From Escherichia coli (GTDB lineage Bacteria > Pseudomonadota > Gammaproteobacteria > Enterobacterales > Enterobacteriaceae), in assembly GCF_003334405.1 (NCBI RefSeq), contig NZ_QOWM01000004.1: a DNA stretch of 64,000 nt; one strand, written 5' to 3'. Numbering within the stretch: the stretch's first letter is position 1; each line of letters starts with the position of its first letter. Shown here piece by piece: positions 1 through 64,000 of this stretch. Below the pieces are notes generated by a model. The model did not search any database. It saw nothing but the letters and a program-made list of their open reading frames with translations, and had not been told where the DNA came from. Position numbers and translations under genes: made by a program.

Positions 1-484
1 TCAACGTTTCCATAATGGTGTATTCGAACGCGGTCAGTTTGATCACTTCGTCATTAATAGATAATTCACGGCGAGAGAGATCAACCTGAAACGGGGGGAG
101 CGAAATGACCTGTGAAGCCAGACCGCTATTACGCCGCATTAATGCCTGCATTCGCGCCATCACCTCTTCAATATGAAACGGTTTAGTCACATAATCATCA
201 GCACCGGCACTTAATACTTCGACTTTGTCCTGCCAGCTTTCACGGGCGGTTAATACCAGAATCGGCAGTGAAACATCGTTGCTACGCCAGCGGCGAATCA
301 GTGACAGACCGTCCTCGTCTGGCAATCCGAGATCGACAATCGCAATATCCGGTATATGTTCATTGAGATAATAATCGGCTTCTTTGGCATCTTCTGCGTC
401 ATCGACCTGATGACCAGCATCCTGAATCTGAACTTTAAGGTGGTGACGTAACAACGCATTGTCTTCAACAACCAGTACGCGCAT
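1..484 (-). CDS. phoP: Response regulator PhoP, partial (N-terminal ~161 codons; 3' end lies outside the window)
   Basis: Reverse-strand translation from ATG (complement of 482-484) reads [40 protein letters not shown]..., a CheY-like receiver domain recognised as PhoP; frame runs off the window edge. Not in ORF track because incomplete. Confidence 0.9.
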
Positions 485-652
485 TTTTATTTCTCCCTGT
501 CTTAATTATTAAAATAGTGTAACGCGATTATGTGGTTATGGGGGTAAACATTAAATAAACCAGCGGGGAGGGGAGGTAAAGTGAAAAAATAAAAAGCGGA
601 TAATCTTAATAAGCAGGCCGGACAGCATCGCCATCCGGCACTGATACGAGGT

Positions 653-2026
<1,374 letters not shown>

Positions 2027-2668
2027 TCACAACTCCGGGGTTAAATGAGCAAGAATTTGTTTTGCCTGAGTGGTCAGGCGATTACGAGAAAACATCAGTT
2101 GCAGACGTCCGCCGCCGACCTGGTGCCAGAGCACGGCGGCGCGAATGCCTGCCAGCAGGGTTGCGCGAACTTTCGCCTGCACTTGTGGGCTTTGCAGTAC
2201 AGCAGGGGAACCGGTGACCTGAATGCGCGGGCCAAGCGGGCTAATCACATCAACATAGATAGCAGCCATCGCGCTCATCAGCGTTTCGGACTGTAAATCG
2301 AAGTGTTCGAGCTGGCGTTGCAGGCCGTTGATCCGGTTGCCCAGAGTGTCGAGCGCGCCTTTCGCTGAGGAGAGTTTGCGCTCAAGCACCATCAAGCTGA
2401 GTGTGTAGCGGGTTAATTCGGCGTTTAAGCCCTGGCGACTGCTGGCATTGAGCACGCCGAGCAGGGTTTCCAGCCCGACGCGCAGGTTGGCTTCGCTACC
2501 GCCAAAAACCGCCAGCGTCGAGCTGGGGTTCATATCAATAATACTGTTGAGTGAGACGTGTAGCGCATCGGCATCACAATGCCCCTGGTGAGCGAGTTGT
2601 TGCACCAGGCGTGCCGACTGACAAATACCGGCCAGGGCGAGGGTGATGTCATAGTAATTCTTTGCCAC
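2027..2668 (-). CDS. hflD: High-frequency lysogenization protein HflD
   Basis: ORF track 2027..2674; recognised N-terminus (M)[20 protein letters not shown] from GTG at 2668 gives the expected 213 aa. Confidence 0.88.
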
Positions 2669-2703
2669 GTTCACTGCTTCCTTGTTTTAAGTAAAGATAA
2701 TAA

Positions 2704-4325
<1,622 letters not shown>

Positions 4326-4334
4326 TTTGCATCC

Positions 4335-4988
4335 TTAATCTGTCACTTCTCGCCATTCACCATTGGCAAGATTATCCAAAGAGTAATCACCCATCGCATA
4401 GCGAATCAGTCGCAGCGTGGGGAAGCCAACATGGGCGGTCATGCGGCGCACCTGGCGATTACGTCCTTCATATAAGGTGATCTTCAGCCAGCTGGTGGGA
4501 ATACTTTTGCGTTCACGAATTGGTGGATTCCGCGGCCATAACCACGCGGGTTCGTCAACCAGCTCCGCGCCGGCGGGCAGGGTAGGGCCATCATTTAAGG
4601 TTACGCCATTGCGCAAGGCTTCAAGTGCGTCTTGTGTGGGAATACCTTCCACCTGCACATAATAGATTTTTCCGGTGCGTTTACCCGGCTGGGTTAAACG
4701 CGCCTGCAACGCGCCGTTATTGGTCAGCACCAGCAACCCTTCGCTATCGCGGTCAAGGCGACCTGCTGCATAAACACCCTGAACCGGGATGAATTCTTTT
4801 AATGTTTTGCGTCCGGCTTCATCGGTGAACTGCGGAAGAACATCGTAGGGTTTATTGAACAGGATCACACGCGTGGGCTGGTTTTCAGGTTTACGCCTGG
4901 TAGAACGTTGCGAGCTGAATCGCTTAACCTGGTGATTTCTAAAAGAAGTTTTTTGCATGGTATTTTCAGAGATTATGAATTGCCGCAT
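4335..4988 (-). CDS. rluE: 23S rRNA pseudouridine synthase RluE
   Basis: ORF track 217 aa; RsuA/RluE family motif [13 protein letters not shown]. Confidence 0.9.
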
Positions 4989-5159
4989 TATAGCCTAATA
5001 ACGCGCATCTTTCATGACGGCAAACAATAGGGTAGTATTGACAAGCCAATTACAAATCATTAACAAAAAATTGCTCTAAAGCATCCGTATCGCAGGACGC
5101 AAACGCATATGCAACGTGGTGGCAGACGAGCAAACCAGTAGCGCTCGAAGGAGAGGTGA

Positions 5160-6410
5160 ATGGAAAGTAAAGTAGTTGTTCCGGCACAAGGCAAGAAGAT
5201 CACCCTGCAAAACGGCAAACTCAACGTTCCTGAAAATCCGATTATCCCTTACATTGAAGGTGATGGAATCGGTGTAGATGTAACCCCAGCCATGCTGAAA
5301 GTGGTCGACGCTGCAGTCGAGAAAGCCTATAAAGGCGAGCGTAAAATCTCCTGGATGGAAATTTACACCGGTGAAAAATCCACACAGGTTTATGGTCAGG
5401 ACGTCTGGCTGCCTGCTGAAACTCTTGATCTGATTCGTGAATATCGCGTTGCCATTAAAGGTCCGCTGACCACTCCGGTTGGTGGCGGTATTCGCTCTCT
5501 GAACGTTGCCCTGCGCCAGGAACTGGATCTCTACATCTGCCTGCGTCCGGTACGTTACTATCAGGGCACTCCAAGCCCGGTTAAACACCCTGAACTGACC
5601 GATATGGTTATCTTCCGTGAAAACTCGGAAGACATTTATGCGGGTATCGAATGGAAAGCAGACTCTGCCGACGCCGAGAAAGTGATTAAATTCCTGCGTG
5701 AAGAGATGGGGGTGAAGAAAATTCGCTTCCCGGAACATTGTGGTATCGGTATTAAGCCGTGTTCGGAAGAAGGCACCAAACGTCTGGTTCGTGCAGCGAT
5801 CGAATACGCAATTGCTAACGATCGTGACTCTGTGACTCTGGTGCACAAAGGCAACATCATGAAGTTCACCGAAGGAGCGTTTAAAGACTGGGGCTACCAG
5901 CTGGCGCGTGAAGAGTTTGGCGGTGAACTGATCGACGGTGGCCCGTGGCTGAAAGTTAAAAACCCGAACACTGGCAAAGAGATCGTCATTAAAGACGTGA
6001 TTGCTGATGCATTCCTGCAACAGATCCTGCTGCGTCCGGCTGAATATGATGTTATCGCCTGTATGAACCTGAACGGTGACTACATTTCTGACGCCCTGGC
6101 AGCGCAGGTTGGCGGTATCGGTATCGCCCCTGGTGCAAACATCGGTGACGAATGCGCCCTGTTTGAAGCCACCCACGGTACTGCGCCGAAATATGCCGGT
6201 CAGGACAAAGTAAATCCTGGCTCTATTATTCTCTCCGCTGAGATGATGCTGCGCCATATGGGTTGGACTGAAGCGGCTGACCTGATTGTTAAAGGTATGG
6301 AAGGCGCAATCAATGCCAAGACCGTAACTTATGACTTCGAACGTCTGATGGAAGGCGCTAAGCTGCTGAAATGTTCAGAGTTTGGTGAAGCGATCATCGA
6401 AAACATGTAA
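5160..6410 (+). CDS. icd: Isocitrate dehydrogenase (NADP)
   Basis: ORF track 416 aa, [38 protein letters not shown]...; full length with native-looking C-terminus ...[10 protein letters not shown]. Confidence 0.97.
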
Positions 6411-6433
6411 TCTCTCCATGTGTTAAATATTGA

Positions 6434-6462
6434 AACGGGCGTATAACACGCCCGTTGTTTTA
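6434..6462 (+). terminator. Rho-independent terminator downstream of icd
   Basis: Hairpin AACGGGCGT-ataac-ACGCCCGTT followed by a T-run (gtttt), about 25 bp after the icd stop. Confidence 0.6.
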
Positions 6463-6512
6463 TTTATGTGGATATTATTAATAGCATATCGAGCATATTT
6501 ATATGAAGCCCA

Positions 6513-6836
6513 TTACTTGAGCCCATATGGGCATATTTTTATAATGCAACTATTATGTAAACATTTATTTGTTATTTTGCTTTCTCCTGGAGGACACTCT
6601 TGACTGCTTTTGAGTAAACTCCATAAATCCTTGTTGAATGGTGCGATGTGATAAATAGTAATAGGATATTCTTTATCCTTAAGGATAATACCAGACTTAA
6701 CCGGTGTAAATATACTGCCAGGAGGGAGAAATATAGTAGATTGATACCAGATGATCATTTTCATATTACCCCATATGGCTGAAAAAGATATACCACATGT
6801 AGGTTGAATTACCGTGTCAATTACTATCCACTTCAT
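6513..6836 (-). CDS. iraM: Anti-adaptor protein IraM (RssB inhibitor; PhoP-regulated)
   Basis: ORF track 107 aa, [12 protein letters not shown]...ICPYGLK; expected size and position between icd and ycgX; AT-rich. Confidence 0.8.
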
Positions 6837-7297
6837 TTGTTATGTCTTATCCCACGGTATTTAATATGGTTCATTAGGATGTTTATTTCTTGATTTTGCA
6901 TATGAGTATATTACCCCCCCCTCAAAAAAATAAATTAATTAAAATGATGGCTTATATAAAATAAAATTTAAAGCAAGGAATCTCAATGGATGTTAAACAA
7001 AATGAGATTTTGTGAAAGCAATAAATTATTGACTTCGTTTTAGATTTGTTTAGCTATAATGTTATACATTCAAATGACTGAACATCCTGTAATTAAAACA
7101 TAGCCTTTATGCTACTTTGTGCCAATTTGCTAAACATTATGGTTGCCTTTTTATATAACGATAATAATGAATATAAGCATGACATGAGAATAAGGTTTCA
7201 ATTTTTGAGTTATATAGGAATGATTTAACCTGTTCCTGGCTAAAATACATATAACCGGATGATGACTAAACCAAAATACATGTGCGTTAAGTATTGA

Positions 7298-7327
7298 AAC
7301 GGACGTGTGGCACGGCCGTTGTTTTTA
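7298..7327 (+). terminator. Terminator-like hairpin; second copy of the icd terminator repeat
   Basis: AACGGACGTG-tgg-CACGGCCGTT followed by GTTTTT; about 33/40 identical to 6423-6462. Confidence 0.4.
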
Positions 7328-7535
7328 TAAATATGTTAACCGTTATAAAATAACGTATCAAAAGTCAAGTGATCACATTTCAAATATCAAGTTGATAGTA
7401 TTAGTCTGGTGATTATTTATGGGTGACAATAAAAAGACAGTATTAATCATCCATAGAGATAGTCTCTGCACTTTTATTTCCATTATGCTAATGCCTTACT
7501 GAATTATGAAGCATTTCTTAAGTATCCAACTTTAG

Positions 7536-7940
7536 CTAGATTAATGGTTTATTATTTTCTACATCTTCAATATATAAAAGCGTATTATCAATGGCGTAGT
7601 AACTGCGTTTGTTATGATTAACATCAGTAACCCACCGGAAAACGCCCGCGCCTGCCAGTGTTGAACAGTATTCCCGAAATGTAGATTTTCCGCAAATATG
7701 AAGCAATGCGGCCTCTTTTATTTTAGCAGGGTTCTTGGTCGTACTAACTTTTAACAGGTTCCTGGTTCCTCTTAATAACAAAACCGTATCATCGTGAGTA
7801 ATAATTCTGATGTTATCCGTAGCCAGATAATAAATGTAATGTGCAATACGGTGATGTTTTAATTCTGAATAAAACCAGGAGAAGTTTTGCTCTTTTCTCA
7901 CTTGCTCAAACATCTTTTGAAAAACAACGACCTGATCCAT
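7536..7940 (-). CDS. ycgX: DUF1398-family protein YcgX
   Basis: ORF track 134 aa; expected size and position upstream of bluR. Confidence 0.8.
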   Translation of the reverse strand: MDQVVVFQKMFEQVRKEQNFSWFYSELKHHRIAHYIYYLATDNIRIITHDDTVLLLRGTRNLLKVSTTKNPAKIKEAALLHICGKSTFREYCSTLAGAGVFRWVTDVNHNKRSYYAIDNTLLYIEDVENNKPLI

Positions 7941-8160
7941 CAGGATAATAACCTCTTGTTAGTTGTGAGACTGCGTAGTGTGCACGATCGGTTTTACCAC
8001 TTCAATCTGGTCTGTCCTTTGGCTGTGATATGTACAGAGTGTGATAGAGGGAATATCTGAATTCTCCCGGTGAGCATTTTGCAACGGACCAGCTCCGGTA
8101 CAAACGCTGTTGTGGGTTCAGATTATAACATTCTGTCTAAGGGGCGGGATAAAGGTGAAA

Positions 8161-8892
8161 TTAGGGGGCATGAAAGATGACTTTATAACCTTGCTCACCC
8201 CAGTGTTGTAAAAGTTCGTTTTGCCTTCTCGTTGGTGCCATGCCTGTCCAGACAATCAATGTTTGCGTCGGGAACAGTTCCGGGCGCGGCGATTCAATGG
8301 GATCAGCAAGAACAGAAATGTGCCATCCTGACAATGATAAACGCCATGCTTCCAGCCACAATCGTGCTCTCTCTTCAACATTCCACGCCATCAGAATGGC
8401 TTCTTTACCGGGCTTACGGCGCATTTCGAAAAGCGAGGTTGCTGCGTATTCAATTAATGCGCCGTCAAACATACTGCTCATAATGCGGGAGGTGTTGTGA
8501 TCAAGCACGAGACGCTGGCGAACAGGAAGGTAAACATGATTAATCAATTGATCTACTGGGTACTCTCGACCCAGTGAAATAATTCTCGCGCGTAGTTTGG
8601 CAGGATTAGCCATGCGAAGAATTGACATCATCTCTTCTTGCAGGCGGCTCCAGTCATCTTCCGTATCCTGGCTGGTGGTTTCCAGTAATGCTTTAACTTT
8701 GCCTACAGGGACGCCATTACTTATCCAACGCTTGATCTCTTCGATGCGTTGTATGTCTTCTTCATCAAAGAGTCGGTGTCCGCCTTCACTGCGCTGTGGT
8801 TTTAACAAACCGTAGCGGCGTTGCCAGGCCCGGAGAGTGACAGGATTAATCCCGCAACGTTCAGCAACATCACCAATGCTGTAATAAGCCAC
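8161..8892 (-). CDS. bluR: MerR-family repressor BluR (YcgE)
   Basis: ORF track 243 aa; N-terminal MerR helix-turn-helix [47 protein letters not shown]. Confidence 0.9.
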
Positions 8893-8942
8893 AATTCCTC
8901 CTTGCGGTCACAAATCTCCGTCGCCTGTACACGACCCAATAA

Positions 8943-8978
8943 TACTTTGTACAATATACGCTAAAATTGTACAAAGTA
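8943..8978. promoter_or_regulatory. Perfect 13-bp inverted repeat TACTTTGTACAAT-N10-ATTGTACAAAGTA upstream of bluR; candidate operator
   Basis: Read directly from sequence; lies 51-86 bp upstream of the bluR start codon; each arm contains the palindrome TTGTACAA. Confidence 0.35.
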
Positions 8979-9096
8979 TAAATAAGATTTCAGCTAAATT
9001 GGATGAAACATTATTTTTAATGTGGATTAAATTTAAACGTAACGTATTCATTTTTACGATGATTTACTGAAATCATGTGAAAGAATGTGCTGAAAA

Positions 9097-10308
9097 TTAT
9101 TTTTTCTCTGGCCACGCTATGGAAGGGATACCATTCAATTTAGCTTTAGCAAACAGATCTCCCTGAAACATCTCAATTCCTGCGGATTCAAGCCACATCC
9201 ACTCTTCTGGTGTTGCCACGCCCATAGCACTGACTTGAATTTCAAGTGATGTACAGCATTTTATGATCGCCTGAATAATTGCCTGCCGTGGCCCACTTTT
9301 ATGAACATTGGTAATCAATTCCTGACTGATTTTAATTCTGTCAGGCTGGAAGCGTGACAGGAGTAACAAACCAGCAAAACCTGCGCCAAAATGATCAATT
9401 GCTACACTGATACCAGCAGCCTTTAGCGATTTAATCGCTTCGGCAAACTCATCAAACCGAGATATGACTTCACTTTCAGTAAATTCAACGATGATTTGTT
9501 CAGGCACCAGAGCATTGGCCTTTATTTCATTAAGTAAAAAAGAGACTGCGTCAGGTTCGTTAACCAGGGTCATAGGTAATAGATTGATTGAAATCATTTT
9601 ATCACCGAGCTCAAGTGCGTGTGCCATCGTGAATGCAAGCGCCTTACTTTTGAGATCCGCTGTGTAGATTTCCCCGTCTTTACGCTGCCCAACCGCTATG
9701 GCTGATGGGCTATCTTCATTTTTTTGCACAATGGCTTCAAAAGCGATTATCCGCCGCGATAAGGGATCGACAATAGGATGAAAGGCAAAGTGGTCGTTTA
9801 TAGTTGGTGAAAGGGCACAGGAATCAAGTTCTTTATCAGATCCGTCAGCGATAAAAAGCCAGGAGTCTTCGGCAGGGATCTCGAAATAGGTTGATTGTTC
9901 GGTTGCAAGGACAAAAGTACGAAAAAATTGTAGCGCTCTGTCATCATAAGTTAGCTGAAATTTTGATGTGCCTTTGTCGAATACGGCCTGTAAAACGTCA
10001 TCTCGCTCGTGCAGGCGCAAATCAAATAATTCCATTCCCGCTTTGCCAAAACGGCGAGCAGGCGCGTAATCGCACAGCAGCTCAACAATATTATAGTGCC
10101 GTGGATCCTGGCATATAGCCCGATATATCATTTTAACCTGTTCTTCCGGACCTTCCAGAAGCTGGAAAAAATGAGAACCATTAAACAGTAAGATCCCTGT
10201 TACGTCAGACTGCATGTTCCTGCGATTTGCTATCGAAACCATTTCTTCGATTTTTTTGACAGGTTCGTCGTCACGTATATGGCTACGATAAATAAGGGTG
10301 GTAAGCAT
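9097..10308 (-). CDS. bluF: Blue-light sensing BLUF-EAL protein BluF (YcgF)
   Basis: ORF track 9097..10386; recognised start MLTTLIYRSHIRDDEP gives 403 aa; BLUF domain N-terminal, EAL-like domain C-terminal. Confidence 0.9.
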   Translation of the reverse strand: MLTTLIYRSHIRDDEPVKKIEEMVSIANRRNMQSDVTGILLFNGSHFFQLLEGPEEQVKMIYRAICQDPRHYNIVELLCDYAPARRFGKAGMELFDLRLHERDDVLQAVFDKGTSKFQLTYDDRALQFFRTFVLATEQSTYFEIPAEDSWLFIADGSDKELDSCALSPTINDHFAFHPIVDPLSRRIIAFEAIVQKNEDSPSAIAVGQRKDGEIYTADLKSKALAFTMAHALELGDKMISINLLPMTLVNEPDAVSFLLNEIKANALVPEQIIVEFTESEVISRFDEFAEAIKSLKAAGISVAIDHFGAGFAGLLLLSRFQPDRIKISQELITNVHKSGPRQAIIQAIIKCCTSLEIQVSAMGVATPEEWMWLESAGIEMFQGDLFAKAKLNGIPSIAWPEKK

Positions 10309-10539
10309 TAACAATCCAGGGTAATGGGTGAGGCGAGAGTAAGACGGTAACAGACATATCTTCTTGTGTCTTTCTTTTAATACCAAAACATAACCGTTTC
10401 TTTACATTGATAAAAAATGGAAAAAGTTGAACACTAGTTGGCGAAAAATCTTGTATAGATTGTCAGTTAAATGATGCAATATGTTTTATCATAACACATT
10501 GTTTTATATGCATTAGCACTAATTGCAAAAAATTAATTT

Positions 10540-10570
10540 ATCATTCTGTACACATATTTCGTACAATTTT
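10540..10570. promoter_or_regulatory. Candidate BluR operator / ycgZ promoter element
   Basis: TGTACA at 10547-10552 and GTACAAT at 10561-10567 in the bluF-ycgZ divergent intergenic region; same core motif as the palindrome upstream of bluR. Confidence 0.3.
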
Positions 10571-10621
10571 GCTATTGTTACTTCACTTAACATTGATTAA
10601 CATTTTTAACAGAGGCGTAGC

Positions 10622-10858
10622 ATGCATCAAAATTCAGTGACTTTAGATTCTGCGGGAGCAATCACTCGTTACTTTGCAAAAGCTAACTTGCATACTCAGC
10701 AGGAAACTCTCGGGGAAATTGTGACTGAGATTTTGAAAGATGGACGTAATCTGAGTCGAAAGTCGCTTTGTGCCAAACTTCTTTGCCGACTGGAACACGC
10801 GACTGGGGAAGAGGAACAGAAACATTATAATGCACTAATTGGGTTGCTTTTTGAATAA
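10622..10858 (+). CDS. ycgZ: Small regulatory protein YcgZ
   Basis: ORF track 78 aa; first gene of the ycgZ-ymgA-ariR-ymgC cluster. Confidence 0.85.
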   Translation: MHQNSVTLDSAGAITRYFAKANLHTQQETLGEIVTEILKDGRNLSRKSLCAKLLCRLEHATGEEEQKHYNALIGLLFE

Positions 10859-10900
10859 TGCAACAGCCTGATTATTTAACAGGTTAGCTATGAAGTCGTT

Positions 10901-11173
10901 ATGAAGACATCTGATAATGAACGTATAAAATATGAAATTACTGGCCAGGCGGTGCTCCAGATACTGCGCATGAAGATAAATTTTTCATTGCAGACTCTTA
11001 TTAAGCAATTACTCGTAATGAAATCGGCTGAGGAAGATGCTTTCCGACGCGATTTAATTGACAGCATAATTCGTGATTTTAGCAATAGTGATTCAGGAGG
11101 GCCAAACCGAAGAACAGCGACAGCTGACAATAAAAGTATGTTCAATGGTAAGAAAATAAACAGAATACATTAA
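10901..11173 (+). CDS. ymgA: Small protein YmgA (Rcs connector)
   Basis: ORF track 90 aa; expected size and order. Confidence 0.85.
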   Translation: MKTSDNERIKYEITGQAVLQILRMKINFSLQTLIKQLLVMKSAEEDAFRRDLIDSIIRDFSNSDSGGPNRRTATADNKSMFNGKKINRIH

Positions 11174-11201
11174 AATTTCATAAGTAAGATGAGAGGTTAC
11201 C

Positions 11202-11468
11202 ATGCTTGAAGATACTACAATTCATAATGCAATAACTGATAAAGCGTTAGCAAGTTACTTTCGCAGTTCGGGTAATTTGTTAGAAGAAGAATCAGCAGTG
11301 TTAGGGCAGGCTGTCACCAATTTAATGCTTTCAGGCGATAATGTTAATAATAAAAATATTATCTTAAGTCTGATACACTCCTTGGAAACAACAAGTGATA
11401 TTCTCAAAGCTGATGTGATTAGAAAAACACTGGAAATCGTGTTGCGATACACAGCTGATGATATGTAA
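11202..11468 (+). CDS. ariR: Biofilm/acid-resistance regulator AriR (YmgB)
   Basis: ORF track 88 aa; expected size and order. Confidence 0.85.
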
Positions 11469-11580
11469 CTTCTAATTATTAAGTATAAGTTTATAGAAAA
11501 CTCATTCATCTTATTTTTGTCTGTCGCTTTAGACTATACACAGCATAATTTTATTGGGTTAATATTTCTACGAGGCTGAC

Positions 11581-11829
11581 ATGAATAATTCAATCCCAGA
11601 GAGATTTATTTTTCAATGTGCTTTGTTTAAAAATCTCGAGAGGGAGGTGTTCATGACGCATGGGTATGTTGATAGTCATATTATTGATCAGGCTTTACGC
11701 TTGCGTTTAAAAGATGAAACCAGTGTGATTCTTTCTGATCTCTATCTGCAAATATTGCAGTACATTGAAATGCATAAGACTACACTAACGGATATCATTA
11801 TTAATGACAGGGAATCCGTGCTCTCTTAG
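11581..11829 (+). CDS. ymgC: Small protein YmgC
   Basis: ORF track 82 aa; expected size and order. Confidence 0.85.
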   Translation: MNNSIPERFIFQCALFKNLEREVFMTHGYVDSHIIDQALRLRLKDETSVILSDLYLQILQYIEMHKTTLTDIIINDRESVLS

Positions 11830-11923
11830 AACTTGAGTAAGGTTTTAGAATAAACATCAGCTGTATCACCATGCTGATGCAAAGTGAGCATTTCAGGCGT
11901 TATGCTTTCTTATTATGTCCGCA

Positions 11924-11977
11924 ATATCAGGTGTCAAGAATGGAGAGTTCTCGCTCTCCATTCTTGACGCCTGATAT
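11924..11977 (+). repeat. 24-bp near-perfect inverted repeat (6-nt loop); possible terminator of the ycgZ-ymgABC transcript
   Basis: ATATCAGGTGTCAAGAATGGAGAG-ttctcg-CTCTCCATTCTTGACGCCTGATAT; arms match at 23/24 positions (one G-U wobble in RNA); about 95 bp after the ymgC stop. Confidence 0.5.
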
Positions 11978-12160
11978 CCCGCCTAACTTATTTTGTACTG
12001 CCTACATTATGCTCAATAATTAATGGGTTAGATCAAGATGGAGAAAATTTTATCTTCGGCGTGGATATTTCTTATGCTCTCTACCATGCTCTCTGTAGAT
12101 GCCAGCGCGAGCGAATGAATGGCATTTTCATGTATTAAACCCTTTGGCCGGGACAAGCAA

Positions 12161-39558: not shown

Positions 39559-39813
39559 ATGGGAATTATTGCCTGGATTATTTTTGACCTGATAGCCGGC
39601 ATTATCGCCAAGCTAATCATGCCGGGGCGTGATGGTGGTGGATTTTTCCTGACCTGTATTCTCGGGATAGTCGGTGCGGTGGTCGGCGGCTGGCTGGCGA
39701 CCATGTTTGGCATTGGCGGCTCCATCAGTGGTTTTAATCTGCACAGCTTCCTGGTGGCGGTGGTGGGAGCTATTCTCGTTCTGGGCATATTCCGCCTCCT
39801 GCGAAGAGAATAA
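39559..39813 (+). CDS. ymgE: Transglycosylase-associated small membrane protein YmgE
   Basis: ORF track 39526..39813; start MGIIAWIIFDLIAGIIAKLIMPG gives 84 aa; hydrophobic, Gly-rich. Confidence 0.75.
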   Translation: MGIIAWIIFDLIAGIIAKLIMPGRDGGGFFLTCILGIVGAVVGGWLATMFGIGGSISGFNLHSFLVAVVGAILVLGIFRLLRRE

Positions 39814-39990
39814 GATTTTCATAAGGCGGATAGCGATACAGATGCCGCTATCCGCTTTCACATCAGAACGTATACTCGACACCTGCTTTACGGGTGAAAA
39901 AAATCAATATAGCACTTCGATATCCGATAAAGTCGGTTCCCGGTAACAACAACAGAATCCTTTTTTAATTATTGTTTCGTTGTTTTTGGT

Positions 39991-40431
39991 GTGATTCAGA
40001 AAATAAATATTTTAGACAGTAGCCAGTCAGGCGTTAAAAATGGGGCGGATAGTGAGGCGGTTTTGGCTGCGCTTATTGAACATTTAGAATTGATCAATCC
40101 TTCTGGCAGATTAAGCCAAAATACCCGTTCGGCAATGCTTCAGTTACGCGAAGAGGAATGGTCTGAATTCTTTTTTTGGTTGCTAAATTCTCTGGAGTGT
40201 CTGGATTATGTGATTATTAATTTAACTCCAGAAAGCAAAAAAACGTTGATGAGTGAACACCGTAACAATATTCAGGTAGCAATTGATGCTTTATATAGCC
40301 AACGTCGGCGTAAATCGCCGGGTGATGAAAGTGAAACACTTACCCGTAGAAATGACGCTATCTTCGGCAACCACGTATGGCAAACATTTGCGCAATACTT
40401 CCCGCCAGGACTTGAAAAACCGTCTGTGTAG
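39991..40431 (+). CDS. ycgY: Uncharacterised protein YcgY
   Basis: ORF track 146 aa; expected position upstream of treA. Confidence 0.7.
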   Translation: MIQKINILDSSQSGVKNGADSEAVLAALIEHLELINPSGRLSQNTRSAMLQLREEEWSEFFFWLLNSLECLDYVIINLTPESKKTLMSEHRNNIQVAIDALYSQRRRKSPGDESETLTRRNDAIFGNHVWQTFAQYFPPGLEKPSV

Positions 40432-40509
40432 AAAAAACCATAGCTATGGTGTTATCTGCCGACAACGCCATCCGGAGAAGCCGAATGACGTTGTCGGAGT
40501 AAGCGCTGG

Positions 40510-42207
40510 TTAAGGTGTGGGTTGTGCCTCTTTGGTTGAGGGTTGCGTCGTTGCTGACTTAACGGTCGGACGCGTCGCCGGAACATTGTCACACGGTTGC
40601 TCTTTCGGGCAGATCAAATCCAGCATTTTCAGCGTCACGCCATTGGTCCAGCCAAAGCCATCCTGTAATGGATATTCGCCACCGCCGCCCCCCGTTCCGG
40701 TGGTGCTGACATCATATTTTTCCACCAGCTTTTTCTCCCGGTCATAGGTGTGCTGAACATTGGTCAGGAAGTGCCAGCTAATGTCCATCGCCACCTCTTT
40801 TTGCCCGTAGTTTTGTAATCCTTCTGTCGCGACCCACTGTAACGGTGCCCAGCCATTTGGCGCATCCCATTGTTGCCCACTTTTCACCGACGTGGTGTTC
40901 AGGCCGCCGGGTTGCAGCAGATGTGTTTTCGTCGCCGTCGCCATTTTGTTGGCGCGATCTTTCGCTGCCGCATTGACGTACAGCGGGAACAGGGCGGCCG
41001 CGGTTAACTGATTGCGCACTTTATGACTTTTCAGGTCGTAATCGGCATACCAGCCTTGTTGATCGTTCCACAGGTATTTTTCGATCCCTTTTTGACGGGC
41101 ATTTGCCAGCGTTTCGTACTGGTTTGCCATCGCGTTATCTCCGGCAGCTTTGCTGGCGCGGGCGAGGATTTTTTCCATTTTAAACATCAGGCTGTTCAGA
41201 TCGACCGGTACGATGCTGGTGGTGCGTAAGGTATTTAACTGCTGCGGGTTGTCCATCCAGCGCGAGCTGAAATCCCAGCCAGACGCAGCGGCAGAGCGCA
41301 GGTCGCGGTAAATTTCAGTGGCAGGTCGATTCGGATTGCTTTTGGCGGTGGCAATATCTTCCACCCATGACTCTGGTCGTGGCGTATCGCGATCGTCCCA
41401 GTAGCGGTTGAGAAGGGTACCATCCTGAAGTTTGACAACGCGTTTTTCCTGTTGTCCGGCTTGCAGGTTTTCAACACCGTCCATCCAGTAAGCATATTCT
41501 TTTTGCATTTGCGGCAGGTATTGCTTCAACGCGGCATCGCCTTCATGCTGCGCCAGTAACTCTACCATCAGGGCAAAGAAGGGCGGTTGCGAGCGGCTTA
41601 AATAGTAACTGCGGTTGCCGTTGGGAATATGACCGTAAGTGTCTATTTCATGAGCAAAATTGGCCACCATATTCGCGACTTTATCCCAGTGACCGCTTTC
41701 GGCAAGTCCTAACATGGTGAAGTAACTGTCCCAGTAATATACCTCGCGAAAGCGTCCGCCCGGCACGACATAAGGTTCCGGCAGCGGTAACAGAGAATCC
41801 CATTTTTCGGTGTTTTCGGTAGAACGCGTTAATACCGGCCAAAGTCCGTCAATATGTTCGCGCAGTGACTGCCCCTCTGGCGGAACATATTTCTCGCCTT
41901 CTTTCGGCAGGGTGAAATTGACGTTAACGAAATGGCGCAGATCAAATCCGCTCTGGTTTTGCTGCATCCGATAATCAGCAAGGATCATCAGCGGATCGCT
42001 GTTCGGCACGGCATCGGCAAAGGTTTTTTGGTCCGGAAAAAGTTTGGCGTTTTGCACATCATTAAACAGCGGCCCTAATAAAATATCAGGCGGCTGTGGT
42101 GTTACCGGTGTTTCTTCTGCCTGCACCGATAGCGCAGCGAAACACAAAAAGATACAGGCTGGAATTAACGCCATTTTTTGCGGGCGAGAAGGTGCGGGGG
42201 ATTTCAT
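40510..42207 (-). CDS. treA: Periplasmic trehalase TreA
   Basis: ORF track 40510..42210; start [30 protein letters not shown] (signal peptide) gives 565 aa; glycoside hydrolase family 37. Confidence 0.95.
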
Positions 42208-42526
42208 CAATCATTCTCCTTTGGCGAAACCGAATAAAACGGTATTCAAGTATCAGAAAACCTTAGTTCAGGATCGCACTAGCTGCATGATCGAAATCTC
42301 ATTCTGCGAACTGTCAGGCATTTTAGAAAAGGGAATTAAAGGGATAAATAACGGCGAAATAGAGTGATCAAATAACGTCTGTTTATTAGCCAGCCAGCGG
42401 CGTTGGGTTCGTGATTAGCGAAGAAAAATCATCATAAATTGGTGAAAAATATAACAGGTAGTTAAAAACCATTAGTGCTGAGTAAATTGCCGGATGACAT
42501 CAGAACGATGCCATCCGAACAGTGGC

Positions 42527-43945
42527 TTAACCCTGACGGTTGAAACGTTGCGTTTTAACGTCCAGCGTTAGCGTTTCTTCTGGTTGTATCGCATACAGTT
42601 TCTCACCCTGCTGGCAAATCCAGCCAATCCCCAGTTCACGGGCGATTAGGGCGCTGTGGGATACCGGACTTCCGGCGCTAAGGCAGATACCTTTTACAAC
42701 CGCCGGATCCAGTTGCAGTACTGTGGAAGGATAAATGTTCTCCGCCAGTAGAATAGTTGGCGAGTTAAACTGCGGGAGTTCTTCTTTCGTTTGGGTCAGG
42801 TGGACCAGGGTGCGATGCAGAAGATCGTCCACATCAATATAGCGAGCTTGTAGATATTCATCATCCAGTTGCTGGTATTGCTGGCTAAGTTCTTTAAGAA
42901 CTTGCTGCCAGGCATATTCTGCCGTGCAATGTTCATGCTGAAGGAGTTCGCTTGCCGCCGCCAGCAGTTCCGGATCATCTAACAGTGTATGGTGACCAGA
43001 AAAGATTGCGGCAATATCGTCAAGCCCGCTGGCTTCTGCTTTCGCTGTTAACGTCATCAGATCTAATAACGTGAAGTCAATAGCCTGGCGTAATCGATCT
43101 TGTTCTTCTTCCACGGTCAGGGTTGATTTTGCCTGTACCGTACATAAAACTGGTTGATAATAAAAGGCTTTACCCGAAACAGGCGGAACGGGACGCAGAG
43201 TAGGTGGAGCGACTTCCTCCGTTTCACCAAAGTTATCTTCAGCCAGCTGACGGAAAGCGATCAGTGCCTCTTCAGCTTCTGGCCCTTTCGCAATCAGGCG
43301 CAGCGTATCGTTATAGCGAACTTGTAGTAACGCAATCTGGTTAATACTCTCTGGTGTGACGCATTTGCCGTTTTTTTCCAGCAACATATCGGCATTAAAT
43401 GTCGATAAGGTATAAACCAGCCGGGAGGCCGGACGTACATGCAGGCCGTTACGGTTTTTTATGACCACCGCCAGAGAACGGGCTTCTTCATCGTACGCAG
43501 GACATGTGTCAGAGATTTCAGTGTCGGAGGACGGTAAACCCAGTTGTTCACGTTTGGCTTCCAGCGCATGCATGGCGTCAAAGATAACTTTGTCGATATC
43601 CGCCCCCGAGGCCGCGCTGACCGTTGCTGCCAGTGTACCTTCGACCAACGGCGCAGCACACAAACGTACTTTTGCGGCGATCTCGGGAGCCAGCAATTCC
43701 AGCGCAGTTTCAGCACTCAATAATGCGCTACCCATATCCATCATGACCAGCACATGGTCGGCATCAGCAACAGATTCGATGGCCTCCATCACTTTGACGG
43801 CATCGGTACCAATGGGATTTTGTGGATCGTCAATTCCCGCGGCAATGGCGATTTTACAACTATCACTCATTAACATCTGACGGGCTAATTCACCGACACC
43901 TTCTCCCAGTCGGCTGCTATGTGAAACTATGACCAGGTTTACCAT
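42527..43945 (-). CDS. dhaM: Dihydroxyacetone kinase phosphotransfer subunit DhaM (EIIA-HPr-EI-like)
   Basis: ORF track 42527..43951; start MVNLVIVSHSSRLGEGV gives 472 aa. Confidence 0.9.
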   Translation of the reverse strand: MVNLVIVSHSSRLGEGVGELARQMLMSDSCKIAIAAGIDDPQNPIGTDAVKVMEAIESVADADHVLVMMDMGSALLSAETALELLAPEIAAKVRLCAAPLVEGTLAATVSAASGADIDKVIFDAMHALEAKREQLGLPSSDTEISDTCPAYDEEARSLAVVIKNRNGLHVRPASRLVYTLSTFNADMLLEKNGKCVTPESINQIALLQVRYNDTLRLIAKGPEAEEALIAFRQLAEDNFGETEEVAPPTLRPVPPVSGKAFYYQPVLCTVQAKSTLTVEEEQDRLRQAIDFTLLDLMTLTAKAEASGLDDIAAIFSGHHTLLDDPELLAAASELLQHEHCTAEYAWQQVLKELSQQYQQLDDEYLQARYIDVDDLLHRTLVHLTQTKEELPQFNSPTILLAENIYPSTVLQLDPAVVKGICLSAGSPVSHSALIARELGIGWICQQGEKLYAIQPEETLTLDVKTQRFNRQG

Positions 43946-43955
43946 CACCAATTCC

Positions 43956-44588
43956 TTACTCTTTTGCGGCTAACGCCAACATTTGCATCATAAACATCAC
44001 CGAGGTCGCGCCGGGATCCTGGTGACCAATACTGCGTTCACCGAGATAACTGGCGCGGCCTTTGCGGGCTTGCATCGTAATCGTACTTTGTGCAGCGGAT
44101 TCGGCGATGCTACTGGCAGCTTCGAGCGCCACCGGAACAGAGAGATTTTGCTCGCTGGACTGACGTAACGATTCCACCACCGGCACCCACACATCACACA
44201 TGGTTTTATCGCCAGGTTCGGCTTTCCCGCGACTGATTACGCCGTCCGCGCCATCGCGGAACATCTGATAAAGCTCTTCCAGTGTCAGGCTTTGCCGTGC
44301 CTGGGTCGCCTGTGCGGCGCGGATAAAGAAGGTACCGAACAGCGGACCACTGGCACCACCGACGCTGGAAAGCAGCGTCATACCGGTATTCTTGAGAATG
44401 AAACCGATATCTTTATCTGCGATAGCAGGGAGTTTTTCCACCACTTTGCTAAAGCCTCGGTTCATATTTAGCCCGTGGTCAGCATCGCCAATTTCGCGAT
44501 CCAGTCCGGTAAGATACTCGCTCTCGGTGCTGAAAATATCGCCACAACGAGTGAGCCAGTTAACAATTTGAGTTCTGCTCAGTGACAT
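43956..44588 (-). CDS. dhaL: Dihydroxyacetone kinase ADP-binding subunit DhaL
   Basis: ORF track 43956..44666; start MSLSRTQIVNWLTRCGDIF gives 210 aa. Confidence 0.9.
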   Translation of the reverse strand: MSLSRTQIVNWLTRCGDIFSTESEYLTGLDREIGDADHGLNMNRGFSKVVEKLPAIADKDIGFILKNTGMTLLSSVGGASGPLFGTFFIRAAQATQARQSLTLEELYQMFRDGADGVISRGKAEPGDKTMCDVWVPVVESLRQSSEQNLSVPVALEAASSIAESAAQSTITMQARKGRASYLGERSIGHQDPGATSVMFMMQMLALAAKE

Positions 44589-44598
44589 TGCTTTCTCC

Positions 44599-45669
44599 TT
44601 ATTTACCCCAGTTAAGGGCCGGGGTGTGGACCGGGGCGTCCCAGAGTGCCAGCGTTTCGTCATCAACTTTCAGTAAGGTGATTGAGAAACCGGTCATATC
44701 CAGTGAGGTGCAGTACGCGCCAATTAAATTACGTTCGATAGTCAATCCCGCTTGCTGGCAACGTGTGGTCAGGCGGTTATAGACGCCGTACAGCTCAGAA
44801 AGCGGAGTTGCGCCAAGATTGTTAACCAGCGCAATCACCCGATCGCCAGACTGGAGCGGTTGTTTGGTTTGTTGTTCTTCCTGCCAACTGCCTTGTTGAT
44901 AATCCCAGAAACGCAAAGTGCGATGGTATGAGCCATTTACCAGCAGGGTGTCGAACATTTCATCGACGGTTTGATCAAGGGAAGAGAAGGGGCGGCGGTC
45001 AATACCCGGCTCACCATGAATGCCGACGCCAAACTCCATCTCATTATCCGCCAGGGTAAAAGAAGGTTTGCCCGCGGCAGGAACGGTACAGGCACCGAGA
45101 GCGATACCTATTGAGTGGCCTTGATTATTCAGCTTACGCCCCAGTTCCGCACAGGCGTCCAGTGAGTCGCCACGCTCCGCCGCTGCGCCTACGAGTTTTT
45201 CAATTAATACGGTGTTGGCAACGCCGCGTCGCCCGGCAGTATAAAGACTGTCTTTTACCGCAACGTCGTCATCAATGACCACAGTGGTCACTTTTACGCC
45301 GCTATCGTGCAGTAACTCGGTCGCTGTTTCAAAGTTAAGAATATCGCCGGTGTAATTTTTGATAATCAACAGTACACCTTCGCCGCCATCAACTTGCATG
45401 GCGCATTCAAAGATTTTATCGGGCGTCGGTGAGGTGAAAATTTCGCCCGGACAGGCCCCCGAAAGCATCCCCTGACCGATATAACCACAGTGCATCGGCT
45501 CGTGTCCGCTGCCGCCACCCGACAGCAGGGCGACTTTTCCTGCAACAGGGGCATCAGCTCGGGTGACATACACCGGATCCTGATGCAGTGTCAGCGATGG
45601 ATGCGCTTTCGCCAGTCCTGCCAGTTGTTCGTCCAGTACGTCTTGCACATCATTGATCAATTTTTTCAT
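44599..45669 (-). CDS. dhaK: Dihydroxyacetone kinase substrate-binding subunit DhaK
   Basis: ORF track 44599..45699; start MKKLINDVQDVLDEQLAGL gives 356 aa. Confidence 0.92.
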   Translation of the reverse strand: MKKLINDVQDVLDEQLAGLAKAHPSLTLHQDPVYVTRADAPVAGKVALLSGGGSGHEPMHCGYIGQGMLSGACPGEIFTSPTPDKIFECAMQVDGGEGVLLIIKNYTGDILNFETATELLHDSGVKVTTVVIDDDVAVKDSLYTAGRRGVANTVLIEKLVGAAAERGDSLDACAELGRKLNNQGHSIGIALGACTVPAAGKPSFTLADNEMEFGVGIHGEPGIDRRPFSSLDQTVDEMFDTLLVNGSYHRTLRFWDYQQGSWQEEQQTKQPLQSGDRVIALVNNLGATPLSELYGVYNRLTTRCQQAGLTIERNLIGAYCTSLDMTGFSITLLKVDDETLALWDAPVHTPALNWGK

Positions 45670-45896
45670 TATTTTGCTCCAGCAATTACGGTAGGGCATG
45701 GATGATGTTCAACGACACGGCGACCACTGACTGCCGATGAATCCATTGTGCATCAGGCAAGGGAAAAGAAAATTAGCCCAAATTATGTTTCATAGTGAAA
45801 CATATGCTTTAATGAATGTTCCATATTGAAACTTTTACGTGTATTAATACTTAAAATTGCGAGCCGGAACACCTTTTGTCATAAGGGATGCGGGAT

Positions 45897-47816
45897 ATGA
45901 GTGGCGCTTTTAACAACGATGGTCGGGGCATATCTCCCTTAATTGCAACCTCCTGGGAGCGATGCAATAAGCTGATGAAACGGGAGACATGGAACGTACC
46001 ACATCAGGCCCAGGGCGTGACATTTGCTTCTATTTATCGGCGTAAGAAAGCGATGCTGACGCTCGGGCAGGCTGCGCTGGAAGATGCCTGGGAATATATG
46101 GCACCGCGAGAGTGTGCGCTGTTTATCCTCGATGAAACCGCCTGCATTCTCAGCCGTAATGGCGATCCGCAAACCTTGCAGCAGCTAAGTGCACTGGGAT
46201 TCAATGACGGCACGTATTGCGCCGAGGGAATTATTGGTACTTGTGCGCTATCGTTAGCGGCTATCTCTGGTCAGGCCGTGAAAACGATGGCCGATCAACA
46301 TTTCAAACAGGTACTCTGGAACTGGGCCTTTTGTGCAACGCCGTTGTTTGACAGCAAGGGCCGATTGACGGGAACAATAGCGCTGGCGTGTCCGGTTGAG
46401 CAAACTACCGCAGCTGATTTGCCGTTGACGTTGGCAATCGCCCGCGAGGTCGGAAATTTACTGCTGACGGACAGTTTGCTCGCTGAAACTAACCGTCATT
46501 TAAATCAACTTAATGCCCTGTTAGAAAGTATGGATGATGGCGTGATTAGCTGGGACGAGCAGGGTAATTTGCAATTTATTAATGCCCAGGCGGCGCGGGT
46601 CTTGCGCCTTGACGCGACGGCAAGTCAGGGACGGGCAATCACTGAACTCTTAACGTTACCCGCCGTATTGCAACAAGCAATAAAACAGGCACATCCGCTC
46701 AAACACGTAGAAGCAACCTTTGAAAGCCAGCACCAGTTTATTGATGCGGTGATAACCCTTAAACCGATAATAGAAACGCAGGGAACCAGCTTTATTTTGT
46801 TGCTCCATCCTGTGGAACAGATGCGGCAGTTGATGACCAGTCAATTAGGAAAAGTCAGCCATACCTTCGCTCATATGCCACAGGACGATCCGCAAACCCG
46901 CCGCTTGATTCATTTTGGTCGCCAGGCGGCGCGCAGTAGCTTTCCTGTCCTGCTTTGTGGAGAAGAGGGCGTGGGCAAGGCACTGCTAAGTCAGGCAATT
47001 CATAATGAAAGCGAGCGTGCTGCAGGTCCTTATATCGCCGTCAATTGTGAGTTATATGGTGATGCTGCGCTGGCGGAAGAATTTATTGGTGGCGATCGCA
47101 CGGACAATGAAAATGGCCGTCTGAGTCGGCTGGAACTGGCACACGGCGGCACGCTGTTTCTTGAAAAGATTGAATATCTGGCGGTGGAGTTACAGTCTGC
47201 TTTGCTTCAGGTTATCAAGCAGGGGGTTATCACGCGACTGGATGCGCGGCGTTTAATACCAATTGATGTCAAAGTGATTGCAACAACGACCGCGGACCTC
47301 GCAATGCTGGTGGAACAAAATCGTTTTAGTCGCCAGCTGTATTACGCGCTGCATGCATTTGAAATTACCATCCCGCCTCTGCGTATGCGGCGTGGCAGCA
47401 TTCCGGCGCTGGTGAATAACAAATTACGCAGTCTTGAAAAACGCTTCTCTACGCGGCTGAAAATTGATGACGATGCCCTCGCTCGCCTGGTTTCTTGTGC
47501 ATGGCCAGGCAACGATTTTGAACTTTACAGCGTCATCGAGAATCTTGCTCTGAGTAGTGATAACGGGCGCATTCGCGTCAGTGATTTGCCGGAACATCTG
47601 TTTACCGAGCAGGCGACAGATGATGTCAGCGCCACCCGCCTTTCCACCAGTCTGTCATTTGCGGAAGTTGAAAAAGAGGCAATTATTAACGCAGCCCAGG
47701 TCACAGGCGGTCGCATTCAGGAAATGTCGGCTTTACTTGGGATCGGCCGCACTACGCTGTGGCGGAAAATGAAGCAACATGGCATTGATGCAGGGCAGTT
47801 TAAGCGCCGGGTATGA
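45897..47816 (+). CDS. dhaR: Transcriptional activator DhaR (GAF-PAS-AAA+ enhancer-binding family)
   Basis: ORF track 45888..47816; start MSGAFNNDGRGISPL gives 639 aa; C-terminal helix-turn-helix; divergent from dhaKLM. Confidence 0.9.
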   Translation: MSGAFNNDGRGISPLIATSWERCNKLMKRETWNVPHQAQGVTFASIYRRKKAMLTLGQAALEDAWEYMAPRECALFILDETACILSRNGDPQTLQQLSALGFNDGTYCAEGIIGTCALSLAAISGQAVKTMADQHFKQVLWNWAFCATPLFDSKGRLTGTIALACPVEQTTAADLPLTLAIAREVGNLLLTDSLLAETNRHLNQLNALLESMDDGVISWDEQGNLQFINAQAARVLRLDATASQGRAITELLTLPAVLQQAIKQAHPLKHVEATFESQHQFIDAVITLKPIIETQGTSFILLLHPVEQMRQLMTSQLGKVSHTFAHMPQDDPQTRRLIHFGRQAARSSFPVLLCGEEGVGKALLSQAIHNESERAAGPYIAVNCELYGDAALAEEFIGGDRTDNENGRLSRLELAHGGTLFLEKIEYLAVELQSALLQVIKQGVITRLDARRLIPIDVKVIATTTADLAMLVEQNRFSRQLYYALHAFEITIPPLRMRRGSIPALVNNKLRSLEKRFSTRLKIDDDALARLVSCAWPGNDFELYSVIENLALSSDNGRIRVSDLPEHLFTEQATDDVSATRLSTSLSFAEVEKEAIINAAQVTGGRIQEMSALLGIGRTTLWRKMKQHGIDAGQFKRRV

Positions 47817-47915
47817 AAGACAGAAACGATTTCTGATACATCAGAGTGATCTGTATTTCATTCCGGCGCACGCTAACAATTTTCAGCATCGTTTAAGGGC
47901 TTGTCTATCCCGCAC

Positions 47916-50783
47916 TTAAAAGCTGAAGCGATATCCTCCGTTGACTTGCTTCTGATCAAAGAGGTTACCCTGCGTGTAATCCGCTTCGAGATAGAATGTG
48001 TGCTGTTTGTTATACTGTGCACTGACTCCCACGCCGTTATTCCAGCCATTACCTTTGAAACTGTACTTCTCCCGGGAGTTGTTCAACAGATATTCGGTAT
48101 CCCCTGAAAACTCGCGGATAGCGCCAGTCTTCACATAGACATTCAGCTGGCTGTTGCCTGCGGTGATGTCATACCCCAGTATCATGCTGGCACGCCCCAG
48201 CAGCGATTCGTAGTGATTCAGATGTATATTGAGGCCATTACTCGCCTTCATAGTCATCTCATTCTGGTGGCTGTATGTAAGCTGGGTTTGCGGCTCTATA
48301 TAGAACCCATAACCAGTAGGGGACAGGTTGAACCTCTGCCCGGCTTCCAGGGAGATGCTCATTCCATTCGCAGTGCCGTTGGCGTTAACGCCGTTGTTCT
48401 GACTGTCCAGTACGTGGAAACTATTTTTCTGGCGCGATGCTTTTATAACGAGATCGCTGTAAAAACCGTTTTGTGCCATGTAACTGGCGTACATTCCCAT
48501 GTAGTCTGAACGTGCGGTACCGTCGCCTCCGCTATAGTCCGGCGATGCATGTGTTGAGCCAATATACAGACCGACATACAACGGCATTACATCAGAGAGA
48601 CGTTTATCCCCACCAAACTGGATACCGCTGTAACCCATGTCAAAGCCGCTCAGTTTGCCACTGGCAAAGGAGTCCAGGCTTCCCCCATAACTGCGCAACC
48701 AGATATTACCGTCTTTACTCTGATTTCGCAGGTCACCCATCCGTTGCATCAGCGTACGGTTTTCAACATAGTTCAATAAGTAACCGACATTGAGATAATT
48801 GCCGCCAGCATCTGCGGTCGTGGTGGGTTTAGGCGTGGGAGCGGGTTCAGGCGTAGGATCGGGGTTGACTATGGGAGGCTGAGCGGGAGCTGGTGTGGGT
48901 TCAGGATTAGGAGTCGGTTCCGGAACTGTCCCGGAAGCGTAAAGCTCCCAGTTAGTGCCATTTTTACGCACATCGTACAGATATCCCCCCAACTCAACCT
49001 GAGAAGACGCGCTGAACGAGGCCGCGCCGTCAGTGGTTTTTACCACTGTCAGAACTTCATTTCCCGTTGTGGCCTCGCTGCCCTGGTTGCGGATAGCCAA
49101 TACGTGATTACCAGCACTACTCCCGCTGATATTCAATAAATCCCCTTTATTATTAACGCCATTACCCTCGCCAACAACATCAGCACGCATAATAAAGGTA
49201 CTGTTACCGCTCAGGTTCTCTACGTTTAATGTGGCAAATGTGCCGGCAGTTGACCCGTGGCTGGCAAAATCGACAGTTGAATGGCTCAGCGCCAGCGTGT
49301 CGAGATTAGAATTACTTGTTACGTTCCAGACGCTGTTATTCATTGCAACGTCCAGTTTTCCGCCATTGACATTATCGCTGAGGGAGGAACCTGTCCAAAC
49401 CGACCCAGGGTGCATATCCAGATTGATTAGCCCACCTTTGGAAAGAACGCTACCGTTGATAAGCATACGACCCGAGGCGTTGATGCGGCTGGCGGCATAA
49501 CCATCGTCATGTTGCGTTGCGATGGCCATCTGGTCGGGTGTACTCATATCAATGACCAGATCGCTCGTGAGGTCGATCTGGCTGTTGGTCATGGCATAAA
49601 TTCCCCTGGCTCCTGCCGCGCCGGTGATAGCCAAACTGTCTCCGGTTATTCTACCGCCGCTGAGAGCCCACAAACCCAGCGCCAGACTGCCATTACGATC
49701 AACTGTAATATCGGTATTTTGCATGTTGACAACAGCCGTTGCCGTCTGGGCCGAGGCACCATAAGAACCGCCGGAAAAGATGCTGTTTCGTTGCGCTGCC
49801 GTGCCAGTAAAATTGATTATCGCGTCTGAACCACTGGTGACGAGGCCACCGCCCTGCGCGGAAGAAATATGGCTATCTGCACCGATAGTGGTTGTACCAC
49901 CACGAACTTCGACGCCATTGGCCGCGGCTCCAGTTACATCAACAGTGAGTGCATTCGCGCTAACCTGGCCAAAGCTCCAGAGGCCGTGAGCATTATCGCC
50001 ATTGGTTTTAATGGTACTGTTTGTTCCGAGATCGACAACAGAGTTTTTCTGTACGTTTATCCCCATGGCGCTGTAGCCCTGAACATCGATTGTCAGGTCT
50101 GTAGCCGTAAAACGCGCAGCACCATTGGCGTTATTGCCGTTGAGACCACCGATATAAACACCTGTACTTCCATCGGTCGTGATTTTACTTCCGCTTCCAA
50201 GATCGACACTGGTGCCATAGTCATTGATGGTTAGGCCTATACCGTTCGAGTTTTCAATGGTGAATTGAGTGGCTGTTAGTGTTGAGCTATGCCCAATAAT
50301 GATGCCGTCATCGTTACTCTTAATGGTGCTGCCTGTGCCTAAGTCAGCATGGGTATAGTCACCAATTAAGTTAATGCCGATGGCAGAGGTTTGACCAACA
50401 ACATCTACTGTGAGTCGGTTAGCTGTCAGGGAGCTGTTTTTGCCCTGAATAATGATTCCTTTTGCATATCCAGAGGCGTCGTTGACATTGACGGTGACAT
50501 CATTACCCAGGTTGATATTGCCAGGCGTGTTTCCTGCTGGGGTCATTACACCATAGAGGTTTCCTGATGGATCGGCGGTATCTCCTGTAATTCTGTCACC
50601 ATCATTAATAGTAATATTGGTGCCATATTGACTTCCTGTATCAGCAGCTATCAGCAGGGGGGAAAAGATAATTGCATTCAAACCAATAGCGCCAAATTTT
50701 ATCAGTTGAATTGAGGGCGAACGGATTTTTAATTCAGCGAGACGATCTGCTTTGGTATTCCCATTGTGTTGTTTGATGCCCAT
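47916..50783 (-). CDS. ycgV: Autotransporter adhesin YcgV (intact)
   Basis: ORF track 955 aa; repetitive passenger domain, Pro-rich linker PEPTPNPEPTPAPAQPP, beta-barrel ending ...NGGYRFSF. Confidence 0.85.
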   Translation of the reverse strand: MGIKQHNGNTKADRLAELKIRSPSIQLIKFGAIGLNAIIFSPLLIAADTGSQYGTNITINDGDRITGDTADPSGNLYGVMTPAGNTPGNINLGNDVTVNVNDASGYAKGIIIQGKNSSLTANRLTVDVVGQTSAIGINLIGDYTHADLGTGSTIKSNDDGIIIGHSSTLTATQFTIENSNGIGLTINDYGTSVDLGSGSKITTDGSTGVYIGGLNGNNANGAARFTATDLTIDVQGYSAMGINVQKNSVVDLGTNSTIKTNGDNAHGLWSFGQVSANALTVDVTGAAANGVEVRGGTTTIGADSHISSAQGGGLVTSGSDAIINFTGTAAQRNSIFSGGSYGASAQTATAVVNMQNTDITVDRNGSLALGLWALSGGRITGDSLAITGAAGARGIYAMTNSQIDLTSDLVIDMSTPDQMAIATQHDDGYAASRINASGRMLINGSVLSKGGLINLDMHPGSVWTGSSLSDNVNGGKLDVAMNNSVWNVTSNSNLDTLALSHSTVDFASHGSTAGTFATLNVENLSGNSTFIMRADVVGEGNGVNNKGDLLNISGSSAGNHVLAIRNQGSEATTGNEVLTVVKTTDGAASFSASSQVELGGYLYDVRKNGTNWELYASGTVPEPTPNPEPTPAPAQPPIVNPDPTPEPAPTPKPTTTADAGGNYLNVGYLLNYVENRTLMQRMGDLRNQSKDGNIWLRSYGGSLDSFASGKLSGFDMGYSGIQFGGDKRLSDVMPLYVGLYIGSTHASPDYSGGDGTARSDYMGMYASYMAQNGFYSDLVIKASRQKNSFHVLDSQNNGVNANGTANGMSISLEAGQRFNLSPTGYGFYIEPQTQLTYSHQNEMTMKASNGLNIHLNHYESLLGRASMILGYDITAGNSQLNVYVKTGAIREFSGDTEYLLNNSREKYSFKGNGWNNGVGVSAQYNKQHTFYLEADYTQGNLFDQKQVNGGYRFSF

Positions 50784-51124
50784 ACCACTCCTATATAGTA
50801 CCCAGACTATGGGTCTATGGATTTTGTCATTTTGTTTAAATCAATGAATAATATCCTCTTATCATCATGATATTTGTATGGTGCAATCATGATGAGCTTC
50901 TCAGAGAATAATTCTCTATTACCGGGCAAAATCAGGAACACAGGAATTAATATATATTTAACATCCCCCTTACAAAGGTGAGTTTATATCGAGTTATTCC
51001 CTAAGTTGTCGTTATTTATTCCAATTCGTTACTATAAATATGGCAAAAATATTACAACAAACAGCGGTTAAAAAATTTGGTGAAGATTTTTTGTAATAAT
51101 CCTAATTAGTTATGGGAATTTCGC

Positions 51125-64000: not shown

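Follow-up and report, generated by a model that had tools for sequence, protein, structure and literature searches.

The 3' end of icd is a hot spot for the integration of mobile elements. When e14 or phage 21 enters there, the incoming DNA replaces the 3' end of the gene and the displaced copy ends up on the opposite side of the element, so that direct repeats flank the foreign DNA; attL is then a hybrid icd and attR the icdC pseudogene. In O157:H7 and E. albertii, phage-21-like prophages include the icd 3' end together with the same terminator hairpin that is described below, and their homology ends at GTTTT.

Remnants of integrated elements have also been described. CIME-type elements, known from ICESt1 of Streptococcus thermophilus, are att-flanked remnants that lack an integrase. 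In E. coli, the "grounded" prophage DLP12 is bounded by a 47-bp argU repeat, and both DLP12 and e14 can be lost through recombination between their repeats (PMC6379469).

The locus analyzed here lies between icd and ycgX in a 64-kb window of E. coli DNA, by which we mean the entire stretch of 64,000 nucleotides that was examined. It holds an 864-bp islet with the gene iraM. Like e14 and phage 21, the islet occupies the icd hot spot and consists of foreign DNA between direct repeats. As with CIME-type elements and DLP12, it is short, has no recombination genes and is bounded by repeats of the 3' end of its target, and it too would derive from a larger element by internal deletion and be subject to loss by recombination between its repeats. 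However, e14-type elements leave a 165-168-nt icdC, whereas no icdC is present upstream of the distal repeat copy in the window, and a related 6.3-kb allele has only 13 nt of icd at this position.

The gene within the islet also has described relatives. IraM is an RssB anti-adaptor, according to PMC4045071 and bioRxiv 10.1101/2023.01.07.523045. The iraM-like morons of Stx2c and other lambdoid phages, as well as IraL, which PMC4045071 places on the potB island of CFT073, belong to the same protein family (PF11183/phrog_4407) as the IraM of the islet. Such morons resemble islet iraM in being single small genes with their own promoter and terminator, antisense to their surroundings and horizontally distributed in Escherichia, but their flanks and terminators are unrelated to those of chromosomal iraM.

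A duplicated icd terminator flanks iraM

In the window, icd (5160-6410, plus strand) is intact and encodes the "native" C-terminus. The native form carries Glu at this end, and Asp is present when e14 supplies the 3' end (PMC6379469). No ORF for an integrase, lit, pin or mcrA is found between icd and ycgX, and no integrase or excisionase is found among the ORFs of 6411-7330, in agreement with an earlier sequence-only reading in which icd was intact and free of an integrated element. The gene iraM (6513-6836, minus strand) encodes 107 amino acids and is a member of Pfam PF11183 (PmrD family) and phrog_4407. That reading had iraM begin about 100 bp after icd. The spacing, 102 bp, is as described, but because the gene is on the minus strand, it ends rather than begins there.

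The region upstream of iraM (6837-7278, minus strand) has a G+C content of 28-30%, and its central part (6959-7230) is 74% identical to its counterpart in the 6.3-kb allele. It contains a PhoP-box-like direct repeat, GTTTTAgattTGTTTA, at 7037-7053, which is a candidate PhoP box, and the annotated gene ymgK (7093-7137, minus strand; 14 amino acids). The first gene to the right of the repeat is ycgX (7536-7940, minus strand; DUF1398; phrog_413), and the annotated 36-amino-acid protein ymgL (7373-7483, minus strand) is retained in alleles with and without iraM. RefSeq records identical to the window in this region annotate only iraM, ymgK, ymgL and ycgX. The DNA between the repeats is AT-rich, as had been observed; however, the AT-rich tract (28-34% G+C) is not confined by them, and continues past the second copy through ymgL and ycgX to ~7900.

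The two repeat copies are what is presumably the working icd terminator, termed T1 (6417-6461, plus strand; hairpin at 6434-6456), and a decaying duplicate of it, T2 (7279-7325, plus strand; hairpin at 7298-7320). A repeat search aligns 6419-6461 with 7283-7325 without gaps over 43 nt, of which 36 are identical (84%), at a spacing of 864. If a 2-nt gap is allowed, the repeat extends back to a shared CATGT (6417-6461 versus 7279-7325), giving a unit of 43-47 nt. An upstream extension had been proposed, through a shared ACATGTG. The identity of 33/40 that had been counted is correct, with the second copy at 7287-7326 instead of ending at 7327. In other strains T2 is closer to T1, with ~42/45 positions identical (~93%), the differences being two loop bases, one A/G change and a 2-nt indel. 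In having diverged repeats, and in being known from sequence only, the islet differs from CIME-type elements.

Several observations establish that T1 and T2 are homologous copies produced by a genuine duplication. A 34-nt consensus with six N positions matches only these two sites in 64 kb, and 0 of 100 shuffled sequences gave two matches, although a consensus built from the two copies is weak evidence if taken alone. More telling, every iraM-bearing allele that was examined retains both copies at the same two positions. Likewise, a profile HMM built on the repeat unit detects two sites only (E = 1e-26 and 1e-29); since both window copies are in its alignment, these E-values are partly circular, and the informative part is the absence of a third site. 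Neither this HMM nor a sensitive blastn search finds a third, older relic of the unit in the 64-kb window. Within the window, no signal is detected for an extension of the repeat into the icd coding sequence, because 195 of 500 shuffles score as well.

The homology continues to the right of T2. The sequence at 7326-7366 (plus strand), TATAAATATGTTAACCGTTATAAAATAACGTATCAAAAG, shares homology with the sequence found after the icd terminator in both Citrobacter and the 6.3-kb allele; positions 7277-7366 of the window are 76% identical to 5106-5194 of the latter (E = 1e-9). Thus, the original duplication extended ~45 nt beyond the hairpin.

The T1 hairpin consists of AACGGGCGT-ATAAC-ACGCCCGTT, followed by GTTTTATTT on the plus strand and by TTTCAATATTT on the minus strand, where it lies 57 nt past the iraM stop codon. 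With its stable, G+C-rich 9-bp stem and U tract GUUUUAUUU, it has the form of an intrinsic terminator. Predicted folding energies are -18.4 kcal/mol (plus strand) and -17.3 kcal/mol (minus strand), and none of 200 shuffled sequences is as stable. E. coli, the divergent Escherichia lineage that carries the 6.3-kb allele, E. albertii and three Citrobacter species all have the same 24-nt hairpin. Because iraM converges on T1, this hairpin probably terminates both icd and iraM. It would thus resemble bidirectional intrinsic terminators between convergent genes, with which it shares a symmetric hairpin and T-rich tracts on both sides, as judged from sequence. No known RNA family comes near its gathering score within 6300-7700, so this search lends no support to the idea that T2 ends a known sRNA.

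Three alleles of the locus

The islet allele is present in 3944 of 5426 complete E. coli genomes (73%), with or without e14, and 1037 of the 5426, including Nissle, the type strain and SA186, carry an empty allele. B2-type strains such as CFT073 and Nissle have no iraM. The empty allele consists of a copy-1-like hairpin joined, at the end of the T tract, to the right flank of copy 2, and its single terminator sits between icd and ymgL-ycgX. In SA186, this arrangement is found with an intact icd and no prophage. Presence and absence of iraM therefore coincide exactly with the repeat boundaries, a point that the sequence-only reading had proposed to check, and its expectation that copy 2 accompanies iraM in relatives holds for K-12, E24377A, SMS-3-5 and the 6.3-kb allele. 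In O157:H7, a prophage is present at icd and the ymgL-ycgX side is entirely missing.

We take K-12, E24377A and SMS-3-5 to belong to phylogroups A, B1 and F, respectively, and F to be the sister of B2/G. Alleles were placed in strains of A, B1 and F and in B2-type strains. Islets of different strains diverge by 3-7.6%, which indicates that the islet is old. SMS-3-5 has the islet with both repeat copies, and its islet is not a copy of the A or B1 allele.

A 6.3-kb version of the insert occurs in 19 genomes of a divergent Escherichia lineage. This lineage is outside E. coli sensu stricto: rluE-nudJ and the 5' part of icd are 93.6% and 96.4-97.2% identical, compared with 97.6-100% within E. coli. 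The insert contains a hypothetical gene, an IS remnant, trkG, an IraM of 73% identity and a ymgB-like gene; in the RefSeq annotation these appear as a hypothetical protein, a transposase pseudogene, trkG, iraM and a YmgB-family protein, with no further gene. Among the annotated genes there is no integrase or excisionase. The 455-amino-acid hypothetical protein has no match in Pfam or PADLOC and matches two PHROGs weakly, both of unknown function. The trkG of the insert is ~90% identical to trkG in K-12 genomes, where the gene lies in the Rac prophage.

The repeats of the 6.3-kb allele are 94-104 nt long, and open with a 13/13 match to the last icd codons. The window islet corresponds to this allele in three blocks (6475-6841, 6959-7230 and 7287 onwards). 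The first block begins within the left islet junction (6462-6512), directly past T1. Approximately 4.8 kb of the larger allele are absent from the window, namely the ancestral flank, the hypothetical gene, the IS remnant, and trkG with its terminator. T1 of the 6.3-kb allele retains a Citrobacter-type flank, which the window lacks: ~150 nt of ancestral chromosomal flank adjoin the icd-proximal copy, but only ~45 nt adjoin the distal one. Two contigs of a viral collection (L066 and L073) also carry an ancestral-type flank, in a context seen in no E. coli genome.

Phage-related DNA at icd

Comparison with e14 and phage 21 indicates that the repeat is not their crossover core. The crossover of e14-type elements and the sit island, where icdC starts, is at ~6235-6250, ~170 nt upstream of the repeat and outside it. 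The MG1655 icdC match starts at 6246 of the window and others at 6247-6252, which places the e14/phage 21 core (~6246) ~165 nt upstream of the icd stop codon. Moreover, e14-type homology stops at this codon and does not include the terminator, and K-12 icdC lies left of T1, not at T2. Arm-type sites (TTCCCCAAAAC, at most one mismatch), which are present in the O157, E. albertii and Citrobacter-like elements at icd, are not found in 6400-7600 of the window or in the 6.3-kb insert. The proposal of an attL/attR-like duplication thus survives insofar as genuine direct repeats from the icd 3' end bracket phage-related DNA, but these are not the e14/phage 21 core and are accompanied by neither an integrase nor arm sites.

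A scan for the hairpin pattern over species-representative genomes recovered Citrobacter and, within Escherichia, E. albertii alone, whose type strain has a prophage at icd. In a Citrobacter-like scaffold, a prophage-remnant island lies between icd and icdC, and the same terminator follows both. This island is a precedent for foreign DNA flanked on both sides by the 3' end of icd and its terminator.

IraM belongs to a phage-borne family. It matches phrog_4407 over residues 1-107 (E = 4e-51), precomputed PF11183 assignments cover 30 of 30 full-length IraM relatives, and the divergent relatives that were sampled outside the icd locus are all in lambdoid prophages. An IraM of 65% identity is encoded in 46 phage records, in which the gene follows stx2B or Q and is oriented antisense to the late operon. 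Relatives of YcgX, which matches phrog_413, are also found in lambdoid prophages, and one is part of a prophage remnant that a Citrobacter-like genome carries at icd. Chromosomal and phage iraM are 72.6% identical at the nucleotide level within the ORF only. The homology with the iraM of Stx2c phage ends at the ORF, so this phage copy was rejected as a direct donor of the islet. YcgX and IraM relatives of E. albertii and "Escherichia sp. E10V10" were rejected as occupants of an orthologous position, since they are prophage-borne or located at fliC-yedEF.

Proposed origin and loss of the islet

We propose, with a probability of roughly 70%, that the duplication marks the ends of a phage-related insertion at icd that was reduced to the 864-bp islet and subsequently lost in B2-type strains. 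The duplicated unit would originally have run from the last ~13 nt of icd through the 3' UTR and the hairpin into ~45 nt of flank. Before the diversification of E. coli sensu stricto, phage-related horizontal DNA would have been joined to the chromosome at the icd hot spot, as an insertion of several kilobases whose 6.3-kb form survives in the divergent Escherichia lineage. Internal deletions in the E. coli lineage would then have left the islet with iraM, its regulatory region and ymgK, and the repeats would later have served as the substrate for a precise 864-bp deletion that yields the iraM-less allele. We infer this direction, from 6.3 kb to 864 bp to empty, and the 864-bp islet would accordingly be what deletions left behind. 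The earlier suggestion that the islet is a relic of an old insertion fits its boundaries, its phage-family gene and the Citrobacter parallel; what does not fit is that the 864 bp were themselves the inserted unit.

How the foreign DNA was joined is a matter for more tentative statements. Integrase-mediated integration is a possible route, and the one we lean to, though not with confidence. We give a little less credence to illegitimate recombination, staggered or homology-facilitated, between two divergent haplotypes. Simple Campbell-type integration does not predict how the flanks are distributed in the 6.3-kb allele: the remainder of the flank should then follow the distal copy, but the ~150 nt sit at the proximal one.

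The polarity could also be the reverse. The empty arrangement, icd-terminator-ymgL-ycgX, would then be ancestral, with the iraM segment inserted later into the terminator with target duplication. The filled allele would have spread by homologous recombination through icd and ycgX-bluR, including into phylogroup F and the divergent Escherichia lineage. The empty allele is indeed collinear with the ancestral enterobacterial order of terminator then flank. The locus is also mosaic, in that the K-12-type T2 flank is closer to the B2 flank than the B1-type flank is, and the filled alleles (864 bp versus 6.3 kb) differ by 20% in iraM and 11% in ycgX at the nucleotide level, far above the 1.5-4% of bluR and icd. 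This excess makes allele replacement by recombination, instead of simple vertical descent, possible. All empty alleles examined encode one YcgX protein (WP_000373104.1) and thus represent a single haplotype. However, filled alleles are found in strains of A, B1 and F (phylogroups as taken above) as well as in a lineage outside E. coli sensu stricto. That is the one outgroup lineage in which this locus was found; E. albertii and other Escherichia have only phage-borne or otherwise located relatives of iraM and ycgX. The divergence of the filled alleles, 3-7.6% among islets and ~20% relative to the 6.3-kb allele, is deep and not recent, and the SMS-3-5 islet does not derive from an A or B1 copy. 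Reverse polarity would need several inter-lineage transfers, as opposed to one deletion between 45-nt repeats, and we regard it as unlikely. Because SMS-3-5, taken as F, carries the islet, the empty B2-type allele is most simply explained as a secondary deletion between the repeats.

A different reading concerns why T2 persists. T2 might act in both directions as a terminator or insulator, stopping ycgX-ymgL transcription and protecting a PhoP-controlled iraM promoter, in which case its likeness to T1 would reflect a local copy retained by selection and not a passive scar. T2 sits exactly between ymgL and the iraM upstream region, and persists in all filled alleles despite 3-20% divergence around it. 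In several haplotypes it forms a perfect 9-bp stem with -15.3 kcal/mol on both strands, as calculated for the intact T2 of strain Z1323PEC0013. Nevertheless, two of the three main haplotypes contain mismatches. In the K-12-type haplotype (1369 genomes with at least 99% identity to the window), the stem is broken by an A.G mismatch, and T2, at -10.2 kcal/mol, folds no better than shuffled sequences (z = -0.08). The common B1-type variant has a C.A mismatch, and the minus-strand T tract (TTTCAATACTT) is poor. T2 therefore decays while T1 is invariant. Selection on T2 would, in addition, leave the duplication of the last 13 nt of icd and of the 45-nt flank unexplained. We consider it quite unlikely that selection accounts for T2, although this reading concerns maintenance and is compatible with an insertion origin. 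T2 appears instead to be a relic under weak constraint that may still reduce the amount of ycgX-ymgL read-through reaching the iraM promoter region.

It is improbable that the icd terminator segment, from the last codons through the hairpin to ~45 nt of flank, is the attachment site of a class of elements distinct from e14 and phage 21, and that T1-iraM-T2 is still a cis-mobilizable unit open to excision or insertion by a resident phage-21-like integrase. If this were true, iraM would be a mobile RpoS-control cassette, and the iraM-ycgX-bluRF-ymgABC stress/biofilm region as a whole would owe its assembly to successive integrations here. Chance resemblance of two unrelated intrinsic terminators, for which one can say that a G+C-rich hairpin with a T run is a common form in AT-rich DNA, has practically no probability left: the identity spans the loop-proximal stem, the T tract and the 14 nt that precede the stem, copies in other strains differ by only 3 substitutions and one 2-nt indel, homology reaches the flank and, in the 6.3-kb allele, the icd coding end, and the profile HMM finds no third site in 64 kb.

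Under the preferred reading of a reduced phage-related insertion, the locus is a tidy, fairly ordinary case of genomic-island decay and reveals no new mechanism. Its anatomy nevertheless has consequences for how iraM is described. PMC4045071 states that iraM is "found on the e14 prophage." The gene maps beyond e14, on the right-hand side of icdC/attR, and 73% of complete E. coli genomes carry it regardless of e14, which corrects that statement. The count of terminators, single or double, is a simple marker for classifying the three alleles. Recombination between the terminator copies would account for the absence of iraM from B2-type strains such as CFT073 and Nissle. Finally, the survival of a phage-family gene at this integration hot spot would account for the fact that this PhoP-controlled stabilizer of RpoS is specific to E. 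coli.

The duplicated icd terminator around iraM

In the window, icd (5160-6410) lies on the plus strand, and all ORFs called next after it are on the minus strand: iraM (6513-6836), ycgX (7536-7940) and, beyond ycgX, bluR and bluF. RefSeq annotation of records identical to this stretch adds two tiny genes, ymgK (7093-7137) and ymgL (7373-7483). The window ORFs after icd include no integrase, lit, pin or mcrA gene. Therefore, as a sequence-only reading had stated, this genome has an intact icd without an inserted element.

A repeat search of the window confirmed that the icd terminator recurs beyond iraM. Positions 6419-6461 and 7283-7325 are identical at 36 of 43 positions with a spacing of 864 bp, and if a 2-nt gap is allowed the match extends upstream to CATGT at 6417 and 7279. 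Within the window, no similarity between these copies, termed T1 (6417-6461) and T2 (7279-7325), was found to continue into icd coding sequence, and a profile of the repeat unit has no match in the 64 kb other than T1 and T2. The copies had been described as bracketing an AT-rich segment. The DNA between them is indeed low in G+C; however, this tract continues beyond T2 to about 7900, and part of it thus falls outside the repeats.

T1 forms a strong hairpin with a T run after it, and its predicted fold is -18.4 kcal/mol (-17.3 on the opposite strand). Its 24-nt hairpin is identical in all E. coli alleles, a divergent Escherichia lineage, E. albertii and three Citrobacter species; therefore, T1 is the ancestral, constrained icd terminator, at which icd transcription would end. 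It probably terminates iraM transcription as well, since iraM converges on T1 from a distance of 57 nt and the symmetric hairpin has a T-rich tract on either side.

The T2 stem is broken in the window haplotype (-10.2 kcal/mol, no better than shuffled sequence). In strains E24377A, KK19-02, Z1323PEC0013 and SMS-3-5, the differences between T2 and T1 are limited to two inserted bases (CG) behind ACATGTG, a single A/G change and a T2 loop that reads ATGGC where T1 has ATAAC (two bases); the additional changes in the window are private to the K-12-type haplotype. These alignments show that the repeat is a true duplication. T2 lies between ymgL and the iraM upstream region, and may lower read-through from ycgX-ymgL. 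Its decay in both K-12-type and B1-type haplotypes indicates that T2 is under weak constraint.

IraM is an RssB anti-adaptor induced by Mg2+ starvation (bioRxiv 10.1101/2023.01.07.523045; PMC4045071). About 200 nt upstream of iraM, a direct repeat, GTTTTAgattTGTTTA (7037-7053), adjoins TATAAT on the plus strand and resembles a PhoP box, for which it is a candidate.

Three alleles of the icd-ycgX interval

The islet allele of the window, with iraM and ymgK between T1 and T2, was found in 3944 of 5426 genomes. An empty allele with a single terminator joined to the T2 flank is present in 1037 and a 6.3-kb allele in 19, which leaves about 426 genomes unassigned. In sampled O157:H7 genomes, icd is occupied by a prophage and the ymgL-ycgX side is missing. 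Comparison of the three alleles places all junctions at the T1/T2 repeats, so that the presence or absence of iraM follows the repeat boundaries, a coincidence that the sequence-only reading had proposed to look for. Several strains have IS1 or IS200 copies within the islet, and K-12 AG100 (NZ_LN832404.1) matches 6200-7550 with 100% identity, but as two separate pieces that together cover a stretch 84 bp longer than the query.

In the empty allele, the stop codon of icd (or of icdC, the displaced icd 3'-end pseudogene left by e14-type elements) precedes ACATGTGTTAAATATTGAAACGGGCGTATAACACGCCCGTTGTTTT, to which TATAAATATGTTAACCG..., the T2 right flank, is joined without a gap. Nissle 1917, the type strain ATCC 11775 and SA186 are among the carriers, the last with an intact icd and no prophage. 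In most empty-allele strains (Nissle and others; examples are L001, L008, L009 and L038), the single terminator comes after an icdC pseudogene because a sitABCD island occupies the e14-type position in icd.

The 6.3-kb allele has the order icd, T1, a gene for a 455-aa hypothetical protein (no Pfam or PADLOC match), a transposase (IS) remnant, trkG, an IraM variant (73% identical), an extra YmgB/AriR-family gene, T2, ymgL and ycgX. An example is E. coli Z0117EC0005 (NZ_CP098223.1; L036, 3814-9146), and further carriers are L031-L035; some are labelled 'Escherichia sp.' Its trkG is ~90% identical to that of K-12 genomes, where trkG is a Rac prophage gene. A 40-nt segment of the window near ymgI/ymgJ and an autotransporter pseudogene, 18238-18277 (AAAAATGCCTCTTTCTTATGCGGGATATCATCATTTCATC), has a 92.5%-identical counterpart ~100 nt downstream of this trkG; the surrounding 700 bp has about three matching places per E. 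coli genome.

The repeats of the 6.3-kb allele measure 94-104 nt. Their first 13 nt match the last icd codons perfectly (ATCAAGAATATGT), after which they cross the hairpin and run ~45 nt into the flank. T2 and its right flank in the window (7277-7366) are 76% identical to T1 and its flank in the 6.3-kb allele, and the latter flank also lies behind the terminator in Citrobacter. Islet and 6.3-kb allele share three blocks of homology (6475-6841, 6959-7230 and 7287 onwards), and the simplest reading of this alignment is that the 864-bp islet would be the remainder of a larger insert after two deletions. One would have removed ~4.8 kb directly after T1, consistent with microhomology-mediated deletion given that both joints end in GTTTT; the other would have removed the ymgB-like gene.

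The 6.3-kb lineage is 93.6% identical to E. coli in rluE-nudJ and 96.4-97.2% in the 5' part of icd, compared with 97.6-100% among strains of phylogroups A, B2 and E and 91-96% for E. albertii; it lies outside E. coli sensu stricto. SMS-3-5, a strain of phylogroup F (sister group to B2 and G), has the islet with both repeat copies. Its islet shares 93-95% identity with the islets in other strains and is therefore not a recent import; between-strain islet divergence overall is 3-7.6%. A single YcgX protein allele is common to all empty alleles examined. Together, these observations would best be explained by a single T1-T2 deletion in the B2 lineage that produced the empty allele, with a crossover that would fall in the last ~15 identical bases of the repeats. 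The reverse polarity, late insertion followed by spread via recombination, is less likely, even though the locus is mosaic by allele comparison and the two filled alleles differ far more in iraM and ycgX than in neighbouring genes.

IraM and YcgX in lambdoid phages

All sampled divergent IraM relatives (Pfam PF11183, phrog_4407; 50-73% identity) outside the icd locus reside in lambdoid prophages. The phage gene occupies a slot between Q or stx2B and nanS-p plus lysis genes, antisense to the late operon, in 46 phage records, including Stx2c phages, and in prophages of E. albertii. Homology with chromosomal iraM is confined to the ORF. YcgX (DUF1398, phrog_413), too, belongs to the lambdoid morons. 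A 77%-identical YcgX homologue in 'Escherichia sp. E10V10' and related assemblies (L039-L041, L088) occupies another chromosomal site, between yedF (tusA-like) and a GNAT acetyltransferase gene, near fliC; therefore, the DUF1398 gene has landed in several locations in the genus.

In Stx2-converting phage 1717 (NC_011357.1, 26252-26575; L010, 4001-4324), a 65%-identical IraM homologue is encoded directly downstream of stx2cB and convergent on it. Many phages of the Stx2a and Stx2c types use this slot as well, as do lambdoid prophages without Stx in E. coli and E. albertii, and the gene is unannotated in many phage records. A prophage-borne RpoS stabiliser adjoining toxin genes may merit attention.

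Origin of the islet at the icd integration site

A Citrobacter-like metagenome scaffold (ENA; L089) carries a 6.3-kb prophage-remnant island (reverse-complement coordinates 5347-11776), with icd on one side and, on the other, a displaced icdC that has an internal deletion. Its genes include a ycgX-like DUF1398 gene, an AIDA-type autotransporter, a TibC-like glycosyltransferase and a PapB-like gene. An identical species-specific terminator follows both icd and icdC, with TTCCCCAAAAC arm-type repeats after the proximal copy. The icd prophages of O157:H7 and E. albertii also have TTCCCCAAAAC arm repeats after the hairpin, and their chromosome homology stops at GTTTT, the same end as in the window repeat. 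Phage integration at this site thus demonstrably duplicates the icd 3' end together with the terminator.

The repeat is distinct from the e14/phage 21 core. In K-12 MG1655, icdC starts at window position 6246, left of T1, and e14-type elements lack the icd terminator. The statement that iraM is 'found on the e14 prophage' (PMC4045071) is not supported by the MG1655 layout, in which iraM comes after icdC and outside e14.

The broader suggestion of an insertion relic at icd holds in part: the target is duplicated, and iraM and ycgX are phage-linked. However, neither the islet nor the larger insert has an integrase or arm-type sites, and in the 6.3-kb allele the icd-proximal copy is continuous with ~150 nt of ancestral chromosomal flank and the distal copy with only ~45 nt, whereas the reverse would be expected if a plain Campbell integration had taken place inside the duplicated segment. 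An equally good account of the origin is a staggered join of two divergent haplotypes through homology-facilitated illegitimate recombination, with an anchor either inside icd or on the right of ycgX.

The islet is a decayed, integrase-less insertion with duplicated target sequence on both sides, at a phage hot spot. It is a fresh, well-defined case of a type of structure already known, with some value for annotation and modest general interest.

Follow-up and report, generated by a model that had tools for sequence, protein, structure and literature searches.

A run of eight cytosines, closely followed by seven adenines, stands upstream of iraM in AT-rich DNA of Escherichia coli. The locus raises two questions: does the run change its length by slippage and, if so, does its length matter for expression of iraM? 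An earlier note on this DNA had suggested both, the second by way of altered promoter spacing.

Direct reading of the plus strand of the window (the whole stretch of DNA analysed, 64,000 nt) gave C8, CCCCCCCC, at positions 6914–6921, T at 6922, C at 6923 and A7 at 6924–6930; the order around the tract is ...GAGTATATTA, then CCCCCCCC, TC, AAAAAAA and TAAATT. In iraM sense (minus strand) the tract reads U7-GA-G8. It is located 78–94 nt upstream of the iraM ATG, in agreement with the ∼80–95 bp given in the earlier note. The gene had also been named correctly there: the 107-aa ORF at 6513–6836 (minus strand) is iraM (ycgW), encoding the RssB anti-adaptor, and it carries this name in the RefSeq annotation of thousands of matching genomes. 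The C8 run lies in noncoding DNA between iraM and ymgK, and it is an uninterrupted mononucleotide run of eight units. The adjoining TC and A7 (6922–6930; U7-GA in the iraM-sense RNA) are invariant in the K-12-like allele defined below, and other alleles have A7 or A8.

Long C/G runs had been described as rare, and in the window this holds: there is no other C/G run of at least 7 nt, and runs of at least 6 nt are depleted (7 observed versus 19.6 in shuffles of the 64-kb window). With the composition of the whole window 1.17 C/G runs of at least 8 nt are expected, and one such run in 64 kb is not in itself unexpected; for the 699 nt of intergenic DNA around the tract (29% GC) only ∼3e-4 are expected. 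The C8 tract is the sole GC-rich element of the surrounding H-NS-type AT-rich DNA (27–29% GC). The A7 run is unremarkable on its own, since the window contains seven A7 runs.

The tract is situated in a variable part of the genome. The iraM and ymgK genes occupy an 864-bp segment of 30% GC between 43-nt direct repeats of the icd terminator region, found by sequence comparison (the left copy at 6419–6461 and the right copy, 84% identical to it, at 7283–7325, both on the plus strand). Of 5,426 genomes, 1,037 matched a chimeric empty-site query over its full length, Nissle 1917 and ATCC 11775 among them. The flanking repeats and the empty sites thus place the tract on an accessory insertion/deletion islet adjoining the icd integration hot spot. 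The small ORF ymgK (14 aa; 7093–7137, minus strand), upstream of iraM, is known from annotation (PMC6001520). The predicted sRNAs Ssr35 and Ssr36 adjoin ycgW in Shigella; they are listed without a ‘Yes’ mark in the candidate table (PMC4782007).

Over positions 6780–7060 the window is identical to K-12. It is not K-12 itself: e14 is missing from the interval between icd and iraM, and a K-12 derivative differs from it by 15 SNPs over 49 kb. Two further differences from K-12 NEB 5-alpha are single-nucleotide changes in homopolymers. One is A3 instead of A4 at 33811, splitting dadX into ORFs 33711–33905 and 33881–34780; the other, near ymgJ, is at 18237, with A5 where NEB 5-alpha has A6. Either the pseudogenisation is genuine or the source assembly has homopolymer errors at these points.

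A 281-nt query covering the tract was compared with 5,426 complete E. coli genomes, and the region was found in 3,920 of them. Two large allele classes were seen, with 1,248 records at ≥99% identity and 2,199 records at 90–95% identity. The K-12-like allele is present in ∼1,340 of the 5,426 genomes, about a quarter; in an alignment of example records it has C7, C8, C9, C10 or C12 on otherwise identical sequence. The other alleles have CCCTTC-A8 (the commonest class), C5 or CTCCC on the plus strand, i.e. GAAGGG, G5 or GGGAG in iraM sense, at the same place. An uninterrupted long C run is therefore confined to the K-12-like allele; elsewhere the site has a short interrupted purine-rich motif.

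To count tract lengths we used queries of 86–92 nt differing only in the number of C's, over the same 5,426 genomes; with queries so short, one mismatch or one gap is enough to bring the identity below 99%. The raw counts in the ≥99% band were 20 for C6, 153 for C7, 615 for C8, 281 for C9, 144 for C10, 76 for C11 and 49 for C12. These numbers were corrected downward, as ∼17–22 records per query were partial 100% matches; for instance, only three of the 20 records found with the C6 query were full-length exact matches, and the C12 query had 25 full-length matches plus two odd two-piece hits. The corrected numbers of genomes are 3 (C6), ∼136 (C7), ∼598 (C8), ∼264 (C9), ∼125 (C10), ∼56 (C11), 25 (C12) and 2 (C13). 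Gene diversity of tract length is ∼0.68 over roughly 1,210 genomes. The distribution is broad and unimodal, with C8–C9 accounting for about 70% of genomes, and has no bimodal on/off pattern.

Nine loci sharing identical flanks of 2 × 560 nt carried C8 (five loci), C9 (two), C10 (one) and C12 (one), that is, four lengths on one 1,120-nt flank haplotype. Such differences between loci with identical flanks indicate that the tract mutates much faster than the ∼1.1 kb of flanking DNA. The predicted slipped-strand length variation was thus confirmed across E. coli genomes, as C6–C13 on otherwise identical flanks in ∼1,200 genomes.

To find the outgroup state, genome contigs were scanned with a conserved 25-mer; the only match was a contaminant contig among those of an Oceanospirillum, which leaves the alleles within E. 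coli as the basis for the ancestral state. The contig in question (NZ_MTSD02000045.1, in the Oceanospirillum linum assembly; 558 bp, coverage 1.07) matches the window, and hence K-12, over the part read, namely the tract with its C8 and the upstream flank, and is evidently E. coli contamination.

The variation exceeds sequencing and assembly error. As a control we took the A8 run in the ycgL coding sequence (22601–22608): of 60 records sampled at even intervals from 5,420, only the last had an indel. This control is a run of A and not of C. Metagenome contigs, many with SPAdes-style names, were searched with a gapped pattern and carried C7 (two contigs), C8 (six), C9 (six) and C10 (one); C5TCC and C7TTC were seen there as intermediates. 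The finished genomes of three well-known reference strains have different lengths: MG1655-type has C8, H10407 has C10 and HS has C11. Independently assembled sibling and serial isolates agree with each other: NDM3/5/6 have C9, MLI023K1/K2 and DDG206/220 have C10, the Ec-050 T0/T5/T20 series and four MRSN isolates have C11, and ESY001–003 have C12. Lengths that are stable within clones and different between clones make the pattern of a microsatellite marker rather than of a fast phase-variation switch; the agreement among siblings and in time series argues against fast switching within clones.

Whether length could affect expression depends on where the tract lies relative to the iraM promoter. 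Induction of iraM/ycgW is ∼20-fold and requires active PhoQ (PMC5740661), and iraM expression was 0.09x in a Shigella phoPQ mutant (PMC5775216). On the iraM strand we found TGTTTA-acatc-CATTGA at 6999–6983, followed after exactly 12 nt by TAAATT at 6970–6965. Compared with (T/G)GTTTA-N5-(T/G)GTTTA, the PhoP-box-like sequence TGTTTAacatcCATTGA departs at three positions: its first half-site is perfect, whereas its second agrees at 3 of 6 and reads TATTGA in diverged alleles. The phoP P1 promoter at the start of the window has a perfect PhoP box, GGTTTATTTAATGTTTA (545–561, minus strand), then 12 nt and CATAAT. Since the spacing between box and hexamer is the same, we place the predicted iraM promoter here, with the predicted PhoP box at 6983–6999 and the predicted −10 at 6965–6970. 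The −10 hexamer is invariant in the allele alignment, and the segment with the PhoP-box-like site and the −10 is the best-conserved intergenic part, with no indels in any allele aligned. Transcription from this predicted PhoP promoter would start near 6958, the leader would have ∼122 nt and the G-run would be at about +37 to +44. The tract, judged from these sequence elements, probably lies in the transcribed 5′ leader and not between promoter elements.

Supplement tables of Cappable-seq and SMRT-Cappable-seq contain no start for iraM (b1160), which is consistent with silencing in standard media. Against the placement of the promoter stand the three mismatches of the predicted box and two further PhoP-box-like sites, each with two mismatches, nearby on the opposite strand (6880–6896 and 7036–7052). 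The second, CGTTTTAGATTTGTTTA, falls within the spacer of a near-consensus TTGACT-20-TATAAT pair (7029–7060, plus strand) pointing away from iraM; this pair could be a divergent promoter or one antisense to ymgK, with a 20-nt spacing too long for a standard σ70 promoter. Further upstream, just downstream of ycgX, TTCATA-17-CATAAT (7482–7510, minus strand) is a ‘constitutive’ RpoD promoter assigned to iraM (Shimada 2014, PMC3946193); a long ymgL-ymgK-iraM transcript is therefore possible.

Tract length might nevertheless set iraM transcription in a contingency-like manner. It could do so as part of the spacer of a proximal σ70 promoter, or by altering helical phasing or H-NS silencing downstream of the PhoP site, and lineages would then have heritably different levels of IraM, hence of RpoS. 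The only promoter-like pair using the tract as a spacer is TTAATT (6938–6933), 19 nt and TAATAT (6913–6908), the latter abutting the G-run on the minus strand. Its spacer has 16 nt in the commonest (CCCTTC) allele, 17–18 nt for C6–C7 and up to 24 nt for C13. The recurrent length change on one haplotype, the standing of the tract as the only GC-rich element in H-NS-type DNA and the H-NS site listed for the iraM upstream spacer (Shimada 2014, PMC3946193) would all suit such tuning. However, the promoter scan did not report the pair, which agrees with the consensus at only 7 of 12 positions, and C8–C9, the lengths of most genomes, give spacers of 19–20 nt, with which promoters are normally inactive; even so, lengths as great as C13 are still found. 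The weakness of the pair, its 16–24-nt range and its modal spacing make the promoter-spacing idea unlikely. The unimodal distribution, the stability of lengths within clones and time series, and the conserved, indel-free PhoP-box/−10 pair upstream of the tract also speak against transcriptional tuning by whatever route, and we consider it unlikely. The promoter-spacing role proposed in the earlier note is accordingly not supported: the predicted PhoP box and −10 are upstream of the tract, and the sole pair of the spacer type is a poor match to consensus.

The leader itself offers another possible role, in translation. It contains a candidate upstream ORF of 22 codons (6833–6901, minus strand) with the ATG at 6901–6899 and the TGA at 6835–6833, so that the stop codon overlaps the iraM ATG (ATGA). 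In every allele type this frame is open and keeps its length, its start and its stop. The end of the G-run is 12 nt from the uORF ATG, and the run is the strongest site of anti-Shine–Dalgarno (anti-SD) pairing in the leader (−11 to −12 kcal/mol versus −4 kcal/mol upstream of the iraM ATG). At the same spot every allele has an SD-like purine motif (GGGAG, GGGGAG, GAAGGG, G5 or the G-run). Indels are absent from 6837–6913 across alleles, and several occur just upstream. The candidate therefore has the features of a leader ORF, namely an SD-like site, a start codon, an open frame and an overlapping stop, conserved among alleles, with a gap of 12 nt that is long.

The purine motif or G-run would, on such evidence, be the SD of the 22-codon leader ORF, and termination at AUGA would allow reinitiation at iraM, which is itself weakly equipped with an SD. 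As the run would grow on its 5′ side, the spacing between SD and AUG would stay fixed, and length would be tolerated or mildly modulating. Conservation of the uORF and its overlap with iraM suggest a leader ORF translationally coupled to iraM, and the indel-free segment and the strong predicted pairing point the same way. Against this, the gap between G-run and AUG is longer than optimal, an open frame of 22 codons has a probability of ∼15% by chance in AT-rich DNA, and the substitutions in the uORF are mostly amino-acid changing, i.e. there is no coding signature. Moreover, the uORF is not annotated in RefSeq records of the matching genomes, and the leader of the paralogue iraL has only ∼33 nt. 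We hold the translational role to be improbable on balance.

A mechanism based on leader structure was dropped, as shuffled versions of the predicted 152-nt leader fold at least as well (z = +1.29). A search of Rfam over 6300–7700 gave nothing at threshold; matches to SNORD72, L20-leader and tpke11 were sub-threshold chance hits.

A more far-reaching reading is that the G-run may be a hypermutable descendant of a conserved SD-like element that drives the AUGA-coupled leader ORF, and that its length, or how strongly ribosomes bind to it, tunes IraM. We give this reading little credence. If true, it would mean lineages with heritably different RpoS stabilisation under PhoP-inducing conditions and a rare SSR-tuned regulatory locus in E. 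coli. The level of RpoS is well known to vary from strain to strain, and tuning of this kind could add to that variation.

It is very improbable that the true length is C8 everywhere and the rest long-read homopolymer miscalling: K-12 laboratory derivatives with C7 against C8 in MG1655, and one implausible assembly, fit such an artefact, but more than half of the K-12-like genomes do not have C8 and lengths reach C12–C13, the A8 control shows <2% indels, and the metagenome contigs, reference genomes and sibling isolates described above led us to reject it as the source of the bulk of the variation.

The K-12 records deserve separate mention. About 10 laboratory derivatives read C7 while MG1655 and many K-12 records read C8; the C7 assemblies include NEB 5-alpha, DHB4, C3026, ER1709, NEB Turbo, the MG1655 derivative CP010442, DH5alpha and HST04. 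Several of these are NEB strains, reportedly sequenced with PacBio. NEB 5-alpha showed no excess of homopolymer deletions over 49 kb. C9 was seen in HUE1, a K-12-type strain with an e14 icd fragment, and in one O16:H48 mouse-gut isolate. The C7, C8 and C9 readings among K-12 records may reflect stock-to-stock slippage or technology-specific (long-read) miscalls. The implausible assembly is NZ_CM148374.1, which at 170–232 reads ...TATATT, T, G13, ATGAGTATATTA, C13, TC...; this inverted duplication has the tract at its centre and most likely arose as an artefact when a long homopolymer was assembled.

What we regard as the probable explanation is a slippage-prone but clonally stable G/C microsatellite in the transcribed leader of iraM, with length variation that is nearly neutral. 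A G/C homopolymer of this size would be subject to replication slippage, gaining and losing units. Once the run had reached ∼7–8 units it would have become unstable, and lineages would have come to stand at the present 6 to 13 units. Lengths would be inherited stably within clones and differ between them, giving a polymorphic marker and not a rapid on/off switch. With the tract in the 5′ leader of the PhoP-dependent iraM mRNA, units would change within the run and leave the iraM-proximal sequence and spacing unchanged, which would explain why variation is tolerated. The broad unimodal distribution of lengths suggests that the variation is close to neutral. The tract is a real, strongly polymorphic microsatellite and as such an ordinary kind of feature; the earlier note was right in its mutational prediction and probably wrong in its promoter-spacing mechanism.

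The class to which the tract belongs is that of the polymorphic noncoding mononucleotide repeats of E. coli. It has their defining features: a run of at least eight units in an intergenic region, several length alleles on conserved flanks and a mutation rate far above that of the flanks, making it useful as a typing marker. Two studies (Gur-Arie et al. 2000, Genome Res 10:62; Diamant et al. 2004, AEM 70:2464) reportedly had ‘ycgW’, the old name of iraM, among the loci used; the tract at 6914–6921 may perhaps have been described in them already. A full-text literature search combining ycgW with mononucleotide terms found no prior description of the tract. The scale of the present data, ∼1,200 genomes with lengths from C6 to C13, is apparently new.

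Resemblance to promoters controlled by simple sequence repeats (SSRs) is only superficial. In Bordetella pertussis fim2 and fim3 expression is switched on or off by the length of a C-stretch that separates the site of the activator BvgA from the −10. The iraM tract is likewise a poly-C that varies by slippage, and the nearby promoter also belongs to a gene under activation by a two-component response regulator, PhoP in place of BvgA; it is, however, located downstream of the predicted activator site and −10. The G/C homopolymers of Neisseria meningitidis porA and opc also differ in length between strains; unlike the iraM tract, which is probably in the leader and is clonally stable, they lie in or next to the −35/−10 spacer and switch frequently in culture. 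In both comparisons the position required is probably absent from iraM, and fast switching is not indicated. Closer in position is the poly(G) of Moraxella catarrhalis uspA1, of about 9–10 units, which precedes the ORF without being part of the core promoter, as is predicted for the iraM tract. For uspA1, experiments reportedly showed that the G9/G10 difference changes the mRNA level. With regard to the leader, iraM resembles mgtA with mgtL and Salmonella mgtCBR with mgtM/mgtP, in that a PhoP-activated gene would have a long leader with a short ORF. In mgtL and mgtM/mgtP transcription attenuation is coupled to leader translation; the candidate iraM uORF, in contrast, would end within the iraM start codon (ATGA), an arrangement more suggestive of translational coupling.

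The tract is, first of all, a well-documented hypervariable marker for typing of phylogroup-A-like lineages. Long-read assemblies can also miscall the length at this site, as the assembly with the G13...C13 artefact illustrates. Since K-12 stocks may differ (C7, C8 and C9 have all been reported), reporter fusions of iraM are affected. To our knowledge, long G/C homopolymers are scarce in E. coli and genes under SSR control are almost absent; it is therefore reasonable to consider a tract of 6–13 units, directly upstream of the gene for an RpoS-stabilising anti-adaptor, as a candidate for tuning the general stress response heritably. If its length does affect expression, published results on iraM may depend on the strain used.

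What the first reader, a model, noticed from the sequence alone, without database searches (positions are those of the whole stretch)
8943..8978. Perfect 13-bp palindromic pair upstream of the MerR-family repressor gene bluR
TACTTTGTACAAT-N10-ATTGTACAAAGTA lies 51-86 bp upstream of the bluR start codon, in the short bluF-bluR intergenic region. MerR-family proteins bind dyad-symmetric operators, so this is a candidate autoregulatory BluR site or a site for a paralogue such as MlrA. Each arm also contains the self-complementary core TTGTACAA.
Basis: partly seen in the sequence, partly recalled or inferred. Interest (0 to 1): 0.35.

Follow-up and report, generated by a model that had tools for sequence, protein, structure and literature searches.

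The report
Likely self-repression site of bluR
The palindrome is real and sits on the mapped promoter of the E. coli blue-light repressor gene bluR; its two TGTACA boxes are conserved upstream of bluR-type genes across many enteric genera, so it is most likely an ordinary, so far undescribed operator through which BluR represses its own gene.

Summary
The perfect inverted repeat is 14+14 nt (8942-8955 / 8966-8979, 10-nt loop), 50-87 nt upstream of the bluR GTG. No such repeat appeared in 200 shuffles of the window.

It overlaps the bluR core promoter. The published transcription start (54 nt upstream of the start codon, about 8946) lies inside the proximal arm. A TTTATA-18-TATATT promoter fits that start.

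The functional unit is a pair of TGTACA boxes, not the long arms. This is the core motif of the footprinted BluR operator at ycgZ and of the MlrA box at csgD.

In 65 of 68 BluR-type loci from about 17 genera, a TGTACA pair sits at the same distance from the gene. The step is 19 bp in 48 loci and 20 bp in E. coli. The spacer between the boxes is unconserved and A-rich. Enterobacter and Kosakonia carry the ycgZ-type N7 arrangement there instead. True mlrA genes of Enterobacteriaceae lack the pair.

Best reading: a BluR-family operator giving negative autoregulation, relieved by BluF. Binding was not tested, and MlrA remains a rival. I found no report of bluR autoregulation.

This is a new member of a known kind, of modest interest.

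The parts
8942..8979 (.). Perfect inverted repeat: 14-nt arms (8942-8955, 8966-8979) and a 10-nt spacer
   Evidence: None of 200 shuffles gave a repeat this long. A 58-bp stretch around it is 100% identical in 4558 of 4971 E. coli records.
8968..8973 (.). Distal TGTACA box, at -27..-22 relative to the mapped bluR transcription start (inside the promoter spacer)
   Evidence: Its position relative to the gene start is conserved in 65 of 68 BluR-type loci.
8948..8953 (.). Proximal TGTACA box, at -7..-2 relative to the transcription start; its first T is the last base of the -10 hexamer
8955..8960 (-). Degenerate box CGTATA, 13 bp from the distal box. TGTACA-N7-CGTATA resembles the ycgZ operator TGTACA-N7-CGTACA. 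It overlaps the -10 hexamer.
   Evidence: relaxed pair 8955/8968, step 13. Suggestive only.
8926..8931 (.). Third TGTACA box in the bluR 5' UTR (+15..+20), 22 bp from the proximal box. It is changed to TGTAGA in phylogroup B2 strain UM146.
8953..8958 (-). -10 hexamer TATATT of the bluR promoter
   Evidence: Promoter scan. It ends 7 nt before the published 5' end (PMC3509220).
8977..8982 (-). -35-like hexamer TTTATA, separated from the -10 by an 18-nt spacer
8946..8946 (-). bluR transcription start. Primer extension placed it 54 nt upstream of the start codon; I converted that to window coordinates.
   Evidence: PMC3509220; GTG at 8892
8161..8892 (-). bluR (ycgE), a MerR_1 + MlrA_helical + MlrA_C repressor of 243 aa
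9097..10308 (-). bluF (ycgF), the BLUF-EAL anti-repressor of BluR, upstream on the same strand and transcribed separately
   Evidence: PMC3509220
10547..10565 (+). Experimentally defined BluR operator in the ycgZ promoter, TGTACAcatatttCGTACA (13-bp step), used here as the reference site
   Evidence: DNase I footprint and mutagenesis in PMC3509220. TGTACA-N7-TGTACA is conserved in ycgZ promoters of most of the 37 syntenic loci examined.

Best explanation
The dyad is a DNA operator of the BluR/MlrA family built into the bluR core promoter. Two palindromic TGTACA boxes, 20 bp centre to centre, bracket the -10 hexamer and the transcription start. A third box lies in the 5' UTR. BluR made from this gene binds the boxes, blocks RNA polymerase and so limits its own synthesis (negative autoregulation). 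BluF, which strips BluR from DNA in blue light and cold, would then derepress bluR together with ycgZ-ymgABC. That closes a feedback loop which resets the response.

Shown by tool results: the sequence, its statistical rarity, its overlap with a promoter, and the conservation of the box pair in front of bluR-type genes.

Taken from the literature: the transcription start, BluR recognition of GTACA boxes at ycgZ, and BluF action on BluR.

Inferred: that BluR rather than a paralogue occupies this site, and that the effect is repression.
For: (1) A perfect 14+14 inverted repeat was never reached in 200 shuffles.

(2) The published 5' end of bluR mRNA is 54 nt upstream of the start codon, at 8946, inside the proximal arm (PMC3509220). 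An independent scan finds TTTATA-18-TATATT at 8982..8953 on the minus strand.

(3) BluR was footprinted on TGTACA-N7-CGTACA at ycgZ. Mutating those boxes abolishes binding and repression (PMC3509220; sequence).

(4) 65 of 68 BluR-type loci have a TGTACA pair 55-90 nt upstream of the gene. The step is 19 bp in 48, 13 in 9, 18 in 4, 20 in 3 and 16 in 1.

(5) Information content is near 2 bits in the box and low around it.

(6) Enterobacter and Kosakonia carry the ycgZ-type N7 arrangement at the bluR promoter.

(7) Many ycgZ promoters carry box-N7-box-N13-TGTATA. So the 19-bp step also occurs in a BluR-controlled promoter.

(8) In the 8.7-kb loci, exact TGTACA pairs 20 bp or less apart occur only at the ycgZ and bluR promoters; the few other close pairs are 24-30 bp apart.

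(9) The pair travels with the gene. Pantoea, Mixta and Erwinia homologues without bluF have it. These sit in the mlrA (yehV) genomic context next to yehW/yehX-like genes.

(10) Within E. coli the dyad is invariant while the bluF-proximal half of the spacer varies.
Against: No binding or expression data exist for this site. None was found in the searchable literature, and Tschowri 2009 could not be read.

The E. coli step of 20 bp equals neither the footprinted BluR site (13 bp) nor the MlrA site (18 bp).

The dyad centre is at about -14.5, not in the -35/-10 spacer centre as for canonical MerR operators.

Three BluR-type loci (L013, L018, L049) lack the pair.

In most other genera the conserved -10-like TAnnnT lies 17 nt downstream of the proximal box. 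There the pair sits at -35 and upstream, a position also compatible with activation.

Related sequences are not independent samples.
Confidence: 0.6

Rival explanations
1. The site is bound by the paralogue MlrA, alone or in competition with BluR. This would link bluR expression to the sigma-S / c-di-GMP / curli module rather than to BluR itself.
For: The MlrA box at csgD is TGTACA-N12-TGCACA (PMC3509220). This long two-box layout is closer to the bluR dyad (N14) than the BluR site at ycgZ (N7). BluR and MlrA cross-bind, since BluR shifts the csgD promoter (PMC3509220). The Pantoea/Mixta/Erwinia genes that carry the pair are positional orthologues of mlrA.
Against: The csgD boxes keep an 18-bp step in all 6 species where they are recognisable, with a degenerate distal box. 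The bluR-type pair has two perfect boxes and a 19-bp step in 48 of 65 loci. True MlrA genes (NCBIfam score 473, cut-off 417) have no such pair upstream. MlrA is known as an upstream activator, whereas this site covers the -10 and the start in E. coli.
Confidence: 0.17
2. Another regulator that recognises TGTACA-like sequences binds here. The named candidate is the TetR-type RcdA (YbjK), whose palindromic site at its own gene contains TGTACA and which binds the neighbouring bluF-ycgZ spacer.
For: The RcdA box is TTGTnnACA. Its own-promoter site is TTGTGTACAttTGTACACAA. RcdA SELEX peaks include the ycgF-ycgZ and pinE-mcrA spacers, both in this window (PMC3535384).
Against: TTGTnnACA does not match anywhere near the bluR promoter. 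No SELEX clone or chip peak was reported for the ycgF-ycgE spacer, although the spacer 1.5 kb away was found. An RcdA site would not explain why the pair follows bluR-type genes across genera.
Confidence: 0.06
3. The palindrome acts as an RNA hairpin. It could be a terminator or stabiliser at the 3' end of bluF read-through transcripts. It could also be a 5' leader structure of a longer bluR transcript, for example one starting at the sigma-54 site inside bluF.
For: As RNA it forms a 14-bp stem. The free energy is -17.6 kcal/mol, z = -3.3 against shuffles. It lies 118-155 nt downstream of the bluF stop. A published sigma-54 binding site at 9373-9389 points toward it.
Against: The scan found no terminator-like site; the stem has only 3 G-C pairs per 14 and no U-tract follows. 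There is no Rfam match. The mapped bluR start lies inside the proximal arm, so bluR mRNA lacks the hairpin. Across 50 distinct homologous sites the flanks show no compensatory changes beyond base composition. The spacer is strand-asymmetric, with 55% A and 5% C. The arms shrink to 7-9 nt in most genera while the boxes stay perfect.
Confidence: 0.05
4. The boxes are only promoter elements (TTGTAC as a -35 hexamer with an A-rich UP-like spacer) and no dedicated regulator binds them. The palindrome would be a by-product.
For: In most genera TTGTAC lies exactly 17 nt upstream of a conserved TAnnnT, and the inter-box spacer is A-rich.
Against: This does not explain the perfectly conserved distal TGTACA at a fixed 19-bp step. 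It also does not explain the same boxes at ycgZ promoters, where BluR binding is proven. In E. coli the mapped promoter does not use TTGTAC as its -35.
Confidence: 0.05

Closest known systems
BluR (YcgE) operator in the ycgZ promoter (Tschowri, Lindenberg, Hengge 2012, PMC3509220)
   Same: It has the same TGTACA/GTACA core. The boxes are self-complementary, so they read as either direct or inverted repeats. It overlaps a core promoter, lies in the same gene cluster and is conserved in the same genomes.
   Different: The step is 13 bp (N7) at ycgZ and 20 bp (N14) at bluR in E. coli. The ycgZ site covers the -35 and spacer, whereas the bluR site brackets the -10 and the start. The ycgZ promoter is sigma-S dependent and the bluR promoter sigma-70 dependent. 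Only the ycgZ site has binding data.
MlrA box upstream of csgD (Ogasawara et al. 2010, as quoted in PMC3509220 and PMC9662190)
   Same: It is a long two-box palindrome of the form TTGTACA-N-TGTACAA with AT-rich flanks, bound by the closest paralogue of BluR.
   Different: The step is 18 bp, conserved in 6 species, with a degenerate distal box. It lies more than 100 bp upstream of the csgD promoter and mediates activation.
Canonical MerR-family operators (merT, zntA, copA, soxS promoters)
   Same: The DNA-binding domain is of the MerR type, the DNA target is dyad-symmetric, and the promoter spacer is longer than 17 bp (18 bp).
   Different: Canonical sites are about 18-22-bp dyads centred in a 19-20-bp spacer, and they switch from repression to activation. 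Here the half-sites are two helical turns apart, the centre is at about -14.5 and the arms reach +5. BluR is reported to be a repressor only.
CarH/LitR/CarA light-dependent repressors and their multi-repeat operators
   Same: By sequence, the closest solved DNA-binding domains to BluR are LitR (3whp), CarH (5c8d/e/f) and CarA (2jml) (NCBIfam CarH hit). Like BluR these are light-pathway repressors with a MerR-type head and a different C-terminal module, antagonised by light or by an anti-repressor (CarS; discussed in PMC3509220).
   Different: CarH uses B12 and binds tandem 11-bp direct repeats as a tetramer (from my own knowledge, not tested here). BluR has MlrA_helical and MlrA_C domains instead. 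Its oligomeric state on DNA is unknown.
Negative autoregulation of bacterial repressors in general
   Same: The operator overlaps the regulator's own promoter. This is the commonest network motif in E. coli.
   Different: Nothing unusual. The only twist is that the anti-repressor BluF would make the loop responsive to light and temperature.

Membership tests
BluR/MlrA-family operator (TGTACA-box site) | Two or more copies of the GTACA/TGTACA core | tested here: met
   Exact TGTACA at 8968, 8948 and 8926. The same core occurs at the footprinted ycgZ site and at the csgD MlrA box.
BluR/MlrA-family operator (TGTACA-box site) | Box spacing equal to an experimentally bound site (13-bp step for BluR at ycgZ, 18-bp step for MlrA at csgD) | tested here: not met
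   The E. coli step is 20 bp. Homologous sites are mostly 19 bp, with 13 bp in Enterobacter/Kosakonia and 18 bp in 4 loci. A degenerate CGTATA box lies 13 bp from the distal box.
BluR/MlrA-family operator (TGTACA-box site) | Conserved in front of orthologous target genes while the surrounding sequence diverges | tested here: met
   65 of 68 loci carry it. Information content is near 2 bits in the box and low elsewhere. The spacer sequence is not conserved.
BluR/MlrA-family operator (TGTACA-box site) | Overlap with the regulated promoter, as required for a repressor | tested here: met
   The transcription start at 8946 comes from PMC3509220. The -10 TATATT and -35 TTTATA were found by scan. The boxes lie at -27..-22 and -7..-2.
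BluR/MlrA-family operator (TGTACA-box site) | Specific binding by the purified protein and loss of regulation when the boxes are mutated | not testable with these tools
   This needs EMSA or footprinting and reporter fusions. No published data were found.
Canonical MerR-type activator operator | Dyad of about 18-22 bp centred within a 19-20-bp spacer between the -35 and -10 | tested here: not met
   The dyad spans 38 bp, from -33 to +5 relative to the start. Its centre is at about -14.5 and the spacer is 18 bp.
Intrinsic (Rho-independent) terminator of bluF | G+C-rich stem followed by a U-tract | tested here: not met
   The scan found no terminator-like site. The stem has 3 G-C pairs in 14 and is followed by UAUUGGG.
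Structured RNA element | Compensatory base changes that keep the pairing across homologues, or a match to a known RNA family | tested here: not met
   There is no covariation beyond base composition, except flank position 2 at p = 0.03, uncorrected. There is no Rfam match at E-value 1 or below.
RcdA box | TTGTnnACA unit | tested here: not met
   There is no match within the bluF-bluR spacer. The 6 matches in the window all lie elsewhere.

The most novel reading that the evidence does not exclude
The TGTACA pair may be the ancestral self-operator of the whole MlrA/BluR lineage. It is present at the mlrA-locus gene of Pantoea, Mixta and Erwinia. It was inherited by bluR when the gene duplicated, and it was lost from the fast-diverging mlrA of Enterobacteriaceae. 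The palindromic boxes tolerate steps of 13, 16, 18, 19 and 20 bp. This suggests that BluR-type proteins do not bind like rigid MerR dimers. Their heads may instead dock independently on single boxes, as in CarH-like oligomers. E. coli has additionally moved its bluR promoter. In most genera the operator sits at the -35 and upstream, whereas in E. coli it straddles the -10 and the start.
Probability: 0.3. Interest if true: 0.5.

Novelty: new member of a known kind. Interest (0 to 1): 0.35.

Why it matters
BluR-BluF is the only characterised blue-light pathway of E. coli. It feeds into Rcs signalling, curli, colanic acid and OmpF control. A self-operator would add a feedback loop to that circuit: light and cold release BluR from its own promoter, more BluR is made, and the response is capped and reset. 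It would also give a second natural BluR site with a different geometry. That helps define what BluR and MlrA actually recognise, and it gives a motif (TGTACA pairs at 13 and 18-20 bp steps) for finding further targets. The comparative data also put the proposed mlrA-to-bluR duplication on firmer ground. None of this is surprising in kind, because negative autoregulation of a repressor is the commonest bacterial network motif.

Tried and rejected
1. Terminator or RNA element. The scan found no terminator and there was no Rfam hit. The hairpin is stable, but the flanks do not covary across 50 distinct homologous sites. Rejected as the main explanation.

2. RcdA. The published box TTGTnnACA does not occur here, and no SELEX peak was reported for this spacer.

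3. Compensatory evolution of the long arms. The 14-nt arms are specific to E. coli, and only the TTGTACAA cores are general.

4. Literature search for BluR autoregulation and for SELEX, ChIP or DAP data on BluR and MlrA. Nothing bears on this site. The word 'blur' is too generic for full-text search. Tschowri et al. 2009 (PMC2648647), which used ycgE::lacZ fusions, is not held. PPTP-seq lost its bluR guide.

5. Discrimination between MlrA and BluR by spacing. The csgD boxes keep an 18-bp step in 6 species, against 19 bp at bluR-type promoters. This is suggestive but not decisive, because E. coli has 20 bp.

Full report
**Observation.** The window reads TACTTTGTACAAT-ATACGCTAAA-ATTGTACAAAGTA at 8943-8978. 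The perfect complementarity extends one base further on each side, giving 14-nt arms at 8942-8955 and 8966-8979 with a 10-nt spacer. None of 200 dinucleotide-preserving shuffles of the 64-kb window contained a perfect inverted repeat with arms of 14 nt or more and a loop of 30 nt or less; 13-nt arms occurred in 2.5% of shuffles.

The ORF 8161..8892 (minus strand, GTG start, 243 aa) is bluR. The ORF ending at 9097 is bluF. ycgZ-ymgA-ariR follow divergently from 10622. BluR carries MerR_1, MlrA_helical and MlrA_C domains. The locus is E. coli K-12-like: the 301-bp query matches 4972 of 5426 complete E. coli genomes. In K-12 coordinates the dyad is 1214109-1214146 (offset taken).

**Position relative to the promoter.** Tschowri et al. 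2012 mapped the bluR 5' end by primer extension to 54 nt upstream of the start codon. They showed that bluR, bluF and ycgZ have separate starts and that bluR is transcribed by sigma-70 polymerase (PMC3509220). Counted from the GTG at 8892, this start is at 8946, inside the proximal arm.

An independent consensus scan finds TTTATA-18 nt-TATATT on the minus strand at 8982..8953. The -10 hexamer ends 7 nt before that start. The dyad therefore spans about -33 to +5. The distal TGTACA lies in the promoter spacer (-27..-22). The proximal TGTACA abuts the -10 and reaches -2. A third TGTACA (8926-8931) lies at +15..+20. A protein bound here would exclude RNA polymerase.

**Relation to known sites.** The same paper footprinted BluR on the ycgZ promoter. 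It described GTACA...GTACA overlapping TGTAC...GTACA, covering the -35 and spacer. Point mutations there abolished binding and repression. In the window this site is TGTACAcatatttCGTACA at 10547-10565, a 13-bp step. The MlrA box at csgD is TGTACA-N12-TGCACA, an 18-bp step, which I confirmed in the K-12 sequence. The bluR dyad has the same core but a 20-bp step.

Inside its spacer, CGTATA (8960..8955, minus strand) lies 13 bp from the distal box. This gives TGTACA-N7-CGTATA, one mismatch from the ycgZ layout. I treat that only as a hint, because it also overlaps the -10 hexamer.

**Comparative evidence.** A profile of 15 BluR homologues retrieved 80 loci from one-genome-per-species contigs. Thirty-nine of them keep the ycgZ / bluF-bluR synteny. 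Among the 68 BluR-type loci, 65 have a pair of TGTACA boxes (at most one mismatch, in one box) 55-90 nt upstream of the gene start. The step is 19 bp in 48 loci, 13 in 9, 18 in 4, 20 in 3 and 16 in 1.

The boxes are almost invariant, with information content near 2 bits. The spacer is not conserved in sequence but is A-rich on the coding strand: 55% A, 28% T, 5% C. In these 8.7-kb loci, exact TGTACA pairs 20 bp or less apart occur only at the ycgZ promoter (step 13-14, with single cases of 9 and 20) and at the bluR promoter. The few other close pairs are 24-30 bp apart.

Enterobacter species and Kosakonia carry TATACA/TGTACA-N7-TGTACA at the bluR promoter, which is the ycgZ operator geometry. 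Conversely, roughly 20 of the 37 ycgZ promoters continue box-N7-box with N13-TGTATA. So the 19-bp step also occurs in a promoter known to be BluR-controlled in E. coli. Three loci (L013, L018, L049) lack the pair.

**Evolutionary context.** Homologues in Pantoea, Mixta, Erwinia and Winslowiella have no bluF nearby, yet they carry a near-perfect TCAAGT-TGTACA-N13-TGTACA-ACTT element. Many of them are followed by convergent yehW/yehX-like ABC genes at the same offset as the true mlrA genes of Enterobacter, Lelliottia, Cedecea and Buttiauxella. They are therefore positional orthologues of mlrA (yehV).

By sequence, however, they are closer to BluR (60-68% identity) than to MlrA (51-53%). They also score below the NCBIfam MlrA cut-off (302-312 against 417; true MlrA scores 473, BluR 268). 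True mlrA loci have no TGTACA pair.

The simplest reading is that the pair is an ancestral self-associated element. bluR kept it after duplication, and Enterobacteriaceae mlrA lost it. That the element follows the gene through a duplication and a change of neighbours is my main argument that the gene's own product binds it.

**Promoter geometry differs in E. coli.** I anchored the loci on the proximal box. In both the syntenic and the bluF-less groups, a conserved TAnnnT (TAGTTT or TAAGGT) then lies exactly 17 nt after TTGTAC. In most genera the proximal box therefore probably doubles as the -35 hexamer, just as box 1 of the ycgZ operator overlaps the ycgZ -35. E. coli has its third TGTACA at that position instead. 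It uses a -10 (TATATT) created inside a spacer that is one base longer than in Citrobacter. This promoter shift is an inference, because no starts have been mapped in the other genera.

**Within-species variation.** A 58-bp stretch around the dyad is 100% identical in 4558 of 4971 E. coli records. The 301-bp region is at least 99% identical in only 2902 of 4974 records and 90-95% identical in 538. In an alignment of five divergent strains, all substitutions but four fall in the bluF-proximal half of the spacer. The only change within the dyad is a spacer G to A in UM146. One strain has IS1 inserted in the dyad.

**Rivals.**
- An RNA hairpin forms readily, with a free energy of -17.6 kcal/mol and z = -3.3. 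But there is no terminator signature, no Rfam match and no compensatory variation in the flanks, and the bluR mRNA starts inside it.
- RcdA binds the adjacent bluF-ycgZ spacer, and its own operator contains TGTACA (PMC3535384). But its box TTGTnnACA is absent here and no SELEX peak was reported for this spacer.
- MlrA is the serious rival. Its csgD box is the closest in layout. That box keeps an 18-bp step and a degenerate distal box in E. coli, Salmonella, Enterobacter, Citrobacter, Cedecea and Trabulsiella. The bluR-type pair is 19 bp with two perfect boxes. This favours a distinct site class but does not exclude cross-binding.

**Mechanistic note.** The boxes are 6-bp palindromes, and the tolerated steps (13, 16, 18, 19 and 20 bp) correspond to very different helical phases. 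That is hard to reconcile with a rigid MerR-type dimer. By sequence, the closest solved DNA-binding domains are LitR and CarH. CarH is known to place its heads on tandem repeats as a tetramer; this is from my own knowledge and was not tested here. I offer independent docking of BluR heads on single boxes as a lead only.

**Verdict.** I found no published description of bluR autoregulation, although the key 2009 paper could not be read. This is a new, probably autoregulatory, member of a known kind of site. It is useful to people working on this circuit and is not surprising. I put the confidence that it is a BluR/MlrA-family operator at about 0.85, and the confidence that BluR itself binds and represses at about 0.6.

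Noticed in passing
window 9373-9389 (- strand), inside bluF: Exact match to the sigma-54 motif TTGGCGCAGGTTTTGCT. Bonocora et al. 2015 list it as intragenic ChIP-seq site IS13, pointing toward bluR about 480 nt upstream of its start. A transcript from it would contain the whole palindrome.
   Followed up: partly
L082 (E. coli 2022CK-00450, NZ_CP104681.1), equivalent to window ~8965: An IS1A element is inserted within the dyad. It separates the distal box and the -35 hexamer from the bluR gene. This is a natural promoter/operator disruption mutant.
   Followed up: no
window 8926-8931: A third TGTACA box lies in the bluR 5' UTR, 22 bp from the proximal box. It is TGTAGA in B2 strain UM146. Several other genera also have extra (C/T)GTACA boxes between the pair and the start codon (L026, L031, L040, L055, L057, L058).
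   Followed up: partly
ycgZ promoters of L008, L009, L013, L035, L040, L054, L057, L059, L063 and others: Many ycgZ promoters have three boxes, TGTACA-N7-TGTACA-N13-TGTATA, with the last overlapping the -10 region. E. coli and Citrobacter have only the first two. The BluR operator may be larger in most genera than the one footprinted in E. coli.
   Followed up: partly
L010, L012, L014, L016, L017, L019-L022, L024, L027-L030, L032, L034, L050, L053 (gene at 4001-4740 in most of these loci): Pantoea/Mixta/Erwinia 'BluR-like' genes sit in the mlrA (yehV) context, next to yehW/yehX-like ABC genes. Yet they are closer in sequence to BluR than to Enterobacteriaceae MlrA, and they fall below the NCBIfam MlrA cut-off. 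Enterobacteriaceae MlrA looks like the fast-evolving copy.
   Followed up: partly
L010 ~3875-3895 and the same position in most Pantoea/Erwinia loci: A conserved palindrome ATCTCATATATGAGAT lies about 45 bp upstream of the TGTACA pair, in the divergent spacer shared with a PuuR-like XRE-cupin regulator gene and a GNAT gene. It is probably that regulator's operator.
   Followed up: no
window 10387-10621 (bluF-ycgZ spacer) and the pinE-mcrA spacer of e14 near the start of the window: Both spacers are published genomic-SELEX targets of the TetR-type regulator RcdA (PMC3535384). RcdA and BluR appear to bind overlapping TGTACA-containing DNA at the ycgZ promoter.
   Followed up: no
window 11933-11968: Perfect 15-nt-arm inverted repeat (GTGTCAAGAATGGAG...CTCCATTCTTGACAC, 6-nt loop) about 100 nt downstream of ymgC, without a following T-run. 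It may mark the 3' end of the ycgZ-ymgABC operon.
   Followed up: no
window 51470-51495: Perfect 26-bp palindrome AAAATCCACGCAATTGCGTGGATTTT, flanked by an A-run and a T-run. It looks like an ordinary bidirectional intrinsic terminator.
   Followed up: no

Follow-up and report, generated by a model that had tools for sequence, protein, structure and literature searches.

The canonical operators of the MerR family, such as those of MerR, CueR, ZntR and SoxR, are dyads centered in a 19–20 bp spacer that separates the -35 element from the -10 element. MlrA, a paralogue of the MerR-like repressor BluR, activates csgD from a site located far upstream of the csgD promoter. Its recognition sequence in the csgD promoter, the MlrA box, stems from Ogasawara et al. 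2010, as cited in PMC3509220, and is also bound by BluR, albeit weakly (PMC3509220). The BluR site itself was found in E. coli K-12 by DNase I footprinting (Tschowri, Lindenberg & Hengge 2012, Mol Microbiol 85:893; PMC3509220). It was described as two overlapping elements, the direct repeat GTACA...GTACA and the palindrome TGTAC...GTACA, situated over the -35 region and the 18-bp spacer of the ycgZ promoter (PycgZ), with hypersensitive sites inside the protected stretch that indicate bending. In the same study, electrophoretic mobility shift assays (EMSA) with five mutant sites showed that point mutations in both half-sites reduced or abolished BluR binding, mutations in the GTACA cores fully derepressed a ycgZ::lacZ fusion in single copy, and knockout of bluR alone likewise led to full derepression of ycgZ. 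BluF binds BluR directly (both domains) and releases it from the DNA (PMC3509220). PycgZ is moreover a target of MarA, which activates σ70-dependent transcription from a marbox according to ChIP-seq, EMSA and in vitro transcription data, and an 'extended -10' with σ38 determinants as well as an A/T-rich UP half-site have been described (PMC6900184).

Here, we analyzed a 64,000-nt stretch of the E. coli chromosome (hereafter the window). According to the open reading frames (ORFs) and RefSeq annotation, ymgA, ariR/ymgB, ymgC and pdeG lie together with ycgZ on the plus strand, divergent from bluF and bluR, and the motif pair under study is located inside the 313-bp bluF–ycgZ intergenic region. 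The features of the locus are:

8161–8892, minus strand: bluR (ycgE), MerR-like operator-binding repressor (ORF and RefSeq annotation of DNA that is identical or nearly so)
9097–10308, minus strand: bluF (ycgF), BLUF-EAL anti-repressor of BluR (ORF and RefSeq annotation; function from PMC3509220)
10516–10530, plus strand: marbox GCACTAATTGCAAAA, MarA activator site at -69 to -55 with its center at 10523 (pattern match with one mismatch)
10547–10565, plus strand: BluR operator of the ycgZ-ymgABC promoter, TGTACAcatatttCGTACA, at -38 to -20 (published footprint, EMSA and lacZ mutagenesis, primer mapping, conservation)
10547–10552, plus strand: promoter-distal half-site TGTACA at -38 to -33, overlapping the -35 hexamer (mutations C-39A/T-38G(/G-37A) at 10546–10548)
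10549–10554, plus strand: -35 hexamer TACACA of PycgZ at -36 to -31 (position deduced from the published 18-bp spacer and +1 = 10585)
10560–10565, plus strand: promoter-proximal half-site CGTACA at -25 to -20, with its GTACA core at -24 to -20, in the spacer (mutations G-24A/C-21A at 10561 and 10564)
10570–10578, plus strand: extended -10 TGcTATTGT at -15 to -7, with a σS-type C at -13 (computed from +1 = 10585)
10585, plus strand: ycgZ transcription start, +1 (derived from the primer names in PMC3509220)
10622–10858, plus strand: ycgZ, at the head of the BluR-repressed ycgZ-ymgA-ariR-ymgC operon (ORF and RefSeq annotation)

Mapping of the BluR operator onto the ycgZ promoter

Positions 10540–10570 of the window read atcattcTGTACAcatatttcGTACAATttt (the longer stretch with both motifs being ...atcattcTGTACAcatatttcGTACAATtttgctattgtt...), with TGTACA at 10547–10552, CGTACA at 10560–10565 and GTACAAT at 10561–10567. 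The initial annotation had described a TGTACA core occurring twice in this region; indeed, the 5-mer GTACA is repeated, but the full hexamer occurs only once and its second copy reads CGTACA. The location it gave, about 55–75 bp upstream of the ycgZ ATG, was exact, since the ORF list puts the ATG at 10622 and hence the motifs 75 to 55 nt upstream of it.

The mutagenic primers in supplementary Table S1 of PMC3509220 align to the window at 10540–10560 and 10553–10574. The primer 'C-39A, T-38G' has the sequence ATCATTAGGTACACATATTTC, compared with the wild-type ATCATTCTGTACACATATTTC at 10540–10560, while the primer 'G-24A, C-21A' converts CGTACA to CATAAA. From the primer names, T-38 corresponds to 10547, G-24 to 10561 and C-21 to 10564, which places the ycgZ +1 at 10585. 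This position agrees with the published primer extension, around 36 nt upstream of the ycgZ ATG, and with the published marbox center at -62. As the intergenic region contains GTACA only twice (10548 and 10561) and TGTAC once (10547), with no further copies, the mapping of the operator is unambiguous. The site overlaps the -35 hexamer and the spacer of ycgZ, combines the GTACA direct repeat with the overlapping TGTAC/GTACA inverted repeat, and holds the bases at which mutation eliminates both binding by BluR and repression.

We are therefore almost certain that the two motifs are the BluR operator of PycgZ, an element that was published in 2012 and is hence already known. The initial annotation had suggested as much for the BluR-repressed ycgZ promoter, and the comparison it proposed with the published footprint bears this out, since the operator does not map elsewhere in the intergenic region and the published mutated bases fall inside both motifs. 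Physical protection by BluR was published for K-12 (PMC3509220), and the operator sequence is identical in the window strain. The element thus corresponds to that of K-12 in its motifs and position, with a single differing base, T versus G, at approximately 10568 (about -17), outside the half-sites and immediately 3' of the proximal one. The final T of GTACAAT is consequently strain-specific, being T in the window and G (GTACAAG) in K-12 and most of the sampled E. coli.

PycgZ is a σS/σ70 promoter and the sole promoter of ycgZ-ymgABC. With its half-sites at -38 to -33 and -25 to -20, bound BluR covers the -35 hexamer and the spacer and would block RNA polymerase and bend the DNA, such that steric occlusion of the -35/spacer region is the probable mode of repression. 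BluR presumably sits as a canonical MerR-type dimer on the ~19-bp pseudo-palindrome TGTAC-N9-GTACA. Blue light, mainly at low temperature, activates the BLUF-EAL protein BluF, and the ensuing release of BluR derepresses ycgZ-ymgABC, whose small proteins then activate the Rcs phosphorelay. The ycgZ operator controls the switch through which E. coli responds to blue light and cold with activation of Rcs and with less curli and biofilm. Both the identity of the operator and this mechanism have been established since 2012, so finding the site again brings nothing new.

Compared with canonical MerR operators, the ycgZ site is similar in being a pseudo-palindrome of ~19 bp within a longer-than-optimal spacer on bent DNA. 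However, PycgZ is not a canonical MerR-type activatable promoter, as its spacer is 18 bp long and the center of the dyad lies at about -29, over the -35 hexamer instead of in the middle of the spacer. Furthermore, and again unlike canonical members, BluR only represses, and it is a protein antagonist, BluF, that takes it off the DNA, with no ligand turning it into an activator (PMC3509220).

Conservation of the operator and competing readings

Using BluF as the anchor, we fetched 80 loci from species-representative genomes, 41 of which carried bluR downstream and ycgZ divergently upstream of bluF. Together with E. coli this gave 42 orthologous loci, covering among others Citrobacter, Klebsiella, Enterobacter, Atlantibacter, Kosakonia, Leclercia, Pectobacterium and some Erwinia and Pantoea. 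Exact TGTACA-N7/8-NGTACA was present in 34 of the 42 bluF–ycgZ intergenic regions across the Enterobacterales, with a spacing of N7 in 29 and N8 in five, a second hexamer reading TGTACA in 26, and a position invariably 75–87 nt upstream of the ycgZ ATG. The eight exceptions each retained one perfect hexamer with a degenerate partner. By contrast, the same pattern had no match in 273 kb of flanking sequence on both strands, and no TGTACA pair was found in the negative control of 24 BluF loci without bluR and ycgZ. Occurrence of the operator is therefore linked to that of bluR and ycgZ.

Among the columns of an anchored alignment built from 27 non-redundant loci, those of the two hexamers were the most informative, and the consensus was TGTACA.tTtttatGTACAa.TTT. 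Within E. coli, the 20 bases TGTACACATATTTCGTACAA were invariant across nine divergent alleles while flanking positions varied. The cross-genus consensus is TGTACA-N7-TGTACA, which is new in this analysis; the proximal half-site of E. coli (CGTACA) is degenerate, whereas most other genera have TGTACA.

Several further observations concern the surroundings of the operator. In E. coli OkiPb01684 (locus L088, 2248–2999), which carries one of the nine alleles, an IS1A element is inserted 4–5 nt upstream of the operator, at the equivalent of window position ~10542, and leaves the operator and core promoter intact while displacing the marbox and the UP half-site. In E. coli TW11681 (L085, 1943–2180), ycgZ is annotated as a frameshifted pseudogene, yet operator and promoter are intact. 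A conserved block, TTAGCAC-N5-TGCTAAAAA, located ~20–25 nt upstream of the BluR operator (window 10513–10535), corresponds to the MarA marbox (Kettles et al. 2019) and was recognizable in ~15 orthologous loci of several genera (among loci L001–L063); MarA/SoxS/Rob input to ycgZ thus seems to be widely conserved. Lastly, in most genera except Escherichia and Citrobacter (among loci L006–L063), the proximal TGTACA lies 15–16 bp upstream of a conserved -10-like element, which is TGTATAAC for ycgZ and TAGnTT for bluR. At this distance the half-site itself would serve as the -35 element there, and, judging from these alignments, the E. coli bluR and ycgZ promoters appear shifted relative to their dyads.

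Could the motifs be core promoter elements, or have arisen by chance in AT-rich DNA? A consensus scan does list a σ70-like TTATCA-18-TACAAT at 10538–10567, with its -10 at 10562–10567, and a lone TGTACA occurs at background frequency (15 copies in the window versus 12.5 ± 3.8 expected; P ~0.20 for at least one in a simulated intergenic region of the same size and composition). However, promoter-like sites were no commoner than in shuffled sequence (2 versus 1.8), the mapped start at 10585 uses the -10 TATTGT, and TACAAT reads TACAAG in most E. coli, such that the T/G polymorphism at ~10568 makes the σ70-like element strain-specific. The paired motif, on the other hand, is non-random and deeply conserved: the probability of a GTACA-N8-GTACA pair was ~0.001 for the bluF–ycgZ intergenic region, and one was observed in the whole window, on both strands, against ~0.03 expected. 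The concern raised in the initial annotation, that the motif might merely reflect the background of AT-rich DNA, is thus dispelled for the pair. We consider the promoter-element or chance reading, including TTATCA-18-TACAAT, extremely improbable and ruled out by the published footprint, the mutagenesis, the start site and the poor conservation of that element.

Two other regulators have to be weighed against BluR. An MlrA box that in the cell is occupied chiefly by MlrA instead of BluR is suggested by the GTACA core of the csgD site (AAAGTTGTACA-N12-TGCACAATTTT) and by the closely related MerR-like helix-turn-helix motifs of the two proteins, which differ in four residues (PMC3509220). We confirmed the csgD box in K-12 as TGTACA-N12-TGCACA (L089, 1058–1090). 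Yet the half-sites of the ycgZ operator, despite the same TGTACA/GTACA core, are separated by N7 (13 bp from start to start) and not by N12 (18 bp), so that the site does not have the geometry of the MlrA box, a 33-bp palindrome TGTACA-N12-TG(T/C)ACA with A/T-rich flanks. The ycgZ operator also lies inside the core promoter and represses, in contrast to the activating csgD site. As the bluR knockout is sufficient by itself for full derepression and the literature examined mentions no influence of MlrA on ycgZ, we regard occupancy mainly by MlrA as very improbable. The second candidate is RcdA (YbjK, TetR family), for which Shimada et al. 2012 (PMC3535384) give the box TTGTnnACA and its own operator as TTGTGTACAttTGTACACAA. 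The motifs could be, or could also be, RcdA boxes through which RcdA controls bluF and/or ycgZ, overlapping or competing with BluR. Genomic SELEX and DNase I footprinting placed RcdA in the ycgF–ycgZ spacer, with a protected band of 36 nt termed 'promoter-proximal' and boxes termed 'tandem' (PMC3535384), and the distal half-site shares bases with boxes of at most one mismatch (TTCTGTACA at 10544, CTGTACACA at 10546 and, on the minus strand, ATGTGTACA at 10547–10555). RcdA may therefore share bases with BluR, and the CA extension TGTACACA is limited to the E. coli/Citrobacter group. However, the text of that paper does not spell out which sequence the band covers, and the sole box it names, TTGTATAGA, lies at 10451–10459, ~95 bp away. 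The RcdA box resembles the BluR operator in its TGTACA-like core and shares the same intergenic region, but the protein family differs and the proximal GTACA half-site does not match. Moreover, the paired motif is conserved along with bluR and ycgZ, and in the published data GTACA mutations derepress to the same extent as the bluR knockout, which means that BluR accounts for the repression. A role for RcdA at these motifs is thus unlikely, though less so than one for MlrA, and the pair is best read as the BluR operator.

A second dyad in the bluR promoter

Beyond PycgZ, TGTACA occurs three times upstream of bluR (8926, 8948 and 8968), and the latter two copies belong to an extended palindrome:

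8942–8979, no strand assigned: perfect 14-bp inverted repeat ATACTTTGTACAAT-N10-ATTGTACAAAGTAT (TGTACA-N14-TGTACA), candidate second operator in the bluR promoter

Full TGTACA pairs 5–25 nt apart were found within the window solely upstream of bluR (8926–8973), with ~0.04 expected; the dyad scans covered the window, the fetched loci and a K-12 stretch of 45 kb. Published data put the start of bluR transcription 54 nt ahead of the coding sequence, at ~8946, and a promoter-like TTTATA-18-TATATT reads from 8982 down to 8953. Taken together, these positions place the inverted repeat at roughly -33 to +4, over the -10 and the start site, with the third TGTACA (8926–8931) at ~+16.

This dyad is conserved along with the locus. 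TGTACA-N11-14-TGTACA (N13 being modal) was located 79–88 nt upstream of bluR in 27 of the 42 orthologous loci, as opposed to no match in a 273-kb background. Most of the remaining loci had dyads with one mismatch, for example TATACA or TGTATA, and two loci with a bluF–bluR gap of 62 bp were without it. Among eight E. coli alleles the arms of the dyad were invariant, while the third copy (8926) was mutated in one allele. The bluR-upstream dyad is thus a genuine conserved cis-element, separate from the ycgZ operator.

The initial annotation had linked both sites into one candidate regulon motif. Shared hexamers and conservation of both sites with the locus speak for this idea; the spacing does not, as it is N13–14 (19–20 bp from start to start) at bluR versus N7 (13 bp) at ycgZ. 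As far as the hexamer goes, a single regulon is thus a plausible conjecture. In its spacing, the bluR dyad is nearer to the MlrA box than the ycgZ operator is. From the sequence, autoregulation by BluR through this dyad, or control by MlrA, is plausible; in the literature searched, whose scope did not extend to Tschowri et al. 2009 (Genes Dev), neither binding of BluR or MlrA at this dyad nor autoregulation of bluR was reported, and no relevant ChIP-exo or SELEX data turned up. Tentatively, and with slightly more doubt than confidence, we hypothesize that TGTACA is a recognition unit shared by the BluR/MlrA branch and used at two spacings, and that the candidate second operator TTGTACAA-N13/14-TTGTACAA (8942–8979) lets BluR or MlrA repress bluR. 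Should this be true, auto- or cross-regulation would be added to the BluF-BluR-Ymg-Rcs circuit, and, with BluR repressing bluR, the blue-light circuit would gain a closed loop of negative autoregulation. A further question would then be how much variation in spacing MerR-like proteins tolerate, since either one MerR-like dimer would have to tolerate a 6-bp (half-turn) change in spacing or the oligomeric state would differ per site. The bluR-promoter dyad is the sole lead of this analysis that may be new.

Two other explanations of the bluR palindrome were rejected. It does not represent an intrinsic terminator of bluF, as there is no terminator-like site and no T-run, and orthologs keep the TTGTACAA cores alone without conserving the stem. 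An ancestral autoregulatory dyad common to mlrA was likewise discarded, given that the region upstream of mlrA in K-12 is without TGTACA.

A related arrangement was seen in Siccibacter and Pantoea, where homologues of ycgZ have a BluF paralogue nearby and no bluR next to it (L049, 1422–1446 and 4985–5009; L052; L065–L080, e.g., L070 7024–7048) and no regulator gene for them is present within the fetched 7 kb. In 13 of 16 such loci, TGTACA-N13-TGTACA is located ~70–95 nt upstream of the ycgZ homologues, with the wide spacing found at bluR and unlike the N7 seen at ycgZ in E. coli.

Follow-up and report, generated by a model that had tools for sequence, protein, structure and literature searches.

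Background

Dar and Sorek described in 2018 a class of stem-loops without a U-tract in Rho-terminated transcripts, in which they immediately precede the steady-state 3′ end and protect the RNA against PNPase and RNase II. Their stems and loops are similar in length to those of intrinsic terminators, transcribed REP elements are included among them, and the sequence downstream of those that belong to Rho-dependent transcripts shows a mild bias of C over G (PMC6061677). Intrinsic terminators likewise close operons with a stable hairpin, which is followed immediately by a U-tract. The sib retroregulator of phage lambda, like other 3′-UTR hairpins processed by RNase III, is a long duplex located downstream of a coding region, and its cleavage controls the stability of the upstream message; in sib, an embedded terminator makes cleavage depend on read-through. 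At the DNA level, earlier work from the Lovett laboratory reportedly dealt with template-switch mutation at quasipalindromes in E. coli reporters. In a study from that laboratory, quasipalindromes are described as template-switch hotspots in E. coli: in thyA and lacZ laboratory reporters scored in culture, a mismatch in an imperfect inverted repeat is converted to perfect complementarity, either arm can serve as the source, and the events recur (PMC7202029).

We analyzed a window of 64,000 nucleotides of Escherichia coli DNA (GCF_003334405.1, NZ_QOWM01000004.1) in which a long inverted repeat lies between ymgC and pdeG (ycgG). The operon upstream of the repeat, ycgZ-ymgABC, passes blue-light, cold and MarA signals to the Rcs system and to biofilm formation, and the product of pdeG is a c-di-GMP phosphodiesterase. 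Northern analysis has shown that ycgZ-ymgA-ariR(ymgB)-ymgC forms one polycistronic mRNA, and ymgC, ycgG (pdeG) and ymgF are additions in E. coli that are absent from other enterics (PMC3509220). The hairpin specified by the repeat is an obvious candidate for how the operon mRNA ends and for whether pdeG is coupled to it. The repeat is also a clean natural quasipalindrome: wild strains have repaired its one mismatch in both directions and on more than one occasion, which is what laboratory studies of template switching predict and what population data rarely show.

Methods

Positions are those of the whole window, counted from its first letter. The window is K-12 sequence, and addition of 1,205,167 converts a window coordinate to the MG1655 coordinate, by which ymgC (11581-11829) corresponds to 1216748-1216996. 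RNA folding was performed using RNAfold. Copy number was determined using a non-palindromic query composed of the left flank and the left arm; a palindromic query returned two places per genome, most likely because it matched a single site on both strands.

Results and discussion

A 24-bp inverted repeat in the ymgC-pdeG spacer

The inverted-repeat search placed the left (5′) arm, ATATCAGGTGTCAAGAATGGAGAG, at 11924-11947, the loop TTCTCG at 11948-11953, and the right (3′) arm, CTCTCCATTCTTGACGCCTGATAT, at 11954-11977 of the + strand. The arms are 24 nt each and 96% complementary across the 6-nt spacer, and the single non-Watson-Crick opposition is T11932:G11969, which reads as G.U in + strand RNA and as A.C in − strand RNA. 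A previous reading of the window, made from the sequence alone (hereafter the sequence-only reading), had described a 24-bp near-perfect inverted repeat with one G-U wobble and a 6-nt loop. That description was confirmed at exactly these coordinates, and the approximate distances given with it were also correct (measured here as 94 nt from the ymgC stop and 183 nt to the pdeG start), as was the placing of a TTATTTT heptamer 10 nt past the stem, at 11988-11994.

When folded as RNA, a check that the same reading had proposed, the + strand gave a very stable hairpin of −44.5 kcal/mol (shuffle mean −16.0, z −8.92, with 0 of 200 shuffles as good). The − strand RNA folded at −45.3 kcal/mol (z −11.07), and the single-stranded DNA formed a hairpin of −25.8 kcal/mol (z −10.6), the behavior of a hairpin-forming quasipalindrome. 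The RNA fold closes the outer U and G of the loop as well, resulting in 25 pairs and a UCUC tetraloop, and the hairpin remains dominant when folded in a 366-nt context. No other inverted repeat of the 64-kb window whose arms lie within 60 nt of each other is as strong, as long or as clean; the runner-up has 19-nt arms with 79% complementarity. A search of the window for the arm pattern (24 nt, up to 3 mismatches) returned the two arms only, with 0 expected in shuffles, and by our own arithmetic 64 kb of random sequence would be expected to contain ~3e-7 short-loop inverted repeats of at least 23/24. The inverted repeat is real, and by E. coli standards it is unusually long and clean.

The repeat is unannotated in NC_000913.3 and in the PGAP records, and Rfam covariance models run over 10000-14000 left it unmatched at E ≤ 1. 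That run also returned a weak partial match to Pseudomonas CrcZ at 13719-13786 (− strand; 18.5 bits versus a gathering score of 95, E 0.05), which is almost certainly a chance match. In the literature, we found no paper analyzing the element beyond one figure mention in an AcnB-SELEX study, where a "3′ UTR of ymgC" fragment, putatively the hairpin, was recovered with binding that its authors deem rather unspecific (PMC10380284).

The repeat is single-copy and confined to one junction

The element was found in 4,937 of 5,426 complete E. coli genomes at a median of one place per genome, and there it always sits between ymgC and pdeG. A search of 72,556 plasmids from all taxa matched E. coli records only, all of them typed non-mobilizable; some of these records are 4.8-4.9 Mb in size, and the matching records look like chromosome-derived sequence. 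A phage search returned no matches to the repeat. A metagenome-wide pattern scan yielded 81 E. coli-type hits, all carrying the ymgC 3′ flank and/or the pdeG upstream block, and the remaining 32 hits were unrelated short hairpins, as chance would give. Membership in a dispersed repeat family (REP/BIME, ERIC or MITE) was therefore rejected, given a single-copy element with no copy elsewhere in the window, in other replicons or in other species, and with no empty-site alleles. Such membership had been named in the sequence-only reading as a result that would speak against a local regulatory role; the search for it was negative and, the element being single-copy, a local role stays plausible.

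The host gene is similarly restricted in its distribution. A protein search returned 161 YmgC homologues, all from Escherichia or without a source name, and two scans of a species-representative genome collection with YmgC peptides matched nothing. The ymgC gene appears to be essentially E. coli-only.

A candidate protective hairpin at the operon 3′ end

The hairpin lies in the 3′ UTR of ymgC (11581-11829, + strand), the last gene of ycgZ-ymgA-ariR-ymgC, and upstream of pdeG (12161-13684, + strand), which encodes a CSS-EAL phosphodiesterase. The terminator scan detected no terminator-like site from the ymgC stop to the repeat. Since the operon is polycistronic and no terminator precedes the repeat, operon transcripts must contain the hairpin, and a stable stem-loop of −44.5 kcal/mol stands at the end of the transcription unit.

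It does not have the features of a canonical intrinsic terminator. As the sequence-only reading had correctly stated, no U-tract adjoins the stem: the 8 nt that follow it, CCCGCCUA, contain one U only, where a U-tract would begin within ~2 nt of the stem base. No A-tract lies upstream of the stem, the terminator consensus scan gave 0 sites here, and the 24-bp stem is several times the length usual in intrinsic terminators. In a study that ties polyadenylation by PAP I to Rho-independent terminators, the ymgC mRNA served as a non-polyadenylated negative control (Mohanty & Kushner, PMC1636475), as expected of a transcript without an intrinsic terminator. The "very stable terminator" that had been offered as one explanation of the repeat is thus not upheld in its canonical form.

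The reading that we favor, albeit with some hesitation, has two layers: a hairpin that protects the 3′ end of the operon mRNA, and a quasipalindrome that is homogenized by template switching. At the RNA level, the repeat would be transcribed within the 3′ UTR of the ycgZ-ymgA-ariR-ymgC mRNA and fold into a hairpin of 24-25 bp, which alone would not release RNA polymerase because no U-tract follows it. Transcription would end further downstream, probably via Rho, for which the C-rich, G-poor 40 nt straight after the stem (11978-12017, + strand; 12 C versus 4 G, the first 8 nt being free of U-runs) are a candidate loading region. The 3′-to-5′ exonucleases PNPase and RNase II would then trim the transcript back to the hairpin, and the operon 3′ end would be set and stabilized there. 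Our analysis suggests that the hairpin probably caps the operon mRNA against degradation, rather than acting in classical termination.

The hairpin resembles the stem-loops of Dar and Sorek in being a stable 3′-UTR structure with no following U-tract, no preceding A-tract, and an excess of C over G downstream, the last of these being a mild and non-specific feature; stalling of PNPase and RNase II would be expected in both. It differs in that its stem is far longer and more perfect and, with respect to the REP elements, in that it is single-copy. Among the options put forward in the sequence-only reading, an RNA-stability element or a processed RNA structure would fit best, and the interpretation given there is, overall, partly supported.

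One published Term-seq table lists no 3′ end at 1,217,0xx-1,217,2xx (PMC7815308), which counts against the protection model. The SMRT-Cappable-seq tables hold no entry for genes of the ymgC/pdeG locus, and our literature search found no published description of the operon mRNA end or of read-through into pdeG. Low expression of the operon is expected under the growth conditions of the Term-seq cultures. A second argument against protection is that a perfect 24-bp duplex should attract RNase III, by which the 3′ end would be destroyed rather than protected.

Alleles of the repeat

The K-12 type, with T:G at 11932:11969, is identical in 2,890 genome records. Two alleles are perfect palindromes (24/24), one with C at 11932, creating a C-G pair, in 70 records (O104:H21 among them) and one with A at 11969, creating a T-A pair, in 153 records (ATCC 8739 among them); they make up 223 of the 276 records in the 95-99% identity band. 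A type that we term C8 has three further changes (identity ~94%). The bulged type, ATATCAGGGGGCAAACAGGAATGGAGAG-CGCTCG-TTTTCCATTCTTGACGCCTGATAT, accounts together with close variants for ~1,650 records at 80-90% identity, and is found in O157:H7, ST131, other B2 strains and many more. The allele of strain MFDS1022581, which is ~10% different, combines a 4-nt insertion (ACAA) with the loop CTATTG and a perfect 10-bp apical stem.

The left arm is the more variable of the two among E. coli alleles, and its middle varies freely, while the right-arm stretch TCCATTCTTGA..CTGA.AT hardly changes. In older alleles, 11937 is followed by an additional ACAG or ACAA and both 11932 and 11934 are G, and the bulge region is prone to indels, with ACAG, ACAA, a 2-nt shorter form and a 4-nt deletion all seen. 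Because the most divergent allele shares the 4-nt insertion, we infer that bulged alleles predate the unbulged ones and that the 4-nt bulge disappeared in the K-12 lineage, a polarity that rests on this one ~10% divergent allele, with an outgroup from within E. coli.

On the + strand, the RNA of the K-12 allele folds at −44.5 kcal/mol and those of the other alleles fold at −19 to −30 kcal/mol. This difference of ~15 kcal/mol in strength between major E. coli lineages provides a ready-made natural series for testing. Every E. coli allele retains a hairpin in two parts: when nine different alleles were compared, 100% of cells were paired in the apical helix (10 bp) and 89% in the basal one (14 bp). 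None of the nine shows a double-sided compensatory change, and covariation was not significant versus shuffle controls; on these 9-allele statistics, structural selection from covariation is not claimed. Pairing of the + (sense) strand is never worse than that of the − strand in the imperfect alleles, whose departures from Watson-Crick pairing mostly read as G.U on the + strand; this G.U excess could equally stem from a C-to-T bias on the non-template strand. By our own count, variable positions number ~15 of 48 in the arms, 19 of 94 upstream and 25 of 61 downstream. The arms are about as variable as the flanks, and there is consequently no sequence-level sign of purifying selection.

Recurrent repair of the single mismatch

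The evolution of the palindrome, to which the sequence-only reading was blind, proved to be the most informative result. Flanking haplotypes were compared in 11 complete genomes of the K-12 clade, which were sampled by allele and from which no rate can be estimated. The C-G allele occurs on the K-12 flanking haplotype (O104:H21, 504838, H1 and NT1N31) and on the O145 haplotype (deer strain 48), and the T-A allele occurs on the K-12 haplotype (ATCC 8739) and on a third haplotype (CLSC36, WB61 and MRY15-117). In a four-gamete test of 24 biallelic sites over ~500 bp, failures occurred only at 11932 and 11969, each of which is incompatible with 11913, 11987 and 11995. To produce this pattern, recombination would need conversion tracts of less than ~75 bp centered on the mismatch, twice per site, which makes recurrent mutation the simpler explanation. 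A metagenome allele on an ST131 background shows a further change of this kind, from an apical G.U to A-U. Replacing G.U by a Watson-Crick pair adds little to a hairpin of −44 kcal/mol, and the repairs are for that reason attributed mainly to mutation bias.

The pattern suggests quasipalindrome template-switch correction, the second layer of the reading that we favor. Template switching between the arms in replication would have repeatedly removed imperfections, which would explain why K-12 and its relatives have a near-perfect 24-bp palindrome and older lineages a bulged one. When clustered changes were compared, the 4-nt deletion and the G>T change at 11934 matched copying from the right arm, and the T at 11932 did not. 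Templating predicts C rather than T at 11932 in the K-12 lineage; hence, not all changes were templated. Vsr/Dcm very-short-patch repair was also considered as a cause of T:G repair, and was rejected on the grounds that no CCWGG context is present.

The locus shares with the thyA and lacZ hotspots (PMC7202029) an imperfect inverted repeat whose mismatch is converted to perfect complementarity, either arm as the source, and recurring events. It differs from those culture-scored reporters in that the variation is natural polymorphism and the mechanism is drawn from its pattern only, and in that the T at 11932 of the K-12 lineage runs contrary to right-arm templating. The locus could serve as a chromosomal, reporter-free site for measuring template-switch events.

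One metagenome contig (L092, 1.3x coverage) has a K-12-type left arm, with the bulge deleted and T at both variable positions, joined to a loop, right arm and flanks on both sides that are of the bulged type. Either a micro-conversion tract shorter than ~30 bp or chimeric assembly at the palindrome would account for it.

Alternative readings

One alternative is that the repeat has no selected function. It would then be a mutational by-product, an old inverted duplication re-homogenized by template switching, whose effect on the mRNA is incidental. Arms that are no more conserved than the flanks, covariation that is not significant, and a bulge region prone to indels speak for this view, and the setting is itself an E. 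coli-specific addition of ymgC, pdeG and ymgF (PMC3509220). Furthermore, going from 23 pairs plus a G.U to 24 pairs adds almost nothing, so the recurrent repairs look like mutation bias. However, the hairpin has been kept in every lineage that has the ymgC-pdeG junction, including the ~10% divergent one, and its apical helix is paired in all alleles. Moreover, a 3′-UTR hairpin of such stability will physically block exonucleases, whether selected or not. We consider a purely mutational origin unlikely, while taking it seriously.

A processing or retroregulation site for RNase III is, in our judgment, rather improbable. The duplex would be cut on both strands, strongly with the perfect allele and weakly with the bulged allele, and cleavage would strip the ycgZ-ymgABC mRNA of its 3′ protection and sever read-through into pdeG. 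E. coli RNase III needs roughly two helical turns. The K-12 allele, with an uninterrupted duplex of 24-25 bp containing one G.U, is above the length of ~20 bp of near-continuous duplex that the enzyme calls for, and bulged alleles offer 13-14 bp of uninterrupted duplex only. The strength of the alleles differs by ~15 kcal/mol between lineages. Double cleavages in intramolecular stems do occur in vivo, but the enzyme is sequence-selective there and tells its substrates from random stems, by rules that ask for permissive pairs in the proximal, middle and distal boxes and for G-C between the cleavage sites (PMC6212723); in addition, no paper linking ymgC or pdeG to RNase III was found. The hairpin is like lambda sib in being a long duplex downstream of a coding region, where cutting by RNase III might control the stability of the upstream message, and unlike it in lacking an embedded terminator to tie cleavage to read-through.

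An extension of this idea, which we regard as a long shot, is that the hairpin could be an allele-dependent RNase III switch between two biofilm modules. If so, ycgZ-ymgABC read-through would be cut, and thereby uncoupled from pdeG, in strains with the near-perfect allele (most of A/B1, including K-12), and would remain uncut in those with the bulged allele (B2, O157 and others). Template switching at a single quasipalindrome would in that event have rewired post-transcriptional control of biofilm genes within the species.

The repeat might instead act at the DNA level, as a promoter or protein-binding element to which RNA polymerase, H-NS or a dimeric regulator would bind, which seems to us very unlikely. 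The right arm would hold the −35 hexamer of a pdeG promoter, and TTGACA can be read on the opposite strand of the left arm. For ycgG/pdeG, the predicted sigma-70 promoter is TTGACG-19-TATTTT (11964-11994, + strand), with its −35 at 11964-11969 inside the right arm and its −10 at 11989-11994 within TTATTTT; a genomic SELEX table for RpoD holoenzyme places a constitutive promoter with these hexamers, flagged for H-NS, in the ymgC>ycgG spacer (Shimada et al. 2014, PMC3946193). The resolution of the SELEX-chip does not place binding on the repeat, however, and the tabled hexamers are a prediction. TTGAC is conserved in most right-arm alleles, the exceptions being the C8 type (TTGATG) and the T-A allele (TTGACA), but the −10 reads TGTTTA in bulged alleles, a 19-nt spacer is poor for sigma-70, and our + strand promoter scan was empty here. 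At 24 nt, the arms are also much longer than the half-sites of known operators, and the left arm is free to vary in its middle part. The dimeric-regulator site proposed in the sequence-only reading thus finds no support beyond the in-vitro RNA polymerase SELEX peak in the spacer (PMC3946193). An antisense promoter reading out of the left arm (TTGACA-17-AATAAG) was rejected because its −10 is without the conserved final T.

Scarcely any more credible is an intrinsic terminator of unusual length acting through the distal TTATTTT. In its favor are the high stability of the hairpin and the U-rich heptamer 10 nt downstream. Hairpin-driven release relies on a weak rU:dA hybrid, with which the one U in CCCGCCUA is incompatible. 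The heptamer is not conserved in other alleles, and the missing upstream A-tract, the negative terminator scan and the non-polyadenylated ymgC mRNA (PMC1636475) weigh against this form of terminator just as they do against the canonical one. Finally, a mobile-element remnant, either a minimal MITE or paired terminal inverted repeats, is close to refuted: CCGC stands one base outside each arm and several strains carry insertion sequences within or beside the repeat, but the CCGC flank is lost in the divergent allele, the element is single-copy across the 5,426 E. coli genomes, an empty-site allele was never seen, and the matches elsewhere consist of E. coli-only plasmid records, no phages, and 81 metagenome hits that are all at ymgC/pdeG.

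Other features of the ymgC-pdeG region

A third copy of the outer-arm motif, ATTTCAGGCGT, lies at 11890-11900 and can pair with 11967-11977. It sits in a 34-nt block (11879-11912) that is invariant in the sampled E. coli alleles except that of MFDS1022581. A separate 7-bp hairpin, CATCAGC...GCTGATG (11857-11880), is located between the ymgC stop and the repeat. A 50-codon ORF across the repeat (11871-12023) was rejected as a gene, as a 4-nt indel breaks its frame in approximately one-third of E. coli.

Downstream of the hairpin, the most conserved block of the spacer contains an unannotated 26-codon ORF, MEKILSSAWIFLMLSTMLSVDASASE (12038-12118, + strand), whose TGA directly precedes a frame-shifted ATG at 12119, 42 nt before the annotated pdeG start. 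The ORF is intact with the same stop in most lineages and has two conservative changes in the ~10% divergent allele; B2-type strains have TTG as its start codon, and in a few strains (C8 and H1) it carries a frameshift. A search of NCBIfam gave no match to it, and it may serve pdeG as a leader peptide or uORF. In O157:H7 strain 2159 (~600-660 of locus L009, equivalent to window ~12085), a 48-nt insertion, CTATGAACCGCCCCGGGTTTCCTGGAGAGTGTTTTATCTGTGAACTCA, lies in frame within the ORF, and resembles a solo end of an IS3-family element (IS629-like).

Insertion sequences cluster at the hairpin. One strain (L015) carries IS1 right after TTATTTTG (window 11995), 18 nt beyond the stem, and two more strains (hits H41 and H60) have IS1 somewhere in the ymgC-pdeG spacer. 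In strain A29 (L004), IS3 lies at the apex of the left arm (11945-11947) and everything upstream is deleted. In B2-type strains (L003, L022 and L023; e.g. ST131), homology to K-12 stops just past the 26-codon ORF, at ~12120; pdeG is annotated there as a pseudogene missing its N-terminus, and the hairpin and the 26-codon ORF are kept.

One lineage labelled E. coli (GCA_017278115.1; L011/L012) has a YmgC that is 82% identical and is devoid of both the repeat and pdeG. Its homology ends ~60 nt past the ymgC stop, beyond which lie cytochrome b561-like and GAPDH-like genes, and the lineage is uninformative on the ancestral state. The divergent YmgC proteins of three other loci (L014-L016) belong to ordinary E. 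coli loci with frameshifts. Lastly, the Term-seq tables record antisense RNA 3′ ends in the 3′ part of pdeG, at MG1655 positions 1218619, 1218676 and 1218730 (PMC7815308), which correspond to ~13452, ~13509 and ~13563 on the − strand of the window.
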